DNA from: Proteobacteria bacterium UBA5680
GTDB lineage: Bacteria > Pseudomonadota > Gammaproteobacteria > Arenicellales > UBA5680
Length of the DNA: 64,000 nt
Direction of reading: 5' to 3'
NCBI GenBank assembly: GCA_002420425.1
Contig: DIIC01000043.1
Coordinates: 26,989-90,988, forward strand
Below the pieces are notes generated by a model. The model was not told the DNA's origin. It worked only from the letters and a program-made list of their open reading frames with translations, and made no database searches. Shown piece after piece: positions 1-64,000 of the stretch. Both the position numbers and the translations under genes were made by a program. Each line of letters opens with the position of its first letter. Within the stretch, counting starts at the first letter, position 1.

Positions 1-159
1 AACGCCTTTTTAGGATCATCCGGCAACAACAAGAGCCACTTTCAGGAAGCACCAGCCCCTATACTACTGGCCATAACCTTTACTGCCGCCGGGTGTCTGT
101 TCTTATTCTTCTGGCCGGATACACTCTATCAACTGGCAAGCTCTATCCACCTCCCTTAA
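1..159 (+). CDS. 3' end of a membrane protein gene entering from upstream, probably another NuoN/MnhD-type antiporter-like subunit (partial)
   Basis: Frame 1 is open from base 1 to TAA at 157-159. The tail ...APAPILLAITFTAAGCLFLFFWPDTLYQLASSIHLP* is a terminal TM helix resembling NuoN/MnhD C-termini. It is absent from the ORF track because no start codon lies in the window. Confidence 0.3.
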   Translation, partial: NAFLGSSGNNKSHFQEAPAPILLAITFTAAGCLFLFFWPDTLYQLASSIHLP

Positions 160-173
160 CCATCGATCAACAA

Positions 174-440
174 ATGAATCAACATAAAGAGACCTCTTTA
201 AACCCTAACGACTCCTCCCACTCCAGCAGGCTGAGATGGGGGATCGGACTGTTTTTTATGTTGTGTGCAGGTCTGGTTCTGGCTGACTTCATCTTCCACC
301 GTCATACTATTCACCCCTGGGAGACACTCTGGGGCTTTTATGCCCTGTTTGGTTTTGTAGCCTGCGTCCTGCTTGTCCTGATTGCCAAAGTGATGCGGCT
401 TTTTCTGATGCGAAGTGAAGACTATTATGATAATCGCTGA
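174..440 (+). CDS. small 2-TM membrane protein of unknown function inside the antiporter-like cluster
   Basis: The ORF track gives 93..440. ATG at 174 is the more plausible start because it lies after the upstream stop. There are two hydrophobic helices (GIGLFFMLCAGLVLADFIF and FYALFGFVACVLLVLIAKVM). The 3' end overlaps the next gene. Confidence 0.4.
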   Translation: MNQHKETSLNPNDSSHSSRLRWGIGLFFMLCAGLVLADFIFHRHTIHPWETLWGFYALFGFVACVLLVLIAKVMRLFLMRSEDYYDNR

Positions 441-2121
441 TCTCCATCCGGGACTTCCTTTCTTCCTTGGCGCTCTAGTGGTGCTGGTGACCCCTCTTCG
501 TTATCGCTGGATCCCCCTTCTCCTCACCCCCCTCCTTGGATTCATCAATCTAATGGGATGGGAACTCGGTACAACCACTGAACTCACTTTTCTTGGGTTT
601 ACACTAAACCCTGTGAGGGTTGACCGGCTGAGTTATCTCTTTGGGATCCTGTTTCATATTGCCGCATTTTTGGGGATTCTTTTTTCACTCCATCTCAAGG
701 ACCGGATGCAGCATATTGCCGGGCTCTGCTATGCTGGCAGTGCAATAGGGGCCGTATTTGCTGGAGATCTTCTTACCCTGTTTATCTTCTGGGAACTCCT
801 TGCCCTAACTTCATCACTGCTCATATTTGCTCGTCGGGAACCTCGTGCCTTCCGTTCAGGAACCCGTTACCTGATTTTTCAGGTGGGTTCGGGAGTCCTC
901 CTTCTGGCCGGGACCATTGTCTATTTCAACGACTCATCCTCCCTTCTGTTTGAGCATATTGGCCTTACATCAACGGCGGGCTGGCTTATCTTTCTCGCCT
1001 TCGGCATCAAGAGCGCCTTCCCGCTCCTCCATAACTGGTTAACAGATGCCTACCCGGAAGCGACACCCACAGGCACGGTATTTTTAAGCGCATTCACCAC
1101 CAAGGTTGCCGTTTACGCTTTGGCAAGGGGTTTTCCCGGGACTGAACTGCTGATCTACATCGGTGTCACCATGACCTGTTTCCCGATCTTCTATGCTGTT
1201 ATCGAAAATGATCTTCGTCGTGTCCTTGCTTACAGCATGATCAACCAGATCGGTTTTATGATCTGTGGGATCGGGATTGGGACAGAACTCGCCATTAATG
1301 GTGCTATCTCACATGCATTTAATGATGTTATTTTTAAAAGTCTATTGATGATGACGATGGGAGCAGTCCTGTTCAGAACCGGCAAAATCAATGGTTCCGA
1401 TCTTGGTGGACTCTATAAAAGCATGCCCAAAACAGCCGCATTCTGCCTCATTGGTGCAGCATCAATTTCGGCATTTCCTCTCTTTAGCGGGTTTGTCAGT
1501 AAATCAATGGTCATGGCCGCTGCCCTGGAAGAGGGCTATCACTGGGTATGGATCGGTTTGCTCTTTGCTTCGGCAGGGGTATTCCATCATGCAGGGATCA
1601 AAATTCCCTTCTTCGCTTTTTTCTCACACGATGCCGGAATCAGGGTGAAGGAAGCACCAACAAATATGTTGTTTGCCATGGGGCTGGCCGCACTCTTGTG
1701 TATCGGGATCGGCAGTTACCCCTGGATTCTCTATGATCTTCTTCCTTTTCCAGTAAGCTATCTCCCGTTTGATAACACCCATGTTATCGCCCAGTTACAG
1801 CTTCTCTTTTTCTCTGCTCTTGCCTTTGTCTGGCTTAAACTTTCCGGCATCTATCCTCCCGAACTGAGGTCAATAAATCTTGATTTTGAGTGGGTATACC
1901 GAAAGCTGGTGCCCACCCAATTCAGCAACCTGGTCTCCGCTTATCAACGCTTCGCAGAGATCGCCCACCGGCTGTGGGTCTATTCATCTCGAAGACTGGA
2001 GGTTGCCGGACGCCGACTCCATGGGCCCGATGGCCAACTCAGCAAAACATGGATGACGGGAAGCATGATCGTGATCGTGCTGCTGACACTGAGCGCTGTT
2101 TTACTGAAAAACTTGCTTTAG
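415..2121 (+). CDS. monovalent cation/H+ antiporter subunit D-like protein (NuoN/MrpD proton-conducting membrane subunit family)
   Basis: A 568-aa polytopic protein with a core typical of the complex I antiporter-like family (e.g. LHNWLTDAYPEATPTGTVFLSAFTTKVAVYAL). The start is GTG 415 or ATG 427. The C-terminus carries an extra amphipathic segment plus a final TM helix. Confidence 0.85.
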   Translation: MKTIMIIADLHPGLPFFLGALVVLVTPLRYRWIPLLLTPLLGFINLMGWELGTTTELTFLGFTLNPVRVDRLSYLFGILFHIAAFLGILFSLHLKDRMQHIAGLCYAGSAIGAVFAGDLLTLFIFWELLALTSSLLIFARREPRAFRSGTRYLIFQVGSGVLLLAGTIVYFNDSSSLLFEHIGLTSTAGWLIFLAFGIKSAFPLLHNWLTDAYPEATPTGTVFLSAFTTKVAVYALARGFPGTELLIYIGVTMTCFPIFYAVIENDLRRVLAYSMINQIGFMICGIGIGTELAINGAISHAFNDVIFKSLLMMTMGAVLFRTGKINGSDLGGLYKSMPKTAAFCLIGAASISAFPLFSGFVSKSMVMAAALEEGYHWVWIGLLFASAGVFHHAGIKIPFFAFFSHDAGIRVKEAPTNMLFAMGLAALLCIGIGSYPWILYDLLPFPVSYLPFDNTHVIAQLQLLFFSALAFVWLKLSGIYPPELRSINLDFEWVYRKLVPTQFSNLVSAYQRFAEIAHRLWVYSSRRLEVAGRRLHGPDGQLSKTWMTGSMIVIVLLTLSAVLLKNLL

Positions 2122-2154
2122 CCTGCCCACACACTGCGCTTTTGATAAACCACT

Positions 2155-2856
2155 CTATCTCCAGAGTGGCTCTTCGTCTGAATCCTGTTCAAGCTTCTTT
2201 ATCCACTCATTATGTGCATCAAGCTCATTTTGATCGGGATAGATGACTTTTGTTTTTGTTTGCACCCCAGCCAAACTCTGATTGTTGTTTTTAGCGGTTG
2301 AGAGGGAACCGGAATCAAGCTCAGGAAGCAGGCTGGTCTGCCCCCCGGTCATGACCAGGTAGACCTCTGCCAGGATCTGAGAATCCAGCATTGCACCATG
2401 AAGCACCCTGGATGAATTATCGATCTCGTAGCGTTTGCACAGGGCGTCCAGACTGCATCGCTGACCTGGGTGGAGTTGTCGTGCAAGAGCAAGCGTATCC
2501 AGCACACTGCAGATTGATCCGATTCCGGGAAAATCCGGCCTGATCAGTTTCAATTCAGCATCTAGAAAACCAGCATCAAAATCGGCATTATGGATAATCA
2601 GTTCCGCCCCCTCCAGATAGTCGATCAGGGCCCCGGAAATTTCAGCAAACCGAGGTTTATCCTCTAGATAAGAGGTCGTTATGCCATGGACTTTTTCAGC
2701 TGCTTGATCGATCTCTCGATCAGGATTGATATAAGTCTGGTAGGTTGAACCCGTGATTCGACGGTCTACCAGTTCAACACAACCAATCTCAATAATCCTG
2801 TGGCCTTGCGTTACTTCAAGTCCTGTGGTCTCAGTATCGAGAACAATCTGACGCAT
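2155..2856 (-). CDS. dnaQ: DNA polymerase III epsilon subunit (3'-5' proofreading exonuclease)
   Basis: Exo motifs VLDTETTGL, IIHNADFDAGFL and HGAMLDSQILAEVY. ATG at 2856 is preceded by GAGGAGTCAGGAG. The ORF-track TTG at 2871 is probably an over-extension. Confidence 0.95.
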   Translation of the reverse strand: MRQIVLDTETTGLEVTQGHRIIEIGCVELVDRRITGSTYQTYINPDREIDQAAEKVHGITTSYLEDKPRFAEISGALIDYLEGAELIIHNADFDAGFLDAELKLIRPDFPGIGSICSVLDTLALARQLHPGQRCSLDALCKRYEIDNSSRVLHGAMLDSQILAEVYLVMTGGQTSLLPELDSGSLSTAKNNNQSLAGVQTKTKVIYPDQNELDAHNEWIKKLEQDSDEEPLWR

Positions 2857-2867
2857 CTCCTGACTCC

Positions 2868-3320
2868 TCAATCATCTTGTTTTTCTAGATATTCATCAAT
2901 TGCACGATTGGCCAAAGCATCCGCATGCTCATTACCGGGGTGCCCGGTATGGCCTTTCACCCACTTCCACTTAACCGTATGTTGAGAGGCCAAATCATCA
3001 AGCCTCTGCCATAGATCTTTGTTTTTAACAGGCTTTCGAGAGCTGGTTTTCCATCCTTTTAGTTTCCACTGTTTGAGCCACTCGGTTATCCCTCTTCGGA
3101 CATATTGGGAATCTGTCACCAGGGTGACCCTGCAATGTTGATTTAGGGCCTCAAGACCCTTAATTGCCGCGGTGAGTTCCATCCGGTTATTAGTTGTTTC
3201 TAACGCTGCTCCAAAGAGTTCACGTTGATGGCCCCCACTGGAGAGCAATGCCCCCCAGCCACCAATGCCAGGGTTTCCCCGGCAGGCCCCATCAGTATGG
3301 ATAGTCACACTTTTCATCAA
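2868..3320 (-). CDS. rnhA: ribonuclease HI
   Basis: Motifs [22 protein letters not shown] and [16 protein letters not shown]. It sits next to dnaQ as in E. coli. Confidence 0.95.
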
Positions 3321-3376
3321 TAAAAATCCTTCAGCTCCTGGTGTCTGAACAGGGACCTGCCCAAATCAACACCTCT

Positions 3377-4102
3377 TTAACTTTTTGCCATCGTCCCGGC
3401 ATAACCCGTTGCCAAACGACGATGACGGGATTTTCGTTGCCCCTGTGGTCGCACCCCGAGTTCTCTCTTTCGGGCAATAATCAGATAGACCGCAGCCATC
3501 CCAGGCCACCACCGGGCGCCCGCAACTTCCAGAAAACCCAACCTGTCGCGAATCCCCCATGAGACAGTCGGGAGACGATACTCCATTAATGAGGCTGAAA
3601 CGATCTCCAAATCCAGAAGAGACATCCAATCCTGAACCCTTCTGGGAGAAAAATAATTGGCATTCCAGGGTGGGGTTTTACGCCACTGTCGGGTCCAACG
3701 CCACCCTCCCCAAAGGCTATACGGGTTAAGCCCAGTCAGGGCAACAAGACCCTCGGGCACCAATATTTCGACAACCTCTCTTAAAAGCTGATGGGGATGG
3801 GGACTAAAATCCAGAGTATGAGGCAACAATACCAGATCACTGCTTCGTGATCCGAAAGGGAGCGCAGATCCTTCGGCTATCACCTTAAGGCCGTTAAGTT
3901 CACGCGGCAGTTCAATATCCACCAGAACACAACGTTCACAATCGATAAGGTCTACAAACTCCGGCGTTCCACTGCATCCAATCTGAAGGGTGACTGGGAA
4001 ATAGCGATCAGGCAGCATCGCACTAAGTTGACCGCGCTCAGCCTTCATCAGGTCCCTTCCAAGCCTGGAGTTAAACCATCTGTAGGGGGATCGTTCAGAC
4101 AT
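3377..4102 (-). CDS. class I SAM-dependent methyltransferase (YafS-like)
   Basis: Methyltransf_11-like pattern (LQIGCSG ... LPFGSRSSDLVLLPHTLDF). Its position upstream of rnhA-dnaQ matches E. coli yafS. Confidence 0.7.
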   Translation of the reverse strand: MSERSPYRWFNSRLGRDLMKAERGQLSAMLPDRYFPVTLQIGCSGTPEFVDLIDCERCVLVDIELPRELNGLKVIAEGSALPFGSRSSDLVLLPHTLDFSPHPHQLLREVVEILVPEGLVALTGLNPYSLWGGWRWTRQWRKTPPWNANYFSPRRVQDWMSLLDLEIVSASLMEYRLPTVSWGIRDRLGFLEVAGARWWPGMAAVYLIIARKRELGVRPQGQRKSRHRRLATGYAGTMAKS

Positions 4103-4549
4103 CCTCTGTCGCCACCGGTCTCAAATCTTATTTGCAGAGTGTAAAGGATACGACAGTGTGGGTAGAGAAAAAAGCACAATAACAGACAATTGTTTTTCTA
4201 TTCCAAATAGTTATAACTCGTGATCCGCTGGTAAACAGATTATGCCAGTGGTGTGGGACTGTTCACTGGTTTAGGGTATACCGTGAGGTCTATTAAGCTC
4301 ATGGTTTTTATCTGATCACACAATCAATGGGTCCGGTAGCGAACGGCCGAATAGGTTATCGATGCCAGGGGTTGTAAGCGTTGATGTTGGCATCCTGGAT
4401 CTCAGTGGCAATGGTATGGCAGCGGAGCGTTTCAGATCGATGCCGGGTGGCAGAGATCATCCTGATTTGGGTTTGATTTGATTAAAACCGCGACCAGCGG
4501 CTAATTCGAATTGACCTCAAAACCTGTGACACTTACCATCTAGCCCACC

Positions 4550-6280
4550 ATGGCTGACCACACCCAAAACAGATGTTCAACAACCCTTAAGGGGGTTCTT
4601 CTCATCCTTCCCCTCATTCTGGGAGGGTGTACTCTGACGACCATTCAGTCAGAGTCCAGTTTACCGCTGAAAAAACCTACAGAGCCCGCGATACAATCAG
4701 TCGAGAAGGAAGCCAGCCCTGAAATTAAATCTGTAGTTGCAAAACCCCAATCAGAGGAGGAGCTGGCTACCACAACAATGGCTGCGCACCCGGATGTCGA
4801 CAACAAAGAAGAGCCCTTTTCAATAACTACACTCTTTACCAGCTCTTTTTGGAATCCCCCCCCAAAAAAGCAGACACTGGAAACACTCGCACTGGCAGAA
4901 CCTCCCGTCTATCAAGATATCTGGGAACGAATCCGAGCCGGTATGAAACTCCCTAAACTCAATAGTCCCTATCTTCAACACCAAGAGCAGTGGTATGCCA
5001 AACGACCTGATTATGTATTGCGACTGACCGAGCGCGCCAGGCGATATCTTTTCCATATTGTTGAAGAGGTTGAACGCCGGAATATGCCAATGGAAATTGC
5101 ACTCCTTCCTGCCATTGAGAGTGCTTTCCGCCCCAGTGCCTATTCCCGGGCTCGAGCGGCAGGGCTGTGGCAGTTTATACCCAGCACTGGTCGCAAATTC
5201 GGGCTTAAACAGAACTGGTGGTATGAGGGGCGCCGGGATGTTGTGGCGGCAACAGATGCGGCTCTTAACTACCTTGAATATCTGCATAAGTTATTTAAAG
5301 GGGATTGGTTTCTTGCCCTTGCCTCCTACAATGCCGGTGAATCGCGAGTGGGTAGAGCGGTCCGCTATAATCGCAAACATGGCCGTCTCGCAACCTACGA
5401 ACATCTTAAACTAGCTTCTGAAACAAAGAATTATATCCCTAAGTTAGTGGCTTTTAGCAAGATCATTGCTGATCCGGACAGCTTTGGTATCACCCTGGCA
5501 ACGATACCCAATGAGCCCTATTTTAAATCTGTTGATGTAGGCTCACAGATTGACCTTGGAATTGCGGCGACGATGACCGGAATCCAGCACAAGGAACTTT
5601 CGGCCCTTAATCCGGCCTTCAGTCGCTGGGCTACAGACCCCGCCGGCCCCCATCATCTACTCCTGCCTGTTGCCCAGGCTGACAATATGGAGACCGCCCT
5701 AAAAGCACTACCCATGAGCAAGCGAATGCGATGGGCCCGACACAAAATTCGTGGCGGGGAGAGTCTTAGCGTTATCGCCAGACAATACAATATCCCGATA
5801 AATTCCATAAAGAGCGCCAACCGACTTACAAGCGATCTGATTCGTGAAGGCAAACACCTGCTTATTCCACTCTCTGGCCAGCGTTATGCCACTACAGCAA
5901 TGTTGAACAACCAAACCCCGCCGATCAAGATCTCTCAGCCGATCACCTATAAGGTTCATCGGGGAGATTCTCTGTGGAAAATTGCCAGACGGTATGGATC
6001 GTCAATTGAGAGCATCAAAAAGGCAAACAACCTTACCAAAACCCTGATTAAGCCAGGAATGCGTCTAACCATTCCGGCAAAATCTGCTACTCGCCAGGCA
6101 GCAAAAAATAACTCTCAGCCCGCCCTGACGAAGCAGACACATAAAGTTCGCAGAGGAGATTCACTCTGGAAGATTGCAAAGAAATATCGAGTGCAAATAG
6201 CCCAGCTCACTAAATGGAACCGTATCAATAAAAAGGCCCTTCTCATGCCTGGACAAAAACTTGTGGTCTATACGCGTTGA
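4550..6280 (+). CDS. mltD: membrane-bound lytic murein transglycosylase D with three LysM repeats
   Basis: Lipoprotein-like N-terminus (LILGGCT). SLT catalytic region ESAFRPSAYSRARAAGLWQFIPSTG ... AYNAGESRV. Three LysM units (GGESLSVIARQYN, RGDSLWKIARRYG, RGDSLWKIAKKYR). Confidence 0.85.
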   Translation: MADHTQNRCSTTLKGVLLILPLILGGCTLTTIQSESSLPLKKPTEPAIQSVEKEASPEIKSVVAKPQSEEELATTTMAAHPDVDNKEEPFSITTLFTSSFWNPPPKKQTLETLALAEPPVYQDIWERIRAGMKLPKLNSPYLQHQEQWYAKRPDYVLRLTERARRYLFHIVEEVERRNMPMEIALLPAIESAFRPSAYSRARAAGLWQFIPSTGRKFGLKQNWWYEGRRDVVAATDAALNYLEYLHKLFKGDWFLALASYNAGESRVGRAVRYNRKHGRLATYEHLKLASETKNYIPKLVAFSKIIADPDSFGITLATIPNEPYFKSVDVGSQIDLGIAATMTGIQHKELSALNPAFSRWATDPAGPHHLLLPVAQADNMETALKALPMSKRMRWARHKIRGGESLSVIARQYNIPINSIKSANRLTSDLIREGKHLLIPLSGQRYATTAMLNNQTPPIKISQPITYKVHRGDSLWKIARRYGSSIESIKKANNLTKTLIKPGMRLTIPAKSATRQAAKNNSQPALTKQTHKVRRGDSLWKIAKKYRVQIAQLTKWNRINKKALLMPGQKLVVYTR

Positions 6281-6310
6281 TCGCTGGCAGGGTAATCATC
6301 ACCTGATGAA

Positions 6311-6748
6311 TCAATGATCAAGAGAACGCTCCATAACAAGTGCATCCTCTCTATCCTCACTACCTTGGTAGTACCCTATTCTTCTCCCGACCTGTTTAAA
6401 AAAGAAACGGGTGTAAAGCCTGCTGGCAGATGCATTTGACTCCCTCACCTCAAGGAAGAGTTGCCTCGCCCCATCAGTTCTTGCCTGGGTAATCATATGT
6501 TGCAACAACTGCGCTCCAATCCCCTGTGATCGAAATTTTGAATCTACCGTAAGGTTTAGAATTTCAGCCTCATCGGAATGAGAAGTCATGAGTGCATACC
6601 CTCTGACTTTAGAGGGCTGGTCCTCACTGACTGCAACAACGACATGGTTTCGTGCCTGCAGGCACTCTCGAAAAAGTTGGAGTGGCCAGGGGAACTGATA
6701 AGCGTCGTCTTCAATCTGCCCCACTTGGGAAAGATCAGCGGAGATCAT
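6311..6748 (-). CDS. rimI: ribosomal-protein-alanine N-acetyltransferase (GNAT)
   Basis: GNAT core (QGIGAQLLQHMI). RimI-like N-terminus MISADLSQVGQIEDDAYQFPWP from ATG 6748. The ORF track extends it to 6778. Confidence 0.75.
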   Translation of the reverse strand: MISADLSQVGQIEDDAYQFPWPLQLFRECLQARNHVVVAVSEDQPSKVRGYALMTSHSDEAEILNLTVDSKFRSQGIGAQLLQHMITQARTDGARQLFLEVRESNASASRLYTRFFFKQVGRRIGYYQGSEDREDALVMERSLDH

Positions 6749-6794
6749 CAATCGTACTGAAAACAGAAAACCCCCCACCGATCACCTCAAGGTT

Positions 6795-7463
6795 TTATTT
6801 GCTTTCCTCTAATGCCAAAAGGAGATCCTGCCAGGCTTTTCGTTTCTCCCCTGGTGAACGAAGAAGATAAGCAGGATGGTAAGTGACAACAAGAGGAACA
6901 GAGGAATCACCATAATGGTGGACATGACCACGCAACTGGCTAATCGGCAAATTGGTTTCCAATAGCGCCTGTGCAGCAAAACGACCCATTGCAATAATGA
7001 TTTTTGGCTTTATAAGGGCAATCTGATGAAAAAGAAAAGGCAGACACCGGGTAACTTCTTCTCCCATCGGGTCTCGATTTCCAGGTGGACGGCATTTAAG
7101 AACATTGGCGATATAGACCTCGTTGCGCTCAAAACCGATTGCCAACAACATAGCATCGAGCAGTTTGCCTGCTCTGCCAACAAACGGAAGACCCAGTCTG
7201 TCTTCCTCCGCTCCGGGCGCCTCACCGACAAAAAGCCAATCGGCACTCTTGTCACCTACTCCAAAAACAGGCTGTTTCCGATTGGTGTTGAGCGGACACT
7301 GGAGACAGGAGAGAACCTGGTTTTCAAGGCTCCCCCATTCGCTCTCTTCCGATTGAGGCAATCTTTGGCCCTCTGTGTGATCAACCGGCGAGAGGTGGCG
7401 TTCGCTCCAACTCTGGATACCCATTCTTTGAAGGTAGAGTTGTCGACGTTGACTCAGGTTCAT
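6795..7463 (-). CDS. uracil-DNA glycosylase, family 4
   Basis: Motifs GEAPGAEEDRLGLPFVGRAGKLL and HPAYLLR. Its ATG overlaps the leuA stop by 1 nt (TAATG). Confidence 0.85.
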   Translation of the reverse strand: MNLSQRRQLYLQRMGIQSWSERHLSPVDHTEGQRLPQSEESEWGSLENQVLSCLQCPLNTNRKQPVFGVGDKSADWLFVGEAPGAEEDRLGLPFVGRAGKLLDAMLLAIGFERNEVYIANVLKCRPPGNRDPMGEEVTRCLPFLFHQIALIKPKIIIAMGRFAAQALLETNLPISQLRGHVHHYGDSSVPLVVTYHPAYLLRSPGEKRKAWQDLLLALEESK

Positions 7464-9010
7464 TAAATCAGGGTATCCGTCTGTGGGTGACGACGGTCAT
7501 TGATGTCAACAAGCCGATTAAGCCCATTGAGGTAGGCCTTCGCAGATGCGATAACAATGTCCGTATCGGCCCCATGTCCATTGACAAAACGGCCATCCTG
7601 TTCAAGCCGCACCGAGACCTCGCCCTGGGCATCTGTACCGCTGGTGATGGCATTGACCGAGTAGAGCTGAAGATGGCACTCTATATCAACCATCTGATCT
7701 ATCGCTTTAAATGCCGCATCGACAGGCCCACTTCCAGTCGCCTTGGCAGAATGCTCCACTCCAGCTATTGATATAGTCAGCTCTGCACGAGGTGTCTCAC
7801 CCGTCTGAGAGGAGAATTCCATCGCCACCAGTTTGAGTGACTCAGTCGTCTTGCTGCTGCTTACATCAGAGACCAGCGCCTGAAGATCCTCATCAAAAAT
7901 CTCATGCTTCTTGTCAGCGAGGACTTTAAAACGAGAAAACGCCTTATTCAGACTCTCCTCTGTTTTGAATTCATGCCCGAGATCAAGCAATCGCTGACGA
8001 AATGCATTCCTACCGGAGTGTTTTCCCAACACCATTCGGTTAGCGCTCCAGCCCACATCCTCAGCACGCATAATTTCATACGTCTCCCTCTTCTTGATCA
8101 CCCCATCCTGATGAATACCAGACTCATGGGCAAAAGCATTTGCACCTACGATAGCCTTGTTGGGCTGAACCGGAAAACCTGTTACCGAGGCAACAAGTCG
8201 ACTCGCGGGTACGATTTGGGTGGCATCAAGACAAGTATCACAAGAAAAAAGATCACGACGGGTACGGACTGCCATCACCACCTCTTCAAGAGAGGCATTG
8301 CCTGCACGCTCGCCCAACCCATTAATCGTGCATTCAACCTGCCGAGCTCCTGCTCTTACTGCAGCCAGTGAATTGGCTACGGCAAGGCCAAGATCATTGT
8401 GACAATGAACAGACCAGACTGCTTTATCAGCATTAGGAACTCGGTTAATAAGGGTTTCAATCAAGGCGCCGAACTGTTCCGGAACATTGTAACCGACGGT
8501 ATCCGGGATATTGACTGTTGTCGCTCCCGCTTTGATAACTGCTTCTATGATTCTACAAAGGAAATCAGGCTCGGAACGCCCGGCATCTTCAGGAGAAAAT
8601 TCCACATCATCGGTATATTGACATGCGTGCTTTACTGCCCAGACAGCCTGTTCAATGACCTGATCAGGCTCCATTCTCAGCTTCTCTTTCATATGAACGG
8701 GAGAAGTGGCGATAAAAGTATGAATTCGACCTGAGCGAGCAGGCTTTATGGCCTCTGCGACGCTATCGATGTCTCCCTCAACAGCACGGGCAAGGCCTGC
8801 AATGGTGCTCTCGGTTATCGACTCGGCAATATCCTTAACGGCGGAGAAATCACCAGGGCTGGCCGCAGGAAATCCGGCTTCAATAATATCCACCTTCATT
8901 TTCTCAAGCACTTTGGCAATCCTAATTTTTTCTTCAGGGGTCATCGAAGCGCCGGGGCTCTGCTCACCATCTCGTAGTGTGGTATCAAAAATAATCAATT
9001 GGTCATTCAT
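7463..9010 (-). CDS. leuA: 2-isopropylmalate synthase
   Basis: Motifs [27 protein letters not shown] and HESGIHQDG, plus a C-terminal LeuA regulatory domain. Confidence 0.95.
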
Positions 9011-9026
9011 GGTCTTCTTCCTGCAT

Positions 9027-9077
9027 AGAAAAGATAAAGTATCCTCTTACCTCCATCTTGTTGTCATGGAGAGAGGG
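9027..9077 (-). terminator. candidate attenuator hairpin plus U-tract in the leuA leader
   Basis: Minus-sense CCUCU-CUCCAU-gacaacaag-AUGGAG-gua-AGAGG is followed by AUACUUUAUCUUUUCU. It lies between the leader-ORF stop and the leuA ATG. The stem is AT/GC mixed and carries a 3-nt bulge, so its strength is uncertain. Confidence 0.35.
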
Positions 9078-9103
9078 ATAAAACTAAAGATATGGGAATG
9101 AAA

Positions 9104-9205
9104 TTATAGCGCCAGACGGCGCAGCAGGAGCAGAAGAGTATGCAGGGTCAGCCCCCGACCAGTGGTTGGAGTATTGAGAAGTTTCTGTTCAGATTGGCAG
9201 CTCAT
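9104..9205 (-). CDS. Leu-rich leader peptide upstream of leuA (33 aa)
   Basis: ATG 9205..9203 to TAA 9106..9104 translates to MSCQSEQKLLNTPTTGRGLTLHTLLLLLRRLAL. Eleven of the 33 residues are Leu, including five consecutive Leu codons (CTT CTG CTC CTG CTG). It is shorter than the ORF-track cutoff. The SD is weak. Confidence 0.6.
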   Translation of the reverse strand: MSCQSEQKLLNTPTTGRGLTLHTLLLLLRRLAL

Positions 9206-9251
9206 GCGCTTGAGCTTAGGCAAGCCCGCTTCAGGAGTCAAGGGCAAGTGA

Positions 9252-10019
9252 CTACTCTTCCTTCGCCCGATTTGCTCTTGTTTTCCTGATACCGAGAAGC
9301 GTTACAGCTGGTCCCGAGGCCAAATAGCCAAAAGAGAGCATAAAAAGAACAACCGGAGGATCAAATGAGATCAACATAAATACGAAGACAAGTACGATAA
9401 GGGCCATAAAAGGAACCTTTCCCCTGGCATCAAACTCCTTAAAACTGCGATATCTCAGATTACTCACCATTGCCAGGCCTGAAGAAACAGTCAGGACGAG
9501 TGCAAACCACCCCATTGTCTTGTCACTCCAATCTATATCGGTACCAAGCCAAACGAAAGTGGCGATTACAGCGGCGGCGGCTGGACAGGGCAGCCCCTGA
9601 AAATAGCGTTTGTCTTTTGCCGGTTGCACATTAAACCGGGCGAGGCGCAATGCCGTTGTTGAGACATAGAGAAAAGCACAGAGCCAGCCAATCTTGCCAA
9701 AGCCAAAGAGGGCCCACTGATAAACCACCAGTGCCGGAGTCAAACCAAATGCAACCACATCCGCCAGGCTGTCATACTCTTTTCCAAAATCACTCGCAGT
9801 ATTGGTCAATCTGGCAACCCGCCCATCCAGACCATCCATGACGAGGGCGATAAGAATGGCAATTGCGGCTACCGAAAAATCTCCATGAATAGCCCGGATG
9901 ACCGCATAGAAAGCGGCAAACAGCGTTGCAGTGGTGAACAGGTTGGGAAGAATATAGATTCCCCGCCGTCGGCCCTTTTTCTGGCCGACCGGAGTTTCTG
10001 GATTGGGTGGCATAGTCAT
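9252..10019 (-). CDS. pssA: CDP-diacylglycerol--serine O-phosphatidyltransferase
   Basis: CDP-alcohol phosphatidyltransferase motif DGLDGRVARLTNTASDFGKEYDSLADVV in a polytopic protein. Confidence 0.9.
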   Translation of the reverse strand: MTMPPNPETPVGQKKGRRRGIYILPNLFTTATLFAAFYAVIRAIHGDFSVAAIAILIALVMDGLDGRVARLTNTASDFGKEYDSLADVVAFGLTPALVVYQWALFGFGKIGWLCAFLYVSTTALRLARFNVQPAKDKRYFQGLPCPAAAAVIATFVWLGTDIDWSDKTMGWFALVLTVSSGLAMVSNLRYRSFKEFDARGKVPFMALIVLVFVFMLISFDPPVVLFMLSFGYLASGPAVTLLGIRKTRANRAKEE

Positions 10020-10046
10020 CAGCAGTTTAAGTCAGAAAAATACCCT

Positions 10047-10700
10047 CTAAATGGATTGAGGCAGGAGTGCAATGATATCACTCCCAGAATAAACCGTGTC
10101 ACCCAGAGAAACCTCGGCCTGAGCACCGAACGGGAGATAGAGATCTACTCTGGAACCGAATCGAATAAAACCATAACGGTCACCGGCTCTCAGTTGATCG
10201 CCGACAGACGAATAACATAATATCCGACGGGCAATCAGACCGGCAATCTGGACAAAAACCACATCACGTCCATTCTCATCCTCGACCCAAACTGCATTTC
10301 TTTCATTCTCCTTTGAGGCCTTATCAAGAACAGCATTAAAGAATTTGCCTGAGTGGTACCAGATCTCTTTTACTCTGCCTCCAACTGGAGTACGATTGGC
10401 ATGAACCGAAAAGACATTCATGAAAATGCTGATTTTGAATGCTTTACGAGAGAGAAAAGGGTCTTCGGCCTCACCCAGAAAGACTACTTTTCCATCTGCT
10501 GGGGCAATGACACCATTTTCAATATCAGGAATGTCTCTATGAGGATCCCGAAAGAACTGAACAACAAAGCCCAGGATCAGCCAAAACGGAGCCGCCATCC
10601 ATGGGCCCGATAACCAATGGACCATTACTGCAAGAAGCAGTGCCAGAAGGCAATGCACCCAACCCTCTCGCGCCAGCAGAATACGTCCTGGGAGTGCCAT
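10047..10700 (-). CDS. psd: phosphatidylserine decarboxylase proenzyme (short form)
   Basis: Self-cleavage region FIRFGSRVDLYLP and an N-terminal membrane anchor. It is adjacent to pssA. Confidence 0.85.
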   Translation of the reverse strand: MALPGRILLAREGWVHCLLALLLAVMVHWLSGPWMAAPFWLILGFVVQFFRDPHRDIPDIENGVIAPADGKVVFLGEAEDPFLSRKAFKISIFMNVFSVHANRTPVGGRVKEIWYHSGKFFNAVLDKASKENERNAVWVEDENGRDVVFVQIAGLIARRILCYSSVGDQLRAGDRYGFIRFGSRVDLYLPFGAQAEVSLGDTVYSGSDIIALLPQSI

Positions 10701-10724
10701 CGGGATGAGGCAATCTACAAAAAA

Positions 10725-11756
<1,032 letters not shown>

Positions 11757-11855
11757 TTAGTTGCAGGAAAATTAATCCTGCGTCAATAATTAAATGGAAC
11801 CCTGATACCTGTGTGCGCTTCTGCTGCTCAATTAATGCTGCCAACGCCAATTCCA

Positions 11856-12347
11856 CTAAACGCGAAGGGATCGATCCCCCCGAGCCACACCAGAAACCCC
11901 TGATCGGACAACTTCAATTATTTCAGTTATCCCAAGAGCACTGATAAATGCATTCAATTTCTCACTTGTCCCTGTCATCTCTATGATGTATTGCGCCTGA
12001 CCCACATCCAGGATGCGTCCACGGAAAATATCAACAATACGTTTCACCTCTTCCCTGGATTCACCAACCGCCTGAACCTTGACCAACATCAGTTCTCGCT
12101 CAATATGGGAGCCCTCTGTCAGATCCATCAGGCGCACAACATCTACCAGCTTGTTCAGTTGTTTGGTTATCTGTTCGATGACTGAGTCGGCCCCTGATGT
12201 TACCAGAGTCAGGCGTGAGAGCGTTTCATCCTCTGTTGGGGCTACTGACAACGACTCAATATTGTAGCCTCTGGCAGAGAAGAGGCCAGCCACCCTCGAC
12301 AGGGCACCAGGTTCATTTTCCATCAGTATGGAGATGATATGTTTCAT
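11856..12347 (-). CDS. ilvH: acetolactate synthase small (regulatory) subunit
   Basis: ACT domain ILMENEPGALSRVAGLFSARGYNIESLSV. It lies directly downstream of the large subunit. Confidence 0.9.
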   Translation of the reverse strand: MKHIISILMENEPGALSRVAGLFSARGYNIESLSVAPTEDETLSRLTLVTSGADSVIEQITKQLNKLVDVVRLMDLTEGSHIERELMLVKVQAVGESREEVKRIVDIFRGRILDVGQAQYIIEMTGTSEKLNAFISALGITEIIEVVRSGVSGVARGDRSLRV

Positions 12348-12350
12348 AAC

Positions 12351-14084
12351 TCAGGCAAGCTCCCTTTCTTCAGGAATATCTCCAGTACCCGGACTGAGAT
12401 ACATCTCGTTGTGTCCTCCACCTGCAGCAATCATCGGGTAGACATTCTCAGATTGATCGACAATGAAATCGAGGAAATAGAGTTGGCTTCTATCCTGGAT
12501 AGCCTGAAGAAGTGCGCCTTCAACATCACCCGGTTTTTCTATTCTGATGCCCACATGGCCGAAGCTCTCCGCCAAAGAGACAAAATCCGGTAGTGCATCC
12601 ATATAGGAGTGTGAATACCGGCTATCATAGAAAAACTCCTGCCACTGTCGGACCATTCCCATATAGCGATTATTGAGACAGATGAGATTGAGAGGCAGAT
12701 CGAATTGACGACAGGTAGAGAGTTCCTGAATACACATCATGATACTGGCCTCTCCGGTGACACATGCAACCGTTGAGTCCGGATGTGCCAGTTGAACTCC
12801 AATTGCGGCAGGGAGGCCAAAGCCCATCGTTCCAAGACCGCCAGAATTGATCCATCTGCGGGGTTTGTCAAAAAGATAGTGCTGAGCAGTAAACATCTGA
12901 TGTTGTCCAACATCAGATGTGACGAAGGCATCGCCGCCCGTTATCTCACAAAGCTTCTCTACCACAAACTGGGGCTTGATCTGATCACTTGCCCGATCAT
13001 AGCTCAGTGAGTCTTTCTCCCTCCAGGCGTCAATCTGCTTCCACCAGGTAGCAAGGTCATTTGCTTCTGGCTTATCTCCGCGCTGTTTAATCCCCTTTAT
13101 GATCTCTTGTATCACTGTTTTGACATGACCGACAATAGGAACATCAACAGCTACATTTTTTCCTATCGAAGAGGGGTCAATATCGACATGAATAATTTTT
13201 GCGTAGGGAGAGAATTTTGAAACTTCGGCTGTAACCCGATCATCAAATCGGGCGCCTAGCGCCAATAAGACATCGCATTCATGCATTGCCATATTGGATT
13301 CGTAAGTTCCATGCATCCCCAGCATGCCGAGAAATTGTTGATCTGTTGCCGGATAGCCACCCAGTCCCATCAGGGTGCTGGTGCAGGGGTAACCAAGCAT
13401 ACGCACCAGTTCTATCAACTCCTGATGGGCATTGGCCTGAATAATTCCACCACCAAAATAGATTATCGGTCGTTTTGCTGACAGCAGGAGATCCAGAGCA
13501 CGTCTGATCTGTTTTGGATGGCCCTTGTCCCTGGGCGCATAGGAACGCATGGTTATTGATTCAGGATAGAAAAATTCAGTTTTTTCCGCAGTGATGTCCT
13601 TTGGTATATCAATCAATACAGGCCCAGGACGACCTGTTGAAGCAATGTGGAATGCTTTTTTTATTGCCAATGCCACCTGGTCAATATCCTTTACCAGAAT
13701 ATTGTGTTTTACACAGGGACGGGTAATTCCTACTGCATCAACCTCCTGGAAGGCATCATCACCGATGAGTTGTTTGGGGACCTGAGCAGAGAGCACGACG
13801 AGCGGGATAGAATCCATATAGGCTGTGGCAATACCCGTCACTGTATTGGTTACCCCAGGGCCTGAAGTCACGACGACCACCCCTGGTTTTCCAGTTGCCC
13901 GTGCATAACCGTCAGCCGCATGAGTGGCCCCCTGTTCATGTCGGGTCAATACATGCCTTATCTGCTTCTGATGATAGATTGCATCATAGATATGCAACGC
14001 TGCACCTCCTGGATAACCGAAGATCGTATCAATCCCCTCTTCCTGAAGACAGCGAACTAAAATTTCTGCACCCGACAATTTCAC
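12351..14084 (-). CDS. ilvI: acetolactate synthase large subunit
   Basis: ThDP-binding GGLGTMGFGLPAAIG ... NNRYMGMVRQWQ. GTG start with an AAGAGG SD. Confidence 0.95.
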   Translation of the reverse strand: MKLSGAEILVRCLQEEGIDTIFGYPGGAALHIYDAIYHQKQIRHVLTRHEQGATHAADGYARATGKPGVVVVTSGPGVTNTVTGIATAYMDSIPLVVLSAQVPKQLIGDDAFQEVDAVGITRPCVKHNILVKDIDQVALAIKKAFHIASTGRPGPVLIDIPKDITAEKTEFFYPESITMRSYAPRDKGHPKQIRRALDLLLSAKRPIIYFGGGIIQANAHQELIELVRMLGYPCTSTLMGLGGYPATDQQFLGMLGMHGTYESNMAMHECDVLLALGARFDDRVTAEVSKFSPYAKIIHVDIDPSSIGKNVAVDVPIVGHVKTVIQEIIKGIKQRGDKPEANDLATWWKQIDAWREKDSLSYDRASDQIKPQFVVEKLCEITGGDAFVTSDVGQHQMFTAQHYLFDKPRRWINSGGLGTMGFGLPAAIGVQLAHPDSTVACVTGEASIMMCIQELSTCRQFDLPLNLICLNNRYMGMVRQWQEFFYDSRYSHSYMDALPDFVSLAESFGHVGIRIEKPGDVEGALLQAIQDRSQLYFLDFIVDQSENVYPMIAAGGGHNEMYLSPGTGDIPEERELA

Positions 14085-14157
14085 AGATTTTTACCTCTTG
14101 ATCGTTTCTTCCACCGCCCTCTTCGGGACTGATGAAACGAGTAAAAAATGGCGATGT

Positions 14158-14186
14158 AGTATAAACATCGGAGAGGTGTGTGGCAA
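14158..14186 (-). promoter_or_regulatory. candidate sigma70 promoter for ilvIH-ilvC
   Basis: Minus-sense TTGCCA-17 nt-TATACT, with the -35 at 14186..14181 and the -10 at 14163..14158. It lies about 75 nt upstream of the ilvI GTG. I found no leader ORF here. Confidence 0.35.
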
Positions 14187-14221
14187 AGTGCAATCAGGCC
14201 CAAATTCTGATCAAATCCAGC

Positions 14222-15634
14222 CTAGGCGAGTCGCCAGCGTGTAGAGCCGTCCGGCGCGTCCTCAAGGAGGATCCCCCTGCTCAGCAGGTCATCACGGATA
14301 AGATCCGCTTTCTGCCAATCGCGGTCAGCTCTGGCCTGGTTTCGATCAGCCACCAGCTGATCAATTTCAGCTCCATCCACCGCCCCCTCAGCAGCACCCT
14401 CAGAACCCAAAAACCGACCGGGATCCTGCTGTAGGATCCCAAGAAGCGCCCCGAGTGACTTAAGTTCATTTGCGGCACTTTTTGCCTCTCCTCTGCGACC
14501 ATCATCAATCGCCCGATTGACCTCTCTAACCAGCTCGAACAGTGCGGCAAGGGCGCCCGGAGTATTGAAGTCATCTGACATTGCCTGATGAAACTGGCCA
14601 GGTATATCGGCGGCAAGAGATCCTACACTCTCTTTTCTTTGAGTTTTTTCCAGTGCCAGATAGAGTCGGGTTAATGCCGATTTTGCACTTTTTAGTGCGG
14701 AATCAGAAAAATTGAGTGGGCTCCGATAGTGACTTCCAAGAATCATGTAGCGGATTACCTCACCCATCCGCTCCTGGTCATTATCAGTCTTGAGAATTTC
14801 ACGAATAGTGAAGAAGTTGCCTAACGATTTCGACATCTTCTCCTGATCAATCTGAACATAACCGTTGTGCATCCAGAGATTGACAAAATGTTCTCCGCTG
14901 GCACTTTCACTTTGTGCGATCTCATTTTCATGGTGGGGAAACTGCAAATCCATACCCCCTCCATGGATATCAAAATGGTTCCCCAGGCAGTGGGTAGACA
15001 TCGCCGAACACTCAATATGCCAGCCTGGACGTCCTTCACCCCATGGAGATTCCCAGCATGGTTCGCCCGGCTTTGCCCCTTTCCAAAGCACGAAATCAAG
15101 TGGATCCTCTTTTGAGTGATCACGCTCTACCCGTGCTCCAACCTGGAGCTGATCAATGGTTTTTCCAGAGAGCCTGCCATATTGTGGAAATTGTCGTACC
15201 CGATAGTAGACATCCCCATTTGCTGCACTGTAGGCGAAATCTCTCTCTATCAGGGTTGTAATCATCTGCAGGATCTGCCCAATATGAGCAGTTGCCCGAG
15301 GCTCGTCATCTGGAGGCAACACTCCCAGCCAGAGGCAATCTTCATGCATTGCACGAATAAAACGATCTGTTAACTGATTAAAAGGTTCTCCATTCTCAGC
15401 TGCCCGTTGAATTATTTTGTCATCAATATCGGTGATATTGCGGATATATTTTACTTTTAGTCCAGTTGCCCTTAAGTATCTGACAATGGTATCGAAGACC
15501 ACAAGAACACGGGCATGACCCAAGTGACAATAATCATAAACGGTCATCCCACAGACATAAATTCCCAGCTCACCCGCAATCCGGGGAGTCAATTTCTCTT
15601 TACGTCGAGTCAGCGTATTGTAGATTTTTATCAT
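14222..15634 (-). CDS. cysS: cysteine--tRNA ligase
   Basis: Class I signatures CHLGHAR (HIGH) and KMSKS. Confidence 0.95.
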
Positions 15635-15800
15635 TTTTCTCAGTGAGAACCCTCAACCCGTTGAAGGTTGGTCTTTGTTTTATGAGGTGAATCGGAATAT
15701 CTTAAACAAATCATTAACAGGGTTGCATCCACAACCAGATCAGAAGTACCGTAAGGTATATTCCAAGCAAATTGAAGGCACCGCAACAGAGATTATTTTC

Positions 15801-16526
15801 ATGTCATCACTCTATTATTTCATTTCTGACCTGCACCTTACACCAGAAAAACCTGATATCCAGGATAATTTCATCCAATTCCTCGACTCCCTGGAGCCAC
15901 AAACTTCGGCACTCTATATTCTTGGGGATCTTTTTGATTACTGGATTGGTGATGACGCAGCACTCCGGCTTGGACACGAGTCGATTATCAAGATCTTGAG
16001 CAAACTCTCTGATCGAGGCACTGATCTCTTTTTTCTACCTGGAAACCGTGATTTTCTCGTCGGCGATCACTTTGCCAAGGAGAGCGGTTGTCATCTCCTT
16101 GATGACCCCTCCCGGGTGATGCTTAATGGCACCTCGATCCTGCTCACCCATGGCGACCTCCTGTGCACTGATGACACGGCCCACCAGAAGTTTCGCAGCG
16201 AGACCCGGAATGCCGATTGGAAGAACCACTTTCTTGAGCTTCCCATTGATCAACGGCAGAAATTTGCGCTTGATCTTCGATCTCAAAGTAAAGATCTGAA
16301 ACAGAAAAAGCCAAGTTTTATCATGGATACAAATCAAAATAGTGTTGAAGAGATCATGCTGGATAATGGGGTTCACACCCTTATCCATGGACACACTCAT
16401 CGGCCAGAAACCCACCATTTTGACCTTGATGGCTCACCAGCGACCCGAATGGTGCTGGGAGACTGGTCTCCTGAAGCCAGTTTTATCCGACTCGATGAGA
16501 GCGGCTTTTTCCTGAAGAAGGCTTAA
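15801..16526 (+). CDS. lpxH: UDP-2,3-diacylglucosamine diphosphatase
   Basis: Calcineurin-like motifs ISDLHL, GDLFDYWIGDD, GNRDF and HGHTHRP. ATG 15801 is used. The track TTG at 15675 adds a non-homologous 42-aa extension. Confidence 0.9.
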   Translation: MSSLYYFISDLHLTPEKPDIQDNFIQFLDSLEPQTSALYILGDLFDYWIGDDAALRLGHESIIKILSKLSDRGTDLFFLPGNRDFLVGDHFAKESGCHLLDDPSRVMLNGTSILLTHGDLLCTDDTAHQKFRSETRNADWKNHFLELPIDQRQKFALDLRSQSKDLKQKKPSFIMDTNQNSVEEIMLDNGVHTLIHGHTHRPETHHFDLDGSPATRMVLGDWSPEASFIRLDESGFFLKKA

Positions 16527-16555
16527 ACAGCAGACCCTGCCCTCCTGGTTCAGAG

Positions 16556-18076
16556 CTACTGACAGGCATACACCTCGGTATTATCAAGTTCATTCTGCTT
16601 CTGATCCGACTTTACTGAATCACGCCGGGAGTTCTCAACCCTCTCCAGGTATTCACTGCCTACATCCCCGGTTAGATAGATACCATCAAAACAGGAGGTC
16701 TCATACTCAGTGATTGAAGCATTACACTCCCTGACAGAAGCGACCAGATCCTCCAGATCTTGATAGATCAGCTTGTCCGCTCCAATCTCAAGAGCAATCT
16801 CATCTACTTCTCGATTATGGGCAACAAATTCCTCGGAGCATGGCATATCGATTCCATATACATTGGGATAGCGGACAGGAGGTGCCGCTGAGGCGAAATA
16901 GACCTTTTTGGCACCTGCATCCCTCGCCAACTGAACAATCTGTTTTGAAGTCGTCCCCCTGACAATTGAGTCATCAACCAGCAAAACCGCTTTTCCGGCA
17001 AATTCCTGATCGATGACATTTAGTTTCTGCCGCACCGATCGTTTTCTCTCTGCCTGGCCTGGCATGATGAATGTCCTGCCCATATATCGGTTTTTGATAA
17101 AGCCTTCACGATAGTTAACCCCAAAGGCGTAAGCCATCTGCAAAGCCGCAGTACGACTTGTATCAGGAACCGGAATGACCACATCGATTTCGTAGTCTGG
17201 CCACTCTCGGAGCACCTTTTTTGCCAGTCGCTCACCCATATTCAGACGGGTGCGATGAACTGGAATATCATCAATGATTGAATCGGGTCTTGCCAGATAG
17301 ACAAACTCAAATATACATGGATTATGAGAAACCTCTTCAACACACTGATGAGAGTGGACGTTCCCCTTAAGATCAATGAAGAGTGCCTCACCCGGTCGAA
17401 TATCACGTTCGATCTGATACCCAAGAACATCCATCGCAACACTCTCAGAAGCAACCAGGTGTGAAACCCCTTTGTCATCATTCATGGTTCCATAAATCAA
17501 TGGTCGTATTCCATACCGATCCCTGAAAACCAGCAACCCATAACCAACAATCAGTACCACTACCGCATAGGCGCCATGACATCGTTCAAAGACACCCCTG
17601 ACAGATCTAAAAAGGTCTTCCGGGGTCAACTCTGTTCGACCTCCACCCATAACCTCATGGAGTTCATGGGCAAGTACATTCAATAAAATCTCAGAATCAG
17701 AGCTGGTGTTCAGCTGCCTTAAGCCTTCTTGAAAAAGTTCATTGCGAAGATGGTCAGCATTGGTCAGATTGCCGTTATGACCGAGTGCCAATCCAAAAGG
17801 GGAGTTAACATAGAAAGGTTGGGCTTCTGCTTTGGAATCTGATCCTGCGGTAGGATAGCGGACATGGCCGACCCCCATATTGCCCTTGAGCTGAACCATA
17901 TGGCGATTATGAAAGACATCACGTACCAGCCCATTGTCTTTTCGCAGATAGACCTGACGTCCATCACTGGTCAAAATGCCGGCAGCATCCTGACCGCGAT
18001 GCTGAACGACCGTCAGTGCTTCGTAGATTACCCTATTAGCGGGATGAGGGCCCACCAGCCCAACAACGCCACACAT
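16556..18076 (-). CDS. purF: amidophosphoribosyltransferase
   Basis: N-terminal MCGVVG (Ntn Cys) and the PRPP loop VLLVDDSIVRGTT. Confidence 0.95.
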   Translation of the reverse strand: MCGVVGLVGPHPANRVIYEALTVVQHRGQDAAGILTSDGRQVYLRKDNGLVRDVFHNRHMVQLKGNMGVGHVRYPTAGSDSKAEAQPFYVNSPFGLALGHNGNLTNADHLRNELFQEGLRQLNTSSDSEILLNVLAHELHEVMGGGRTELTPEDLFRSVRGVFERCHGAYAVVVLIVGYGLLVFRDRYGIRPLIYGTMNDDKGVSHLVASESVAMDVLGYQIERDIRPGEALFIDLKGNVHSHQCVEEVSHNPCIFEFVYLARPDSIIDDIPVHRTRLNMGERLAKKVLREWPDYEIDVVIPVPDTSRTAALQMAYAFGVNYREGFIKNRYMGRTFIMPGQAERKRSVRQKLNVIDQEFAGKAVLLVDDSIVRGTTSKQIVQLARDAGAKKVYFASAAPPVRYPNVYGIDMPCSEEFVAHNREVDEIALEIGADKLIYQDLEDLVASVRECNASITEYETSCFDGIYLTGDVGSEYLERVENSRRDSVKSDQKQNELDNTEVYACQ

Positions 18077-18171
18077 CGTTCAGCACTCCTCGCTGTTAGT
18101 GAATGAACCTCTGACTGAATCAGAAGTTCCTGTGGCAAATAGACTTGTCTTTAAATAAAGTAGAGAAATCA

Positions 18172-18690
18172 CTACTCCCCTTTAATGGTCTTTGGCAAGT
18201 CTTCTGGAATGAACTCAGCAAGGATTTCAACAACGGGATCAAGGTAACCCGCCAGTTGTGATGTCTCCCACCGGGAGACATCAGACCATCCAACTGTACG
18301 ACTAATAATGACAAAAAACCCGAGGAGCAGAACCCCACGCCCAAATCCAAAAATCAGGCCCAGCACTCGATCTATTCCTGTAATACCTGTTGAAGACATC
18401 AATCGATAGATCAGATGACTGATAATTGAGATTAACAGCAGAGTGGCCACAAAGATGAGCGCAAAGGCCGCTATCTGCTGGTACATCTGATTGTCAATTA
18501 TTCCGTCAAACCAAGAGATAATATCGAGGCGATAGTTAAATGCGGCAACAAATGCAAGAATCCAGGAGACCAGGGAGAGGGTTTCGCGAATGAACCCTCG
18601 AAACAAACCGATTATTGCAGAAAAGAGAATAACCCCGATAATCACAAGGTCAAAAATATCGAGTGGCATTTTTATCATTGTTAAATCCAT
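18172..18690 (-). CDS. cvpA: colicin V production protein CvpA family membrane protein
   Basis: Four TM helices and a GLFRGFIRE motif. Its position upstream of purF matches E. coli and Pseudomonas. The true start may be M8 (18669). Confidence 0.8.
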   Translation of the reverse strand: MDLTMIKMPLDIFDLVIIGVILFSAIIGLFRGFIRETLSLVSWILAFVAAFNYRLDIISWFDGIIDNQMYQQIAAFALIFVATLLLISIISHLIYRLMSSTGITGIDRVLGLIFGFGRGVLLLGFFVIISRTVGWSDVSRWETSQLAGYLDPVVEILAEFIPEDLPKTIKGE

Positions 18691-18718
18691 TTTAAATTTG
18701 ATCTAACAATAAAGAGTG

Positions 18719-19411
18719 TTAGCGTTTTTTGACAAGGACTTTTTCCCCGGACTGTTTCTGGTACTTTTTAGCTACTGCATCAGCGGCCTTTTCAGTTGGA
18801 TAGGGACCAATCCAGACACGGTCAACCTCTTTACCCTGGTACAATATCTGTGAGACTGATCCTCTCAATCCCTCTTTCTTTAGTTTGGCAAGGGTGCGAT
18901 TAGTGTTTTCTCTCTTTCCATAGAGACCGATCTGTATAATCCACTCCCCCTCAACTGATCCATCTCTAGTGATTGTTGTCGATGCTGATGGGGTTGGCGC
19001 GGGCTTCTCCCCAACTGATTGCTCTAATTCAGCTGATTTGGGTTTCTGAGTCGAATCAGGTTTGTCGATTGATAATTCGGCAACTGATATTTTGCCCCCT
19101 TCAATAACATCTTCCTCCTGGTTTGCCGGTGATTTCTCCAACACTGCCTCCACTGCAGTTTGTTGACTCTTTTTTGTTTCAGTGGGTTTAACGACCGGCC
19201 TGATGGTGGAAACAAAGACCTGCTTTTTCTCTGAGGACTGGAGATTATTGCCTGAGCTTGACTCATTCAAACTCTTTGCTGTGAGTTCCTGTCGGTTACC
19301 ATCAAGAATCATTGGAAGGAATGAAATAGTGAGCACAATAAGAATAATCGCACCGACAATTCGATGTTTGAATTCAAATTCAGGTGTTTTATTTTGGGTG
19401 CTATTGGGCAT
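18719..19411 (-). CDS. SPOR domain-containing cell division protein (DedD-like)
   Basis: N-terminal TM helix, a low-complexity linker and a C-terminal SPOR-like segment (WIIQIGLYGKRENTNRTLAKLKKEG ... VWIGPY). It occupies the folC-dedD-cvpA position. Confidence 0.65.
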   Translation of the reverse strand: MPNSTQNKTPEFEFKHRIVGAIILIVLTISFLPMILDGNRQELTAKSLNESSSGNNLQSSEKKQVFVSTIRPVVKPTETKKSQQTAVEAVLEKSPANQEEDVIEGGKISVAELSIDKPDSTQKPKSAELEQSVGEKPAPTPSASTTITRDGSVEGEWIIQIGLYGKRENTNRTLAKLKKEGLRGSVSQILYQGKEVDRVWIGPYPTEKAADAVAKKYQKQSGEKVLVKKR

Positions 19412-19434
19412 TAGGCAAGAATAACCTGAAAGCT

Positions 19435-20709
19435 CTATTTTGGCAGGGCGAGTATAGCACCCGCAGTATGAAACGATCCAAATACGACAATTCTGTCGCC
19501 GTCATCAGCTAATTGATGTGCCAATAGATAAGCCTCAGCAACCGATTCACGGCAATAAAGGGGTTTTTTTTCAATGTGCGGCTTGACGACTCGAGCGAGA
19601 AATTCGCTCTCTAATCCCCGAGGATCATCAATACCGGCAACAATCCAAAGATCAATTGAGTCGCCGATCGCCTTGACCACCTCTTCTATCGCCTTATCCC
19701 TAAGCATTGAGAAAACAGCCACTGTCCATCGCTTATGTCTTTCCTGCAGGAAACAGGAGAGCTGTTTTGCCGCATCCCGGTTATGAGCTACATCAATAAT
19801 GACTTCAGGAGAGTGGGAGATGATTTCCAGACGCCCCCTCAGTGAGGCTGTTTTCAACCCCTGGATAATGGCACTGCGACCAACCGGAATCTCCTTCGAA
19901 ACTGTCGACAACAGTGCAACCACAGCGGCGCTATTCCCAATCTGGTGTTCGCCTGACAGGCCCGGCCTGGGGATAACATCACTCCCCTTTAGCCCCCAGG
20001 GGTTCTCACCTGAAGACCACCATTGCCATCCTCCCTCAACCAATGAATAGCCATAATCCTTGTCTACCTGCCATAAAGAGGCTCCGATAGTCTCAGCCGT
20101 TTGATGGATCGTTACCGGGGGATCCGGATCGGCACAAACGGCGGGTTGTCCCGGGCGAAACACGCCTGCTTTTTCACTCCCCACCTCTTCTCGGGTTGTG
20201 CCTAAAAGAGCTGTATGGTCAAGGCCTATACTGGTTATCAAAGCCGCATCGGCATCAACCGAGTTGACTGCATCCAATCGCCCTCCAAGGCCCGTCTCCA
20301 GAATGGCAACATCAATCTTTTGAGTACTGAAGAGATTGAAAGCGGCCAGCGTTGCAAACTCAAAGTAGGTGAGGGAAGTGGATCCCCTGGCCTTCTCAAC
20401 TGCTCTGTAGGCCAAAACCAGTGCTGAATCAGTTGATTCCTGGCCAGAAACCCTGAATCTCTCATTAAAACGGACCAGATGGGGGGAGAGATAACAACCG
20501 ACGCTGTAACCCGCAGCCACCAATATACTCTCAAGCATGACTACGCAGGAGCCCTTTCCATTGGTTCCTGCAACAGTGATTACAGGAAAGGGAAGCCGGC
20601 CCCCAGGTAATAGTCGTTCAACAACTTCACGGACCCGGTCAAGACCGAGGTCAACTTCAACCGGATGGAGGCTGCTGGTGAAATCAAGCCAATCTTCAAG
20701 GCTGCGCAT
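19435..20709 (-). CDS. folC: bifunctional folylpolyglutamate synthase / dihydrofolate synthase
   Basis: Mur ligase P-loop TVAGTNGKGS at the typical length. Confidence 0.9.
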   Translation of the reverse strand: MRSLEDWLDFTSSLHPVEVDLGLDRVREVVERLLPGGRLPFPVITVAGTNGKGSCVVMLESILVAAGYSVGCYLSPHLVRFNERFRVSGQESTDSALVLAYRAVEKARGSTSLTYFEFATLAAFNLFSTQKIDVAILETGLGGRLDAVNSVDADAALITSIGLDHTALLGTTREEVGSEKAGVFRPGQPAVCADPDPPVTIHQTAETIGASLWQVDKDYGYSLVEGGWQWWSSGENPWGLKGSDVIPRPGLSGEHQIGNSAAVVALLSTVSKEIPVGRSAIIQGLKTASLRGRLEIISHSPEVIIDVAHNRDAAKQLSCFLQERHKRWTVAVFSMLRDKAIEEVVKAIGDSIDLWIVAGIDDPRGLESEFLARVVKPHIEKKPLYCRESVAEAYLLAHQLADDGDRIVVFGSFHTAGAILALPK

Positions 20710-20738
20710 AATTAAACCCTGCCAAGCGTCAATAAGGG

Positions 20739-21695
20739 CTAACCCTCTTCCTTCTCTGGCTCAATCCTGGCTTCTATCACAACTTCTTCGGGTTCGATAT
20801 CAATCACATCAAATGGAATCTCATCAAGAGTTTCAATCTGATCGTCTTTGCTTATCGGCTTGAGAGTCTCGAGAAGCCGGGAGATCTCTTCACGCTGGTG
20901 TCGTCGATCGATGACCATATCGATGGCACCATGTTCAAGGAGAAATTCTGCTCGCTGAAACCCTTCAGGCAGGGTCTGTCGAACAGTCTGCTCAATGACC
21001 CTTGGTCCGGCAAACCCGATCAGTGCTCGAGGCTCAGCGATGATGACATCACCCAACATCGCAAAACTGGCCGAAACACCGCCCATGGTAGGATCGGTTA
21101 ATACTGAGATGAAGGGCAATCTCTTCTTGTAAAGCTGAGTCAGCGCCATGGTGGTTTTTGACATCTGCATCAATGACAACAGAGCCTCCTGCATTCGAGC
21201 ACCACCACTTGCTGAAAAACAGACGAGCGGAACCTGGTCTTCAATACTCTGCCTGACTGCTCTCGCAAAACGCTCGCCAACCACAGAACCCATGGATCCT
21301 CCCATGAAACTAAACTCAAAGGCAGCAACCACCAAAGGGCGGGTCTTAAGCAGCCCCTTGCCAACAACAAGAGCATCTTTCTCGCCACTTTTTTTCTGCG
21401 CTTCACTCAATCGATCACGGTAGCGTCGACTGTCTTTAAACTTCAGAGCGTCAACGGGCCGAACCTGTTCGGCAAACTCACTCAGGCTGTTTTTGTCGAG
21501 GAATAGCTCAAGACGGCGACGGGCACTGATTCTCATATGAAAATCACACTTTGGACAGACATCCTGGTTGCGCTCCAACTCTGCCCGATAGAGAACTCCT
21601 CCACACTCATCACAACGAGTCCATAATCCTTCAGGAACACCCCGTTTGTCCCCAGGTTTGATTTTGGGTGGAATCAGTTTTTCAAACCAACTCAT
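20739..21695 (-). CDS. accD: acetyl-CoA carboxylase carboxyltransferase beta subunit
   Basis: Zn ribbon [26 protein letters not shown] plus a carboxyltransferase core. The C-terminal tail is acidic. Confidence 0.95.
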
Positions 21696-21717
21696 TTTAT
21701 TGTCTACCTCCAGCCAT

Positions 21718-22338
21718 TTAACGACCCGCTTTTGCAGCTGCTACGAATTGTCTCATTAGTTCGGAATCTTTTAATCCCTTATCGGACTCAACACCACTAC
21801 TGACATCCACGCCTTGTGGGTGTGCCACAGCGATTGCCTCTCTAACATTTCCCGGGTTCAAGCCCCCGGCAATGATAATCGATTTTTCACATGTTGCCGG
21901 AACCCGATCCCAGGCAAACGGCATGCCGGTCCCTCCTGCCAGACTGGGATCATAGGTGTCCAACAGTATCCCACGACTATCAGTATAGCGTGATACCTCG
22001 TGGTCTATAGAAAAACCCTCCCTCATCCGCAGAGCCTTGATATAAGGCCGTCCCTGTGCCTGGCACTCTTCAGGCCTCTCATCACCATGAAACTGAACCA
22101 GATCCACAGGCAACACCTCTAGAAGTGATTTAAGTTCTTCAGGGTGCTCGTCTACAACAACGGCAATAACAGTCACAAAAGGGGCGGCAGAAAGTGTGAT
22201 TGCCCGTGCCAACTCAGGAGTTACATATCTTGGGCTGGGTGGATAACACATCAGGCCAATAGCATCAGCACCTGCTGAAATAGCCGCATGTGCATCCTCA
22301 ACTGAGGTGATTCCACATATTTTTACTCTAACTGTCAC
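21718..22338 (-). CDS. trpF: phosphoribosylanthranilate isomerase
   Basis: [11 protein letters not shown] start (GTG) and a TIM-barrel PRAI pattern ([12 protein letters not shown]). Confidence 0.9.
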
Positions 22339-22457
22339 ATCCCACCTTATACCGGATTTGAATAAGGAATCACTTAATCAAAAAGAGATCCCTGGGGTAG
22401 AAATAGAGCTCACAGAGTTGAGCCCTGAATGTATTTTTGCCCTTCCCTGGCCTCAGT

Positions 22458-23243
22458 CTACCAGAACCGGCAGATCGGAGCAGGAGGAGGAAGTTTGAAC
22501 TGACTTGGATAATCAACCCTGACAAGGTAGAGCCCATCCGGCATTGCCGTTACCCCTGCAACACTTCTCTCTCTGCTCATCAGAACATCCCTGATCCATC
22601 CAGGGGGGTGTAATCCGGCACCCACACTAGAGAGTGTTCCCACCAGATTGCGCACCATATGATGCAAAAACGCATCAGCAACGACATCAAACCAGACCCA
22701 CTCACCGTGACGATGAATATCAAGCACCCTTAGATGACGACAAGGTGAACTCGCCTGACACCCGGCCGCCCGAAATGAACTAAAATCGTGTTTGCCCACC
22801 AGACAGGCTGCCCCCTGCTGCATGTTTTCACAATCGAGGTAGCGATAATCCCAACCTGCTTTTCGCGCATAGAGGCTGGGTCTGACCGGGCGGTTAAGGA
22901 TGATATAGCGATAAGCACGTTCAATTGCTCCAAATCGAGCATGAAAGTGATCATCAACGCTCTTTACCCAGATGATCGAAACCCCGGGGGGAAGATGGGT
23001 GTTTCCTCCGCGCAACCAGGCGTCTTCGGTACGAACAGCTAGCGAATCAAAATGGATGATTTGGCCAATGCTATGGACCCCGGTATCAGTCCGACCTGCA
23101 GCAACGACTTTAACCGGCTGGTCGGCAACTGAAGTAAGTGCGCTTTCAACGGCATCCTGGACCGTAGGCACGCCCTGCTGGCTTTGCCAGCCACAAAACA
23201 GTGATCCGTCGTACTCAATCGAAGCGGCAAATCTCAAATCCAT
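22458..23243 (-). CDS. truA: tRNA pseudouridine(38-40) synthase
   Basis: Catalytic motif GRTDTGVHS and a conserved N-terminus EYDGSLFCGWQSQ. Confidence 0.95.
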   Translation of the reverse strand: MDLRFAASIEYDGSLFCGWQSQQGVPTVQDAVESALTSVADQPVKVVAAGRTDTGVHSIGQIIHFDSLAVRTEDAWLRGGNTHLPPGVSIIWVKSVDDHFHARFGAIERAYRYIILNRPVRPSLYARKAGWDYRYLDCENMQQGAACLVGKHDFSSFRAAGCQASSPCRHLRVLDIHRHGEWVWFDVVADAFLHHMVRNLVGTLSSVGAGLHPPGWIRDVLMSRERSVAGVTAMPDGLYLVRVDYPSQFKLPPPAPICRFW

Positions 23244-23391
23244 CTCCTTTCATAACTCAACCTTAACCCAACTCATCAACAAATCCGCTATAATTTGGCT
23301 TAACTCTACAAATAACACCATATAGGCTTGAAAAAACTTTCTGGCCACCTGTTTAGACCCAAACAAAACACCTCCCTCAAGGTAACTGCCA

Positions 23392-24624
23392 TTGACTTCC
23401 CAATTAACACCTGCTGATCCTATTGAATCATATCGTTCTGGTCCAAACGAATCCGGGCATTTCGGCATCTATGGCGGCCGTTTCGTCGCGGAGACACTGA
23501 TGCCCCTCGTCCTTGAACTTGAAAACGCATACAACCTTGCCCAACAAGATCCAGACTTCCAAAAAGAGTTTGATTACTACGCTGACCACTACATTGGGAG
23601 ACCCAGTCCTCTCTATCATGCAAAAAGTTTGAGTCAACACCTGGGCGGTGCAAAAATTTATTTCAAGCGTGATGAACTCAACCATACCGGTGCTCACAAA
23701 ATCAACAACACCCTTGGACAAATTCTTCTGGCCAAAAGAATGGGCAAAGGTCGAATCATTGCCGAAACGGGAGCCGGCCAGCATGGGGTTGCTACGGCAA
23801 CCGTCTGCGCCCTGTTTGACCTCCCCTGTGTTGTCTATATGGGTACAAAGGATATTGAACGCCAGGCCCCCAATGTCTTCAGAATGAAGCTGCTCGGAGC
23901 TGAAGTGGTACCAGTAACAAGTGGCTCGGGCACTCTCAAAGATGCCCTCAATGAAGCACTGCGTGACTGGGTGGCGACTGTTGATGATACTTTCTACATT
24001 ATTGGAACAGTAGCGGGCCCTCACCCCTACCCGGCTATGGTGCGTGACTTCCAATCCATTATCGGAAGAGAGACCAAGGAGCAGATATTAAGGGCAGAAG
24101 GTCGCCTCCCTGATCTTCTCATCGCCTGCATTGGTGGTGGCTCGAACGCGATTGGTCTCTTTCATCCATTTCTTGATGACGAGGAGGTTCGAATCATCGG
24201 GGTCGAAGCAGCGGGTCTCGGGGTTGATACCAACAAGCATGCTGCCTCCCTCACCGGAGGTGAACCCGGTGTTTTACATGGAAACCGCACCTATCTTCTT
24301 CAGGATGAAGATGGTCAGATCACTGAAGCTCACTCAATCTCTGCGGGTCTTGACTACCCTGGAATAGGGCCCGAGCATGCCTGGCTAAAAGATGTCGGCA
24401 GGGTTGAATATCAGGCTGTTACCGATGATGAGGCACTGGAAGCCTTTAAGCTTTGTTGCAGCACTGAGGGGATTATTCCGGCACTAGAGCCTTCACATGC
24501 CCTCGCGCAGGTGATCAAGAGTGCCCCTTCGATGGATCCGGAACAGATTATTGTCATGAATATGTGTGGGCGGGGGGATAAGGATATATTCACTGTTGCC
24601 GAAGCTCTCGGGGTCGAGGTATGA
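23392..24624 (+). CDS. trpB: tryptophan synthase beta chain
   Basis: Motifs [20 protein letters not shown] (PLP Lys) and [11 protein letters not shown] start. Confidence 0.95.
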
Positions 24625-25460
24625 GCGGAACAACTGCATCCAGAGTAGAACGGCGTTTTGAAATGCTGCGCAGTCAACAACGTGGGGGGTTGGTCACCTT
24701 CATAACCGCCGGTGATCCAGACCCGGTGACCTCTGCCCAGATATTGGGAGGCCTGGCTGAGTCAGGCGCCGATATTATTGAGATTGGGATGCCCTTTTCA
24801 GATCCGATGGCTGATGGCCCCGCCATTCAGGCGGCCAGCCAGCGCGCACTCGCTAACGGGATGACCCTGACACAAACACTCTCAATGGTTAAGAATTTTC
24901 GAGCGACCGACCAAGATACGCCTATCATATTGATGGGCTATTACAACCCAATCTATCGTTACGGCTCACAACGGTTTATCAATGATGCCAGGCACTCTGG
25001 AGTAGATGGCCTGATTATTGTCGATCTCCCTCCCGAAGAGGATAGTGAACTCTGCCTGCCGGCCTGTGAAGCGGGAATCCACTGGATTCGACTGGTCGCC
25101 CCGACTACCAGTGATCAACGTCTTGAGCGGGTGCTGACCCACTCAAGCGGTTTTATCTACTACGTCTCTATTACCGGAATAACCGGAACTCAGTCAGCAG
25201 CAGGCACCGATGTTGAGGATGCGATCCAGCGACTTCGAAAACACTCAAATCTGCCCATTGCTATTGGGTTTGGCATCACCACTCCTGAGGACGTGGCGAT
25301 GATGGGCAATATCGGTGATGCCGCCGTTGTCGGCTCAGCCCTGGTCAATCGAATTGAAGCGGGGCTGGATGATAACGGTGATGCCACAGCGTCCCTGGTT
25401 GAGAGTGTGCTCTCTTATGTCCGCTCCCTGGAAGCTGCACTCAGGCCACCTAAGGGATAA
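24621..25460 (+). CDS. trpA: tryptophan synthase alpha chain
   Basis: Motif [22 protein letters not shown]. It overlaps trpB by 4 nt. Confidence 0.95.
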
Positions 25461-25486
25461 ATATGAAAACAGTGGCTAAATAGCCG

Positions 25487-26428
25487 CTACTGCACTCGAT
25501 CAGAGGGTGGGAGTGAGAGAAAAATACCCACCCCAATGATCAAGCAGATACCCAGCCAGGTCCACGGGTCTGGAAAATTCCCAAAACCAATATAAGCCAC
25601 AACAGTGGCCATGATGATCTCACTAAATCCATAAGGTGCGAGCAGTGAAGCCTCGGCAAATTCAAATGATTTGATGATCAGGTAGTGGCCGCCGGCAGCA
25701 ATACCCCCAAGAGCCGCCATCAGTATCCAGTCTGTCGGTGTGGGGGAGACCCAAACCCAGAACATCATGATACTCATCACCACTGCTCCCAACATGGATT
25801 GATAGATCAACATAACCCTGGGAGGTGCCCTTCCGGTAAGCCAACGTGTACTAAGGAAATAGAAGGCATATGCAATCCCTGCTCCAAGTGCCAGCAGAGA
25901 GGCCCAGTGGAATGAACCGATTGTAGGGCGGAAGATAATGATTACTGCAACAAAACCGATCAGGACGGCTATCCACCGCCGTATCCCAACCTGTTCACCC
26001 AGGAGCAGTGCAGAGGCAATTGTTACAATAATCGGGGAGACAAAGAGGAGTGATAGCGCACTGGGAATGGAAATTTCAGTAATCGCAGTAAAGAAGCAGA
26101 GCGTGGCAATGAGTAACAGCCCACCTCTTGCAAGCAGTAACCAGGGTCTGTTCACCACTAGCCCTCTCGGTCCATGAACCCAAAGAACGACAGGGATCAT
26201 AAACAGAAAATGGAAAAAGAAGCGTGCCCAGACCACCTCGAGAACGGGATAGCGCATACTGAGAAATTTAGCAATCCCATCCATAATGGGAACCACCTGC
26301 ATGGCAAGGAACATAAGCATGATCCCTTTGCGCGCTTGCAATTGGTGCAATCCACTCTCCCACTGGTAAGTTATCGATATATCCTGGTCCAAAGGCCAAG
26401 AATGACAGATGAGGAGGCAAGGCGACAA
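25487..26428 (-). CDS. EamA/DMT family transporter
   Basis: Ten hydrophobic helices arranged as two EamA-like halves. The real start is probably internal (TTG 26341 or ATG 26320). Confidence 0.75.
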   Translation of the reverse strand: MSPCLLICHSWPLDQDISITYQWESGLHQLQARKGIMLMFLAMQVVPIMDGIAKFLSMRYPVLEVVWARFFFHFLFMIPVVLWVHGPRGLVVNRPWLLLARGGLLLIATLCFFTAITEISIPSALSLLFVSPIIVTIASALLLGEQVGIRRWIAVLIGFVAVIIIFRPTIGSFHWASLLALGAGIAYAFYFLSTRWLTGRAPPRVMLIYQSMLGAVVMSIMMFWVWVSPTPTDWILMAALGGIAAGGHYLIIKSFEFAEASLLAPYGFSEIIMATVVAYIGFGNFPDPWTWLGICLIIGVGIFLSLPPSDRVQ

Positions 26429-26554
26429 GGTTAATCACCTCATTAGGACCAGGGTTGAGAAGCCTGTGTCGCAGAGATCATAGTGGTGACCGGTTTCAGG
26501 ATAGTGAACCAGAACCCTCAAGACTCATAGTGAGCCATGCCCTCCTGGGGATAA

Positions 26555-26572
26555 GTGAGTGAGTGAGTGAGT
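26555..26572. repeat. tetranucleotide microsatellite (GTGA) x4.5
   Basis: The sequence gtga gtga gtga gtga gt is read directly in the asd/eamA spacer. Confidence 0.85.
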
Positions 26573-26611
26573 TATTTATCTCATCCCAATACGTTCATCT
26601 TGCCCGAGGGG

Positions 26612-27727
26612 TTATCTCCCCAGAAGTATCCCCAGCATCCTGCGCAGCGGCTCAGCCGCACCCCACAAGAGTTGATCGCCCACGGTAAAAGCAGCAACAG
26701 TGTCACCTCCCATTGCAAGCTTGCGTAACCGTCCCACCGGAATTTCCAGCCTCCCATTGACGGCTGCCGGAGTAAGCTCCTTCATCGTCTGATCCCGATC
26801 ATTGGGAATGACTTTGGTCCAGGCTGTACTGCCATCGATGAGTTGTTCGATCTCACTGATTGGCAGATCTCGATTCAGCTTTATTGTGAATGCCTGGCTG
26901 TGGCACCGCATTGAGCCGATTCGAACACACAATCCATCAACAGGAATGGGATTGTCTTCACTACCAAGAATCTTGTTGGCCTCGACCCCCCCTTTCCACT
27001 CCTCACGGCTCTGACCATTGGGAAGTTGGGTATCAATCCAGGGGATCAGGCTGCCCGCAAGAGGAACCCCAAACTGATCTGCTGGATAACGGTCACTGCG
27101 GATAAACTCAGACACCCGGCTGTCGATATCAAGTATTGCTGATGAGGTGCTGTTCAACTCATCTTTGACCTCACTATGAATTGCACCCATCTGATTGAGA
27201 AGTTCACGCATATACTGAGCACCGCCTCCGGAAGCCGCCTGATAGGTCATGGCGGAGACCCACTCAACCAACCCCTCCCGGAAGAGAGCACTCAGGGCCA
27301 TCAACATCAGACTGACGGTACAATTACCACCGATAAAGGCTCTGACCCCCTCTTCAAGCCCCTGATCAATCTGTGACCGGTTGACCGGATCAAGGATGAT
27401 GATGCTGTGATGATCCATTCGCAGGGTTGATGCCGCATCGATCCAGTAGCCCGACCAACCTGACTCCCGCAAGGGCCCATAGACCTTGCTGGTATAACCA
27501 CCCCCCTGGCAGGTGATGATAACGTCCATCTCCCTTAGCGCGTCAATATCAAAAGCATCCACCAGATGACCCTGATTTCCACCAAACAGTGGTGCTGGCT
27601 CTCCCACCTGAGAGGTCGAGAAGAAGGTTGTCTCCCTGATGAGGTCAAAATCACCCTCCTCCTGCATCCTCTGCATGAGTACTGATCCCACCATCCCTCT
27701 CCATCCCACAAAACCGACTCTATTCAA
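26612..27727 (-). CDS. asd: aspartate-semialdehyde dehydrogenase
   Basis: Motifs [12 protein letters not shown] and GGNCTVSLM (active-site Cys). TTG start. Confidence 0.95.
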
Positions 27728-27940
27728 AACGCACCCTTTAAACTTGACTCAAACAAAAAATGACCACCAAATCTGAGACAGAACCTCAACGACAACACTA
27801 CCCACCTCTTCTTTTCCAGATAGTTGACGCCCTTCAGGCAAGAAGGCAACTGCTCAATCCATCACCCCGGGAGATAATCCCGGAACAAGGGGTGAATTAT
27901 GAACTGAAGCGAGTAAGTAACCAAGGGTTGCGTTGTACCG

Positions 27941-28216
27941 TCACCCCTCTCCTCGACCAGAAAGAGTAGCCCAGACAACTGCTCCACCCAACAGAGCAAA
28001 GAAGCCGCTTATCACAAAGGTGTCCTCAGGACCAAAATGGGCCCAGGTGTAGCCACTCAATAAGCTCCCAACTGCCCCGCCGACGTCATAACTCAGGCCT
28101 CTCCCTTTAAGATAGAGCGTCCAATAGGGGATCAACACACCGAGTGACCCAAACCAGAGAAAATAGAAGAGAGAGAGCCTGGCTAGTGGATTGCCGGCGA
28201 ATACGGTGATCGTCAA
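27941..28216 (-). pseudogene. collapsed MFS (HcaT/MFS_1_like-type) permease remnant, about 91 codons
   Basis: An N-terminal TM1-like segment, NPLARLSLFYFLWFGSLGVLIPYWTLYLKGRGLS, is joined directly to a C-terminal-helix-like segment, YDVGGAVGSLLSGYTWAHFGPEDTFVISGFFALLGGAVVW. A normal MFS permease has about 380-400 aa. The track ORF 27941..28306 runs into the aroC 3' end. Confidence 0.55.
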
Positions 28217-28250
28217 GAGTAATCTATACCAACCAGCAGCGTGGCTAATG

Positions 28251-29318
28251 TCAGTCGGCGCTTCCGGCCTGGCCCCGTTGACGAAGAGCATGATCAAGCA
28301 GAACAATGGCTGTCATTGCTTCACAGATAGGTACAGCACGAATGCCTACGCAAGGATCATGGCGACCGGTTGTAACCACCTCAACCGGATCACCTGAAGT
28401 GGTAATCGTCTTCCCGGGGATGCGAATACTGGAGGTAGGCTTGAAGGCCACCCCCAGGGTGATCGCCTGGCCACTTGAGATACCGCCGAGGATGCCTCCC
28501 GCATGATTGGAGAGAAACCCATCAGGAGTAATCTCATCCCTGTGTTCTGAACCACGCTGGCGGACACAATCAAACCCTGCACCCACTTCAACCCCTTTTG
28601 CCGCATTGATCCCCACCATGGCATGGGCAAGATCAGCATCCAGCCGGTCGAAGACAGGTTCGCCCCACCCCGGAGAAATACCATCAGCAACCACATTGAC
28701 CCGCGCACCCACTGAATCACCCTCTTTTTGAATCGCCTTGAGATAGTGACCGATCTCTTCAACGACTTGGCTGTCAGGTGAGAAAAATGGGTTTTTATCA
28801 ACCTCTGCCCAACTGTCGAAGCTGATCGTGATCTCACCAATCTGGGCGAGATAGCCCCTTACCGTTACACCAAAGAGAGTGTCCAGCACTTTTTTGGCCA
28901 CCCCTCCAGCGGCTACCCGGATAGCCGTCTCCCTGGCAGAAGAGCGACCCCCTCCCCGGTAATCACGAAACCCATATTTTTTATCGTAGGTGTAATCAGC
29001 ATGCCCTGGCCGATAACGATCAGCGATATTGGTGTAATCAGCAGATCGTTGATCTTCGTTATTGATCAAAAGCCCTATAGGAGTGCCCGTTGTCCTCCCT
29101 TCAAAAACACCTGAGAGAATTTCAACCCTGTCACTCTCTTTTCGTTGGGAGGTAAAACGAGACTGCCCTGGTCGCCGTCGATCCAGGTCCTTTTGAAGGT
29201 CAGAAGCAGTGAGTTCAATTCCTGGCGGGCAGCCATCAACAACACCACCGATAGCCGGCCCGTGACTTTCGCCAAAGGTTGTAAGCCGAAAATGCTGACC
29301 TATTGAATTACCTGCCAT
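28251..29318 (-). CDS. aroC: chorismate synthase
   Basis: Motifs [19 protein letters not shown] and GRHDPCVG. Confidence 0.95.
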
Positions 29319-29471
29319 AGCGTTAGTTTACCTCAGTGAGCGGTTTATCAGTAGACCATGCCAATAAGGGATAAGGCTACTCTACCGAGCCGTCGCGATT
29401 GACTCTTTCAGCACAGGCGATGATCTCATCAAGTTCATCAACGGCATCGGTAGTTGTACCTTCGTACATGG

Positions 29472-30038
29472 TCAGGCTCTTGGGAGGGTAACGCCCTTCT
29501 GACCCTGATACTTTCCACCTCTATCGCGGTAAGAAGTTTCACACTCCTCATCACTCTCGAAGAAGACGACCTGGGCAACGCCTTCATTGGCATAGATGCG
29601 TGCTGGCAAAGGAGTTGTATTTGAAAACTCAAGGGTAACGTAACCCTCCCACTCAGGTTCAAAGGGCGTCACATTAACGATAATGCCGCAACGGGCATAG
29701 GTCGATTTGCCGAGACAGATCGTCAGGATGTTTCTGGGAATTCTGAAATATTCAACCGTACGTGCCAGAGCAAATGAGTTGGGAGGAATAATGCAGAGGT
29801 CTCCCTCAAAATCAACAAAGCTGGAGTCGTCAAACTCCTTGGGATCCACCATCGCTGAGTTAATGTTGGTGAAAATCTTAAATTGACGGGCGCACCGGAT
29901 ATCGTACCCGTAGCTGGATGTTCCATAGGAGATAACCCGCTTGCCATCAATCTCTCTAACCTGACCAGGTTCAAAAGGTTCTATCAGGCCATACTCATCA
30001 GCCATTTTTCTTATCCATCTGTCCGACTTAATGGTCAT
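29472..30038 (-). CDS. dcd: dCTP deaminase
   Basis: A 188-aa protein starting [13 protein letters not shown], with the dUTPase-like fold pattern GYDIRC ... [10 protein letters not shown]. Confidence 0.95.
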
Positions 30039-30198
30039 TATCCCTCTGCCGTCATTAGTTAGTGATCATAGGGGAGCATACCCTGAGTCACCTTTTCAAG
30101 GTAGATTTTAACAAAGACCCAGAATTTCCCACACCACCACACTCTCTCTATCTGATATCACCATAGCTTGGGTACGGGATGGCAGTATCTAATGGTTG

Positions 30199-31290
30199 TT
30201 AGTTGTTCTGAATCACAATTGATGGAAATGCTTCAGTGTAATCTTTCGAACGAACCGAGAGCTTTCCGGCAACTCGACGAGCAATTCGCTTGAAGTTGTT
30301 TGTTATAGCGCTTTCAGGGTCTGCCACAATTGTTGGCTTTCCAAGATCCACATCTTCGCGAATTCTCAAATCGAGCGGGACGTCGCCCAGATGTTCAACA
30401 CCATACTCTTCGGCCAATCTCTTTCCGCCCCCCTTCCCAAAAATATGTTCCTCATGGCCACACTCTGAACAGACATGAGTACTCATATTCTCAACCAAGC
30501 CAATCACTGGAATCTCCACTTGTTCAAACATTTTGTATGCTTTTCGAGCATCAAGCAGGGCAATGTCCTGAGGGGTGGTAACAATCAGGGCTCCAGTAAC
30601 AGGAACCTTCTGGGCCAGGGTGAGCTGGACATCGCCAGTACCCGGAGGCAGGTCGATAATCAAATAATCAAGGTCATCCCAGCGAGTATCTCGCATCAAC
30701 TGCTCTAACGCCTGGGTCACCATCGGCCCGCGCCAGATCATTGGGGTCTCTTCATCAATCAGGAATCCAATGGACATGGCCTGAATATGATAGCTATTTA
30801 ATGGCTCCATGGTCTTGCCATCCCTGGACTCGGGTTGTGAGCTGACCCCCAGCATACGAGGTTGGCTTGGACCATAGATATCAGCATCAAGGAGCCCTAC
30901 CGAAGCACCTTCTGCAGAGAGTGACAGTGCCAGATTGACCGCCAGAGTAGACTTGCCCACTCCCCCTTTCCCAGAAGCAATGGCAATCATGTTTCGAACG
31001 CCAGGGATAGGCTTGACCCCTTTTTGTACTGCGTGAGTAACGATATCCCAGCCTATATTCACCACCGCACTATCAACACCTTCCAGAGATTCAACCTTTT
31101 CAACAAGCAGCCTGCTGTACTCATCTGTCCAGCTTTTTGCCGGATAACCCAGGGTAAGATCTATCGTCACCCGTCCTCCTTCAATCTCAATTTTTTTCAC
31201 GCTCTTCGAGCTGACCGGATCCTCATCTGTATTATGATCAATGATCTGTCTTAAGGCGTTCTCAACGATTTCTTTGTTAATCTCTGTCAT
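30199..31290 (-). CDS. apbC: iron-sulfur cluster carrier protein ApbC/Mrp
   Basis: Deviant Walker A ASGKGGVGKST and a CxxC motif (CSECGH). It is divergent from metG, as in E. coli mrp/metG. Confidence 0.9.
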   Translation of the reverse strand: MTEINKEIVENALRQIIDHNTDEDPVSSKSVKKIEIEGGRVTIDLTLGYPAKSWTDEYSRLLVEKVESLEGVDSAVVNIGWDIVTHAVQKGVKPIPGVRNMIAIASGKGGVGKSTLAVNLALSLSAEGASVGLLDADIYGPSQPRMLGVSSQPESRDGKTMEPLNSYHIQAMSIGFLIDEETPMIWRGPMVTQALEQLMRDTRWDDLDYLIIDLPPGTGDVQLTLAQKVPVTGALIVTTPQDIALLDARKAYKMFEQVEIPVIGLVENMSTHVCSECGHEEHIFGKGGGKRLAEEYGVEHLGDVPLDLRIREDVDLGKPTIVADPESAITNNFKRIARRVAGKLSVRSKDYTEAFPSIVIQNN

Positions 31291-31332
31291 GATTTTTTTA
31301 CCTGCTGCGGTTTCCTATGGGTAGAGTTGGGT

Positions 31333-31590
31333 GTTCAATATTGAACAGCATCAGGCCATCCCTGATGCTTACTATTTTCGGGGCGCCATGCTACACATTC
31401 AGCCCCTGAAAGTCATGCCACCATTTAGAGATATAACCCCTTGTCTTAATAGGGTTTCTCTTGAGAAACCCTCGCTGTCAAAGTACGGCCGACCACACTT
31501 TACCACTCCACCTGGATCCGATGTGGCTAAGAGGGGATAAAATCGGTAAAGTGCGTGCGATTTTCCGGTAATACCACCCAACCCGGGTGG
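31333..31590. promoter_or_regulatory. cluster of perfect inverted repeats in the apbC/metG divergent spacer
   Basis: Five elements: the palindrome GTTCAATATTGAAC (31333-31346); AGCATCAGG-ccatc-CCTGATGCT (31347-31369); AGGGTTTCTC-tt-GAGAAACCCT (31451-31472); AAAATCG-n12-CGATTTT (31539-31564); and CCACCC-aaccc-GGGTGG (31574-31590). Confidence 0.3.
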
Positions 31591-31612
31591 AGCCACCAAC
31601 CGACAGTTATAT

Positions 31613-33649
31613 ATGACTCTGAAACAGCGAAAAATAGTGGTTACCAGTGCCCTGCCCTATGCCAATGGGCCCATCCACCTGGGCCACCTGGTGGAGTATA
31701 TTCAGACCGACATCTGGACGCGATTTCAACGCCTGCGTGGGCATGAGTGTTTCTATGTCTGTGCAGATGATGCCCATGGCACCCCGATTATGCTCAAGTC
31801 CCGTGATGAGTCGATCACTCCTGAGCAGTTGATAGAACGAATCGGCAAAGAACATCAGGCTGATTTTGCCGATTTTAATATCGCCTTTGACAACTACTAC
31901 TCTACCCACTCTGAGGAGAACAGAGGCTTTGCCGAACAGATCTTCTGTGCTCTCGATCAGGCGGGGCATATCGCACGAAGAACAATCGTTCAGGCCTATG
32001 ATCCTGAGGAGAATATCTTTCTTCCTGATCGTTTCATCCGTGGTGAATGCCCCAGGTGTGACGCCGGTGACCAGTATGGGGACAACTGTGAAGTCTGTGG
32101 CGCCACCTATTCACCCGTGGAGCTCAAGAACGCGGTCTCCGCTATCTCCGGTGCAAAGCCGGTAGAGAGGGAGTCTGAACACTTCTTCGTACAACTCGGT
32201 GACTTTGAAAGCATGCTTCGGGAGTGGACAGGGGCAGGTCATCTCCAACCGGAAGTCCGCAACAAACTTGAGGAGTGGTTTTCTGCAGGACTTCAGGACT
32301 GGGATATTTCGCGAGATGCCCCCTATTTTGGCTTTGAGATCCCTGGTCATCCCGACAAATATTTTTATGTCTGGCTGGATGCCCCAATCGGCTACATGGC
32401 CAGTTTCAAGAACTACTGTGATGCTCACGGCATGGATTTTATGAGCTATTGGGGAGAGAAATCAGAGGCTGAACTCTATCACTTCATCGGTAAGGACATA
32501 CTCTACTTCCATACCCTCTTCTGGCCAGCGATGCTGCACGGCTCCAATTTCAGGAAACCGACAGCCGTCTTTGCCCACGGCTTCCTCACTGTTAACGGGC
32601 TAAAGATGTCGAAATCCAGAAACACCTTCATTATGGCGAGAACCTATCTCAACCATCTTGACCCAGACTATCTGCGTTACTATTTTGCTGCCAAACTCAA
32701 CCACCGGGTTGAGGATATTGACCTCAATCTTGAGGACTTCATTCTCAGAGTCAATTCAGATCTTGTAGGAAAAATAGTCAACATTGCCAGTCGATGTGCT
32801 GGCTTCATCCATAAACGTTTTGATGATGAACTCGGCCCAGTGCTCGATGATAACGATCTCTTCCAGCGGATAACGGCCTCTTCTGAACAGATTGCTCTCT
32901 GTTATGAGAATCGGGAGTTCAGTAAGGCAATGCGCGTAATTATGGCGCTTGCCGATGAAGCCAACCAATACATCAGCGACCGGGAGCCCTGGGTAGTTGC
33001 AAAAACTGAGGGGCAGAGTGATCAACTCCAGGCAATATGTACCCAGGGACTGAACCTCTTCAGGGTTCTGATGACCTGGCTCTCACCTGTTGTCCCTTCA
33101 CTCTCTTCTCGGGTGGAGAACTTTCTCAACACCTCGATCTCACAACCGGGAGATTGGGAGAGCGTCTCTACACCACTTCATAACCACAAAATCACTCCAT
33201 TTCGTCATCTACTTAAGCGAGTTGAACAAAAGGACATTGATAACATGACCGACGAATCTGCAGAAATAGCAGAAAGTGCTTCCACAGAACCCTCCCGCCC
33301 TATGGCGAAAAATCCCATTGCAGAAGAGATAGGAATCGATACCTTTGCCAAAATCGATCTTCGGGTTGCCCTGGTAGCTGATGCCGGCCCTGTTGAAGGT
33401 GCCGACAAACTAATTCGTCTCACTCTCGATCTTGGTGGGGAGACCCGGAATGTCTTTGCTGGAATCAAATCTGCCTATGACCCAGCCAGGCTGATTGGTC
33501 GGATGGTGGTGATGGTTGCCAATCTCGCCCCCCGCAAGATGCGCTTTGGGGTATCAGAGGGGATGGTTCTCGCAGCAAGTTCGGATGAGAGTGGTCTCTA
33601 CATTCTCTCTCCTGATGAGGGTGCCGAACCAGGAATGCGCATCAGCTAA
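31613..33649 (+). CDS. metG: methionine--tRNA ligase (long form with C-terminal tRNA-binding domain)
   Basis: [12 protein letters not shown] (HIGH), KMSKS, the zinc knuckle [18 protein letters not shown], and a C-terminal EMAP/Trbp111-like domain. Confidence 0.95.
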
Positions 33650-33688
33650 GGCCAGGGCTTCACCCTAACGACGCCACCCATCAACAGC

Positions 33689-34336
33689 ATGGAACCAAGC
33701 CTGCCGACGACCTCAGATTTTGATCGCTGGTTGCCCCAGATCCACTGCACCCAATGCGGGTATCCCGGCTGTTTCGAATATGCTGAGGCAATGGCCGACG
33801 GGAAGGCCAATATCAATCTCTGCCCTCCGGGGGAGAGCGTCACGCTCGGGGGGCTGGCCAAACTCTCAGGGTGTGATCCCATCAACCTTAGTAGCGAGGT
33901 TGGAACTGCCTCTAAGCGACAATACGCTGTGGTTGATGAGCCTAATTGTACAGGCTGTACACTTTGCATCCAGGCCTGCCCGGTTGATGCCATTGTCGGT
34001 GCGGCAAAATACATGCACTCTGTCATTATCTCATTTTGTACTGGCTGTGAGCGCTGCCTCCCAGTCTGCCCAGTAGACTGCATCCTCCTTGAGCCAACCC
34101 CAAAGGCGGATAGGGGTAGCTTCTGGAAGGAGTACACAGCAGAGGAGGCCATGAGCTCCAGAGAACGTTACCGATTAAGGAAACTTCGCCTCAGCCAAGA
34201 GGCCGAAAAAAACAAACTTCAATCATCAACTCTCTCGACTTCAGAAAGTTCAGAGCTTAGAGATGAAATACTTGAAGCGGTCAGCCGGGTTCGAAAACGA
34301 CGTCTGTTGTTAACCCAAAAAGGGGACAACGATTGA
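33689..34336 (+). CDS. RnfB/RsxB-like ferredoxin lacking the membrane anchor
   Basis: Fe-S domain CTQCGYPGCFEYAEAMADGKANINLCPPG plus two 4Fe-4S motifs (CTGCTLCIQACP and CTGCERCLPVCP). It has no N-terminal TM helix. The C-terminal tail is charged. It overlaps nth by 4 nt. Confidence 0.8.
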   Translation: MEPSLPTTSDFDRWLPQIHCTQCGYPGCFEYAEAMADGKANINLCPPGESVTLGGLAKLSGCDPINLSSEVGTASKRQYAVVDEPNCTGCTLCIQACPVDAIVGAAKYMHSVIISFCTGCERCLPVCPVDCILLEPTPKADRGSFWKEYTAEEAMSSRERYRLRKLRLSQEAEKNKLQSSTLSTSESSELRDEILEAVSRVRKRRLLLTQKGDND

Positions 34337-34983
34337 AACCCAAACAACGAACAAAGCTCTTTGAGCGACTCAGGGACGCAATACCCGCTCCCTCCTCTGA
34401 ACTTAAATACAACTCTCACTATGAGTTGTTGGTTGCTGTTGTTCTCTCTGCACAAGCCACGGATATTTCCGTCAACCGAGCCACAAAGACCCTATTTCCA
34501 CAAGCCAATACGCCAGAAGCAATGATAGCGCTTGGCGTTAAACGACTAAAAGGACACATCAAGGCCATAGGCCTCTATAACAGCAAGGCCAAACACATCA
34601 TCAAACTCTCCCAACTCCTGATTGAGCGGCATCAGAGTAAGGTTCCAGCATCCCGAAAAGAGCTGGAGGCACTGCCTGGAGTGGGGCGGAAAACAGCTAA
34701 CGTGATTCTCAATACCGCCTTTGGGAAGCCCACCATCGCTGTCGATACCCATCTCTTCAGAGTCTCCAACAGAACAGGCCTTGCACCAGGAAAGGATGTC
34801 AGGGAAGTGGAAGACCAACTGATGAAAAGAGTCCCTGATGAATTCAAGATGGGTGCCCACCACTGGCTTATTCTGCATGGCCGTTACACCTGTACAGCGC
34901 GAAAACCAAGATGCCGCAGCTGTACTATTCAAGAACTCTGTCAGTTCCAAGAGAAGCAAATCAACCCCAACCAGGGGGAATGA
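34333..34983 (+). CDS. nth: endonuclease III
   Basis: Motifs ELLVAVVLSAQATD and the HhH LPGVGRKTANVIL. Fe-S cluster loop CTARKPRCRSCTIQELC. TTG start, which aligns with the E. coli Nth N-terminus. Confidence 0.95.
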   Translation: MKPKQRTKLFERLRDAIPAPSSELKYNSHYELLVAVVLSAQATDISVNRATKTLFPQANTPEAMIALGVKRLKGHIKAIGLYNSKAKHIIKLSQLLIERHQSKVPASRKELEALPGVGRKTANVILNTAFGKPTIAVDTHLFRVSNRTGLAPGKDVREVEDQLMKRVPDEFKMGAHHWLILHGRYTCTARKPRCRSCTIQELCQFQEKQINPNQGE

Positions 34984-35004
34984 TTTAATCAGACCGCCTG
35001 AAGA

Positions 35005-35748
35005 TCACTCCAAGTGGTTTCGCTGTCGAACTGCCTCATAGAGAATGATCCCTGCTGCAACAGAGACATTAAGGCTTGAAACACTCCCTGCCATGGGAAT
35101 ATTGATCAGCCGATCACACTGCTCCCGGGTCAATCGACGAAGCCCTCTCCCCTCACTACCAAGGACGACGGCAAGCGGCCCATCCAGATCAACACTATAG
35201 AGCGATTCCTCACCCTCCTCGGCTGCACCGATAACCCAGATTCCCCTCTGTTTGAGCAGTTTGATTGTCCTGACCAGATTCTTGACCCGGTAGAGGGGAA
35301 GGGCTTCCGCTGCTCCCGAGGCCACTCTTCTGACAACCCCAGTGAGCTGGGCGGATCTGTCGTTGGGAATAATCACGGCCTGAACACCTGCAGCATCCGC
35401 CGAGCGCAGAGCCGCGCCCAGATTGTGCGGATCTTCAACCCCATCGAGAATCAACACAAAGGGGGGGATATTGAGACTGTCAAGCCACTGCTCCAGGGGG
35501 AGTTTTTCTGCAGCGGTTGAATTCAGCAGAACAACAACATCCTGATGTCGTTCCCCCCCTGAGAGAGTATCAAGATGTGAACGTTCAACTCGTCTGATTG
35601 AGAGCCCTACTCTCTGGCACTCGGCAATCAGCCCTTTGAGGCGTCGGTTCCTACTTTCACCGTAGACACAGATCTCATCCACCTGTTCACAGTTTCTTTT
35701 GATCAGCGCCTCTACCGCATGAATCCCATAAACAAGGGGGCGCTTCAT
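35005..35748 (-). CDS. rlmB: 23S rRNA (guanosine2251-2'-O)-methyltransferase
   Basis: SpoU/TrmH motifs (DGVEDPHNLGAALRSADAAG and SLNVSVAAGIILYE). It lies downstream of rnr as in E. coli. Confidence 0.9.
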   Translation of the reverse strand: MKRPLVYGIHAVEALIKRNCEQVDEICVYGESRNRRLKGLIAECQRVGLSIRRVERSHLDTLSGGERHQDVVVLLNSTAAEKLPLEQWLDSLNIPPFVLILDGVEDPHNLGAALRSADAAGVQAVIIPNDRSAQLTGVVRRVASGAAEALPLYRVKNLVRTIKLLKQRGIWVIGAAEEGEESLYSVDLDGPLAVVLGSEGRGLRRLTREQCDRLINIPMAGSVSSLNVSVAAGIILYEAVRQRNHLE

Positions 35749-37952
35749 CGCTTCCGCCTTGCCTTTCTTTTTCTGCCACCTGAGACTGGGCTCTCTGGTT
35801 CAAAGTCAATTCGACCCTCATCAAGGTCAACCCGTACTACTCTGACAACAATGTTCTGACCCAGTCGAAACGTCTTCCCTGTATGTTCTCCGGTGAGCTG
35901 GTATTGGACTGGATCAAAGTGAAAATAGTCCTCTCCCAGAGCAGTGACATGAGCAAGCCCTTCAACATGGAGTTCGCCAAGTTCAACAAAGAGACCAAAA
36001 TTGGTCACTGCCGTTACCACGCCGTGGTGGACTTCGCCGATACGATCGAGCATATACTCCGCCTTCAGCCATTTCACTGCATCCCGAGTAGCGTCATCGG
36101 CTCGTCGCTCTGTCATAGAACAATGCTCAGCTATTTGAGGTAAATGTTTGATTTTCCTACTCTTTCCTTTTTTCAGGATTGATTTGATCAAACGATGCAC
36201 AACAAGATCCGGATAGCGTCGAATGGGCGATGTGAAGTGGGTGTAGTGGTCATAACCGAGGGCAAAATGGCCTCGCTCCTCTGTTGCATAGACGGCCTGA
36301 GAGAGTGATCGCAACATCATGGTCTGGATCACAAGGGCCAGTTCCGGTCGGGAGTGCGCACTTCTGATTGTTTTCTCATAGTCAGCAGCATGAGGGGTTG
36401 CCCCTCCACCCAGACTCAGGCCAAAAACGCCCAGAAACTTTCGCAGATCCTCCAGCCGGTCCGGTTCAGGACCATCATGATTGCGAAAGATACCCTGGTC
36501 GCTCTTCTCGGCAAGAAAGTGAGCAGCTGACTCATTGGCCACCAGCATGCAAGCTTCAATCAGCTTGTGAGCATCATTACGCTCACGCAGATCGATGCGC
36601 TCAATCTTTCCGGCATGGTCATGAACAATAACCGGCTCAGGGATCTCGAAATCGATAGTCCCTCGTCGCCCTCTTGCCCGAGCCAATGCTTGATAGAGAC
36701 TGTAGAGGGTTTCCAGCTGGGGAAGAATCTTCTTCCGCTTTTTTCGTGTAACCCGGTCTCCATCCACTAAAATGGCGGCCACCTCATCATAGGTAAGTCG
36801 GGCGGCCGAGCGCATCACCGCCTCATGGAACTGATAGTGCTTGACTCCCCCCCCCGGGGTGATAAGGAGCTCACAGACCAGACAGAGCCGGTCAACATCA
36901 GGGTTGATAGAACAGATGCCATTGGAGAGTCTCTCCGGCAGCATGGGGAGAACCCGATCCGGAAAGTAGACAGAGTTGCCTCTCTCCTGGGCTTCACGAT
37001 CAAGCACTGATCCCGTTTGTACATAGTGCCCCACATCGGCAATTGCCACCAGCAACCGCCACCCTTTGCCCTCTTTCTGGGCAAAGACAGCGTCGTCAAA
37101 ATCACGGGCATCAGCACCATCTATGGTAATCAGGGGCGTCTTTCTAAGGTCAAGGCGGCCGGCAAGCGACTTATTCTCAACCCGTTGAGAAATTTTATCT
37201 GCACTGGCGATAACATCGGCCGGCCAACCCACCGGGAGGCCATGCTTGCGAATGGCTATTTCAGTCTCCATTCCCGGCGCCATCTCCTGTCCAAGAATCT
37301 CAACAATATGACCGGAGGGGGGGAGCCTGTCAGTCGGCTGACGGATAATCCTGATGACCACAATCTCACCCGGCTTTGCTTTTCTCCTTTTCTGACCGGA
37401 AACCACAATATCCTGAATCAAACGGCGATCATCAGGAGCGACAAAACCAATCCCATCATGTTCAATAAAACGACCGACTACCTCACGGTTGTGGTGCTCA
37501 AGCACTTCGACAATACGTCCCTCACGCCGACCCCGGTGGTCAACCCGGCTGACAGTGGCCAGCACCCGGTCCCCATGGAGTACCTTGCGCATTTGACGAG
37601 GAGAGAGAAAAAGATCATCTCCCTCCCCTGTGGCAAGAAAGCCAAACCCATCGGGATGGCCAACAATACTGCCCTGAATCATGTCGAGTTTCTGGGGGAG
37701 TGAGTAGCGACCCCGACGATCACAGATGAGCTTGCCTTTTTTACACAAACGATCGAGTGCTCTGGTGAGCTTATAGTTCTCCTGCCCTTTATTTAGCCCA
37801 AGGGCCTTGGTCAAAGCAGTAAGTGTGAGCGGCTGCTTTGCATTCGCCAGCAGGTCGATGATCTGTGTGGATCGGATAGAGGGCATTCGTGTGGCCGTCG
37901 AAGGCTTGAACGGCTGCTTTTTTTTACTCTTTTTACGAGCTTTCGTTGACAT
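35745..37952 (-). CDS. rnr: ribonuclease R
   Basis: Cold-shock/OB domains, an RNB domain (DGADARDFDDAV ... HFTSPIRRYPDL), S1 and a basic tail. ATG 37952 is preferred. The track GTG at 38009 abuts the tRNA gene. Confidence 0.9.
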   Translation of the reverse strand: MSTKARKKSKKKQPFKPSTATRMPSIRSTQIIDLLANAKQPLTLTALTKALGLNKGQENYKLTRALDRLCKKGKLICDRRGRYSLPQKLDMIQGSIVGHPDGFGFLATGEGDDLFLSPRQMRKVLHGDRVLATVSRVDHRGRREGRIVEVLEHHNREVVGRFIEHDGIGFVAPDDRRLIQDIVVSGQKRRKAKPGEIVVIRIIRQPTDRLPPSGHIVEILGQEMAPGMETEIAIRKHGLPVGWPADVIASADKISQRVENKSLAGRLDLRKTPLITIDGADARDFDDAVFAQKEGKGWRLLVAIADVGHYVQTGSVLDREAQERGNSVYFPDRVLPMLPERLSNGICSINPDVDRLCLVCELLITPGGGVKHYQFHEAVMRSAARLTYDEVAAILVDGDRVTRKKRKKILPQLETLYSLYQALARARGRRGTIDFEIPEPVIVHDHAGKIERIDLRERNDAHKLIEACMLVANESAAHFLAEKSDQGIFRNHDGPEPDRLEDLRKFLGVFGLSLGGGATPHAADYEKTIRSAHSRPELALVIQTMMLRSLSQAVYATEERGHFALGYDHYTHFTSPIRRYPDLVVHRLIKSILKKGKSRKIKHLPQIAEHCSMTERRADDATRDAVKWLKAEYMLDRIGEVHHGVVTAVTNFGLFVELGELHVEGLAHVTALGEDYFHFDPVQYQLTGEHTGKTFRLGQNIVVRVVRVDLDEGRIDFEPESPVSGGRKRKARRKR

Positions 37953-38013
37953 TAAAATGGGATATTGGTTAGAGTTGCCGGCCTTCCGATGCTCCGTTTT
38001 ACGGAACACCTAT

Positions 38014-38100
38014 GCCGAGGTGGCGGAATTGGTAGACGCGCCAGCTTCAGGTGCTGGTGGGGGTAACCCCGTGGAGGTTCAAGTCCTCTCCTCGGCACCA
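38014..38100 (+). tRNA. tRNA-Leu (anticodon CAG), 87 nt, CCA encoded
   Basis: The sequence GCCGAGGTGGCGGAATTGGTAGACGCGCCAGCTTCAGGTGCTGG...GGTTCAAGTCCTCTCCTCGGCACCA folds as a class II cloverleaf with a long variable arm. It is nearly collinear with E. coli leuQPV. Confidence 0.95.
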
Positions 38101-38274
38101 AATCAAAAGATCATCACAAAGTATCTTTAACTATAAAAAACATTGTTTTAAAAGGACTTTTTCTTGTGATTTAATTCCGTTCTCTCCCTCCGTCTCTGAA
38201 TATCCCTTTTATGGACCCCCAGTGGGAAGCGAGTGTAACGCAGATTAATCCTTTTTACACATCTGTCAAGATGC

Positions 38275-39261
38275 TCATAAAACCAGATGACAGGCAACCG
38301 AGTGGCCCCGATTAACATTTCTCAGCTTTGGCCTTTCATTTATGCACCGTTCACTGACATGTGGGCATCGGGTGTGAAAAACACAACCAGAGGGTGGCGA
38401 GGTAGGTGATGGCAGGTCACCCTCAATCAGGATCAGTTCCCTTGTTTTCTCAATCTCCGGGTCAGGGATCGGTACTGCCGAAATAAGCGCCTGGGTATAA
38501 GGGTGTTGTGGCTGAGCATAGAGATCAGCACTGTCAGCCAACTCCACCATATTACCCAAATAGAGCACCAAGATCCGGGTGCTGATGTGTTTTACTACAC
38601 TCAGGTCATGGGCGATAAAGATGAGTGCAAGCTCCATCTCATCCTGGAGCTGTTTTAAAAGATTGATGACCTGTGCCTGAATTGAGACATCGAGTGCTGA
38701 AACAGGTTCATCACAAATAATCAGTTTTGGTTTGAGTATGAGCGCACGGGCAATACCGATACGCTGGCACTGCCCCCCGGAGAACTCATGGGGATAACGA
38801 TTAATAAGATTGGAGAGCAAACCCACCTTCGACATCACCTCTCTGACCGCCTCTTTTACTTCAGAGGCCGATAACGTTGGAAAATGGGTCTTCAGGGGTT
38901 CGGCTATTATCTCTCCGACCGTCATCCTTGGATTAAGACTGGCAAGAGGGTCCTGAAAAACCATCTGTATCCGTTTTCTGTGTTCCCGAAGGGCCTGTTT
39001 ATCAAGTTTTAGAAGATCACTCCCCAGAAAGACCACTTCACCCGACTCTACCGGAACCATGCGGGTGATAGCTCGTGCCAGCGTCGACTTGCCACATCCT
39101 GACTCACCCACAATGCCAAGGGTTTCGCCACCTTCCAACTCAAAGCTGACCCCATCAATGGCCTTGAGAGTATGGTGTTTTGTCCACGGCATTGCCCCCT
39201 GGGGGGAGACATTAAAATAGACCTTGAGGTCATCGATACGCATCAGCGGAGAGAGCCTCAT
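38275..39261 (-). CDS. oppF: oligopeptide ABC transporter ATP-binding protein
   Basis: Walker A GESGCGKST, signature FSGGQCQRIGIARAL, and a C-terminal oligopeptide-type extension. ATG 39261 overlaps the oppD stop (ATGA). Confidence 0.85.
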   Translation of the reverse strand: MRLSPLMRIDDLKVYFNVSPQGAMPWTKHHTLKAIDGVSFELEGGETLGIVGESGCGKSTLARAITRMVPVESGEVVFLGSDLLKLDKQALREHRKRIQMVFQDPLASLNPRMTVGEIIAEPLKTHFPTLSASEVKEAVREVMSKVGLLSNLINRYPHEFSGGQCQRIGIARALILKPKLIICDEPVSALDVSIQAQVINLLKQLQDEMELALIFIAHDLSVVKHISTRILVLYLGNMVELADSADLYAQPQHPYTQALISAVPIPDPEIEKTRELILIEGDLPSPTSPPSGCVFHTRCPHVSERCINERPKLRNVNRGHSVACHLVL

Positions 39262-40232
39262 CTTAAAGCCCCAGCTGTTGCAAAGCACGCCTTCAGGTGA
39301 CGATCATGGTGGGCCAGTGGAGTGAGCACAGGGATCGCCTCAAGACAGCGTTCACGGCAATATTGGCAGCGCTCAGAAAAAGGACACCCTTTGGGCAGCT
39401 CCATCATATTGGGGGGCGTACCGGGTATCGTTGTCAGGCTCTCGTCATCATGATCAAGACGGGGCACAGCGGTCAGCAACCCCTGGGTATAGGGGTGGGC
39501 AGGTGAGCGGTAGAGTTCACCTGTTGATGCCATCTCCATTACTCGCCCCCCATACATCACCAGGATCTCATCGCTATGACCGGCAACAACACCGAGGTCG
39601 TGGGTAATGAGGATAATTGCAGTGCCCAACTCACGCTGAATCTCTCCGAGGAGTCGCATAATCTGCGCCTGGATGGTCACATCAAGCGCTGTCGTGGGTT
39701 CATCTGCGATCAATAGTCTGGGGCGGCAGAGGAGTGACATGGCGATCATCACCCTCTGGCGCATACCCCCCGAAAACTCATGAGGATACATTCGGATACG
39801 CTCTTTTGCTGATGGGATCTTTACCGCATCAAGCATCTCAATCGAATCCCTGATGGCATCGGTTCTGCTCATCCCTTTGTGGCAGACCAACACTTCGGCC
39901 ATCTGGTCTGAGATTCGCATATAGGGGTTGAGGCTGGTCATCGGATCCTGAAAGATCATGGAGATCTTGTTGGCTCGGATACGATTCATCTCGGCATAAC
40001 TTCGCCCCAGCATCTCCTCACCCTCCATCTTTACACTGCCGCTAGCCCGGCCATTGTGTGCCAGCAACCCCATGAGGGAGAAGACTGCCTGACTCTTGCC
40101 ACTACCGCTCTCACCGACAATAGCCAAAGTGGTGCCATTATCTACTTTGAAATTGAGATCGGTGACAGCCCGAACCACCCCTTCGGGGGTATCGAATTCA
40201 ACCGAGAGGCCGGATACTTCCAGAAGGCTCAT
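39258..40232 (-). CDS. oppD: oligopeptide ABC transporter ATP-binding protein
   Basis: Walker [10 protein letters not shown] and signature [18 protein letters not shown] 40232 ([13 protein letters not shown]) is used. The track start at 40421 would overlap oppC. Confidence 0.85.
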
Positions 40233-40236
40233 GCCC

Positions 40237-41181
40237 CTACCTGTCCTTTGGATCGAGTGCATCACGCAACCCATCACCAATAAAGTAGAAACAGAACAGA
40301 GAGACGACAAAGAAGGCCAAGGGGAAGAGGAGTTGCCACTCCACCCCATATTGGATGGTTCCAGCCCCCTCCGATATGAGTGCACCCCAACTGGTATTAG
40401 GTTCCTGAACACCAAGGCCAAGAAAAGAGATAAAGCTCTCTGTCAGGATCATATTTGGTACCAGGAGGGTCGCGTAGACAACAACAACACCGAGCAGATT
40501 GGGGATGATATGCCGGAGGATGATCCGTGACCCCGGAACACCGATTGAGCGGGCAGCCTCGACAAACTCCTTGTTCTTCAGGGCCAGTGTCTGGCCTCGT
40601 ACAATACGACTCATATCGAGCCAGGAGATGAGGCCTATCCCAATGAAGAGCATGATGATAGAGCGTCCAAAAACAACCAACAGGAGGATGAGCACAAACA
40701 TGTAGGGGATTGACATCAGGATATCAACGATTCGCATCATCACCTGGTCTGTTCGCCCCCCCACGTAGCCTGAGATGGCTCCGTAGAGTGTTCCCACAAT
40801 CACAGCGATCATGGCGCCCACCACCCCCACCATGAGGGAGATCTGGGTGCCCTGCACAACACGTGCATAGAGATCACGGCCCATTTCATCCGCCCCGAAG
40901 AAGTGACCACTCTCTAGTGAGGGCTGTCCTTTCTCAGCCACCATCCCGAGGATAGCCCAGTCGATCTCCTCATTGGACCAGTCAGAGAAGTGAGCGCCCA
41001 GCAACGAAAAGAGGACTATGATCACCAGGATAGCCAGACTGGTAATAGCAGCACGGTTGAGCATAAAACGACGCCGTGCATCTCCCCAGAGGGAGCGGCC
41101 CTTTACTTCATCCAGGGTGGAGAGATGCTCGGCCATGGCTTCGACTTTTTTCTCTCCCGGAAACATTATCTTAAACCTCAA
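40237..41181 (-). CDS. oppC: oligopeptide ABC transporter permease
   Basis: OppC-type N-terminus (GRSLWGDARRRF) and a BPD_transp_1 EAA loop. The exact start is ambiguous (41181, 41166 or 41136). Confidence 0.85.
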   Translation of the reverse strand: MRFKIMFPGEKKVEAMAEHLSTLDEVKGRSLWGDARRRFMLNRAAITSLAILVIIVLFSLLGAHFSDWSNEEIDWAILGMVAEKGQPSLESGHFFGADEMGRDLYARVVQGTQISLMVGVVGAMIAVIVGTLYGAISGYVGGRTDQVMMRIVDILMSIPYMFVLILLLVVFGRSIIMLFIGIGLISWLDMSRIVRGQTLALKNKEFVEAARSIGVPGSRIILRHIIPNLLGVVVVYATLLVPNMILTESFISFLGLGVQEPNTSWGALISEGAGTIQYGVEWQLLFPLAFFVVSLFCFYFIGDGLRDALDPKDR

Positions 41182-42101
41182 TAACGAATCTTTGGGTCGA
41201 TCCAGGCGTAGAGCAGGTCAACCACAAGATTGAAGAGTATCGTCAAGGCACCAAAAAGTATGGTGATTCCCATCATCACGGAATAATCGCGATTGGTAGC
41301 CGAATTAACGAAAAAATAGCCCATCCCCCCGGTAGAAAAGTAGATATCGATGACCACAGAACCGGTAATCATGCCGACAAAAGCGGGACCAAGATAGGAG
41401 ATCACCGGCAACATTGCCGGCTTCAGGGCGTGACGCAGGATGATGGTACGGTATGGAAGCCCTTTTGCCTTGGCCGTCCGGATAAAATTGGTGTTTAGCA
41501 CCTCCAGCATGGAGGATCGAGTGATGCGGGCAATCGAGGCCATATAGCTGGTTGAGAGGGCGATCACCGGCATAACAAGATATTGCCACTCCCCACCTGA
41601 CCACCCTCCTCCGGGCAGCCACCCCAACCACAGGGTAAAGGTGATCACCAACAGGGGGGCCATCACAAAGTTGGGAAGAACCTGTGCACCAATAGTGATT
41701 CCCACTGCGATGTAGTCGATCCAGCTGTTCTGTCGAATTGCCGCAATAACCCCGAGGGAGAGGCCGACAACAACGGCAACAATAAATGAGAGGAACCCGT
41801 AAGTGAGTGTGATCGGAAACCCCTGCTCAATAATCTCGTTGACGGTACGATCCTTGTATCGAAATGAGGGACCAAAATCGAACTCGGTCAGAATGCCCCA
41901 GGTGTAGTTGACCATCTGTTGCCAGATCGGAAGATCAAGGCCGTATTTGGCTTCAATATTGGCCAGAACCTGTGGGGGCAGAGGTCGCTCAGAGGTAAAG
42001 GGGCCTCCTGGTGCAGCATGCATCAGCAGGAATGAGATTATTATCAGGATCAGCAGCGTAGGGAGTGCTATGGCAATCCGCCTGATCACATAGTTCAGCA
42101 T
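41178..42101 (-). CDS. oppB: oligopeptide ABC transporter permease
   Basis: MLNYVIRRIAIALPTLLILIIISF start and the EAA region FIRTAKAKGLPYRTIILRHALKPA. Confidence 0.85.
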   Translation of the reverse strand: MLNYVIRRIAIALPTLLILIIISFLLMHAAPGGPFTSERPLPPQVLANIEAKYGLDLPIWQQMVNYTWGILTEFDFGPSFRYKDRTVNEIIEQGFPITLTYGFLSFIVAVVVGLSLGVIAAIRQNSWIDYIAVGITIGAQVLPNFVMAPLLVITFTLWLGWLPGGGWSGGEWQYLVMPVIALSTSYMASIARITRSSMLEVLNTNFIRTAKAKGLPYRTIILRHALKPAMLPVISYLGPAFVGMITGSVVIDIYFSTGGMGYFFVNSATNRDYSVMMGITILFGALTILFNLVVDLLYAWIDPKIRY

Positions 42102-42145
42102 TGCGGAGGACCTTCTTTAGTACTCAACCGGGAGTGTACCCCGTT

Positions 42146-42184
42146 GGAAAAAGAGTCGGGGCACTACTCTGTAGCAGTGCCCCG
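42146..42184 (-). terminator. intercistronic stem-loop plus U-tract between oppA and oppB
   Basis: Minus-sense CGGGGCACUGCU-acag-AGUAGUGCCCCG forms 12 bp (one G-U pair) with a tetraloop, followed by ACUCUUUUUCC. It starts 14 nt after the oppA stop. Confidence 0.6.
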
Positions 42185-42198
42185 ATCTTAGGGTCGAA

Positions 42199-43827
42199 TT
42201 ACTCCGCTACCTTATAGAGGTTACGTGAGTACCAGTTCTGTTCCACATTGCCGAACGGCCAGCCCTTCAATGCAGTGTTCAGCATGAAGACACCCGTGTA
42301 GTGATAGACCGGGATCACCGGCATCTCCTCTGCGAGGATCTGCTCTACACGCGTATAGTTTCCGCTGGGATCGGACATGGTCTTGGCCCCCTGCATCAAC
42401 TTGTCAACCTCAGCATTATTGTATTTGCCGTCGTTGTAGCCGGACTGTGAGGTCAGCAGGTCAAGGAAGGTAGAGGCTTCGTTGTAGTCACCGCACCATG
42501 CCCCTCGAGCCAGTTCAAAGTCCTGCTTGCCACGGACATCGAGGAAGGTCTTCCACTCCATATTGGCCAACTCAATCTCAACACCCAGCTTCTGCTTCCA
42601 CATCTGGGTCATGGCGATAGCAATCTTCTTGTGACCCTCAGAAGTGTTGTAGAGCATTTTGAACTTGAGTGGGTTGTCGGAACCGTAACCCGCAGCCGCC
42701 ATCAACTCAGTCGCTTTGGCATCCCGCTGAGCCTGGGTCAGGCCGGCAAAGTCAACATCTGGAACATCAAAGTTGGCGGTTGCCGCCGGAGTAAAGGTAT
42801 AGGCCTGGAACTGACCACCCTGTAAGACATCGTCAGTGATAATGTTACGGTCAAGCGCGAATGAGAGCGCCTTTCTCACCCTTACATCCTTGAATGCCTT
42901 GGGCCCTGAATCGGAGAGGTTGAAGGTGTAGTAGTAGTTACACAGACGCGGAAAGGACTTTGCCTGGTCTGGATGCTCTTTGCTCAACCGAGGATACTGG
43001 CCGGCAGGAATTTCTGTCTTGTCGAGCTCTCCTGCTAAGTATCGGGTCAGTGCCGTATTTTCATCGTTGATGACAAGTGACACCACCTTTTCAAGAATAG
43101 TGGCTCCATTGTTCCAGTAACTTGGATTACGCTCACGCACGGACCGCTCCTGAGGAACATGCTCTGTCAGGATGTAGGCACCATTTGAGACAATATTCCC
43201 TGGTTTTGTCCACTCCTTGCCATGAGCCTTGATCGTCCAGCTCGGTGACGGGAAGGTGCTTGCATGGGTCGTCATTGCCGGGAAATAGGGCAGTGAAGCC
43301 GTCAGACGCACCTCCAAGGTATGATCATCCACTGCGCGGACGCCGAGTGTGTCGGGAGAGGCTTCCCCTTTCATTACCGGGCCCACCCCTTCGATCGACA
43401 TCAGATCGGCAAACCAGGAGTAGGGTGAAGCGGTTTCGGGATCAGCCAGTCTGCGCCAGGCAAAAACAAAATCATGAGCCGTAACCGGTTTTCCATCAGA
43501 CCACTTGGCATTATCCCGCAGGTGGAAGGTATAGACATTCTTGGCATCGTTGGTTTCAAAATGGGTCGCTACGCCGGGAACCAGTTCTCCCGCTGCATTT
43601 TGATTCATCAACCCTTCGAAGAGATCTCGAACCAGTTCAGAACCGTTCACATCTTCAACAATCTGAGGATCGACCGAACTGTGCTCATCGAGCAATCGGT
43701 AGGTGAATGTCTGATCAGCGGCCAGTGCTTCTCCGGTCACCGGATGCGTGCCCGCCGCAGAGACGGGACTTGTTGTGATTGCAGCCAAGACGATTCCTGT
43801 AGCTGCATATTTGGACAATAAATTCAT
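42199..43827 (-). CDS. oppA: periplasmic oligopeptide-binding protein (SBP family 5)
   Basis: Signal peptide MNLLSKYAATGIVLAAITTSPVSAAG and an SBP_bac_5 pattern. It is the first gene of the opp operon. Confidence 0.85.
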   Translation of the reverse strand: MNLLSKYAATGIVLAAITTSPVSAAGTHPVTGEALAADQTFTYRLLDEHSSVDPQIVEDVNGSELVRDLFEGLMNQNAAGELVPGVATHFETNDAKNVYTFHLRDNAKWSDGKPVTAHDFVFAWRRLADPETASPYSWFADLMSIEGVGPVMKGEASPDTLGVRAVDDHTLEVRLTASLPYFPAMTTHASTFPSPSWTIKAHGKEWTKPGNIVSNGAYILTEHVPQERSVRERNPSYWNNGATILEKVVSLVINDENTALTRYLAGELDKTEIPAGQYPRLSKEHPDQAKSFPRLCNYYYTFNLSDSGPKAFKDVRVRKALSFALDRNIITDDVLQGGQFQAYTFTPAATANFDVPDVDFAGLTQAQRDAKATELMAAAGYGSDNPLKFKMLYNTSEGHKKIAIAMTQMWKQKLGVEIELANMEWKTFLDVRGKQDFELARGAWCGDYNEASTFLDLLTSQSGYNDGKYNNAEVDKLMQGAKTMSDPSGNYTRVEQILAEEMPVIPVYHYTGVFMLNTALKGWPFGNVEQNWYSRNLYKVAE

Positions 43828-43958
43828 CTTCCATTTCCTCCTATAATTAAGTGTTATCTTGTTAACTCAGACTGGCTCTCTTTTTCTGGAACCTTATTTG
43901 AGCCTCCAAGACGAAAAATTAACACAACCTCTCCTTTTCCACACGAAAAATTTTACTA

Positions 43959-44297
43959 TCAGCACAACTTTGAACCCAAAGGTACTGGCCGCTCTGGCTT
44001 CGCCAGAACCACCGCACCCCCACTATCGATAAATCCAGTCACCAGAAACTCCGACATGAAAGGACCGATCTGCCGGGGAGGGAAGTTGACCACCCCTACA
44101 ATTTGGCGTCCAATCAACTCTTCTGGGGTGTAGTGGTCTGTGATCTGGGCGCTTGATTTCTTAACCCCGATCTCCTCCCCGAAGTCGGCCCATATCTTAT
44201 AAGCCGGCTTCTTGGCCTCGGGAAAAGGCTTGACGTCTGCAACCACCCCCACTCGAAGTTCAACCTGTTCAAAATCACCCCAGCTGATCTGCTTCAC
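43959..44297 (-). CDS. tRNA-binding protein (CsaA/YgjH family)
   Basis: A 112-aa OB-fold tRNA_bind pattern ([29 protein letters not shown] ... [15 protein letters not shown]). Confidence 0.8.
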
Positions 44298-44362
44298 AAT
44301 AGACTCCTTATTATAAAGTCTCTCAATATGCTCGAAATGAGATATTCTCTTCTGGGATACCT

Positions 44363-45706
<1,344 letters not shown>

Positions 45707-45715
45707 TTACTTTAA

Positions 45716-46915
45716 TCACTCTTGAAGTGGAATGACCTGCCACTTGCCATCCATCTCGATCAGTTGATGGTTGCCGATGGTTTTCATTGACTGCGGGGAA
45801 GATTCCGGCATTACATAGACAACTCGTTTACCTTCGGCTTTTAGTTTCAAAATTGCAGTGTGAAGTGCCTGGCTTGTTCCATAGGGGGCACAAATGACAT
45901 CTAAATCCGCTCTTTGTCCCCCCCCTCCTGCACGAAGCAGGCGTCTTAAATCTGTACTAAATCCGGTCGCGGGACGAGGGTGGCCAAACACCTCGCCGAT
46001 ATCATCATAACGACCACCACGTGCGATGGCCTCGCCCTCTCCTTCAAGATAGGCGGCAAAGGCCACACCCGTTTCATAGCGATAACCCCTGAGTTCTGTG
46101 AGGTCAAAACCAACGGCTATATCAGGCAGCAGAACCGACACCAGATCGGCCACTCTCTTAAGGGTTGTAAGCACCTCATCGACCGCCCTGATGGGTGGTT
46201 CAAGCGTGCTCAGAGGGGCGGTAATCTCAGTCAGTTGCTCAATCGGTCCATGCATCGAAACAAGGCCAATAAAACACTCACTCCAGTGGTCGGATAACAA
46301 CCCTTCTCTGTTCAGGAGCTGAATATCCGGTTCTGATTTTCTCCGCAGTGCATCAAAGAGTGCGGCTTGTGTGGTTGCTTCAAGGTCTGCTTTAGCCATC
46401 AATTGGCGGACAACGCCAACATGGGCCAGATCAAGATGAATACTCCCTGCTCCGGACATTTTCAAGATGTCGACCATCAGCTGGATGACTTCACCATCTC
46501 CCTCAGGTGAAGGACAGCCAAAAAGCTCTGCGCCCAACTGAAGGGGCTCTCGGGTTCCCGCCGGGGCCTGAGGGCGGGTGGTCAGTGTTGGGCCCACATA
46601 ACAGAGACGACTCACCTTGTCATTCTTGATGGTGTGAGCGTCAATGCGTGCCACTTGTGGAGTCATATCAGCCCTTACCCCCATGGTTCGCCCACTCAGC
46701 TGATCTATAACCTTGAAGGTCTGGATCTCCAAGTCCTCGCCCGTTCCGGTAAGCAGGGAATCAAGATACTCGATAAGGGGGGGTACCACGAGTTCATAAC
46801 CGGAAGAGCTTAAGAGCCCTAATGCCTCGCTCCGAAGCATTTCCATTCGCCACGCTTCATCAGGCAGAAGTTCTTCAACGCCTTCCGGCAATACCCACCG
46901 ATTTAAATTCATCAT
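45716..46915 (-). CDS. hisZ: ATP phosphoribosyltransferase regulatory subunit
   Basis: A HisRS-like catalytic-core paralog without an anticodon-binding domain. The hflC-DUF2065-hisZ-purA synteny matches Pseudomonas. Confidence 0.85.
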   Translation of the reverse strand: MMNLNRWVLPEGVEELLPDEAWRMEMLRSEALGLLSSSGYELVVPPLIEYLDSLLTGTGEDLEIQTFKVIDQLSGRTMGVRADMTPQVARIDAHTIKNDKVSRLCYVGPTLTTRPQAPAGTREPLQLGAELFGCPSPEGDGEVIQLMVDILKMSGAGSIHLDLAHVGVVRQLMAKADLEATTQAALFDALRRKSEPDIQLLNREGLLSDHWSECFIGLVSMHGPIEQLTEITAPLSTLEPPIRAVDEVLTTLKRVADLVSVLLPDIAVGFDLTELRGYRYETGVAFAAYLEGEGEAIARGGRYDDIGEVFGHPRPATGFSTDLRRLLRAGGGGQRADLDVICAPYGTSQALHTAILKLKAEGKRVVYVMPESSPQSMKTIGNHQLIEMDGKWQVIPLQE

Positions 46916-46969
46916 AAGATAGGCTCCTCATGGTGATGACGGGTCGTTCCTCAGCCCATTCATCTGAAT

Positions 46970-47161
46970 TCACCTGATGAAGTAGAGAAGCAAGACGCCA
47001 ACCACCATCAACACCAATCCAACTGATCGAAGTTGTGAATCTGAAAGCTGGTTCATAAGATCAAATGCCCGCCGCAAGCCTCCGGGATTCAGAAAAGGGA
47101 TGATTCCTTCCAGCACCAGCATGAGTGCCAGCGCTGTCAGCAGATTCTGCCAATCCATCAT
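46970..47161 (-). CDS. DUF2065-type small membrane protein
   Basis: A 63-aa protein with two TM helices. It occupies the conserved slot between hflC and hisZ. Confidence 0.7.
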   Translation of the reverse strand: MMDWQNLLTALALMLVLEGIIPFLNPGGLRRAFDLMNQLSDSQLRSVGLVLMVVGVLLLYFIR

Positions 47162-47175
47162 TCCCCCTTCAGCTG

Positions 47176-48054
47176 CTAACGATCAATAGCTCCATCTGAC
47201 TTTTTGAAGTAACGGAAGAATTCAGAATTGGGTTCAACCACCAACAGATCACTCTTTTCACGAAAGGTCTCTTGATAGGCATTGATGCTTCGATAAAACC
47301 GGTAGAACTCTGAATCTTTCGAGAATGCATCAGCAAAAATGGCGGTTGCCTCAGCATCGCCCTCACCTCTTAGAATCTCTGCATCTTTGACTGCATTTGC
47401 TACTGTTATCTCCCGTTGTCGATCGGCATCTGCTCGAATCCGTTCTGCCGCCTCTGCACCTCGAGCACGCAACTCCTTGGCAACCCGGGCGCGCTCGGCT
47501 TCCATACGACTATAGACGCGTTCACTTACCGCAGGATCAAGATCAACACGTTTTAGTCGAACATCGACTACCTCGATGCCAATCTCCTTGGCCTCATCAT
47601 CAATCGCTTTTCTGACAACACTCATTATTTCAGCACGATCACCAGAGATCACCTCCTGGACATTACGTCGGCCAAATTCACGCCTTAAGCTGTCATTCAC
47701 TCGTTGAGCGAGGCGGGCTTGAGTATTGGTGGGCAAACCGCCCACTGTCACATAATACTTGGGGACATTTCTTACCCGCCATTTGACGAATGAGTCAACC
47801 ACCAGGTTTTTCTTCTCAGTGGTCATGTAGAGTTCTGGTTCGGCATCCATGGTCTGGATCCGGGCATCAAAGTACCTCACATTATTGATGAAGGGCACTT
47901 TGAGATGGATTCCAGGCATATCGTCTGACCTTACAATCTCACCAAAGCGGAAGACCAGAGCCTTTTCGCGCTCATCCACCGTATAGATAGATCCATATAA
48001 CAGAGTGGCGGTGATGACCAGAACCAACAATCCCAATACACTTTTGGTACTCAT
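47176..48054 (-). CDS. hflC: protease modulator HflC
   Basis: N-terminal TM helix plus an SPFH/band 7 domain, adjacent to hflK. Confidence 0.9.
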   Translation of the reverse strand: MSTKSVLGLLVLVITATLLYGSIYTVDEREKALVFRFGEIVRSDDMPGIHLKVPFINNVRYFDARIQTMDAEPELYMTTEKKNLVVDSFVKWRVRNVPKYYVTVGGLPTNTQARLAQRVNDSLRREFGRRNVQEVISGDRAEIMSVVRKAIDDEAKEIGIEVVDVRLKRVDLDPAVSERVYSRMEAERARVAKELRARGAEAAERIRADADRQREITVANAVKDAEILRGEGDAEATAIFADAFSKDSEFYRFYRSINAYQETFREKSDLLVVEPNSEFFRYFKKSDGAIDR

Positions 48055-49301
48055 CAGTTATCCCCCCGCTCACGCAGTGCTGAGCGACTACCTCTGCTTC
48101 GACTGCTGTCTGTTGTTGAATCACTACTTCCTGAAGAGGATGTGGAGAGAGATTGGGTGAATCCTGATTCAGCACCCTGGCCAGCACGCTGTCTCATCAG
48201 CTGATCAAGGGGCAGATAGATCACATTATTACCCCCCTTCTGATCAATCATCAGCTTGCTGGAGTTCGCCAGCACCTCCTCCATTGCCTCAAGATAGAGG
48301 CGATCCCGTGTGACTTCAGGCGCCTTTTGATATTCTGCAAGCACCTGTTCAAATCGTGAGGCCTCACCTTTGGCCCGGGCTACAACACTCGCCTTGTAAG
48401 CTTCTGCTTCCTGGGCAATCCTGGCCCCCTTACCACGGGCGCGAGGGATAATGTCATTGGCATAAGCCTCTGCCTCATTCTTGATCCGCTCCTCGTCTTC
48501 CCGCGCCCTTACTGCGTCATCAAAAGCATCTTTTACCTGTGAGGGAGGCTGTGCATTCTGCATCTCTACTGCCCTGATATTGAGGCCGGTCTGATAACGA
48601 TCGAGTATCTGCTGTAGTAACACCTTTGTCTCCTGGGCAATCTCGGCACGACCCGCGGTAATGGCAAAATCCATGGTGTTACGCCCGACGATCTGGCGTA
48701 CGGCACTCTCTGTTGCTGACCGAACCACAGTTGCGACGGGTTCGGATACATTAAAGAGAAGTCGTGTGGGATCTTTGACATCAAACTGAACGGCGAAATG
48801 GATATCAATGATGTTTTCATCCTTGGTCAGCATCAACGCTTCACGTAATACAGAGGTTGCCTGTCGTGTACGATTGTTGGCACGATAACCCACTTCCACC
48901 GTATTTACTTTCTGGACATTGATGACTTCTACAGTCTCTACCGGGTAGGGAATCCGCCAATGGAGTCCTGCCTGGGTAGTCTCTTTGAACTTTCCGAGTT
49001 GGAGGACGACACCATTTTCACCTTGTTCTACGGTATAAAAGCCGCTGGCTACCCATCCCCCAAGGATTATGACCACTGCAACCATTAGAACTGATTTACC
49101 TGGAAGAGAGGGCAGACCCTTACCCCCGGATTGGCCACTCCCATTACCACCCCCTCCGTTTCGACGCCCGAAGAGTCCTCCGAACTTCTTCTGGAGGTTT
49201 CGTATAACTTCATCGAGATCAGGAGGCCCCTGTTCCCCTCGTTTGTTTCCCCACGGGTCTTGGCCGTTATCACCACCAGACCCAGGTTGATTCCATGGCA
49301 T
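48054..49301 (-). CDS. hflK: protease modulator HflK
   Basis: Gly-rich N-terminus, a TM helix and an SPFH domain. It overlaps hflC by 1 nt. Confidence 0.9.
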   Translation of the reverse strand: MPWNQPGSGGDNGQDPWGNKRGEQGPPDLDEVIRNLQKKFGGLFGRRNGGGGNGSGQSGGKGLPSLPGKSVLMVAVVIILGGWVASGFYTVEQGENGVVLQLGKFKETTQAGLHWRIPYPVETVEVINVQKVNTVEVGYRANNRTRQATSVLREALMLTKDENIIDIHFAVQFDVKDPTRLLFNVSEPVATVVRSATESAVRQIVGRNTMDFAITAGRAEIAQETKVLLQQILDRYQTGLNIRAVEMQNAQPPSQVKDAFDDAVRAREDEERIKNEAEAYANDIIPRARGKGARIAQEAEAYKASVVARAKGEASRFEQVLAEYQKAPEVTRDRLYLEAMEEVLANSSKLMIDQKGGNNVIYLPLDQLMRQRAGQGAESGFTQSLSTSSSGSSDSTTDSSRSRGSRSALRERGDN

Positions 49302-49384
49302 TGATTAGATTCCTCTAGAGCTTATAAGATCACGACCTACATTTGTCGCCAAACACGCTAAGTTTAACATGATCGTAGAAATAA

Positions 49385-50731
49385 TTACCCCTGAGTTGTT
49401 GCGGCAACACTCTCGAGGGTGGAGTCGCTGTTGAGCTCTTCCTGCTGCTCCAGCCATCCAATATCCCCGGAATCAAGCTTGAGCTCGAGCAGGGAGTCTC
49501 CCTCATCGGTAAATGCCTCAGTCACCACACTCCCCCGCCGATAGAGCGAAGCCCTCAGACGGGAGGCTGAAACAGGGAGGCGAAGTCGAAAATGTCGCCG
49601 GTCTGAGCCCAGGTGGTCTGCTATCCCCTGCAGGAGGAGGGGCATACCTTCTCCGCTTACTGCAGAAAGCCACACTTTCTGGATACGCCCCTCTCTTCCC
49701 TGTTCAATATCAGCGGCCCTCCCACCCAGATCGATTTTGTTATAGGCGATGATGGTGGGGATTTGATAGGCATCAATCTCATCGAGCACCTGGTTGACTG
49801 CAGCCATCATCTCGCCACGATCAGGATCAGTCGCATCCACCACATGAATCAGAAGGTCAGCATGGCTCACCTCCTCAAGGGTCGCATGAAAGGCGGAGAC
49901 CAGACCGTGAGGAAGATCCTGAATGAACCCTACAGTATCTGAAATGATCGCCTCACCAAACCCTTCTACATCAATACGCCGCATTGTCGGATCGAGTGTG
50001 GCAAAGACCTGATCAGCAACAAAGGCATTGGCTTCCGTTAATTGATTAAAGAGTGTTGATTTTCCTGCATTGGTATAGCCCACCAATGAAATTGTCGGTA
50101 CTGGGACCTTTCTACGGGATCGTCGTCTCAGCTCTCGTTGGCGTCGAATACGTTCAAGTCGACGAACCAGAGTACTGATACGCTTACCGATCAGCCTGCG
50201 GTCCGTCTCCAGCTGTGTCTCACCTGGCCCTCTAAGGCCAATTCCCCCTTTCTGCCGCTCCAGGTGGGTCCATCCACGGACCAATCGGGTAGAGAGATAA
50301 CGCAGTTGGGCCAGTTCAACCTGCAGTTTCCCTTCATGGGTAACGGCTCGTTGAGCAAAGATATCCAGAATCAGGCGGGTTCTATCGAGGACCCTGCACT
50401 CCAGGATTCGTTCCAGATTTCTCTCCTGAAGAGGTGTTATCGCATGGTTGATGACCACCAGACTGGCCTCTGAGAGCGCCACCTCATCCTTTATCTGCTC
50501 GACCTTCCCTGAGCCGATGAACGTCGCAGGATTGGGTGACTCCCGCCGGCCGATTATTTCAGCAGCAACTTCAACCCCCGCTGACTCCGCCAACTGACGT
50601 AGTTCTAACAGGGGATTATTGCTGTCTGAGCGGCCCTGGTGAACCAGGACCGCCCGATCAAGAAAATCATCCCTCTGTTCACCAAATTCACGGGCGGCAC
50701 CTCCCAATGCCAGATCAGCACGGTTTTGCAT
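49385..50731 (-). CDS. hflX: GTPase HflX
   Basis: G1 motif GYTNAGKST, G3 motif DTVGF and an HflX N-terminal domain. Confidence 0.9.
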   Translation of the reverse strand: MQNRADLALGGAAREFGEQRDDFLDRAVLVHQGRSDSNNPLLELRQLAESAGVEVAAEIIGRRESPNPATFIGSGKVEQIKDEVALSEASLVVINHAITPLQERNLERILECRVLDRTRLILDIFAQRAVTHEGKLQVELAQLRYLSTRLVRGWTHLERQKGGIGLRGPGETQLETDRRLIGKRISTLVRRLERIRRQRELRRRSRRKVPVPTISLVGYTNAGKSTLFNQLTEANAFVADQVFATLDPTMRRIDVEGFGEAIISDTVGFIQDLPHGLVSAFHATLEEVSHADLLIHVVDATDPDRGEMMAAVNQVLDEIDAYQIPTIIAYNKIDLGGRAADIEQGREGRIQKVWLSAVSGEGMPLLLQGIADHLGSDRRHFRLRLPVSASRLRASLYRRGSVVTEAFTDEGDSLLELKLDSGDIGWLEQQEELNSDSTLESVAATTQG

Positions 50732-50789
50732 CAGGAAGAACTCGGCTTCGGATTTCCCCTCCCGACAGGGTGTTCAAAGCGTGTGGAGA

Positions 50790-51053
50790 TCAACTATTTC
50801 CTTCATCCGGTTCATCTTCGCAATCATCATCCATGGGCAGTTTCACTGCTTTTGCCGGAACAATGGTTGAAATTGCATGTTTATAGATCATCTGGCTGAC
50901 CGAGTTTCTCAGCAAAACGACAAATTGATCGAACGAGTCTACATGCCCCTGAAGCTTGATGCCGTTGATGAGGAAAATAGAAACGGGAATACGCTCTTTA
51001 CGCAATACATTAAGAAAAGGATCCTGAAGAGCTGCGGCTTTCTGTTGAGCCAT
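50790..51053 (-). CDS. hfq: RNA chaperone Hfq
   Basis: Sm motifs [40 protein letters not shown] and [10 protein letters not shown]. Confidence 0.97.
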
Positions 51054-51129
51054 TAACTGTCTCCCTTGTGGTTGTAGTAATTATAATCCTATTGTTTTGG
51101 ATTTAGTTTTTTATTTTTGATTAATATAG

Positions 51130-52077
51130 TTATTTATTAATCGCTCTATCAATCTCGCAAGAGGCTTTCTGTAGAAGAATCTGATTATCACCATCTACAT
51201 ATTCTGCACCCTGGTACTTTCTCAGCCAGGTGATCTGGCGCTTTGCAAGTTGTCGTGTCGCAGCAATAGCCCTCAAGCGCATCTCATTATAACCAAAAAA
51301 TCCCTCGAGGTGCTCCCAGACTTGACGATATCCAACCATTTTCATTGCCGGCATCTCCATCGATAGATCTTTCCGCTCTTTCAACATCCTGACCTCATCA
51401 ATCAACCCCTCCCGAAGCATCAGATCGAACCGATTCTCAATCCTGCGATGAAGGGTCTCCCGGTCTTCAGGAAAAATAGCCAGTTTCAGGATCCGAAAAG
51501 GAAGTGGTGATCTTTGTTGCCTGGCCCTGAGTTGAGAGGGGGGTTCACCGGTCAGTTGATAGAGTTCTATAAGCCGCTGTATACGTTGTCCATCATGAGG
51601 ATGAACTGCTTTTGCGGCCTCATGATCGATTGCAGCAATACGCTCATGCAATTGCGGCCACCCCACATCTTCAGCCTCTTTGGTTATTTCAGCTCTCAGC
51701 TCAGGATCTGCCGGAGGGAGTGGTGAGAGACCATATTCCAATGCATGAAAATAGAAGATCGTGCCCCCAACCAGAAGTGGGGTTTTTCCCTCTTTGATAA
51801 TAGCTGAGATTGCACCAAGAGCATCTTGCCGAAAATCAGCTGCCGAGTAAGATTCAGCGGGATCCCGGATATCGATAAGAGAGTGCGGCACTTGTTTGAG
51901 CAGGGCCCTGTCTGGTTTTGCTGTGCCAATATCCATCCCGGTGTAGATTTGTGAGGCATCAACATTAATCAGGCCCAGTTGGTATTGCCGATAGAGCGAG
52001 AGCGCCAGTTCAGTCTTCCCAGATGCCGTAGGACCCATGAGGAAGATTACCAATGGTGATTCATCCATTATTACCAT
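51130..52077 (-). CDS. miaA: tRNA dimethylallyltransferase
   Basis: P-loop GPTASGKT and the motif IVGGTIFYF-like LVGGTIFYFHAL. Confidence 0.93.
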   Translation of the reverse strand: MVIMDESPLVIFLMGPTASGKTELALSLYRQYQLGLINVDASQIYTGMDIGTAKPDRALLKQVPHSLIDIRDPAESYSAADFRQDALGAISAIIKEGKTPLLVGGTIFYFHALEYGLSPLPPADPELRAEITKEAEDVGWPQLHERIAAIDHEAAKAVHPHDGQRIQRLIELYQLTGEPPSQLRARQQRSPLPFRILKLAIFPEDRETLHRRIENRFDLMLREGLIDEVRMLKERKDLSMEMPAMKMVGYRQVWEHLEGFFGYNEMRLRAIAATRQLAKRQITWLRKYQGAEYVDGDNQILLQKASCEIDRAINK

Positions 52078-52088
52078 CCGGCCAGAGC

Positions 52089-53891
52089 TTAACGCCCTCG
52101 ACTAAACCAACCATCCAACTCTTCCATTGACACCTGAATCCAGGTGGGTCTGCCATGGTTACACTGATCACTTTTGTCAGTTTCCTCCATCACCCGCAAC
52201 AATGCATTCATCTCTGGAATGGTTAAGTCACGATTTGCCCTGACTGAACCATGACAAGCCATAGTTGAGAGTAGCGAATTGATGCGCTTGTCGACCTCTT
52301 GAGTCATCTCATGGGTTGCCAGGTCAGAGAGAAGGTCATGGAGCACCAAAGGAATATCGGTATCGCCCAGCAGAGCAGGAACATGACGTACCACCAGCGT
52401 CTGCTGATCAAGTTGGGAGAGATCAAATCCCAGGCTGGTGATGACCTCTATCTGTTCTTCTGCCAATGCGACTTCAGCAGGTGAAGCCCTGAACGTTATT
52501 GGAACCAGTAGAGGCTGAACTTGCATCGTTGATTCAGCAGTGGCTCTTTTTAATCTCTCATAGGTGATCCGTTCATGAGCGGCATGCATATCGACAAGAA
52601 TCAGGCCTTCACTATTTTGAGCGAGAATATAAACACCATGAAGTTGTGTCAATGCATACCCCAAAACAGGTATGCCTTCGCCATCAGTTTGGGCTGAATC
52701 TGATTCTGCATCACTACCACCCAGAAGATCACTATAGAGGGCCCGCTCCTCTCTTACCTCAAGCTTCAGATGCCCCTGGGCACCAGGGGTATGGTGCATT
52801 GATGTTGGCCTGAAGGCCCCCTTCCCTCCTCCTGCAGGGTTGAATCGAGGGGTTGATTCACCCTCCCGCTCGCCCTCTCTTCTCTTTGAGAGTGGCTGGG
52901 AGATAACCGACTCGATCTCATTGAAAACAATGTCATAGACGGCTCGCCCCTCTCTGAAACGAATCTCGCTCTTTGTTGGGTGCACATTGACATCAACTCT
53001 TTTTGGATCAATATCAATAAAAAGAGCATAGGCCGGATGTCTGCCGTGATAGAGAACATCCTGATAGGCCCGTCGCACGGCATGAGAGATCATGCGATCC
53101 GATACATTTCGGTCATTAACATAGAGATATTGGAGGTTACGCTGACTGCGGGAGAAGGTAGGATGTCCTACCCAGCCATAGAGGTGGATGGCTCCGGAAT
53201 TAAACTCTATTGGCAAACTTTGTTCAAAAAATTCCCGGCCACACACCTCGCGAATGCGCCTTTGTGGACTCTCTGCTGCTCCCTTATACCGGGTGATTTT
53301 CTTCCCCCGAGCGATCTCAATATCGACATCAAAACGACTCAGCGCAAGCCTCCTGACGACCTCTTCAAGATGTCGAACCTCGGTTGATTCACTCCTCAGA
53401 AACTTTCGTCTTGCAGGGGTGTTGAAAAAAAGATCCCTGACTTCGATGGTGGTCCCCGATATCCGGGCAACCGGTCGCATGGGCGCCAGCGCTTCCCCTC
53501 CCTCCAGATTGAGCTCCCAACCTGTTTTTTCTTCATCAATGCGAGTGCTTAGCTTAAGCCGTGAAACAGAAGCGATGCTTGGAAGTGCCTCACCTCGAAA
53601 CCCCATGGTCGCCACACCCTCAAGCTCTTCCATACTTTTGATTTTGCTTGTGGCATGCCTTGAAAGAGCCAGGCTGATCTCTTCTTTTGGAATTCCGCGA
53701 CCATTATCTGTCACTGTGAGTGAGCCTACATCCCCCTCTTCAACCGTTATCGCCACTTTGTCGGCGCCGGCATCAAATGCATTTTCCATTAGCTCTTTCA
53801 ACACCGAAGCAGGACGTTCAACAATCTCTCCTGCAGCAATCTGGTTGACCAGTTGCGGCTCCAATTGAATTATCGGTCTATTGATTGTCAT
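52089..53891 (-). CDS. mutL: DNA mismatch repair endonuclease MutL
   Basis: GHKL ATPase N-terminus AAGEIVERPASVLKELMENAFDAGA and the C-terminal CNHGRPT motif. Confidence 0.95.
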   Translation of the reverse strand: MTINRPIIQLEPQLVNQIAAGEIVERPASVLKELMENAFDAGADKVAITVEEGDVGSLTVTDNGRGIPKEEISLALSRHATSKIKSMEELEGVATMGFRGEALPSIASVSRLKLSTRIDEEKTGWELNLEGGEALAPMRPVARISGTTIEVRDLFFNTPARRKFLRSESTEVRHLEEVVRRLALSRFDVDIEIARGKKITRYKGAAESPQRRIREVCGREFFEQSLPIEFNSGAIHLYGWVGHPTFSRSQRNLQYLYVNDRNVSDRMISHAVRRAYQDVLYHGRHPAYALFIDIDPKRVDVNVHPTKSEIRFREGRAVYDIVFNEIESVISQPLSKRREGEREGESTPRFNPAGGGKGAFRPTSMHHTPGAQGHLKLEVREERALYSDLLGGSDAESDSAQTDGEGIPVLGYALTQLHGVYILAQNSEGLILVDMHAAHERITYERLKRATAESTMQVQPLLVPITFRASPAEVALAEEQIEVITSLGFDLSQLDQQTLVVRHVPALLGDTDIPLVLHDLLSDLATHEMTQEVDKRINSLLSTMACHGSVRANRDLTIPEMNALLRVMEETDKSDQCNHGRPTWIQVSMEELDGWFSRGR

Positions 53892-53935
53892 TACTGATCT
53901 CTTTAGTACCTGTGCCCATTCAATTCCAGGGGAAG

Positions 53936-55096
53936 CTATCCGCTCCTGTTGGAGGCGTGTAGTCTCATATAACGCTGAACCCCTTTGCGGATTGCCCCTG
54001 CAATTTGCTTCTGATGGGATTTTGAATTTAACAACTTCTCTTCGGTCGGATTGGTAATAAAAGCCGTCTCTACCAGAATCGATGGAATATCCGGTGATTT
54101 AAGAACAACAAATCCAGCTTGCTCAACATATCGGCTATGCACCTTTCCAATTCTTGCGAGCTCCTTTAACACATTCGAGGCAAGCACAATGCTGTCATTG
54201 ATTGTCTTGGTGATTGACATGTCAAGAAGGACCTCTGCGAGCTGATCGTCCTTATCAGCGATACTGACGCCGCCCGCAAGGTCGGCCGAGTTCTCCTTTT
54301 TCGCCAACCAGCGGGCTGTCTCACTAGAGGCCCCGCGACGAGAGAGTGCAAAGACCGAGGACCCTCTCACTTGTTTTTTGGGAAAAGCATCGGCATGGAT
54401 AGAGATAAAAATATCAGCCTTATATTTTCTTGCCAGGGTGGTGCGCCTGCGCAGGCTGATGTAGTAATCACTCTTTCGGGTTAACACCCCCCTTACTCCT
54501 GGAAGGGCATCCAACTGTTGCTTGAGCTCTTTGGCAATAGCCAATACAACATTTTTCTCTCTAGTTCGGCGTGAACCAATGGCACCCGGGTCTTCACCGC
54601 CATGGCCGGCATCGATCACCACCACAAAATCACCAGCATCTCCTTCAGTGGTCTGCGACGATTTTCCAGAGGGGTCAGCGCGGGCCACAGGTGTTGCGAT
54701 GCGGTTTAAGTCAATCACCAACCGATAACCATAAACATCATTTGGCAGGAGAGAGAACACGCTGGCCTTTAACGGTAAATCAAGGTCGAGGACAATTCTC
54801 AACTTCTCCGGCGAAGGCACCCCCTTTCTTACCTTGCTAATAAAGGGTCCGGCTTTTTGGTTTGAAGGAAGTTCGCCATTAAAGCGTGCCCGATCAAAAT
54901 CAACCACAAGTCGTGAAGGATTTTCCAGGCGAAATACTTTGTATCTGACAGGCCCATCCAGATCAAACACCAGACGAGTTCGGGTTGGCGCGTGCCAAAA
55001 CCGCAGATTGGTCAACGAGACTGAATCTGCAGAGGCAATATCTCCCCAGCCAAGAAGCACCACCAACAAGACGATGAAAGAGATTCTTGAGTTCAA
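53936..55096 (-). CDS. amiB: N-acetylmuramoyl-L-alanine amidase with N-terminal AMIN domain
   Basis: Signal peptide, AMIN-like LRFWHAPTRTRLVFDL ... LVVDF, and Amidase_3 motifs VVIDAGHGGEDPGA and SIHADA. The symbol is assigned from the tsaE-amiB-mutL synteny. Confidence 0.85.
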   Translation of the reverse strand: MNSRISFIVLLVVLLGWGDIASADSVSLTNLRFWHAPTRTRLVFDLDGPVRYKVFRLENPSRLVVDFDRARFNGELPSNQKAGPFISKVRKGVPSPEKLRIVLDLDLPLKASVFSLLPNDVYGYRLVIDLNRIATPVARADPSGKSSQTTEGDAGDFVVVIDAGHGGEDPGAIGSRRTREKNVVLAIAKELKQQLDALPGVRGVLTRKSDYYISLRRRTTLARKYKADIFISIHADAFPKKQVRGSSVFALSRRGASSETARWLAKKENSADLAGGVSIADKDDQLAEVLLDMSITKTINDSIVLASNVLKELARIGKVHSRYVEQAGFVVLKSPDIPSILVETAFITNPTEEKLLNSKSHQKQIAGAIRKGVQRYMRLHASNRSG

Positions 55097-55099
55097 CTC

Positions 55100-55543
55100 T
55101 TACAAGCCCTCATTTTCCGTCCAACACGGATCATCTCTAAACAACCGGTACGCCACATCACGGCCTTCTTTTGTATGGCTGATTTCAAAAGCAATGGCCG
55201 GACTGGAGAACAGATCCCCCCCTTTGTCAGGCCATTCAACAAGGCAGATATCCTGGTTATTGAGATAATCACGACAGCCAATCAGTTCAAGTTCTTCTGG
55301 ATCTTCAACACGATAGAGATCAAAGTGGTGGATTGATATGTCGGCAATTGTATAGCTTTCAATCAGGGTAAAGGTTGGACTCCGAACAATGCCTTTGTAG
55401 CCAAGCCCCTCTAACAGCCCTCTTACAAGGGTGGTTTTTCCTGCACCAAGATCACCTCTGAATGAGGCAACGGTTCCTGGCTGCAGGCACCTGGCCCAAC
55501 GACGGCCCAACGCCACCATCTCTGACTCACCCACCACCCTCAT
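55100..55543 (-). CDS. tsaE: tRNA t6A37 biosynthesis ATPase TsaE
   Basis: P-loop GDLGAGKTTLVRG and the motif SPTFTL. Confidence 0.9.
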   Translation of the reverse strand: MRVVGESEMVALGRRWARCLQPGTVASFRGDLGAGKTTLVRGLLEGLGYKGIVRSPTFTLIESYTIADISIHHFDLYRVEDPEELELIGCRDYLNNQDICLVEWPDKGGDLFSSPAIAFEISHTKEGRDVAYRLFRDDPCWTENEGL

Positions 55544-57087
55544 TCGGTCTTGCCCAAATCCGACTCCAGGCCGACAAGACGATTTCGATGCCGCCGGATT
55601 CCAGCCATAAGATCGAGTGCCACCATCCCAATTTCACCCTCTTCTTCAGCACTGGAATCAGCCGCCAGAGCATGTAACCACACCCCCGCCGAGGCTGCGT
55701 TCAGTGGGGTCATTCCCTGAACCAGCAGACCACCGATCACTCCTGAGAGTACATCCCCCATACCTCCAGATGCCATTCCGGAATTACCACGCTGACACAA
55801 CAGTGGAAGTTGCTCTTGTTGTCCCACCAGTGTCCCTGAACCTTTCAACACACAGACCCCACCAAATCGCCTGAGAATGGCCTCCATTGAAGCGAACCGA
55901 TCATTTTGTACCTCACCACTGACACAGTCGAGCAGTCTTCCTGCCTCTCCGGGATGAGGCGTTAAGATCCAGTTCTGACGCTGCAAATGAGCACTGTTGT
56001 GGCCTCCAAGCTTTACCAGCTGGTTCAATCCATCAGCATCGATAACCAGGGGGAGGTCGCACTCCAGGAGCTGTTCCAACATCTCAGCGGCCCACTCCCC
56101 GTTTCCAAGTCCCGGCCCGGCGACAACCGCATCAACCTCATCAATCAACACTCCAAGTGCTGTTCTGTCTTCAACTCCCCGGGTCATCAGTTCTGGTCGA
56201 TGGATCCCAATCTGTGCCGCATGTTCTCGCCGGGTTGCAAGGGTCACCAAACCGGCCCCTACCCGATATGCCGCTTCACCTGCCATAGTGACAGCCCCTG
56301 ACATTCCGATATCTCCGCCGACAACCAACAGCCGTCCGACCTGACCCTTATGGACATCCTGTGGTCGATGGGGAAGAGAAGCGGCTATCTGATCATCACT
56401 CAGACATCGTGCCGTTGGGGTGACGCGATCATAGGCCTGTTGGGGGACTTCGAGCGCTGAAAGATGCAACTCACCACAAAACTCTCGTCCACGACCGGTA
56501 AATAATCCAGGCTTGAATCCAATAAAGGTAACAGTGACATCCGCTTTTACCACTCTCCCCGGTGTGGCGCCGGTATCACTCTCAAGCCCTGAAGGAATAT
56601 CCAGCGAGAGCACTGGGGTGCCGCACTTGTTGATCAGACTGATGACTTCCCTCACCGGCCCCTCGGGAGGGCGGGTGAGACCTGAGCCCAACAGGCCATC
56701 AACAATAACCTCACCCCGACAGAGAGCTTCAGTGGTCGCCGGCTGGAGCTCAAGGCCTGCCTTCTCGGCCTGATCACGAACCTCTCGCGCTTCATCACTC
56801 TTGGGCTCTGAGTACCCCACCAGGGTAACTTCTATTCCACTCTCAACAGCAAGGCGGGCCACTACATAGCCGTCCCCACCATTATTTCCCGGGCCACAGA
56901 CGACAACAAGACGTTTAAGGTCTGGCCAATGGCGGTTGAGCACTGAAAAAGCAGCAGCACCGGCTCTCTCCATCAGTGTTAAAGCAGAAATCTCAAACTC
57001 ATCAATAGCGATCGATTCAAGCCTGCGAACCTGATCCGCAGTGAAAAGATGAAGTTTTGGGTTGATGTGGGAGAGATCTGTCATCAC
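55540..57087 (-). CDS. nnr: bifunctional NAD(P)H-hydrate epimerase / ADP-dependent dehydratase
   Basis: A YjeF_N domain (CGPGNNGGDGYVVAR) plus a carbohydrate-kinase-like C-domain (GSGDVLSG-like GMGDVLSG). Confidence 0.9.
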   Translation of the reverse strand: MMTDLSHINPKLHLFTADQVRRLESIAIDEFEISALTLMERAGAAAFSVLNRHWPDLKRLVVVCGPGNNGGDGYVVARLAVESGIEVTLVGYSEPKSDEAREVRDQAEKAGLELQPATTEALCRGEVIVDGLLGSGLTRPPEGPVREVISLINKCGTPVLSLDIPSGLESDTGATPGRVVKADVTVTFIGFKPGLFTGRGREFCGELHLSALEVPQQAYDRVTPTARCLSDDQIAASLPHRPQDVHKGQVGRLLVVGGDIGMSGAVTMAGEAAYRVGAGLVTLATRREHAAQIGIHRPELMTRGVEDRTALGVLIDEVDAVVAGPGLGNGEWAAEMLEQLLECDLPLVIDADGLNQLVKLGGHNSAHLQRQNWILTPHPGEAGRLLDCVSGEVQNDRFASMEAILRRFGGVCVLKGSGTLVGQQEQLPLLCQRGNSGMASGGMGDVLSGVIGGLLVQGMTPLNAASAGVWLHALAADSSAEEEGEIGMVALDLMAGIRRHRNRLVGLESDLGKTE

Positions 57088-57104
57088 CGGTATGATAGTG
57101 CTCT

Positions 57105-58178
57105 GTGAATGTGAAACAAACCAATAATAACCTGAAAGATCCGGATGATCTCCCCCTCAAAATAAAACATTGGGGGAGAGCGCTCGGTTTTCAATCTATT
57201 GGCTTCTCTAACACCGCGTTGGGCAAGGCAGAAAATGAGCTCAATGGGTGGCTCTCACAGGGTTTTCACGGCGAGATGGATTATATGGAAAAACACGGGA
57301 TCAGAAGATCCCGCCCTGCTGAGCTGATTCCTGGGACCAAGAGCGTGATTATCTGCAGGATGAACTACCTCTCTACAACCACTGGAGTTGCACAGAAATC
57401 ACTCTCAAACCCTGAACAAGGCTATATTGCCCGTTATGCACTTGGTCGTGACTACCACAAGACAGTCAAAAAGCGACTTGCCAAACTCAGTTCACGAATT
57501 GAGGCTGAGGTAGGTGAATGTGGCCATCGTGTCTTCAGCGACAGTGCTCCGGTGCTCGAAAAATCTCTCGCCGAGAAGGCCGGCCTGGGCTGGGTGGGCA
57601 AACATACCAATCTGCTCAGTAAGGAGTGTAGTTCGTGGTTTTTTCTTGGTGAGATCTACACCACCCTCCCTCTCCCTCCAGATCAGCCTGTTCAACCACA
57701 CTGTGGTGATTGCTCTCGATGTCTTGAAGCCTGCCCGACCACCGCCATTGTCGCCCCTTATCAACTTGATGCCAGACGATGCATCGCTTACCTGACGATT
57801 GAGCTTCACGGCTCTATCCCGATTGAATACCGCTCTTCCATCGGCAACCGGATATATGGCTGTGATGACTGCCAGCTGGTCTGTCCCTGGAACCGGTTTG
57901 CTCAAACTTCCGATGAACCGGACTTTCTCCCACGCCATCAACTTGATCACTCCACTCTGGTAGAACTTTTTTCATGGTCAGAGGAACTCTTTTTAAAGAG
58001 AACTGAGGGCTCAGTCTTCAGGCGACTCGGCCACATCAGATGGTTAAGAAATATTGCCGTTGCCCTGGGTAATGCCCCACCATCAGATCAGATCTTCAAT
58101 GCCCTCAAGTCAAGAAGCCAGCACCCCTCTGAGATTGTCCGTGAACATGCTCTCTGGGCCCTCGACCAACATCTCTAG
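57105..58178 (+). CDS. queG: epoxyqueuosine reductase
   Basis: Two 4Fe-4S motifs, CGDCSRCLEACPT and CDDCQLVCPWN, plus a C-terminal HEAT-like segment. Confidence 0.9.
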   Translation: MNVKQTNNNLKDPDDLPLKIKHWGRALGFQSIGFSNTALGKAENELNGWLSQGFHGEMDYMEKHGIRRSRPAELIPGTKSVIICRMNYLSTTTGVAQKSLSNPEQGYIARYALGRDYHKTVKKRLAKLSSRIEAEVGECGHRVFSDSAPVLEKSLAEKAGLGWVGKHTNLLSKECSSWFFLGEIYTTLPLPPDQPVQPHCGDCSRCLEACPTTAIVAPYQLDARRCIAYLTIELHGSIPIEYRSSIGNRIYGCDDCQLVCPWNRFAQTSDEPDFLPRHQLDHSTLVELFSWSEELFLKRTEGSVFRRLGHIRWLRNIAVALGNAPPSDQIFNALKSRSQHPSEIVREHALWALDQHL

Positions 58179-58226
58179 CCACTCTCTTCAGAAGAGCTTG
58201 TGATGACGATAGAGATTATTGGGAAC

Positions 58227-58817
58227 TCAACTATTACGTAAAAACCGACTTCGGTAGTGACGCAACTCCTCGATCGACTCACGAATATCATCAAGAGCCT
58301 TATGAACACCTTTTTTGACAAAAGCATCGTGAACCTGCGGATTCCAGCGTTTGGCCAACTCCTTCAGAGTGCTCACATCGAGATTGCGATAATGAAGATA
58401 GGATTCCAGCTCAGGCATATACCGATAGAGAAATCTTCGATCCTGGCAAATTGAATTCCCACAAAGAGGTGATCCCCCCCTGGGAACATGCTGCTTAATA
58501 AAATCAAGCGTCATTTGTTCAGCCTGCTGTTCACTTATCTGAGATTGGCGAACCCGGTCAACCAGACCGGTCGCTGAGTGGGTGCGCGTATTCCACTCAT
58601 CCATCCCATCAAGCCTGCTTTTGGACTGATGGAGTGCAATGACAGGGCCTTCAGCAACCATTTCAAGGTTGCTGTCGGTAATAATCGTAGCAATCTCAAT
58701 GATCCTGTCGCTATCAGGATCAAGGCCTGTCATCTCAAGATCGATCCAGATCAGGTTTTCTTTTCCTGCTACAGGCTCAACGGTCCCCTCAGCATCTTCT
58801 TTCATCTCATCTCTCAT
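58227..58817 (-). CDS. orn: oligoribonuclease
   Basis: DEDDh motifs [11 protein letters not shown] and [14 protein letters not shown]. The true start may be internal. Confidence 0.93.
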
Positions 58818-58884
58818 AACAATTTGAATAACTTAATCCTGGAGTGGTTGCACTCACCAGGGCCTCGGTGTGTGAGCGAGCGCC

Positions 58885-58910
58885 TGAACACTGAACACTG
58901 AACACTGAAT
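58885..58910. repeat. heptanucleotide tandem repeat (TGAACAC) x3 plus a partial fourth copy
   Basis: The sequence tgaacac tgaacac tgaacac tgaat is read directly, 68-93 nt upstream of the orn start on the opposite-sense strand. Confidence 0.85.
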
Positions 58911-59164
58911 CCCAACCCTGCCATCACTGCCATCCAGCGCATAGTGGAGAAACTTGTGTTAACCGTTCTGATCATCGTTGTACCTTGCAATTTCCATTAC
59001 ACATTGCACAATATCGCAGTCGAGAGAGATGAACAAATATGATTCTTTTGTCTGGCAAGTAAAAACCAGCTTACAGATCATTGCAATCGCCAACATCAAT
59101 TGCGTGTTAGTATGAAAGTCAATAACGGTAGCAAACCGAACTCGGATTCGACGCCATTTTCACT

Positions 59165-60295
59165 ATGAATAATCCTACTATTGTAATAAGCGGTACAGGC
59201 CTCTTCACCCCCGCCGAACTGATCACCAATGAAGAGTTGGTTGAGAGTTTCAATAAGTATGCTGAGCGGTTCAATTCCTCACATCACGATCAAATTGGAC
59301 GAGGGGATCTAGAAGCCATACCACTGTCGAGCGTAGAGTTTATTGAGAAGGCGTCCGGAATCACAAAACGCTACGTCATCGACAAACGGGGCATCCTCGA
59401 TCCCGAAGTGATGGCGCCACAAATAGCAGAGAGGACCAATGATCAACAGTCACTTCAGTGCGAAATATCGGTTGCCGCCGCTCAGCAGGCTCTTGAAGGT
59501 GCAAATCGTCAAGGTGGAGAGATTGATGCCGTTATTGTCGCCTGTTCAAATATGCAACGCCCCTACCCCGCTATGGCAATAGAGGTTCAGGAGGCGATTG
59601 GGGCCCAAGGATTTGCATATGATATGAACGTGGCATGTTCATCTGCCACTTTTGGCATGCAGGCCGCTTATAATGCGATTATCTCAGGCTCAGCAAGTCG
59701 GGTGTTGGTCGTCAATCCTGAGATCTGCTCAGCCCATCTGGACTGGGAAGATCGTGACTGCCACTTCATTTTCGGCGATGTCTGTACTGCGATTATTCTA
59801 GAGAGGGAGAGTGAAGCGCTCTCTGACCATCGATGGGAGATACTCGGCACCAAGCTAAGCACCCAATACTCAAACAATATTCGTAATAATTTTGGCTTCC
59901 TCAATCGCTGCGATCCTGCTGGCATTGGAAAGCCGGACAAACTCTTCAAACAGAACGGACGAAAAGTATTTAAGGAGGTCTGCCCGATGGTGGCACAGTT
60001 GATCACTGACCATCTGGGTGAGCTCAACATCAAAACTTCAGATCTCAGTCGAATGTGGTTACACCAAGCGAACCTGTCGATGAACAGACTGATCTCAAAA
60101 AAAGTGCTGGGAAAAGAGCCAACGGAACAAGAGGCTCCTGTCATCCTCAACCACTATGCAAACACGAGTTCTGCTGGATCCATCATCGCCTTTCATCTCT
60201 ATAATGCTGATCTCAAGAATGGAGATCTCGGGATAATCTGCTCCTTTGGTGCGGGGTACTCAATCGGGAGTATTATTATAAAAAAACAGATGTAA
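59165..60295 (+). CDS. beta-ketoacyl-ACP synthase III family protein (long, ~375-aa subgroup)
   Basis: KAS III catalytic triad context: NVACSSATFG (Cys), WLHQANLSMN (His) and YANTSSAGSI (Asn). The N-terminus, VISGTGLFTPAELITNEELVESFN, is typical of the long FabH-like subgroup. Confidence 0.8.
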   Translation: MNNPTIVISGTGLFTPAELITNEELVESFNKYAERFNSSHHDQIGRGDLEAIPLSSVEFIEKASGITKRYVIDKRGILDPEVMAPQIAERTNDQQSLQCEISVAAAQQALEGANRQGGEIDAVIVACSNMQRPYPAMAIEVQEAIGAQGFAYDMNVACSSATFGMQAAYNAIISGSASRVLVVNPEICSAHLDWEDRDCHFIFGDVCTAIILERESEALSDHRWEILGTKLSTQYSNNIRNNFGFLNRCDPAGIGKPDKLFKQNGRKVFKEVCPMVAQLITDHLGELNIKTSDLSRMWLHQANLSMNRLISKKVLGKEPTEQEAPVILNHYANTSSAGSIIAFHLYNADLKNGDLGIICSFGAGYSIGSIIIKKQM

Positions 60296-60437
60296 TCTGA
60301 GTAAGGCGGCGGCCTTGCGGATCGTTCGCTCCAACACCGACTGTGTTATCAACAGAAAATCCTGAGTGCTTCCAGGCCAGGAGCCGGTGGGCAAACTCCT
60401 CGGTGATGGCTTCGTCTTCAACCAGGTAATCCAGTAC
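60296..60437 (-). mobile_element. relic fragment of an IS91-family (Y2/HUH rolling-circle) transposase gene
   Basis: The minus-strand frame gives VLDYLVEDEAITEEFAHRLLAWKHSGFSVDNTVGVGANDPQGRRLTQIT. From memory, the W(K/R)HSGFSV..N core and flanking pattern match the central region of IS91-type transposases. The fragment is truncated on both sides by the convergent flanking genes. The track ORF 60260..60442 is in a different frame. Confidence 0.5.
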
Positions 60438-60447
60438 TGCATGAATT

Positions 60448-61065
60448 TTAATAGAGATACTTACTCAGTTCCAACCGAAACACAGTAAATACCAGCAGGA
60501 ACAGGATCATTTCTGCCACTGTGACCACATACAAGATATAGGTAATACGACGTGCCATCGGTTTCATCGGCTGCCATATTTTGCGCATATACCATGGCCA
60601 GCCGGGAACCCATGACCAGCGCTTCCATCGATGCAGGTAGCCGTGCAGGTCGTTTCCCCAATTGACCAGGCTTTTGTCCACCTCATCGATACGCTGTTCG
60701 CGTTCACTCGCCGGGGTTCCAGAATAGTCGTCAGTGACGATCAGTCTGGAGTTGCCGTCGTCCTTTGGTTCAACATGGAAACTGGTAGAAGTGCGCAGGC
60801 CCTGCTGGTAGCTAACCTTGATACCATCATCCGAGCTATCTATGCTGAGCGCTGATTCCAGCAGCCTGCCATTGCTCAGATTTTTTAATTTAAAGCTAAA
60901 TTCTTTGTCGTTAATTAACTGCCAGCTATCAAACACCAGCATCGAATTGATTCGATATAAGCGTTCTATATCGTCCAGAAATGCGCGTAATTCTTTGGTA
61001 TTAAAAGGTGTATCGATACTGACCCAGGCAGAATCTTCATTGTCTGGAACGGAGCTTTCACTCAT
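60448..61065 (-). CDS. hypothetical protein: START/SRPBCC-like soluble domain with a C-terminal Trp-rich segment and TM anchor
   Basis: A 205-aa protein. The secondary-structure pattern (beta, a long helix NTKELRAFLDDIERLYRI, a beta-rich middle, then a C-terminal helix) suggests an SRPBCC fold. This is followed by WKRWSWVPGWPWYMRKIW and the TM helix ITYILYVVTVAEMILFLLVFTVF. I recognise no family motif. Confidence 0.5.
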   Translation of the reverse strand: MSESSVPDNEDSAWVSIDTPFNTKELRAFLDDIERLYRINSMLVFDSWQLINDKEFSFKLKNLSNGRLLESALSIDSSDDGIKVSYQQGLRTSTSFHVEPKDDGNSRLIVTDDYSGTPASEREQRIDEVDKSLVNWGNDLHGYLHRWKRWSWVPGWPWYMRKIWQPMKPMARRITYILYVVTVAEMILFLLVFTVFRLELSKYLY

Positions 61066-61529
61066 GGTTTCGGGTAAGGAACTACTATCAATGACATGGT
61101 CAGCGAGCGAGCCAACAGCTCCAGATCCATGCGTGAGCGATAACCCTCAACGCCTTTGGGTCGCGGTGAACCAATAACAGCTAGACCAAAATCATCCTGC
61201 CCGGCAACATCTAACAAACAGATCGCCGGTTTGCCCAGGCGCACCGTGTTCGAGTAATTAATACCAGCCTGATCACAGGCTTGTGTCATACGCTCCAGTT
61301 CAGCTGCGGCTTCTTGCGCCAACTGACTTTCCACATAGTTGCCAAATCGAATCTGGGTAACTGCGTTATTGAGCCAGTCGTCCCCCATCATTCCTTTCCA
61401 GAAATCCGGCACCACCAGAAGCTGGTGCAGGCTGGCGCCTTTTTCGACACATAAATCGATAGCTGCCAGCTCGGCTGCGCGGGCACCATCCGTACCGTGA
61501 CTGGCAAGAATTATTTTTTTAACTTTCAA
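61062..61529 (-). CDS. universal stress protein family (adenine nucleotide alpha-hydrolase-like) protein
   Basis: USP-like layout (KKIILASHGTDGA ... LAVIGSPRP ... SLIVVP). The canonical G-2x-G-9x-G(S/T) ATP motif is not obvious. TTG start. It shares an ATGA overlap with the downstream 205-aa gene. Confidence 0.6.
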   Translation of the reverse strand: MKVKKIILASHGTDGARAAELAAIDLCVEKGASLHQLLVVPDFWKGMMGDDWLNNAVTQIRFGNYVESQLAQEAAAELERMTQACDQAGINYSNTVRLGKPAICLLDVAGQDDFGLAVIGSPRPKGVEGYRSRMDLELLARSLTMSLIVVPYPKP

Positions 61530-61570
61530 GGAATACTGTTAACGCTGAACACCCGTCGGGTGAATTCAGA

Positions 61571-61606
61571 AAATAAAAAAACCTGGCGCCCATTAAGAGC
61601 GCCAGG
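61571..61606 (-). terminator. rho-independent terminator
   Basis: Minus-sense CCUGGCGC-ucuuaaugg-GCGCCAGG is followed by UUUUUUUAUUU. It lies 22 nt after the stop of the 56-aa ORF. Confidence 0.8.
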
Positions 61607-61628
61607 TGCACTGGATGTGCTACACAGT

Positions 61629-61799
61629 CTATGGGACCATAATGTAAACGCCAAGGGCTATTGCCATCGCTGCTAGCAGCGCGATAAAATCCTCGGCACG
61701 GTCACTGTGGAATATTGACAATGCGGAGCCGCGATGGAACTTGGCATCCGCTTCTTCTTGCAGGTCGGTGTCCTGCGAATCATGTTGTTGATCTGTCAT
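61629..61799 (-). CDS. 56-aa tail-anchored miniprotein (acidic N-terminus, single C-terminal TM helix)
   Basis: ATG 61799 is preceded by GGGGGA at a 7-nt spacing, 12 nt after the transporter stop. Translation: MTDQQHDSQDTDLQEEADAKFHRGSALSIFHSDRAEDFIALLAAMAIALGVYIMVP. A terminator follows. It is below the ORF-track length cutoff. Confidence 0.5.
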   Translation of the reverse strand: MTDQQHDSQDTDLQEEADAKFHRGSALSIFHSDRAEDFIALLAAMAIALGVYIMVP

Positions 61800-61813
61800 T
61801 TCTCGATCCCCCG

Positions 61814-63376
61814 TTAAATAGTTTCACTGACAAAAAATAATATCACAATCAGTGACAGCACCGCCTTAGTCGTTCCGACGATACCGCCGATTACAAGCGG
61901 TTGGCCGCCAGCCTGTTTCATCGATGCAAAAGTTATTTGCATACCAAGACCGGTTAAACCAAATGCAAACAACAGAGTAATCCACTGCCTGAATTTGCTG
62001 ATCTTCTTGGCGGTGTGCCTAACTGCCTTTGTCGCCCCTTTAAGCACTTTGTTGGCGTCCTTGGAGAGGACCTTAGCATTATAGATACCGCGGATAACAG
62101 TCTCATCGTCGATGGTCATAACCTTGCGGTTATCAAGCATGCGTTTGAGCGCCTGCTTGCGGTCGTCTCTTTGCAGTTTGCCCATTTCAGAGCTGACCGC
62201 TGAGATCTGATCATCCTTTAGCAACATCGATTGCTTGACGTTATTGTCGAAATACTTGCCCTTGTAATGCTGCGCAGGCGCAAAAACACCAGTAGATGAC
62301 AACGCGAACATGAGGATAAAGCCCAGCACGAATACTGGAAATTTTTCGAATATCACGGCTCCGACGTTAACCTGTTGGGTAGTTTCTCCACCCTCCTGTT
62401 TAACGTACCAGACTGCTAACCATAAAACGATTATCGGCAAGAACAGCACACGCGTAATATTGAATATCTCGGCTACCTTGAGCGTCTCGATGCCGTCTGG
62501 CTGATACGCTAATGCCGCACCAGCGACCTGCGCAGAATTCAATATACCGGTACCGGCCCAGGCACCAAATTGAATATGACCCAGATCCAGTATATGCCCG
62601 ATAACCGGGAACAGGAACATACAGCCGACACCCCAGATAAGAATGGTACCAATGGTATAGGCGATTTCGACAGCCTTGGCCTGCACTACCGGGGCCGCTG
62701 CAACCGACGCGGACACACCGCAGACACCCATACCGGCTGAAAGAACACCGCCCATGGAACTTGGGATATTACGCCGCTTACCCAGAAACAGTACCAACCC
62801 CACCGAACCCAGTACAAAAAAGCCAACCATAATAGCGGATAGCTTACCGAGTGACTGGAGTTCCGCCAGACTGTACAAAGTACCGAGCAGGATAACACCG
62901 GTTTTCAGGCCAAATCGCGACAGACGAACACCGTTTTCGGCCCACTCAGGGATCTTGAAAACATTAACGATGATGATACCGGCGACTATACCCAGTACGA
63001 CATAATTGAGTCCGAGCACCTGATGCAGGTATTTAGCGCCCATCACCGGCCCCAGGCCAGTACTAATCAAAGCAACCAATGGCGCCAGATACCAGCGAAC
63101 CAGCATCGCCACCAGCAGGATAAATATCGCGCCAGCAACTGTGGACATGTAGTAGTCTAAATTACCTTCTTCATGACTACCAGCCAAGTGCCAGAGCCCG
63201 ACAACAACGGCAACTGCACCAAAGGCGTAGCCCATACCTACCATTTCACCGGCATATTTACCGGCCTTCAGGTAATCGATCAATCCTGATATACCGCCTG
63301 AATCAGCGAGATAAGCAATTGCCACAAAAATAATACCCATAATCAACAAGGCAGGATGCTTTTTTGTATATACCAT
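61814..63376 (-). CDS. YeiH/UPF0324 ('putative sulfate exporter') family membrane protein, enlarged variant (520 aa)
   Basis: It is collinear with E. coli YeiH blocks (SAGMGVCGVSASVAAAPVVQAK, GAWAGTGILNSAQVAGAA, FGLTGLGMQITFASMKQAGGQPL). It also has about 125 extra N-terminal residues with TM helices and a ~95-aa Lys-rich hydrophilic insert. ATG 63376 has an AGGAGG SD, and the track start at 63457 is an over-extension. Confidence 0.75.
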   Translation of the reverse strand: MVYTKKHPALLIMGIIFVAIAYLADSGGISGLIDYLKAGKYAGEMVGMGYAFGAVAVVVGLWHLAGSHEEGNLDYYMSTVAGAIFILLVAMLVRWYLAPLVALISTGLGPVMGAKYLHQVLGLNYVVLGIVAGIIIVNVFKIPEWAENGVRLSRFGLKTGVILLGTLYSLAELQSLGKLSAIMVGFFVLGSVGLVLFLGKRRNIPSSMGGVLSAGMGVCGVSASVAAAPVVQAKAVEIAYTIGTILIWGVGCMFLFPVIGHILDLGHIQFGAWAGTGILNSAQVAGAALAYQPDGIETLKVAEIFNITRVLFLPIIVLWLAVWYVKQEGGETTQQVNVGAVIFEKFPVFVLGFILMFALSSTGVFAPAQHYKGKYFDNNVKQSMLLKDDQISAVSSEMGKLQRDDRKQALKRMLDNRKVMTIDDETVIRGIYNAKVLSKDANKVLKGATKAVRHTAKKISKFRQWITLLFAFGLTGLGMQITFASMKQAGGQPLVIGGIVGTTKAVLSLIVILFFVSETI

Positions 63377-63760
63377 ATTTCCTCCTAGACTATTTATTTT
63401 TTCTGTACGTTTACTGAGTAGTGAAAAGACAGTTATCGAAGTTCTTATCCATGCCACACCAGCCCAAATAGTGCCTGATGGTAACCAGACTATACTCTCC
63501 GTAAATAGAAAAAACGAGGTCAGGGGTGGTGTTAATCCCTACTAACTGTAAGTAATTAAAAAATAAGCAATTTATTCAATGCCAGTCCGCTCTGCGGGTC
63601 AAAAATAACTCAAGATGAGGCAGGGTTTGCTTGAAGAGCGGGCCTGGTAAACAAGTTCCATTCTGATTGGACTATTCGGCATTACAATCTGAAAAAGGCA
63701 AAGTAAATATCTGTCTGACAATTTTATTACCTGGTTGAAGATATTGTTGTGCACAGTCCA

Positions 63761-64000
63761 TCATGAACTAACTATTATTGGTTCCACTTCTTGTCTGCCC
63801 TGAATCAGCGCTGAACCCGCCTCCAGTGCTCTCAAACTTATCTCTGCTATCGCCGGTTTTTGGAATGCTGTTATCGCTTCGGCGAATGCATCTAGATTAA
63901 TAATATCGGAGTCTTTCACGAGTGCTGCCAGAGCTAAGATGCCAATAGATAGACGATTAACTTTCTTAGCAGTAGCAATTAACGGTAACCGAATAATTTC
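63761..64000 (-). CDS. 3' end (79 codons) of a gene resembling the gamma (POR) domain of 2-oxoacid:ferredoxin / indolepyruvate oxidoreductases; partial
   Basis: The frame is open from the window edge to TGA at 63763..63761. The sequence ...RLPLIATAKKVNRLSIGILALAALVKDSDIINLDAFAEAITAFQKPAIAEISLRALEAGSALI... resembles the POR-domain C-terminus (N..mLGA...l...e.l.eai...f....N..A...G). Confidence 0.4.
   Translation of the reverse strand, partial: EIIRLPLIATAKKVNRLSIGILALAALVKDSDIINLDAFAEAITAFQKPAIAEISLRALEAGSALIQGRQEVEPIIVSS

Follow-up and report, generated by a model that had tools for sequence, protein, structure and literature searches.

A predicted leaderless, leucine-rich leader ORF before a lone leuA, and its possible part in hiding the leuA ribosome-binding site

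How might a lone leuA be controlled when the spacer in front of it encodes a run of leucine codons? In a 64-kb window (the whole stretch of DNA that was analysed), leuA (2-isopropylmalate synthase; 7463-9010, minus strand; NCBIfam NF002087, 894 bits) has its ATG at 9010 and is separated from the pssA stop codon (9254-9252) by a 241-nt spacer (9011-9251). All features described below lie on the minus strand unless stated otherwise. An earlier reading, made from the letters alone (the sequence-only reading), had placed a leader before a lone leuA in an ilvIHC-psd-pssA-leuA-udg-rimI string. NCBIfam matches bear this out, giving the order cysS-ilvI-ilvH-ilvC-psd-pssA-leader-leuA-udg4-rimI, in which the udg4 start coincides with the leuA stop codon. 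That a leucine leader exists here is unsurprising; leader-peptide attenuation of leucine synthesis is textbook. The questions are whether the spacer ORF is genuine and by what route it could act on leuA.

The spacer holds an ORF of 33 codons plus TAA (9104-9205; ATG at 9205, TAA at 9106-9104), predicted to be leaderless, whose product, MSCQSEQKLLNTPTTGRGLTLHTLLLLLRRLAL, counts 11 Leu among its 33 codons. Five of these are consecutive (CUU CUG CUC CUG CUG; 9122-9136) and form the proposed sensing site. The Leu-rich ORF, the Leu run, two hairpins and a U-rich run were all found at the positions first claimed for them. Of 5000 dinucleotide shuffles of the spacer, 11 gave an ORF from ATG to stop with five or more Leu in a row, and across both strands of the window this is the sole small ORF with at least four consecutive Leu near its end. 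No second copy of the leader was detected within the 64 kb. The ilvI gene has a good promoter ahead of it but no upstream ORF, and a second leader at that place was rejected.

The search for closer relatives usable for covariation reached at most 77% LeuA identity in a genome scan, one identical contig and, beyond it, no more than 64% PssA identity in a metagenome scan, and a next LeuA at 79% in a protein search; useful variants came only from members of the same 90% cluster. Against the close variant L166, conservation is 100% for the promoter, the Leu run and the leuA start region vs 54% identity at neutral sites (4-fold sites in leuA), the Leu run being identical at 15/15 positions, five synonymous sites included. 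Among close relatives the sole Leu-run variant is a CUC to CUU change (L165 and L169), and this change preserves the pairing through a G.U wobble. The conservation of the run, which the sequence-only reading had left to be checked, extends to a sister lineage that keeps the 33-codon frame and the run although its first 23 codons have diverged, and also to the wider family described below. The ORF in the pssA-leuA spacer is a genuine conserved ORF, not a chance one. That it is too short for ORF callers, as had been said, is only partly right: one JGI assembly carries a 45-aa call, which wrongly begins at a TTG inside the -35 box. TTG-started extensions of 47 or 45 aa were rejected: they begin inside the promoter, and a 1-nt deletion in L166 shifts these upstream TTG codons out of frame and keeps the 33-codon ATG ORF. 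Other ORFs of the spacer were set aside as well, namely two antisense ones on the plus strand (9140-9289, absent in L166, and 9009-9101, not conserved there) and a 7-codon ORF from 9026 that overlaps the leuA start and is destroyed in L166 by a 1-nt deletion.

Upstream of the leader, a -35 box read from the sequence (TTGACT; 9236-9241) is followed 17 nt later by a -10 box (TAAGCT; 9213-9218) that ends 7 nt before the leader ATG. This 29-nt stretch, spacer included, is identical to that of L166 at 29/29 positions, and there the distance from -10 box to ATG is 6 nt. An automated promoter scan did not list this promoter, TAAGCT agreeing with TATAAT at only three of six positions. Of 60 related loci, 29 have their best sigma-70 match ending 6-7 nt ahead of the leader ATG, where about two are expected, and an SD-like 4-mer precedes the leader ATG in 0/81 loci and the leuA ATG in 69/81. 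Because the -10 box lies so close to the ATG, because this arrangement is conserved and because an SD is absent, the leader ORF seems to be leaderless, with its ATG at or beside the transcription start.

The arrangement recurs well beyond close relatives. Of 78 related gamma- and betaproteobacterial loci, 38 have a small ORF with a Leu-rich tail ahead of leuA, as compared with 1/78 on the reverse complement and about 1.1/78 in resampled sequence. Leu is the enriched tail residue in 38 loci, Arg in 7 and any other residue in 0-2, and in many tails of the family Arg comes after the Leu run. Leucine is kept as an amino acid through differing codons, CUN in GC-rich genomes and UUR in AT-rich ones. 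The 38/78 count and this codon pattern support the earlier proposal of a Leu-rich regulatory leader ORF for leuA, and the ORF very probably senses the leucine supply on behalf of that gene. The window shows the full set of family traits: a -10 box 6-11 nt before the ATG (here 7) with no SD, a C-terminal Leu run, a GC hairpin (UGC...GCA) at or over the stop codon, and a C-rich tract. A model (R1) trained on 13 members of the family gives the window a score of 84 bits, a match by construction since the window sequence is in the training set; among sequences outside that set it recovers L165 and L166, both close variants, as well as the more distant relatives L001, L004, L005, L007, L008, L092, L093 and L096. 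Members occur in Arenicellales, Acidiferrobacterales, Chromatiales, Methylococcales, Rhodocyclales and others.

Two further elements are shared across the family. The first is a hairpin over the last leader codons, P1 (GCGCC-GUCU-GGCGC; 9109-9122; -8.4 kcal/mol), with the leader stop codon 5 nt beyond it in the window. An equivalent hairpin at or over the leader stop codon was found in 81/81 family members, with a mean energy of -8.4 kcal/mol vs -2.1 in shuffles and -2.0 inside leuA. P1 stems show GC/CG swaps in the family, a C to U change in L166 gives a G.U pair, and the 5' arm begins with an invariant UGC. A terminator scan listed P1, but non-U sequence follows it in most relatives and we rejected it as a terminator. 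The other element is a C-rich, G-poor spacer past the leader stop (9077-9103, from base counts): the first 50 nt after the stop hold 14 C and 4 G, a skew unmatched by any 50-nt window of leuA, and in 50 of 81 loci the C over G skew is reached by less than 5% of leuA windows. This tract is a candidate Rho-loading RNA.

The sequence-only reading had proposed folding the spacer and had paired the Leu run with the 3' arm of the downstream hairpin, H2. In the fold, P1 and H2 do form, but the minimum free energy (MFE) structure pairs the Leu run with the leuA SD and not with that arm. The 5' strand of this long-range helix (UCUUCU-gc-UCCUGC; 9124-9137, from MFE folds) joins positions 9024-9013 within the leuA translation initiation region (GCAGGAAGAAGACCAUG; 9008-9024; 17/17 identical in L166), with pair probabilities of 0.89-1.0 for the Leu run and the leuA SD/start region. 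No part of the leader transcript matches the leuA start region better than the Leu run does (-17.3 kcal/mol), and run and start region form a duplex of -17.1 kcal/mol vs -11.9 for the Leu run and the H2 3' arm. In free RNA the SD and AUG are unpaired with a probability of 0.15; a ribosome footprint placed over the Leu run raises this to 0.39-0.45, and control masks leave it at 0.15.

Statistically, the complementarity of the Leu run to the leuA start does not stand out: for 8% of the SD-containing AUG contexts in the window, a partner just as good lies 70-140 nt upstream. Leu codons of the CUN type inherently resemble an anti-SD sequence. When cognate pairs (Leu run with leuA start) from the whole family were set against GC-matched non-cognate ones, they did no better (mean difference -0.16 kcal/mol, p=0.84), and a weak cognate-pairing signal (p=0.009, then 0.04) was discarded as it disappeared after GC matching. 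The same test gave nothing for the post-stop tract against the leuA start region. Of the 81 loci, only about 12-15 clearly gain accessibility under the 'stalled' mask, and SD opening under that mask vs the control mask is heterogeneous family-wide (p=0.09). In the only close relatives both strands of the helix are invariant, which left no compensatory change to be seen in it; the leuA start region and the Leu codons may owe their conservation to other causes. A pseudoknot through the H2 loop was set aside as improbable, the loop being conserved at 5/9 positions against L166 and lacking, by inspection, a complement in single-stranded parts.

Taken with the leader, these folds suggest ribosome-mediated translational attenuation, in which an mRNA with its own promoter and a leaderless Leu-sensing ORF would hide the leuA ribosome-binding site; we give this model an even chance of being right, and Rho possibly reinforces it. 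Transcription from TTGACT-17-TAAGCT would yield a leuA mRNA that starts with the 33-codon ORF, as suggested by a -10 box that ends 7 nt before the AUG. Ribosomes translating the ORF would report the supply of charged tRNA-Leu at the five Leu codons near its 3' end. In naked RNA, 9137-9124 is predicted to pair with 9024-9013, closing a three-way junction with P1 and H2 and blocking leuA translation. With plentiful leucine, the ribosome would reach the UAA and depart, the helix would re-form and leuA would stay untranslated, and so would udg4 and rimI, provided that they are expressed together with leuA; in that state Rho may also shorten the untranslated, C-rich RNA. With scarce leucine, a ribosome held on the Leu run would keep the SD free and leuA would be translated. 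SD masking by itself does not account for P1, for the C-rich tract or for the conservation of the U-rich tract.

Of the other explanations, the one put forward in the sequence-only reading is classical transcription attenuation of the leuL type. Here H2 (CCUCUCUCCAU-(9 nt)-AUGGAG-gua-AGAGG; 9043-9076; -12.3 kcal/mol) and the U-rich tract that separates it from the leuA SD (AUACUUUAUCUUUUCUAU; 9025-9042) would be an intrinsic terminator, and the Leu run paired with the H2 3' arm the alternative structure. At 1-2 nt past the hairpin there is indeed UACUUUAU (5 U in 8), with more U beyond, the tract is 16/18 identical in L166, the claimed complementarity of Leu run and H2 3' arm exists (-11.9 kcal/mol), and a few relatives, such as L009 and L086, have better terminators. 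But the antiterminator strand would be the Leu run itself, and this inverts the enterobacterial logic that had been invoked: a stalled ribosome covers the run and blocks antitermination when leucine is scarce, and the free run allows read-through when leucine is plentiful. No segment freed by stalling that could pair with the H2 5' arm as an alternative antiterminator was found on inspection of the folds. The inner six pairs of H2 are conserved (pair probability 0.96-0.99), whereas the lower five have probabilities of only 0.36-0.66 even in the window and are lost in L166; in the sister lineage AGAGG has become GUAAA with no compensating change in the 5' arm, leaving six pairs about 12 nt from the U-rich run. 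In the window too the U are not directly after the stem, the run ending at 9027, 17 nt before the leuA ATG. Relatives with a window-like leader have a hairpin at the H2 position with unrelated sequences. An automated terminator scan did not call H2, and a lenient test (a hairpin of -8 kcal/mol or better, then at least 5 U in 8, located past the leader stop and ahead of leuA) was passed by only 20 of 81 family members, several of them through the stop-codon hairpin itself. Rfam, Leu_leader included, gave no relevant match (cmscan of 8800-9500, E up to 10; two chance matches to unrelated families), nor did 18 related loci at the gathering score. The uncompensated loss of the lower stem, the 20/81 passes and the Rfam result count against the leuL-type terminator that had been claimed; the terminator/antiterminator reading is poorly supported, and we regard classical attenuation as improbable. 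The U-rich tract may act as an enhancer of translation or form the weak tail of a terminator.

Rho-dependent attenuation could instead be the main output, the C-rich RNA past the leader stop loading Rho, which would halt transcription before or early in leuA; stalling at Leu codons would then prevent termination indirectly, through a leuA ribosome that shields the RNA once the start has opened or through another fold. Attenuation linking Rho to uORFs is documented elsewhere (tnaC, mgtA) and, going by the title of a bioRxiv preprint, reportedly also in M. tuberculosis. The skewed tract directly past the stop hairpin is family-wide, terminator-like sites are uncommon in the family, and the only other recurrent downstream element is a hairpin of variable sequence. 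We nevertheless consider this reading unlikely: no structure that would hide the C-rich tract specifically on ribosome stalling was found, inspection of the folds gave no good downstream partner for a freed P1 3' arm, and the C-richness may simply reflect the H2 5' strand and anti-SD-like sequence. Moreover, because Rho alone gives no discrimination by leucine, the SD switch would still be needed. Lastly, a protein or other factor might bind the conserved RNA (P1, the C-rich tract, H2), with the Leu codons not acting as sensor. The occurrence of P1 in 81/81 loci, its invariant UGC and the full conservation of the promoter spacer would fit such binding, which the authors of the work on the actinobacterial LEU element favoured there after Streptomyces Leu-codon mutations behaved non-classically (PMC1262725). 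Leucine is, however, kept in frame through synonymous codons, always with the ATG at the predicted transcription start, which points to translation, and no candidate protein is linked to the locus; we hold this explanation to be very improbable.

Translational attenuation as proposed here shares parts with several known leucine leaders. Enterobacterial leuL is an SD-led ORF with four rare CUA/CUC codons. Like leuL (Rfam RF00512), the present ORF is a short uORF with a Leu run that would report charged tRNA-Leu to control leuA, and P1 overlaps its end in a manner analogous to the leuL 1:2 hairpin. Unlike leuL, it has no SD and no covariance-model match, and its Leu codons are common in leuA; leuL also has a strong terminator and antiterminator and controls leuABCD, whereas here there is no convincing pair of this kind and a lone leuA is followed by udg4-rimI. 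Leu-rich leader peptides have been predicted for Shewanella leuA (PMC2659441) and as Campylobacter LeuL (PMC3847290). These too are ORFs of 20-35 aa with several C-terminal Leu upstream of leu genes, but are described with ribosome-binding sites and terminators.

The closest parallel is found in actinobacteria, where the Leu run of the LEU element is predicted to pair with the leuA SD as a base stem with a pseudoknot inside (Seliverstov et al. 2005, PMC1262725); Corynebacterium cg4015 is another actinobacterial leuA leader (PMC4046766), and Streptomyces lividans leuL1 is leaderless by RNA-seq and has no terminator (PMC8079986). In both the LEU element and the window a lone leuA comes straight after a short Leu-run ORF, and a typical intrinsic terminator is missing; for the window, too, folding predicts a compact structure whose base stem would join the run to the leuA SD, a pairing subject to the background rate and to the lack of family-wide coevolution given above. 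The leaderless state known from RNA-seq for leuL1 is here suggested by the promoter position. The window differs in coming from Gammaproteobacteria (order Arenicellales, NCBI names) with no detectable sequence similarity, in the interior of the fold, which by inspection consists of two separate plain hairpins (P1 and H2) instead of a conserved pseudoknot, in leader length (33 codons vs 12-15 in Streptomyces) and in its 93-nt spacer to leuA, longer than in LEU element systems. The likeness probably arose by convergence.

Leu-rich leader peptides of other Proteobacteria are also the subject of surveys by Vitreschak (2004) and Lopatovskaya (2010). From the comparison with the published leaders named before these surveys, we tentatively place the window, with a little less than even confidence, as one member of a widespread and uncatalogued family of leaderless Leu-sensing uORFs in Gamma- and Betaproteobacteria, which would control a lone leuA with no intrinsic terminator, through masking of the ribosome-binding site and/or Rho, as a convergent counterpart of the LEU element with a stop-codon hairpin of its own. 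The shared architecture is of interest in itself: a promoter at the ATG, a C-terminal Leu run, a stop-codon hairpin and a C-rich tract. To our knowledge leaderless translation is rare in Proteobacteria, and a leader ORF translated there from the very 5' end of the mRNA, with SD masking or Rho and not a terminator as its output, would be of interest if true. The family would then be a new cis-regulatory one for Rfam and annotation pipelines, and would offer a second, independent system for testing how the LEU element works. Many carriers belong to uncultured marine and sediment lineages; others, Aromatoleum, Azoarcus and Methylobacter, are cultured and would make experiments possible.

The 241-nt pssA-leuA spacer, between the pssA stop codon (9254-9252) and the leuA ATG (9010) on the minus strand, holds a 33-codon ORF that runs from an ATG at 9205 to a TAA at 9106-9104 and encodes MSCQSEQKLLNTPTTGRGLTLHTLLLLLRRLAL, with 11 Leu. 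As a sequence-only reading had claimed, five of its Leu codons are consecutive (CUU CUG CUC CUG CUG, 9136-9122), and they are followed on the same strand by a mini-hairpin over the last leader codons (P1, GCGCC-GUCU-GGCGC, 9122-9109, -8.4 kcal/mol), a larger hairpin between the leader stop and leuA (H2, CCUCUCUCCAU...AUGGAG-gua-AGAGG, 9076-9043, -12.3 kcal/mol) and a U-rich run ending at 9027, all at the sites it had named. When the spacer was dinucleotide-shuffled 5000 times, an ATG ORF with at least five Leu in a row arose 11 times, and this is the sole small ORF of its Leu-run type in the 64-kb window. The gene order, cysS-ilvIHC-psd-pssA-leuA-udg4-rimI, also bears out the string from ilvIHC to rimI described in that reading. 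By ORF coordinates (minus strand), udg4 (6795-7463) and leuA (7463-9010) share one base, where the leuA stop codon ends and udg4 begins, and rimI starts 16 nt past udg4, suggesting that the family-4 uracil-DNA glycosylase and RimI are co-expressed with leuA under its Leu control.

We compared this spacer with 80 genome loci (LeuA 70-77% identical), 78 of them with at least 300 nt upstream of leuA, scoring ATG-started ORFs of 10-70 codons with at least four Leu in six within the last 12 residues. Such Leu-tail ORFs were found on the leuA strand in 38 of the 78 loci, vs 1 on the reverse complement, 1 in the coding control and ~1.1 in resampled sequence. Leu was the enriched tail residue in 38 loci, Arg in 7 and every other residue in 0-2; Arg comes after the Leu run in many tails, the common endings being LLLRR-stop, LLLRLLP-stop and LLLLLP-stop and LLRRLAH-stop being the closest to that of the window. 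Metagenome loci enlarged the family to 81, spanning Gammaproteobacteria (Arenicellales, Acidiferrobacterales, 'Muproteobacteria', Chromatiales, Methylococcales, Methylophaga) and Betaproteobacteria (Rhodocyclaceae, Aromatoleum, Azoarcus, Sulfuricella). Their Leu codons are CUG (266), CUC (64), CUU (39), CUA (35), UUG (37) and UUA (30), with UUR dominant in AT-rich genomes (e.g. locus L079), and this retention of Leu via differing codons points to selection on translation and not on an RNA motif. Altogether, we consider it highly probable that a Leu-sensing leader ORF controls leuA in the window, where the leader is in all likelihood real and functional. Even with GTG and TTG starts allowed, no Leu-tail ORF was detected within 300 nt upstream of leuA in seven Chromatiaceae loci (L043, L048, L050, L052, L053, L055, L057) and ~30 other loci; in these, either leuA is regulated otherwise or the leader lies farther upstream.

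The window LeuA falls in a 90% cluster; its commonest member, which NCBI MAG records list as 'Arenicellales bacterium', is found on 168 contigs, Tara being among the sources; outside it, the nearest of 5.8 billion proteins searched is 79% identical. One JGI contig (L081, 127.9 kb) has a spacer identical to the window's, and the cluster provided two useful variants: L165/L169, a few SNPs from the window, and a sister lineage (L166-L168) with a LeuA 94% identical and 4-fold sites 54% identical, so that unconstrained DNA is expected to be near saturation. Between the window and L166, identity was 29/29 from -35 to -10 (spacer included), 15/15 in the Leu run, 17/17 in the leuA start region GCAGGAAGAAGACCAUG, 16/18 in the U-rich tract and 10/11 in the H2 5' arm, vs 8/14 in the H2 3' arm, 5/9 in the H2 loop and 47/69 in leader codons 1-23. 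The L166 leader also has 33 codons (MVIHSAQKQITSATTGRELDPHSLLLLLRCLAH), and the sole Leu-run change, CUC to CUU in L165/L169, leaves the amino acid unchanged and still allows a G.U pair with the leuA SD region. Of the elements in the sequence-only reading, the Leu run and P1 pairing (a C to U change in L166 giving G.U) are thus conserved among relatives, and the H2 lower stem CCUCU:AGAGG is not: four 3'-arm changes, none compensated, destroy it in L166, leaving six pairs ~12 nt from the U-rich tract. Within the diverged N-terminal codons of the leader, codons 13-19 (AACCACUGGUCGGGGGCUG, 9148-9167, minus) are near-invariant between the window and L166; this region can form a small hairpin (CGGGG/CCCUG, or CGGG/CCCG in L166), and it contains UGGUC, the complement of GACCA at the leuA start codon.

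A feature missed by the first reading is that translation of the leader is probably leaderless. On the minus strand, a -35 box (TTGACT, 9241-9236) is followed after a 17-nt spacer by a -10 box (TAAGCT, 9218-9213) lying 7 nt before the leader ATG. Across the 60 loci with a good sigma-70 match, the best match ends 6-7 nt 5' of the leader ATG in 29 (~2 expected for a random position) and 6-11 nt in 40. SD-like 4-mers precede none of the 81 leader ATGs vs 69 of the 81 leuA ATGs, with mean anti-SD duplex energies of -0.6 and -5.7 kcal/mol, respectively. L166 has lost 1 nt between the -10 box and the ATG; the 6-7 nt distance is preserved, but the TTG codons farther upstream are no longer in frame, so the ATG is the conserved start. 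The 45-aa hypothetical protein called by the JGI gene caller at 970-1107 of L165 is the leader ORF extended to a TTG in the -35 box, a frame lost in L166. The 17-nt promoter spacer CCTGAAGCGGGCTTGCC is part of a stretch (9213-9241, minus) identical at 29/29 positions across lineages with 54% neutral identity, suggesting a further constraint, for instance a binding site for a regulator. The best sigma-70 match of the first 20 kb, TTGCCA-17-TATACT (14186-14158, minus), lies upstream of ilvI in the cysS-ilvI spacer (14085-14221, minus), where neither an ATG-started upstream ORF nor a branched-chain-rich leader was found; ilvIHC thus appears to lack leader-peptide control in the source organism.

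Each of the 81 loci has a GC hairpin located at the leader stop codon or covering it (stems UGCGCC/GGCGCA, UGCCC/GGGCA, UGCCGC/GCGGCA and others; loops mostly 4 nt). It averages -8.4 kcal/mol, the corresponding means being -2.1 in shuffles, -3.6 in a window placed 45 nt upstream and -2.0 within leuA. Its stems show GC/CG swaps, and dealing the 3' arms among sequences lowered pairing from 0.96 to 0.58, the first four pairs being paired by construction because hairpins were picked as best per window. The next 50 nt are C-rich and G-poor (C 14, G 4 in the window), a C>G skew that, in 50 of 81 loci, under 5% of the windows within leuA attain. This conserved tract suggests a contribution from Rho, which we regard as unlikely to be the main output.

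Every fold of the window RNA pairs UCUUCU-gc-UCCUGC (9137-9124) with GCAGGA-AGAAGA (9024-9013), a duplex between the Leu run and the leuA start of -17.1 kcal/mol (pair probabilities 0.89-1.0), and no other part of the whole leader transcript pairs as well with the leuA start region as the Leu run does. P1 comes one nucleotide after this long-range helix and may stack on it, or may act as a pause or '1:2-like' hairpin; H2 sits within the loop, with pair probabilities (inner stem 0.96-0.99, lower stem 0.36-0.66) that agree with the conservation pattern. SD and AUG had an unpaired probability of 0.15, which rose to 0.39-0.45 when a ribosome footprint was masked on the Leu run; masking the 5' end or a stop-codon ribosome gave 0.15-0.17. 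A ribosome on the Leu run would free the leuA SD and its departure would mask it, a two-state switch with the right regulatory logic without a terminator. On pssA read-through transcripts leuA would stay masked, because the leader AUG is internal there and lacks an SD. Leu CUN codons are inherently anti-SD-like, which limits this pairing evidence; an upstream partner just as good exists for 8% of the SD-containing AUG contexts in the window, and family-wide the cognate pairs do not surpass GC-matched non-cognate ones (p=0.84). We put SD masking as main output in the window at close to an even chance.

The sequence-only reading had instead proposed enterobacterial leuL-type attenuation, and classical intrinsic termination now appears improbable as the main output. 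The Leu run is indeed complementary to the H2 3' arm (alternative pairing -11.9 kcal/mol); however, one strand of this pairing is the Leu run itself, so a stalled ribosome would block 'antitermination' just when leuA is needed, and window folds and duplexes gave no other stalling-released partner for either H2 arm. H2 was not called by a terminator scan of the window, and a lenient terminator test was passed by 20 of 81 loci, in several by P1 itself. The leuL analogy is only partly right: it is supported for the Leu-sensing leader but not for the terminator and antiterminator, whose logic would be inverted. The conserved U-rich tract may enhance translation or serve as a weak tail of a terminator. 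Clear SD opening on stalling was seen in only ~12-15 of 81 loci (including L001, L014, L038, L047, L051, L054, L059, L119 and L135), the SD is sequestered by the C-rich tract in L007 and L093, and L009 and L086 have terminator-like hairpins; the sensor (leaderless Leu ORF and P1) thus looks conserved, with an output that varies among lineages.

No Rfam 15 family matches the window or 18 relatives, and the element is no member of Leu_leader (enterobacterial leuL). Among known systems, the actinobacterial leuA leader comes closest: the LEU element is predicted to adopt a compact fold whose base stem joins the run of Leu codons to the leuA SD (PMC1262725), and the Streptomyces lividans leuA leader peptide has leaderless transcription without a typical terminator (PMC8079986). 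The window's element would work alike, but it differs from the LEU element in phylum, shares no sequence similarity with it and has two hairpins in place of a pseudoknot. Leu-rich leaders 5' of leu genes are widely predicted in Proteobacteria (PMC2659441, PMC3847290), with Lopatovskaya 2010 cited in PMC13434334. The searchable literature, outside which Vitreschak 2004 and Lopatovskaya 2010 fall, yielded no description of a leaderless, terminator-less proteobacterial leuA leader; either of these two may already list lone-leuA beta- and gammaproteobacterial leaders. The concept is ordinary, and the architecture is a variant uncatalogued in Rfam.

In one large subgroup (L001, L003, L011, L012, L014, L016, L022, L029, L033, L034, L038, L049), a motif missing from the window, CCUGGCGAGGA(N3-9)AUACGC, is strongly conserved ~15-45 nt 3' of the leader stop, past the stop-codon hairpin. 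In the class of leaders ending in LLP-stop, GGCGAGGAG is complementary to the Leu codons CUCCUCCUGCC and may thus serve as 'region 2'. Pro-stop endings are frequent, and in some leaders of this class (e.g. L006, L027, L028, L073) the stop codon lies in the P1 loop. Pro followed by a stop codon is a slow-termination context in E. coli, and a ribosome lingering there could cover both P1 and the beginning of the C-rich tract.

Follow-up and report, generated by a model that had tools for sequence, protein, structure and literature searches.

Gene content and features of the locus

The window, i.e., the whole stretch of 64,000 nucleotides analyzed here, carries a gene for KAS III (beta-ketoacyl-ACP synthase III) that converges on a gene for a 205-aa protein, and the short gap between the two contains a relic of an IS91-family transposase gene. 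The 205-aa gene belongs to a block of four genes oriented like the relic, beyond which lies the gene for pyruvate:ferredoxin oxidoreductase (POR) (Table 1). Contig JASLRM010000023.1 (MAG GCA_030743955.1) is 100% identical to the window, and the proteins of the window are named as Arenicellales (Acidiferrobacteraceae in older records) from marine metagenomes, including those of Tara Oceans.

Table 1. Positions of the features discussed, in the window and in compared contigs, with the island variants found beside KAS III
Feature	Sequence	Position	Strand	Description
KAS III gene	window	59165..60295	plus	conserved gene flanking the island on the left
60-aa ORF of the supplied track	window	60260..60442	minus	other frame over the relic and the KAS III 3' end
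Gap between KAS III and 205-aa gene	window	60296-60447		convergent genes, 152 bp
Spacer, KAS III stop to relic	window	60296..60305	none	10 nt
IS91-family transposase gene relic	window	60306..60443	minus	46 codons = P0263 residues 174-219
Tract identical to sister-lineage Mrp/HisKA relic	window	60332..60443	minus	112 nt
Spacer, relic 5' truncation point to 205-aa gene stop	window	60444..60447	none	4 nt
3.4-kb block	window	60448..63706	minus	upstream of relic, same orientation; four genes and upstream region
205-aa protein gene	window	60448-61065	minus	block gene; stop codon 60448-60450
Usp-like 155-aa protein gene	window	61062-61529	minus	block gene
56-aa protein gene	window	61629-61799	minus	block gene
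520-aa Cons_hypoth698 membrane protein gene	window	61814-63376	minus	block gene
Arrangement-specific junction segment	window	63707..63789		83 bp; at the right island edge
Exact inverted copy of relic 60415-60430	window	63726..63741	plus	16 nt, ATTACCTGGTTGAAGA
tnpA C-terminal remnant	L049 (also in L050)	4088-4207	minus	…KEWPKGCQIPLSCHPVPDIA, internal stop; residues 364-404
tnpA fragment	L047	2-289	minus	residues 3-98, 83% identical to P0263
Mid-gene relic	L047	1045-1167	plus	
AAAGCAAATTCCTATCCCT site	L048	6419-6498		
AAAGCAAATTCCTATCCCT site	L002	3427-3447		
AAAGCAAATTCCTATCCCT sites	L020	5288-5314 and ~7070		
AAAGCAAATTCCTATCCCT site	L049	3865		
AAAGCAAATTCCTATCCCT site	L050	8009-8078		
AAAGCAAATTCCTATCCCT site	L006	~120		
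Island variant, window type	L023, L027, L031-35, L037			relic 138 nt; 3.4-kb block
Island variant	L003/L004			relic ~228 nt; DUF4956, 173-aa protein, B12 radical SAM, GHMP kinase, epimerase, transketolase
Island variant	L036			relic at least 201 nt (contig ends); island content beyond contig
Island variant	L008			relic 91 nt; another ORF
Island variant	L006/L007			relic 59 nt; methyltransferase and 576-aa protein
Island variant, sister lineage	L038-41, L043			no relic at KAS III edge; 2H-phosphodiesterase and four-gene ABC transporter

The 138-bp relic, read from 60443 to 60306 on the minus strand, translates as HAVLDYLVEDEAITEEFAHRLLAWKHSGFSVDNTVGVGANDPQGRR. The corresponding frame of the gap, which is other than that of the 60-aa ORF, reads ...ISIKIHAVLDYLVEDEAITEEFAHRLLAWKHSGFSVDNTVGVGANDPQGRRLTQITSVFL followed by two stop codons or, given at greater length, ...IKIHAVLDYLVEDEAITEEFAHRLLAWKHSGFSVDNTVGVGANDPQGRRLTQITSVFL followed by the same two stops, and the peptide quoted in the first-pass annotation matches this translation. 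Comparison with related sequences shows that the transposase-derived codons run from HAVLDYL to GRR. The trailing LTQITSVFL lies outside the transposase sequence, being read from the complementary strand of the 10-nt spacer and the KAS III 3' end. The earlier estimate of about 47 codons, with both ends cut off by the flanking genes, was close as regards length, as 46 codons were found, and needs correction as regards the ends, since the relic adjoins both genes without overlapping either (10 nt to the KAS III stop, 4 nt to the stop of the 205-aa gene).

Identity of the relic

The relic represents a short internal piece of an IS91-family rolling-circle transposase gene. A tblastn search of the whole window with P0263, a 404-aa and apparently intact transposase, returned a single match with 78% identity over 46 aa (residues 174-219) and an E value of 5e-18, and the DNA of P0263 matched at this site (76% over 140 nt, E 6e-24) and at no other. 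P0263 contains PF14319 and PF04986, exceeds the 125-bit cut-off of NF033538 'IS91 family transposase' with 160 bits, and displays an HUH motif (HPHIH, residues 139-143) and a Y2 motif (RYYGWYS, residues 283-289), as well as a zinc-binding N-terminus and a C-terminal CxxC pair. A second protein, P0133, itself named 'IS91 family transposase', is 52% identical to the relic over 44 aa, while the full-length plasmid transposases of Pseudomonas putida and Trichlorobacter lovleyi match the relic site only within the window (E values of 6e-4 and 1e-3, respectively). Both of the latter hold a core of the relic type, ...MLGYKHSGFSVDTSV... in P. putida and ...AITQWHIDLLMSWHHSGFNVH... in T. lovleyi; the W(K/R)HSGFSV core, which the first-pass annotation had cited, is thus present in true family members. 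The assignment to the IS91 family made in that annotation is borne out by the identity to P0263 and by the profile and domain matches of the latter, and the opposite outcome, i.e., no significant similarity to IS91-family transposases, is excluded by the 46 codons that align with them.

In the reverse direction, tblastn of the relic peptide against plasmids yielded weak matches (E 0.2-1), nearly all of which are to sequences annotated 'IS91 family transposase', and a 117-aa composite of relic copies aligned end to end with the T. lovleyi transposase (E 1e-24). A large protein collection was found to contain many short ORFs with 65-97% identity to the relic peptide, the longer of which extend upstream into TFHPHIHALVADG, which includes the HUH motif, and downstream into RRQLARYMIRNPFSLEKMEYK. 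These longer copies exceed the PF04986 gathering cut-off; one of them, P0003, is 91% identical to the relic and reaches 21.9 bits (cut-off 20.9), and the HUH motif is still retained in this copy and in P0019. Pfam and NCBIfam HMM scans of the 60-aa translation itself (E up to 10) produced no match because the piece is too short; the HMM check that had been proposed for the locus was therefore uninformative on the relic alone, and the homology was shown instead via closer, longer relatives and pairwise searches.

The apparently intact relatives, of which P0263 is the closest, were retrieved from the protein collection with a 243-aa composite query. The matches listed for shorter protein queries, apparently capped at ~1.8 times the query length, were fragments of at most 180 aa; the reading that no intact copies exist was dropped in view of these full-length matches. 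A relic-profile scan of GTDB species genomes identified four fragmentary loci only and no intact copy. The parent IS belongs to an uncharacterised marine subfamily of the IS91 family: its transposase is ~44% identical to the T. lovleyi plasmid transposase, and P0263 and the T. lovleyi protein are 30% and 28% identical, respectively, to the P. putida 'IS91 family' transposase.

Loss of function

Starting at residue 174 of P0263 and ending at residue 219, the relic falls between the HUH and the two-tyrosine motifs and contains neither. It has no in-frame start codon, and tblastn searches with P0263, P0133 and the two plasmid transposases revealed no other part of the IS in the window, the PF14319 zinc domain included. 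Furthermore, the conserved 3'-end motif of the subfamily, AAAGCAAATTCCTATCCCT, is absent from all 64 kb of the window, an absence that serves as a proxy for a missing oriIS. Lacking the zinc-binding N-terminus, the HUH and Y2 motifs, the C-terminus and both IS ends, the relic does nothing by itself; it is non-coding and non-mobile and has no activity of its own, and the 60-aa ORF that crosses it is spurious. An Rfam search with the relic gave no match, and its folding energy is no better than that of shuffled sequence (z-scores of +1.1 and +0.1), which leaves a role as structured RNA or terminator unsupported. A weak terminator-like hairpin with a T-run (CCTGGAAGCACTCAGG ATTTTCTGTT), a consensus match only, is located within the relic at 60376-60361 of the minus strand, ~75 nt past the point at which the 205-aa gene stops.

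Where it does occur, AAAGCAAATTCCTATCCCT is conserved, in the transposase sense, downstream of tnpA genes and tnpA relics at a distance of ~115-270 nt, and it was found in the contigs listed in Table 1 and in subfamily members as distant as that of T. lovleyi. It is sometimes present in two to three tandem copies and is followed by CTTG in contig L049. AAAGCAAATTCCTATCCCT is a candidate for the oriIS end of the subfamily.

A strain-variable island between KAS III and POR

The KAS III side of the locus is 98-99% identical across strain contigs, which carry different genes past the relic. From KAS III to POR, the region constitutes a hypervariable island for which at least five different contents were found and whose boundaries in the window lie at 60305 and 63790. 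All relic-bearing variants of the locus share the 60305/60306 junction, at which GGCCGCCGCC is directly followed by TTACTCAG, and the relic-free sister lineage, whose island sits between the same two boundaries, diverges exactly at this point. The 5' breakpoints of the relic vary: L003, L004 and L036 are broken upstream of 60443, the window arrangement at 60443, L008 at 60396, and L006 and L007 at 60364. This pattern is most simply read as a single old deletion, which gave rise to the junction with KAS III, and later truncations or replacements that occurred independently at the opposite end. The earlier proposal that the relic marks an insertion or recombination event in the neighbouring DNA is supported by this comparison with relatives. 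The codon usage change that had been placed at the same point did not hold up: GC content is 0.47-0.50 on both flanks, GC3 is 0.46-0.51 on the left (queG, orn and KAS III) and 0.51-0.54 in the four block genes on the right, and both flanks fall inside the range of the window's non-overlapping long ORFs (0.40-0.62). No shift in GC or GC3 indicative of foreign DNA was detected at the relic, consistent with a block that is native to the gene pool of the lineage and whose composition is not foreign.

At three unrelated loci (L003 at ~6037, L009 at ~5863, and P0016), relics start within ~3 nt of each other, the breakpoint falling between …CG and TTC(C/T)GGGTTCTGCC, or between F and RVLPPIP in translation. 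These near-coincident starts could reflect a deletion hot spot or spread by recombination.

At the opposite edge, the island boundary falls within the last POR codons (window 63761-63793; L039 ~18500-18521). The arrangement-specific segment provides the last nine POR codons and the stop (63761-63763), and conserved POR sequence begins at 63790; as a consequence, the C-terminal tail of POR varies among island variants, with a 453-aa form ending in ...GRQEVEPIIVSS and a 448-aa form ending in ...GREAINR. This same segment contains the 16-nt inverted copy of part of the relic, located 20 nt beyond the POR stop and beginning at the very nucleotide that forms the 5' breakpoint of the L047 relic. Chance alone would give ~0.004 such 16-nt matches in the window; the copy probably represents a second, minimal scar of an IS, at the far edge of the island.

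The relic-free island of the sister lineage terminates, directly against POR, in the final 41 codons of an IS91-type tnpA plus the non-coding 3' end of the IS, after which CTTG follows. These elements were exposed by contigs recovered in a metagenome scan with a POR-edge 24-mer, which returned two contigs and no new variant of the window arrangement. The IS91 family is characterized by distinct oriIS and terIS ends, by an oriIS next to the target tetranucleotide CTTG/GTTC and by the absence of target-site duplication, and the CTTG that follows the sister-lineage IS 3' end fits this target use (PMC13181058). The tnpA end at the POR edge suggests that an ancestral IS copy resided inside this island.

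The 3.4-kb block and its second locus

Together with the relic, the block (window 63706..60308) is ~99% identical to a segment of contigs L024-L030, in which it adjoins Mrp antiporter genes on one side and a HisKA/sigma54 two-component pair on the other. The junction between the 205-aa stop and the relic, including the 4-nt spacer, is identical at both loci, while the far end of the block in the sister lineage consists of a diverged POR-like fragment in inverted orientation. Contig k141_740945, which is collinear with window positions 1-60305, carries both the Mrp/HisKA locus and a KAS III-POR locus with the relic-free island, ~66 kb apart. Genomes with the window arrangement display a clean empty site at the Mrp locus, being 8.4 kb shorter there, so that the block is present in one place or the other and is not duplicated. 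Its 205-aa protein occurs in roughly 400 sample blocks.

The 8.4-kb sister-lineage island extends from the Mrp operon to the acetyl-CoA synthetase gene (L024 7232-15635 versus L051 3722-3727) and contains the POR-like fragment, the four-gene block, the relic, the HisKA kinase and the sigma54 response regulator. A third variant of the HisKA locus, in L047, has an inverted N-terminal tnpA fragment ~760 bp from a mid-gene relic, a layout that indicates inversion or another rearrangement within or between IS copies.

Mosaic sequence of the relic

The relic of the window and that of the sister-lineage Mrp/HisKA locus differ at positions 60331, 60330, 60327 and 60320, and share no similarity past ~60308, i.e., there is no difference in 112 nt, there are four in the next 12 nt, and the sequences are unrelated thereafter. 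The switch from one type of 3' end to the other is thus located at the downstream end of the identical tract. Were the differences spread evenly, all four would be confined to the final 25 of 137 nt with a probability of (25/137)^4, or ~0.001. The sister relic retains ~10 nt more of tnpA, beyond which it is joined to 38 nt from the non-coding 3' region of the IS. Furthermore, a GG/TT polymorphism at 60378/60377 occurs with both types of 3' end, so that all four combinations are observed: with the KAS III-type end, GG in the window and TT in L034; with the HisKA-type end, GG in L024 and TT in L030. The clustered differences and this four-gamete pattern argue for an exchange between the two loci within the relic. 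Three 5' SNPs that had been considered as proof that the 5' half of the relic came from the sister copy were rechecked in a larger sample and dropped, being polymorphic within both types.

Origin of the arrangement

The homology of the relic to IS91-family transposases, its truncation, the variability of the island, the shared junctions and the mosaic sequence were observed directly. Taken as a whole, the explanation in which this dead relic forms the left edge of the island and the block was relocated by recombination within it is probable in our assessment. The 60305/60306 junction would have arisen once and been inherited by all relic-bearing variants, while on its other side the relic would have been truncated to varying extents and fused to various sets of genes. 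A homologous exchange in the ~112-nt tract shared by the two relics, amounting to ectopic recombination between dispersed dead IS copies, would then either have placed the block at the KAS III locus or have moved it from there to the Mrp/HisKA locus. Movement of the block by homologous recombination and not by transposition is our inference, and the transfer may have run in either direction; recombination in the relic is most likely the reason that the block now stands beside KAS III. A simple double crossover is countered by the second junction of the block, which consists of the 83-bp unique segment here and of the inverted POR-like fragment in the sister lineage. All of the evidence derives from metagenome assemblies, with ERZ27245251 and the Tara run ERR599172 among the source metagenomes; chimeric contigs at repeats are possible in such assemblies, although both arrangements recur in many independent samples and assemblers.

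Part of the pattern could also be produced without any recombination within the relic, if the two arrangements were complementary deletion derivatives of one ancestral island with the order KAS III, ABC-transporter island, IS, block and POR. Order and orientation fit such a history, and the retained sets do not overlap, as the sister lineage keeps the ABC-transporter island and tnpA residues 364-404 against POR and the window keeps residues 174-219 and the block; it nevertheless appears improbable, as it explains neither the second copy of the block, with its identical block-relic junction, at the Mrp/HisKA locus nor the GG/TT polymorphism common to the two loci. Somewhat less improbable, yet still unlikely, is that the block was carried, in either direction between the loci, by IS91-type one-ended rolling-circle transposition. 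In this scheme, a transposase acting in trans would initiate at the oriIS of a defective copy, proceed across its truncated tnpA and, there being no terIS to stop it, co-mobilise the upstream genes. Such one-ended events mobilise the upstream side in the IS91 family (PMC13181058), and this is the side on which the block lies, co-oriented with the relic. The 38 nt of IS 3' non-coding region behind the sister relic, the POR-like fragment at the far end of the block, as if replication had run on into POR, and the IS 3' end with conserved motif and CTTG at the POR edge of the sister island would be in keeping with this route. The window copy, however, has no oriIS-type end, and the motif is absent throughout the window; the POR-like fragment and the block have opposite orientations, an outcome not expected of simple run-on; the HisKA and sigma54 regulator genes lie between the relic and the insertion edge in the sister lineage; and homologous exchange is favoured by the 3' parts of the two relics, which are specific to each locus, together with the four-gamete pattern. 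Both histories may have contributed, but they were rated below recombination within the relic because of the missing IS end in the window copy, the inverted POR piece and the four-gamete pattern, which neither of them explains.

A quite different view, which sees in the 138-bp piece not a passive scar but a small, self-contained unit that is mobile or functional (a MITE-like element, a small protein gene, a regulatory RNA or a terminator), might appeal to pieces that are 94-98% identical in nucleotide sequence at several unrelated loci, to breakpoints that recur across different contexts and to the weak hairpin. It is scarcely credible, given that the copies differ in their ends and show nested truncations, that terminal repeats are absent, that one copy (P0017) is frameshifted and the window copy has no start codon, and that the folding and Rfam results presented above are negative.

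Beyond this locus, it is conceivable, though rather doubtful, that relics of ~100-230 nt from a (nearly) extinct IS91-subfamily element act as portable patches of homology that shuffle blocks between at least two islands 66 kb apart, or else are defective copies driven in trans by one-ended rolling-circle transposition. Were they patches of homology, an abundant uncultured deep-ocean Arenicellales population would be shuffling gene blocks by means of such relics; were they driven in trans, transposase-guided cutting and not random deletion would account for the breakpoints that recur and for the scars found at either edge of the island.

Significance and comparison with known systems

Taken by itself, the relic is an ordinary IS remnant, a routine pseudogene scar, and its interest is contextual, modest and population-genomic. 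For annotation purposes, the appropriate label for the gap is that of a remnant of an IS91-family transposase, the 60-aa ORF called there being spurious. With the relic, one border of an island that varies among strains of a globally distributed, uncultured Arenicellales lineage from the sea is located with single-nucleotide precision, and it offers a concrete, testable case of a gene block apparently relocated via ~110 nt of homology between dead IS copies. Relocations of this kind usually escape notice in metagenome-assembled genomes, in which repeats interrupt the assemblies.

Among known systems, the relic is homologous to the stretch between the HUH and Y2 motifs in transposases of the IS91 family (IS91, IS801 and IS1294; NF033538; PF14319 Zn_Tnp_IS91 and PF04986 Y2_Tnp). 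In contrast to functional members of that family, it retains 46 of ~404 codons and has no catalytic motif, no oriIS, no terIS and no mobility. The ISCR elements (clade Ia, NF052416) are distant homologues within the same HUH/Y2 superfamily; they lack terIS and co-mobilise upstream genes, and an ISCR-type geometry is also seen here, as the block lies upstream of the tnpA relic. The full-length relatives of the relic, however, score 108-135 bits against NF052416, for which the cut-off is 925, and there is no antibiotic-resistance context. A further likeness is to IS remnants that recombine ectopically, by homology, at the borders of flexible islands, with which the present case shares a fragment at the border, ~99% identical strains with alternative contents and a two-locus mosaic. 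It departs from the usual cases of this kind in its very short homology tract (~112-138 nt) and in its host, an uncultured pelagic member of the Arenicellales represented by metagenomes only.

Follow-up and report, generated by a model that had tools for sequence, protein, structure and literature searches.

The question raised by this locus is whether the right-hand end of the stretch of DNA analysed here (64,000 nucleotides from Proteobacteria bacterium UBA5680, hereafter the window) was acquired horizontally, and if so how far the acquired DNA extends and from what it was put together. A sequence-only reading had described the interval from 60296 to 64000 as compositionally distinct, with the compositional switch at an IS91 relic. 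The features of this segment are listed in Table 1. The DNA belongs to a marine gammaproteobacterium that is abundant and uncultured. Its metagenome-assembled genomes (MAGs) are labelled Arenicellales; the labels are inconsistent, and comprise Acidiferrobacteraceae, Arenicellales and stray Rhodospirillales or Nitrospinae.

Table 1. Features of the right-hand segment, in window coordinates.
Feature	Coordinates	Strand	Basis
Strain-variable segment	60306..63789	.	Present in window-type strains; ABC-transporter cassette instead in conspecific L106
3.4-kb unit, two alternative sites in the species	60308..63706	-	L192, L187, L188 align at 98.9-99.4%
IS91-family (rolling-circle, Y2) transposase relic	60312..60443	-	tblastn, two IS91-family transposases
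205-aa START-fold membrane protein (predicted fold), unknown family	60448..61065	-	AF2, Foldseek
Usp-like gene, 155 aa	61062..61529	-	PF00582
Intrinsic terminator, between transporter-microprotein pair and usp-START pair	61581..61607	-	Hairpin and T7 tail
56-aa microprotein	61629..61799	-	ORF; kept in every cassette copy
YeiH/PSE-family membrane transporter, 520 aa	61814..63376	-	PF03601
ECF-sigma-type promoter-like motif, GGGATTAAC-N13-TCGTT	63513..63539	-	136 nt upstream of transporter start codon
Anti-sigma gene remnant: last 11 codons and stop	63611..63646	-	L103 homology, junction sequences
Intergenic remnant from 3' of POR beta/gamma gene	63647..63760	-	Aligned junctions; upstream of RidA-like gene elsewhere
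Fused beta/gamma subunit gene of 2-oxoacid:ferredoxin oxidoreductase (POR), 3' end	63761..64000	-	Pfam POR domain

The codon usage of the four genes between 60448 and 63376 was compared with that of the 54 genes to their left. The shift towards GGT, CTG or TTA, and CGC or CGT that had been noticed by eye was borne out, with GGT fractions for Gly of 0.49 against 0.27, CTG and TTA fractions for Leu of 0.45 against 0.28 and 0.11 against 0.05 (CTT and CTC together, 0.21 against 0.50), and a CGC plus CGT fraction for Arg of 0.68 against 0.36. Among sliding blocks of genes, this block ranks first of 65 for codon deviance (G = 152, df 41, p ~1e-14), where the random-codon null is 42 ± 9 and the highest block outside the island reaches 126. 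In leave-one-out codon scoring (LLR), all four genes score above every core gene. Strand-symmetric tetranucleotide distances were calculated in 3-kb windows (n = 141), and the eight most deviant all lie within 60001-66500 (z 2.7-4.0; next best 1.46). The segment is thus set apart from the genome average by codon usage and tetranucleotides, but not by GC content, which is 0.47-0.50 in the segment and ~0.50 elsewhere.

Extension of the window with public contigs identical to it gave a contig of 73 kb, in which the island continues past 64000, as had been expected. It occupies 60296 to ~66571 (~6.3 kb), between the convergent 3' ends of the KAS III gene, which stops at 60295, and recR, which stops at 66572 in the extended contig. 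In the sister species these two genes are ~165-184 nt apart, with flanks 79-80% identical at the nucleotide level on both sides and core proteins 78-95% identical. Orthologues at this locus are therefore not shared by all relatives: the site is empty in the sister species, and in the conspecific strain L106, which is 98.6% identical in the flanks, the slot is filled by a 5.3-kb ABC-transporter cassette, characterised by its ORFs and Pfam domains. The blastn homology of L106 to the extended contig breaks at 60305 and 63790, an interval nearly equal to the one first delimited from the sequence. No tRNA was found within 22 kb of the island, none of the three pairs of ends examined has repeats, and no integrase or intact transposase lies at the island ends.

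The largest gene of the cassette encodes a transporter that matches PF03601 over residues 112-369 (152.4 bits, cut-off 24.5) and falls below the cut-off of TIGR00698 (71.6 bits, cut-off 232.6). With an N-terminal extension of ~110 aa and a hydrophilic insert of ~90 aa, it represents a divergent, longer subfamily of the YeiH/PSE family, and it is annotated 'putative sulfate exporter family transporter'. The microprotein gene begins 14 nt after it, behind a GGGGGA ribosome-binding site, and its product, acidic at the N-terminus and with a single membrane helix at the C-terminus, is 92-93% identical in L103, L090 and L086. Both of the consensus ribosome-binding sites reported earlier, AGGAGG and GGGGGA, are present in the segment. 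The terminator that follows (61607-61581) folds into a stem of 11 bp, of which 8 are GC, and ends in a T7 tail; its hairpin is kept in an alignment of seven genomes and conserved in every cassette copy, with compensatory stem changes from CCTGG/CCAGG to CCCGG/CCGGG. It had been considered the only textbook rho-independent terminator, and is indeed strong, but a second strong one lies at 42185-42156, making two in 73 kb.

The Usp-like protein is a marginal match to PF00582 (27 bits, cut-off 24), without an NCBIfam match, and its gene starts with TTG in the window and with ATG in six other aligned cassette copies. The 205-aa protein has no Pfam or NCBIfam match at E <0.1, and its 324 homologues are all annotated 'hypothetical'. 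Its N-terminal part is predicted to adopt a START/SRPBCC (Bet v 1-like) fold, after which come an amphipathic helix and, at the C-terminus, a membrane helix. The AF2 model (pLDDT 85.4) has a beta-alpha-alpha-beta6-alpha helix-grip layout, and a Foldseek search against the PDB gave START/PR-10/polyketide-cyclase matches with E of 3e-6 to 1e-4. There were 111 PDB matches at E <= 1e-3, and the 50 listed are all START, PR-10, cyclase or related helix-grip structures of unknown function. All cassette genes are intact, and purifying selection acts on them, with dN/dS of 0.08 for the transporter gene, 0.08-0.15 for the 205-aa protein gene, 0.11-0.14 for the Usp-like gene, and 0.08-0.27 overall.

In other genomes these genes belong to a full six-gene module, comprising an ECF sigma factor, an anti-sigma factor, the YeiH-family transporter, the microprotein, the Usp-like protein and the START-fold membrane protein, which occurs in at least seven unrelated contexts. 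The ECF sigma factor matches TIGR02937, and the anti-sigma protein has 264-280 aa with a weak anti-sigma N-terminus. Each of the nine non-conspecific copies with a recovered upstream region has both regulatory genes; the 73-kb contig has neither. What is left is a tail: nucleotide homology to L103 (86%) spans 60450-63646, entering the 3' end of the L103 anti-sigma gene. A motif of the form GGGAATAAA-N13-TCGTT precedes the ATG by 123-136 nt in L090, L092, L094, L103, L105 and the window, and is matched at a single further place in 73 kb. Judged by its pattern, 63539-63513 is a putative ECF-type -35/-10 promoter, conserved in the five other copies.

On the other side of the joint, the POR fragment 63647-66343 matches L107 (96%) and L111 (87%). 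Homology to L107 and L111/L112 (87%) ends at 63647, and the POR side and the cassette are fused between 63646 and 63647. Beyond the window the beta/gamma fusion, with TPP_enzyme_C and POR domains, continues to 65122, followed by an alpha subunit to 66243 (NF006412, 417 bits, cut-off 411) and a 64-codon ORF to 66559; no delta (ferredoxin) subunit gene is present in the island. The 63377-63760 spacer is AT-rich as first described (GC ~0.39, measured over 63377-63765), and can be refined to a fusion joint, consisting of a POR-ridA intergenic remnant, the tail of the anti-sigma gene, and the cassette's own putative promoter. The island is a mosaic, built of pieces from different units.

The closest homologues of the island genes are found in unrelated genomes and contexts, and are more similar than the core genes. 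RecR identity is at most 76% beyond the sister species, whereas the transporter is represented by over 100 clusters of 75-92% identity, with MAGs that bear the labels Rhodospirillales and Kiloniellales among them; one genome has a POR at 85% identity and a MetG at 59%. Some of the 'Rhodospirillales' entries fall in clusters of the window species itself, and MAG taxon labels can be wrong.

Could the genes be ancestral here and have been deleted in the sister species, their codon bias reflecting expression level or membrane-protein composition? Some of the GGT/CTG bias is gene-intrinsic, because cassette copies elsewhere show part of it relative to their own hosts. However, hfq, a gene normally highly expressed, was used as an expression control and is core-like in codon usage, and the cassette fits the backgrounds of other genomes better than its own: G is 39, 66 and 71 against the flanks of L103, L090 and L086, compared with 106, 124 and 139 against size-matched samples of its own genome, a far poorer fit. 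The tetranucleotide anomaly takes in non-coding DNA and stops at the boundaries of the empty site. The empty site was seen in one sister lineage, and the next relative, which carries different genes after recR, is uninformative, so that it is chiefly composition, relics and dS, and not an informative outgroup, that point to insertion as against deletion. Between the cassette and its L103 copy dS is 0.12-0.73, with the three longer genes at 0.40-0.73, which is lower than the 0.85-1.05 of core genes between window and sister. In addition, the anti-sigma tail and the POR-operon remnant are pieces cut from larger units, and the slot is polymorphic within the species. Vertical inheritance is thus very improbable, and already largely refuted.

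The relic at the KAS III edge was examined by tblastn. Its ~41 codons match two IS91-family transposases in their L(L/M)xW(K/H)HSGF(S/N)V region, with E-values of 7e-5 and 1.5e-4 in a search of the 8.2 kb around the island (59000-67200), and it is the best match of both queries across the 73-kb contig, without a Pfam match. There are weak plasmid matches, and nearly all of those listed fall under IS91/transposase annotations or unannotated DNA. It is an internal fragment, with no start, no zinc-binding or Y2 catalytic domain and no ends, and stops are present in the neighbouring frames. With the cassette stop codon on one side and a junction 10 nt from KAS III on the other, it has no space for oriIS or terIS. 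The IS91 relic placed at the compositional switch is real but tiny, with modest E-values. IS91 similarity was not found in the other cassette-bearing genomes checked, a set that did not include L103 and L105.

Within the species the 3.4-kb unit occupies either of two sites ~70 kb apart. Site A is the window locus, and site B adjoins mnhE, ~6-9 kb to the left of the window start. In window-type contigs site B is empty, and in strains with the unit at site B the ABC transporter occupies the site A slot. Neither site retains the regulator pair. This arrangement raises the possibility that the cassette is native at site B and simply moved to the window locus, with no transfer from outside, and the identical unit is indeed found at site B in about eight of the long contigs examined, beside two-component HisKA/sigma-54 regulator genes with native codon usage (r 0.93, G 49.5). 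Against this, the unit is compositionally foreign at either site, and is a truncated derivative of a six-gene module that is intact only in other genomes. Moreover, 60 nt of POR-operon flank and an inverted 45-53-nt POR gene fragment accompany the copy at site B, and this copy is therefore derived from the POR-linked arrangement, not the reverse. A purely intragenomic origin is very unlikely; the unit did relocate, but after it had been acquired. The two chromosomal copies are truncated in the same way, and the relic therefore did not catalyse the latest moves: the IS91 copy was no longer functional by the time of the unit's last move.

The source is metagenomic and the MAG labels are inconsistent, as would be expected if the island were a chimeric join made during assembly or binning. 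This has almost no probability, since the same arrangement with both junctions is present in independent assemblies from ENA, JGI, NCBI and Logan, and three assemblies compared base by base show at most two differences from the window over 12.2 kb. The transporter protein is indexed in 193 blocks of the collection and the 205-aa protein in 424.

The analysis thus shows a foreign composition, an empty site in the sister species, a slot that varies between strains, and the 3.4-kb unit at a second site in other strains. The horizontal acquisition suggested by the sequence-only reading is supported, and we conclude, with a probability of about 0.85, that the segment is the window-side half of a ~6.3-kb mosaic genomic island that was horizontally acquired.

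Flexible (replacement or additive) genomic islands occupy conserved hot spots in marine bacterial populations. The window slot resembles them in lying between core genes, in holding alternative foreign cassettes in co-occurring conspecific strains, and in having sharp breakpoints and no integrase. It differs in being very small (3.5-6.3 kb), in that transporter cassettes, not genes for glycosylation or defence, are its alternatives, and in that one alternative also occurs, relocated, elsewhere in the same genome. IS91/ISCR-type rolling-circle elements carry neighbouring genes along with them through one-ended transposition. As in those systems, a transposase gene fragment abuts the captured cassette in the same orientation, with no target-site duplications; unlike them, the relic of ~41 codons has no HUH/Y2 catalytic region.

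On this reading the island consists of three pieces of larger units that exist intact elsewhere. A 2.7-kb fragment with two 2-oxoacid:ferredoxin oxidoreductase genes was excised from a preA-like/por/ridA-like cluster, and a 3.2-kb fragment comes from the six-gene module, severed where 11 codons of the anti-sigma gene were still to come; it therefore keeps the ECF-type promoter and the internal terminator, and has lost the regulators. The ~130-nt IS91-family transposase gene fragment at the KAS III edge is the third piece. The island was inserted between the convergent 3' ends of KAS III and recR, with assembly and delivery probably by IS91-type rolling-circle capture or illegitimate recombination.

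The nearest known proteins are YeiH of Salmonella, which is regulated by YeiE and confers resistance to sulfite stress (PMC12880088), and BP2808 of Bordetella pertussis (bioRxiv 10.64898/2026.04.22.720190); sulfite tolerance or sulfur-oxyanion export is known only for these two. The window transporter shares the PF03601 membrane domain with them, but has 520 aa rather than ~350, with the N-terminal extension and hydrophilic insert. Transporters of the window type always occur with the microprotein, the Usp-like protein and the START-fold membrane protein, and elsewhere stand under an ECF sigma/anti-sigma pair, not a LysR regulator as for YeiH. As in ECF sigma/transmembrane anti-sigma stress operons, the cassette elsewhere follows an ECF sigma factor and an anti-sigma-like protein, and a GGAAT-N17-CGTT-type motif precedes the transporter; in contrast, the pair is absent from both sites in the window genome, and 36 nt of the anti-sigma gene are left. 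The cassette would encode a stress-inducible anion (sulfite/sulfate-type) exporter with accessory proteins, and its expression at the window site may come from the orphan ECF promoter or from read-through from the POR genes. The island is of an ordinary kind, but is unusually well documented.

The codon usage of the four pooled cassette genes, which encode a 520-aa transporter, a 56-aa microprotein, a Usp-like protein and a 205-aa START-fold protein, was compared with that of 54 genes to their left (core genes). The cassette genes use GGT at a frequency of 0.49 for Gly (0.27 in the core genes), CTG at 0.45 (0.28), TTA at 0.11 (0.05) and CTT plus CTC at 0.21 (0.50) for Leu, and CGC plus CGT at 0.68 (0.36) for Arg, which bears out the codon preferences picked out in a sequence-only reading of this DNA. 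In a G-test of synonymous usage, the cassette block (G = 152, df 41, p ~1e-14) exceeds all others among 65 similarly sized sliding gene blocks; the top non-island block reaches 126, and samples of random codons reach 42 ± 9. By leave-one-out log-likelihood, each cassette gene scores above all core genes. In a strand-symmetric tetranucleotide scan, which does not depend on gene calls, the eight of 141 3-kb windows that deviate most all lie within 60001-66500, with z of 2.7-4.0 and the next best at 1.46. The compositional distinctness is therefore confirmed in codon usage and in tetranucleotides, but not in GC content, which is unremarkable. A second compositional outlier lies further left, with a GC3 of 0.60-0.62 (compared with ~0.49) and G = 126 for its core; the genes at 38275-40421 weakly resemble ABC-transporter ATPases.

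Coordinates of features in and around the island (positions above 64000 refer to the extended contig)
Feature	Position	Remark
Second compositional outlier	39258-45676	core 40237-43827
Other strong terminator of the 73-kb contig	42185-42156	(-) strand, within the second compositional outlier
KAS III gene, NCBIfam PRK07515 type	59165-60295	
Unit common to two sites	60308-63706	3.4 kb
IS91 relic	60312-60443	
Cassette, four genes	60448-63376	(-) strand
Start codon of the Usp-like gene	61527-61529	TTG
Strong rho-independent terminator	61607-61581	
GGGAATAAA-N13-TCGTT motif	63539-63513	123-136 nt upstream of the transporter gene across the copies
POR fused beta/gamma subunit gene	63761-65122	remainder right of the window edge
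POR alpha subunit gene	65119-66243	
64-codon ORF, recR, ybaB, dnaX		right of POR alpha, in this order

Searches for exact protein matches placed the region on many independent public contigs. Two of these (L002 and L003) share an identical 12.2 kb with the window and add 9.4 kb beyond its edge, showing genes for a 2-oxoacid:ferredoxin oxidoreductase (POR) and then recR, so that the island does continue past 64000 as proposed. The MAGs with the region carry the source label Arenicellales, earlier Acidiferrobacteraceae. For proteins of the species at ≥90% identity, public MAG labels also include Nitrospinae/Nitrospinota and Rhodospirillales, a sign that contigs have been placed in the wrong public bins.

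The nearest other RecR, at 90% identity, is that of a sister species, in which the gene order is dnaX-ybaB-recR-KAS III-(small ORF)-orn-queG-nnrD-tsaE-amiB-mutL-miaA-hfq. Its flanks align at 79-80% (blastn), leaving only ~165-184 nt at the site that holds ~6.3 kb (60286-66583) in the window lineage, and the island therefore takes in both the segment first noticed and the POR genes. These limits agree with the tetranucleotide boundaries, and no residual homology was found between the sister intergenic spacer and the island ends. The reading of the segment as horizontally acquired is supported, and its extent is now sharper. Between KAS III and orn the sister species also has a 144-166-aa ORF that fits no clear family and that the window lineage lacks; the unaligned DNA in this gap is 584 nt in the sister (contig L096, 4029-4729) and 230 nt in the window (58818-59164).

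In the next relative (RecR 76%), the genes after recR are unrelated. RecR identity is ≤76% outside the sister species, whereas over 100 distinct clusters of the 520-aa transporter are found at 75-92%, several of them labelled Rhodospirillales or Kiloniellales; the taxonomy of cassette-bearing contigs is taken from source labels and composition. The position of the KAS III gene is lineage-specific. In 80 other genomes with KAS III homologues (60-69% identity) the gene is not linked to orn or recR. A scan with KAS III as query gave matches at ≤69% only; no orn, recR or island gene lies within 10 kb of any of them, so the scan is uninformative on synteny. The surroundings of the island contain no tRNA, and the ends of the island, the unit and the variable segment show neither direct nor inverted repeats. 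PADLOC defence models gave no match, nor did Rfam on 60000-64000 at E up to 1.

In other organisms, an ECF sigma factor and an anti-sigma-like protein of 264-280 aa precede the four cassette genes, at ten loci in nine distinct contexts. The neighbourhoods of this six-gene module are unrelated to each other (purL, holC-pepA, deaD/ectoine genes, CoA-transferase genes and others). At one locus (L090), diverged copies of the 3' part of a DUF1304 gene stand on either side of the complete module (3126-3359 and 8281-8535), as expected from an insertion that duplicates the end of its target. At another (L094, 13597-13798), a gene that encodes a P4-type integrase arm-binding domain (PF13356) begins ~650 nt downstream of the module.

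The transporter carries PF03601, the YeiH or 'putative sulfate exporter' family, yet scores under the TIGR00698 cut-off. Its AlphaFold model is unusable (pLDDT 52.8, shallow alignment). It is followed by the microprotein, a single helix, then by the terminator, the Usp-family protein (a marginal match) and the 205-aa protein. The last has no family match, and its confident AlphaFold model (pLDDT 85) predicts a helix-grip domain of the START/Bet v 1 type and, after it, a membrane helix. The start codon of the Usp-like gene is ATG in the six other aligned copies, from which the TTG of the window differs by a single A-to-T change. Between the window and L103, the nearest cassette, dN/dS is 0.08-0.27, indicating that the genes are functional. 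Relatives of the PF03601 transporter have recently been tied to sulfite tolerance, namely YeiH in Salmonella (PMC12880088) and BP2808 in Bordetella (bioRxiv 10.64898/2026.04.22.720190). Family resemblance to these two suggests that the cassette may be a stress-inducible oxyanion exporter with accessory proteins.

The L103 cassette aligns with window 60450-63646 at 86% nucleotide identity, and the alignment stops within the final 11 codons of the L103 anti-sigma gene. A POR fragment running from 66343 to 63647 aligns with L107 (96%) and with L111/L112 (87%), loci where the POR gene pair is flanked by a DHO_dh+4Fe-4S gene and RidA-like/EthD genes and which belong to genomes that differ in composition. 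The two alignments end on adjacent nucleotides, and thus the AT-rich spacer described earlier (0.39 GC) is a fusion joint, 63647|63646, and not a regulatory oddity. At protein level the anti-sigma relic seemed to reach 63682, but the nucleotide alignments put its end at 63646.

The motif upstream of the transporter (see table) is found in the window and in five other copies. The terminator hairpin is kept in all seven aligned cassette copies, with compensatory changes; it is strong, as claimed, but is not the only such terminator, since the 73 kb contain a second. The AGGAGG and GGGGGA ribosome-binding sites are also present. No terminator was found between POR and the cassette. At the window site, where it is apart from its sigma/anti-sigma pair, the cassette may be driven by a putative orphan ECF promoter at 63513-63539 or by read-through from POR.

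Compared with the flanking genes of three cassette loci (L103, L090 and L086), the codon usage of the cassette gives G of 39, 66 and 71, against 106, 124 and 139 for the corresponding size-matched samples of its own genome. Sister-species genes correlate with the window core in codon usage with r 0.96. The dS between window and L103 cassette genes is 0.12-0.73, or 0.40-0.73 if only the three longer genes are counted, lower than that of core genes between window and sister (0.85-1.05). In L088, from a high-GC genome, the cassette has come to match the host in GC3, indicating long residence there. In one genome POR reaches 85% identity, and MetG only 59%.

The island varies within the species. 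In a conspecific contig (L106) the flanks are 98.6% identical, and 60305 to 63790 is replaced by an ABC transporter and a 2H-phosphodiesterase-like gene, also compositionally foreign. This filling (L106 9721-14441) comprises a four-gene ABC uptake system (ATPase, two permeases, binding protein) and a DUF1868/2H-phosphodiesterase-like gene; with it, the final 10 codons of POR beta/gamma are swapped for 5 others (448 aa vs 453 aa). The same 127.9-kb contig carries the four-gene unit ~70 kb from the slot (stretch L192), between mnhE and a compositionally native sensor-kinase/sigma-54-regulator pair, as do five further long contigs. The unit is common to both sites at 98.9-99.4% identity; the IS91 relic, the anti-sigma tail and 60 nt of flanking POR-operon DNA belong to it. 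Directly next to it at the second site lies a 45-53-nt piece of the POR beta/gamma gene in inverted orientation. The POR flank and inverted piece indicate that the second-site copy came from an arrangement linked to POR.

Window-type contigs have neither the unit nor the two-component genes at the second site. Strains therefore differ here by more than the cassette (L192 10759-15635 vs L196 ~3722-3727); where the site holds the cassette, it also holds the sensor kinase of 984 aa and the sigma-54 response regulator of 443 aa. Identity along the region was also compared between the window and L001, a second window-type strain with the cassette at the first site. It is 99.9% in the cassette, 98.9-99.3% in the flanks and 96.7% in POR (63761-66243). 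The POR divergence, together with the 96% identical POR in the compositionally different L107, suggests allele exchange or recurrent POR transfer.

The island is thus a mosaic of pieces cut from larger units, placed at a core-gene junction, polymorphic, and moved at least one further time within the species. IS91-family elements are known for rolling-circle co-mobilisation of adjacent DNA, and such an element could have helped to assemble or deliver the mosaic. The relic fills the gap from the last stop codon of the cassette to a junction 10 nt from the KAS III stop. Its resemblance to IS91 was seen only in a relaxed plasmid search and a local tblastn; the relic peptide had no Pfam or NCBIfam match, and tblastn against plasmids at E up to 0.01 gave none. 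Target duplications are absent, which is compatible with IS91 participation. Direct involvement is nevertheless rather unlikely. The relic is truncated identically in both copies, and the last moves must therefore have relied on a trans-acting enzyme or plain recombination. A second candidate relic in the spacer (63614-63755, E 0.17) was rejected, this stretch being a POR-ridA intergenic remnant plus the anti-sigma tail.

This is a small flexible genomic island of the known type, through which strain-to-strain differences of uncultured ocean bacteria come. Its full anatomy can be read from public data (empty site, two fillings of the slot, second-site unit), and the base-exact joints reveal the source operons of its pieces. 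The parts that deserve more work are the very highly conserved six-gene module around a YeiH-family transporter and the site-hopping unit that lacks its regulators. The host's order includes a group predicted (bioRxiv 10.64898/2026.04.01.715867) to act in marine sulfur cycling. With the sulfite-tolerance relatives, this makes the module a concrete target for functional tests. It may be, with a probability of roughly 0.3, that the module serves marine Alpha- and Gammaproteobacteria as a stress-responsive export system, as yet uncharacterised and widely exchanged, and that its promoter-bearing, regulator-less 3.4-kb derivative is a cassette moving between sites of one abundant ocean species with no mobility gene of its own. 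If so, its movement would imply a trans-acting or recombination-based mechanism of cassette shuffling.

Follow-up and report, generated by a model that had tools for sequence, protein, structure and literature searches.

Overlapping genes for a USP-like protein and a predicted tail-anchored SRPBCC-fold protein form the distal half of a four-gene YeiH/PSE transporter cassette in Proteobacteria

Two overlapping minus-strand genes, encoding a USP-like protein and a tail-anchored SRPBCC-fold protein (SRPBCC-TM), form the distal half of a four-gene cassette in the window (the whole 64-kb stretch of DNA analyzed). On one strand, a gene for a YeiH/PSE transporter is followed by a gene for a ~55-aa TM peptide and then by the USP and SRPBCC-TM genes, and this cassette is a previously undescribed module made of known parts. 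The chances appear about even that the cassette exports anions across the inner membrane with four components built around the divergent secondary transporter, the translationally coupled USP and SRPBCC-TM proteins being its accessory subunits; on the best reading, the pair would be present at low abundance and supply the regulation or ligand sensing of such a complex. The earlier note on this DNA had described a two-gene module; the pair is real, but it is not self-standing, and the suggested stress-responsive sensor/effector pair is probably better recast as an accessory/regulatory pair of the transporter. The features of the region are listed below.

60305..63698, minus strand: full cassette, comprising the four genes with the promoter region ahead of them and ~140 nt of 3′ flank, recognized by recurrence in a second context
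60448..61065, minus strand: predicted SRPBCC/START-fold protein, tail-anchored, 205 aa, putative new family (ORF, ATG start, AF2, Foldseek, conservation, hydropathy)
61062..61529, minus strand: USP-fold protein, 155 aa, distinct subfamily (ORF, Pfam, motif scan; TTG start, no SD)
61571..61607, minus strand: intrinsic-terminator-like GC hairpin of 11 bp plus T-run, separating the small ORF from the USP gene
61629..61799, minus strand: tail-anchored peptide, 56 aa (ORF, conservation, hydropathy)
61814..63376, minus strand: divergent YeiH/PSE-family transporter (PF03601, TC 2.A.98), 520 aa (Pfam, BLASTP)
63513..63538, minus strand: ECF-type promoter-like motif, GGATTAAC-N13-TCGTT, beginning 162 nt upstream of the transporter ATG

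Conservation of the cassette was counted over species-representative loci with enough sequence. The USP gene lay directly upstream of the SRPBCC-TM gene in 74 of 75 loci, the gene for the ~55-aa tail-anchored peptide was found in 71 of 73, and the 520-aa-type PF03601 transporter gene was found in 58 of 60, spanning three proteobacterial classes; all three loci reached independently via the transporter had the identical four-gene order. The two minus-strand ORFs and their ATGA overlap, first described in the earlier note, were borne out: the TGA stop of the USP gene overlaps the ATG of the 205-aa gene at 61062-61065, and a stop/start overlap is kept in 59 of 77 distinct junctions (−4 nt in 41, −8 nt in 18). 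Occurrence of the pair and its overlap are well above chance. That note had also held that a lack of conserved co-occurrence in other genomes would speak against the module, and the genome survey found conserved co-occurrence. Among the exceptions, one locus (L089) has the USP and SRPBCC genes beside enolase and kdsA with the transporter not adjacent, and another (L080) has the SRPBCC gene alone.

Outside the four genes, an ECF sigma/anti-sigma pair lies ahead of the cassette in 20 of 54 loci, and no further conserved neighbors were found; other regulators also occur upstream (e.g., Crp/Fnr in L091), and LysR (YeiE-type) regulators were not enriched beside the cassette loci. The entire 3.4-kb unit, and no DNA beyond it, is common to two unrelated genomic contexts at 98.9% DNA identity; judged from this recurrence, it appears to be mobile and to move as one unit, and its base composition shows no anomaly. 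Over comparable taxa, the USP and SRPBCC pair is ~55–70% identical, as against 75–92% for the transporter, and thus evolves faster. None of the four cassette proteins matched PADLOC defense models at E ≤ 0.1, and Rfam returned no known RNA family over 60200-64000. A 60-aa ORF (60260..60442, minus strand) has no family match and overlaps the end of a convergent fabH-like gene, and for these reasons is probably not a gene.

The 205-aa protein, which the earlier note could not assign to a family, belongs to no well-characterized one: searches of Pfam, NCBIfam, and PDB (phmmer) returned zero matches, a PDB profile search with the family gave nothing significant, and the window protein matched none of the curated SRPBCC-superfamily families (Polyketide_cyc2, COXG, START, AHSA1, and others). 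Within a set of 35 SRPBCC-TM members, four reached Polyketide_cyc2 (E 0.0014–0.01, under the gathering score), and none matched PF06240 (COXG) even at E ≤ 10. Homologs were recovered as 324 matches, all ~205 aa in length, and by these sequence criteria the protein appears to represent a new protein family. Snake-venom L-amino-acid oxidases, the top PDB profile matches (E 0.09–1.1), were regarded as chance. Similarly, 15 of the 35 members matched GT2 (Pfam Glyco_trans_2_3) at 13–17 bits, under the gathering score of 27; the match spans residues ~140–196 only, corresponding to the GT2 part with the QxxRW-like motif, interfacial helix, and TM helix, and GT2 homology was not accepted because the glycosyltransferase domain is absent.

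The AF2 model of the 205-aa protein (pLDDT 86) has a beta-alpha-alpha-beta6-alpha topology, with a strand at residues 12–18, helices at 23–30 and 33–38, six strands, and a helix at 133–149, and the helix-grip domain comprises residues ~12–149. Foldseek comparison of the model with the PDB gave 122 matches at E ≤ 1e-3, the best 50 of which are all of SRPBCC/Bet v 1 type with a probability of 1.00; the top match among those listed is 2ns9, a Pfam-COXG protein (E 2.6e-6, 21% identity), and the listed matches include the aromatase/cyclases TcmN, WhiE, and ZhuI, with target-normalized TM-scores up to 0.69. The confident model agrees with the START/SRPBCC-like fold suggested in the earlier note for the N-terminal ~150 residues, which are predicted to adopt the SRPBCC/START helix-grip fold. 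Polar or charged residues occupy the best-conserved positions of the domain (D32, E34, R35, R38, N40, N62, Y86, D112, Y114, and D130), and its median net charge is −7. In the model, the final helix of the fold passes almost straight into a Trp-rich interfacial helix, so the SRPBCC domain must rest on the membrane surface. This conserved Trp/Pro/basic interfacial segment spans residues 150–168. The WKRWSWVPGWPWYMRKIWQPMKPMARR stretch quoted in the earlier note is present and ranks among the best-conserved regions of the family; W150, P154, G155, W156, Y159, W164, M167, P169, R172, and R173 are invariant over the 35 sequences. A single hydrophobic segment follows (173–204 by hydropathy); the TM helix is placed at ~169–204 and has an invariant Glu185, and N-in topology is predicted because the juxtamembrane net charge is +8. 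Conservation, AF2, and hydropathy therefore agree on a Trp/Pro/basic stretch followed by one C-terminal TM helix, as originally read from the letters; the architecture is not new, an SRPBCC domain with a TM anchor being already known from CoxG.

The 155-aa protein scored 27 bits against PF00582 over residues 3–130, narrowly over the gathering score of 24, and most of its homologs carry a precomputed PF00582 match; against MJ0577 it gave a weak sequence match only. The phosphate-binding motif G-2x-G-9x-G(S/T), as defined in PMC3673472, occurs in 0 of 67 distinct members of the USP subfamily, including the window protein, for which its absence had already been pointed out. In its place is an invariant Arg-rich loop, GSPRP(K/R)GxxGxRSRM, with G120-S-P-R123 and R133-M134 aligned with the ATP motif in the window protein; ASHGTxGAxAAE and VVPxxWKGMxGDDWLNN are also invariant in the subfamily. 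By its motifs, the USP-like protein would fall outside the ATP-binding USP subclass (MJ0577/UspFG type).

The transporter scored 150 bits against PF03601 (cutoff 24.5) and 71.9 bits against NCBIfam TIGR00698 (“YeiH family putative sulfate export transporter”), below the trusted cutoff of 232.6, and its core aligned with E. coli YeiH by BLASTP at 28% identity (E 3e-14). Additional to the core are an N-terminal extension of ~120 aa and a basic helical insert of ~100 aa (366–465), the latter with a median net charge of +12. The start codon (ATG, 63376) is preceded by AGGAGGA, and the frame is open as far as a GTG at 63457. The AF2 model was poor (pLDDT 54) and confident only in the N-terminal extension and helical insert, probably owing to an overly uniform alignment. 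The 56-aa peptide has an acidic, variable N-terminus, a conserved core (RG..L..F..DR.ED), and a C-terminal TM segment (35–56).

The hairpin ahead of the USP gene is conserved in position across classes, in 55 of 76 distinct loci as compared with 1.6 expected from dinucleotide shuffles, and RNAalifold predicted 11 pairs with compensatory changes at all 11. Its distance from the USP start has a median of 37 nt (range 8–305); in many loci the T-run stops 8–25 nt short of the start codon, which leaves no room there for a promoter of the USP gene. No clear SD was present before the USP gene in the upstream sequences inspected. The ECF-type motif upstream of the transporter, with the family consensus GGAATAAA-N15/16-CGT(T/C), is found mainly where the locus carries an ECF gene; no ECF sigma gene is present within the 64-kb window.

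In the proposed anion-export cassette, the transport unit would consist of the transporter together with the ~55-aa tail-anchored peptide, and the intrinsic terminator would let only a share of transcripts run on into the USP gene, which has no SD, and its overlapping SRPBCC neighbor. The two proteins would then be made in equal amounts, both below the level of the transporter, a dosage that we infer from the terminator, the missing SD, and the gene overlap; the terminator could equally separate two transcription units. The SRPBCC domain would be cytoplasmic and held flat on the membrane by the Trp-rich amphipathic segment and TM anchor, where it may bind a small ligand and, jointly with the USP, gate or tune the transporter, with docking possibly through the conserved basic cytoplasmic insert of the latter. 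In many genomes, the adjacent ECF sigma/anti-sigma pair would turn the cassette on upon an envelope signal. SRPBCC domains usually bind hydrophobic ligands rather than oxyanions, which counts against an oxyanion-sensing role.

The most likely substrate class would be sulfite or a related sulfur oxyanion. YeiH is the key determinant of resistance to sulfite stress in Salmonella (PMC12880088), is encoded by the gene most strongly induced by thiosulfate in Hyphomicrobium denitrificans, where it was proposed to export sulfite (PMC11582611), and has a homolog in Bordetella pertussis, BP2808, implicated in sulfur homeostasis (bioRxiv 10.64898/2026.04.22.720190). Transfer of substrate from YeiH is nonetheless weak because of the low identity to it, the TIGR00698 score, and the lack of a YeiE-type LysR gene. 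At least 134 species-level genomes carry the cassette, from Proteobacteria of marine, sediment, and groundwater origin, and many hosts are sulfur oxidizers by their assigned names (Acidiferrobacterales, Thiohalomonadales, Sedimenticola, Thiogranum, and Thiohalophilus); hosts also include Nitrosomonas and numerous MAGs of the Rhodospirillales and Kiloniellales, which may fit a sulfur oxyanion less well. Within 8 kb of the cassette, sat is present in four distinct loci and aprBA in two, although these loci are few and some are related.

Several other explanations were weighed. A CoxG-like handler, in which SRPBCC-TM would use a cavity facing the membrane to extract a hydrophobic molecule such as a quinone or lipid and present it to the USP or transporter, would couple the module to membrane redox or lipid state instead of to a soluble ligand. 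The shared architecture, a cytosolic SRPBCC domain with a C-terminal anchoring helix (PMC12202499; review PMC13525633), the top listed Foldseek match to 2ns9, and the near-continuous last helix that sets the domain on the membrane surface are all consistent with it. This is nevertheless unlikely, given the lack of PF06240 matches, the polar or charged nature of the best-conserved positions, and a linker that is short and nearly invariant rather than a flexible tether; the domain is also acidic, whereas the cavity opening of CoxG is ringed by a positive lysine region, and the cassette neither contains a coxLMS-type or other redox enzyme nor has one conserved beside it. A catalytic role for SRPBCC-TM (of aromatase/cyclase or lachrymatory-factor synthase type), or a role as an assembly chaperone of the transporter, with the USP as cofactor, is very unlikely: the structural matches to TcmN, WhiE, and ZhuI, the many invariant polar residues, and the weak Polyketide_cyc2 scores of some members would fit, but identity to any enzyme is 10–14%, and no conserved nearby enzymes would supply a substrate or use a product.

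Alternatively, the USP and SRPBCC genes could form a unit of their own, such as a membrane-stress sensor, merely co-located or co-regulated with the transporter, and the terminator would then be a true operon boundary. The strong conserved terminator, the L089 pair with no transporter nearby, and the faster evolution of the pair point in this direction; however, the transporter is adjacent in three proteobacterial classes while other neighbors vary, a USP promoter is excluded by the short gap after the T-run in many loci, and the cassette moves as a single unit, making this explanation decidedly improbable. A further possibility, doubtful as a whole, is a new kind of secondary-transporter holo-complex, in which SRPBCC-TM would serve as an inward-facing “substrate-binding protein” for the exporter or as a lipid/quinone-gated switch, the Arg-loop USP would bind an oxyanion or sulfur nucleotide, an acidic micro-peptide would take part, and a conserved attenuator inside the operon would set the stoichiometry; the USP would be non-nucleotide-binding, and SRPBCC-TM would receive the ligand, or hand it off, at the cytoplasmic face.

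YeiH/PSE transporters have been tied to sulfite detoxification only recently, and a sharply delimited, mobile cassette with three dedicated accessory proteins therefore offers a genetic handle on their control. If the cassette does export sulfite or sulfate, it would bear on the poorly known cytoplasmic exit of oxidized sulfur in sulfur oxidizers. The SRPBCC-TM family would add to CoxG a second case of this tail-anchored architecture, unrelated in sequence, and, together with a USP subfamily whose nucleotide loop is replaced, would broaden the known roles of common folds. Carriers including Nitrosomonas aestuarii Nm36 (L059), a named strain, and a MAG assigned to Sedimenticola thiotaurini (L065), along with heterologous expression, suggest ways into direct experiments.

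Among known systems, CoxG (Mycobacterium smegmatis/Oligotropha carboxidovorans; PF06240) resembles SRPBCC-TM in its cytosolic helix-grip domain with a single C-terminal anchor helix and in the adjacency of its gene to that of its functional partner (PMC12202499). CoxG binds menaquinone and delivers it to a soluble enzyme (PMC12202499; review PMC13525633); its partner is Mo-CO dehydrogenase, whereas SRPBCC-TM is paired with a USP and a YeiH-family transporter, and the flexible CoxG linker differs from the invariant, Trp-rich one here. The YeiE–YeiH system (Salmonella, Cronobacter, H. denitrificans, and B. pertussis) shares the PF03601/TC 2.A.98 transporter with the cassette; however, YeiH has 349 aa in place of 520 aa with the extension and insert, canonical YeiH works without the three accessory genes, and its regulator is the LysR protein YeiE rather than an ECF sigma/anti-sigma pair or the other regulators at the cassette.

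Compared by description, the Desulfovibrio vulgaris operon DVU0542-DVU0545 (USP, PSE transporter, 133-aa single-TM protein, USP; PMC10102598) likewise combines a PSE transporter with USPs and a single-pass membrane protein, and the molybdate fitness phenotype of one of its USPs is opposite to that of the transporter (PMC10102598). Gene order and number are unlike those of the cassette, regulation is by a two-component system, and DVU0544, at only 133 aa, could not accommodate an SRPBCC domain together with a TM helix. The USP TeaD, reported in a study cited in PMC3673472 to regulate TeaABC, the ectoine TRAP transporter of Halomonas elongata (Schweikhard et al. 2010), is, like the cassette USP, a small USP that stands alone and is encoded together with a transporter; TeaD binds ATP and has a near-canonical G-2x-G-9x-GS motif (PMC3673472), whereas the cassette USP lacks the motif and has a coupled SRPBCC partner anchored in the membrane. 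The PYR/PYL/RCAR abscisic-acid receptors and other Bet v 1-type sensors share the fold of SRPBCC-TM at 10–13% identity; PYR/PYL/RCAR are soluble plant proteins with no anchor, and the analogy is mechanistic only. As a precedent, they show how an SRPBCC domain can switch protein–protein interactions under the control of a ligand.

The two minus-strand open reading frames (ORFs) that the earlier note had described were present exactly as reported, with an ATGA at 61062-61065 common to the end of the USP gene and the start of the SRPBCC-TM gene, and both genes are real. The two-gene module that it proposed was too narrow; contigs with homologues repeat one order, specifically a 520-aa PF03601 (YeiH/PSE) transporter, a 54-56-aa ORF, USP, and the SRPBCC-TM gene, and the real unit is thus a cassette of four genes.

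Features of the cassette (window positions)
63698..60305, minus strand: cassette block (7368-10761 in locus L004 versus 7368-10762 in locus L005)
63538..63513, minus strand: promoter-motif copy, slightly off-consensus
61571-61607, minus strand: GC-rich hairpin (61607..61581) and T-run, separating the small ORF from the USP gene
61529..61062, minus strand: USP-like ORF, 155 aa, TTG start
61065..60448, minus strand: SRPBCC-TM ORF, 205 aa, ATG start

To score synteny, profiles from the window proteins were applied to 80 loci fetched from species-representative genomes (134 species were hit overall), with loci having enough sequence as denominators. The USP gene was found in 74/75 loci, the small ORF in 71/73, the transporter in 58/60, and an ECF sigma factor with a ∼265-aa single-TM partner in 20/54; three additional loci found via the transporter alone each contained all four genes, and no conserved genes were found outside the cassette across loci. 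Of 77 junctions, 41 showed a 4-nt overlap of USP stop and SRPBCC-TM start, and 18 an 8-nt overlap. Exceptions were L089, from a Thiotrichaceae MAG, in which USP and SRPBCC genes adjoin enolase with no transporter next to them, and L080, with the SRPBCC gene by itself. Just where the fetched L089 sequence runs out (16431-16598), a second, partial SRPBCC-TM homologue begins, and this genome may hold two copies, one perhaps within a full cassette. The hosts among the 80 loci are Alpha-, Beta- and Gammaproteobacteria, including Nitrosomonas aestuarii Nm36, Sedimenticola thiotaurini, Thiogranum, Thiohalophilus, Acidiferrobacterales, Thiohalomonadales, Kiloniellales, and Rhodospirillales.

The window's own population carries the cassette in two unrelated contexts (L004 and L005), one between POR and fabH/orn/queG and the other with an Mrp antiporter operon on one side and a pair of histidine kinase and sigma-54 regulator genes on the other. 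Only 3,396 bp are common to both (98.9% identity), comprising the four genes, an upstream flank of ∼320 nt and a downstream one of ∼140 nt, and similarity ends at the borders, where no mobile-element genes and no obvious terminal repeats were seen; since this block alone is shared, the unit moves in one piece with its promoter region. Convergent with the cassette in the window is a 376-aa FabH-like gene (59165-60295, plus strand) that scores 634 bits against the NCBIfam equivalog PRK07515 (“beta-ketoacyl-ACP synthase III”) and differs from canonical FabH, whose model TIGR00747 gives only 132 bits, under cutoff. Upstream of the transporter, the motif GGAATAAA-N15/16-CGT(T/C) occurs in 16/55 loci, chiefly ones that carry the ECF gene; no ECF gene was found in the window's 64 kb. 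The ECF sigma scores above the TIGR02937 cutoff, and the N-terminus of its partner weakly resembles anti-sigma factors. Adjacent regulators vary by lineage, with a Crp/Fnr-type gene directly upstream in L091 (4214-4981) and second, divergently placed ECF/anti-sigma-like pairs in L010 and L074.

The hairpin begins ∼21 nt past the small-ORF stop and was found in 55/76 distinct loci, versus 1.6 expected from dinucleotide shuffles, with compensatory changes in all 11 consensus pairs. From its end to the USP start the median distance is 37 nt, and in some loci only 8 nt, leaving no room for a promoter in the closest cases; it is therefore read as a putative partial terminator or attenuator, which would keep the USP/SRPBCC pair below the transporter and peptide in abundance. 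No Shine-Dalgarno was recognizable at the USP start in the loci inspected. The stem sequence is largely kept from Alpha- to Gammaproteobacteria (ACCYGGCGY...GGGCGCCRGGT, alignment A5); the hairpin could double as a protein-binding site, or the whole cassette could have spread horizontally.

The earlier assignments for the two proteins held, namely a USP without the canonical ATP-binding motif and a START/SRPBCC fold with a single C-terminal TM helix. The 155-aa ORF matches Pfam Usp just above threshold (27 versus 24 bits), and G-x2-G-x9-G[ST] was present in 0 of 67 distinct family members. Aligned to MJ0577, the second and third motif glycines are replaced (motif table in PMC3673472) and the loop is an invariant GSPRP(K/R)GxxGxRSRM, accompanied by the invariant blocks ASHGTxGAxAAE and VVPxxWKGMxGDDWLNN. 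The cassette USP is a distinct subfamily and, we infer, binds something other than ATP in the classical manner.

The 205-aa protein had no match in Pfam, NCBIfam or PDB sequences, and its family is new at the sequence level. Database relatives (324) are nearly all 200-213 aa and all unnamed, and an exhaustive profile search of 1.84 billion cluster representatives returned only 184 clusters at E<=0.001, indicating a small, tight family. The AlphaFold2 model (35 homologues; mean pLDDT 86, pTM 0.75) is confident, with a strand, two short helices, six strands and a long helix (133-149) in helix-grip topology, followed by two more helices, a short one at 156-164 and one of 36 residues at 169-204. 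Foldseek against PDB gave 122 hits at E<=1e-3, the best 50 of which were all SRPBCC/Bet v 1/START-type at 9-21% identity, led by the Pfam-COXG protein 2ns9, the mycobacterial START protein 5z8o, DR_A0006, polyketide aromatase/cyclases, PR-10 allergens and PYL receptors. Sequence profiles see this kinship faintly (Polyketide_cyc2 in 4/35 members, E 0.0014-0.01). Hydropathy gives one TM segment (173-204) with an invariant mid-membrane Glu (E185), and conservation along the protein peaks in the Trp/Pro/basic stretch. Because the juxtamembrane segment carries about +8, the positive-inside rule predicts a cytoplasmic, tail-anchored SRPBCC domain. Sub-threshold Glyco_trans_2_3 matches (13-17 bits, 15/35 members) span only residues ∼140-196 (window ∼60478-60648), corresponding to the GT2 QxxRW motif, interfacial helix and TM helix (compare L(H/Q)xWKRWSW in the family), without the glycosyltransferase domain; kinship was rejected, and the likeness probably reflects an interfacial membrane segment that evolved convergently.

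The transporter matches PF03601 strongly (150 bits) and is the most conserved component across classes (75-92% identity, versus 60-91% for USP and 53-87% for the SRPBCC protein). Over the core, its identity to E. coli YeiH is just 28%; it scores far under the TIGR00698 cutoff and has a ∼120-aa N-terminal extension and, unlike the E. coli protein, a ∼100-aa helical, Lys/Arg-rich insert (residues 366-465; gene 61814-63376, minus strand) of net charge about +12 (+5 to +17 across 33 homologues). The insert, among the few parts modeled confidently by AlphaFold2, should be cytoplasmic by the positive-inside rule. In charge it is the counterpart of the SRPBCC domain and of the N-terminus of the 56-aa peptide, both of which are acidic.

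We consider it about an even chance that USP and SRPBCC-TM, translated together and at low abundance, serve as the regulatory or ligand-sensing half of an anion-export cassette with four components. The anatomy, folds, synteny, coupling and hairpin are established by the data, and inference begins with the assembly of a complex, which way regulation runs, and what the ligand and substrate are. Sulfite-type substrates are the leading, if tentative, guess within this reading. Recent studies link YeiH proteins with sulfite: in Salmonella, yeiH is the key determinant of sulfite stress resistance (PMC12880088), an H. denitrificans YeiH homologue induced 526-fold by thiosulfate is a proposed sulfite exporter (PMC11582611; bioRxiv 10.1101/2025.02.17.638619), and BP2808 of B. 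pertussis is implicated in sulfur homeostasis (bioRxiv 10.64898/2026.04.22.720190). Four distinct loci have dissimilatory sat <=8 kb from the cassette and two have aprBA, a proximity that is suggestive but thin; in some genomes these genes directly adjoin it, as recorded for L008 (1120-3556 and 8631-9806), L037, L053 and L093 (8736-9908), and one of the two aprBA loci also has qmo/hdr-like genes. A stress pair that acts on its own and only happens to neighbour the transporter, as the arrangement in L089 might suggest, is distinctly unlikely beside the recurrent four-gene order. An enzyme or assembly factor seems more doubtful still.

Each fold is already known, as is the principle of a USP regulating a transporter; the gene combination, the SRPBCC family, the change in the USP loop and the putative internal attenuator are new, and our literature search found no paper describing the cassette or the 205-aa family. 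CoxG, in which an SRPBCC domain with a C-terminal helix tether supplies Mo-CO dehydrogenase with the menaquinone that it extracts (PMC12202499; review PMC13525633), is a recent, characterized precedent for this architecture. The 205-aa family is not CoxG by sequence, however; its linker is short and nearly invariant whereas that of CoxG is flexible, most of its conserved positions are polar (D32, E34, R35, R38, N40, N62, Y86, D112, Y114, D130), and its domain is acidic (median net charge -7). A CoxG-like extractor of membrane lipid or quinone is accordingly an unlikely, though reasonable, alternative to the sensing half of an export cassette. For a PSE transporter accompanied by accessory USPs, the nearest parallel in the literature is the D. 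vulgaris operon, which combines a PSE transporter, two USPs and a single-TM protein, and in which, under molybdate stress, one USP is needed and the transporter is detrimental (PMC10102598).
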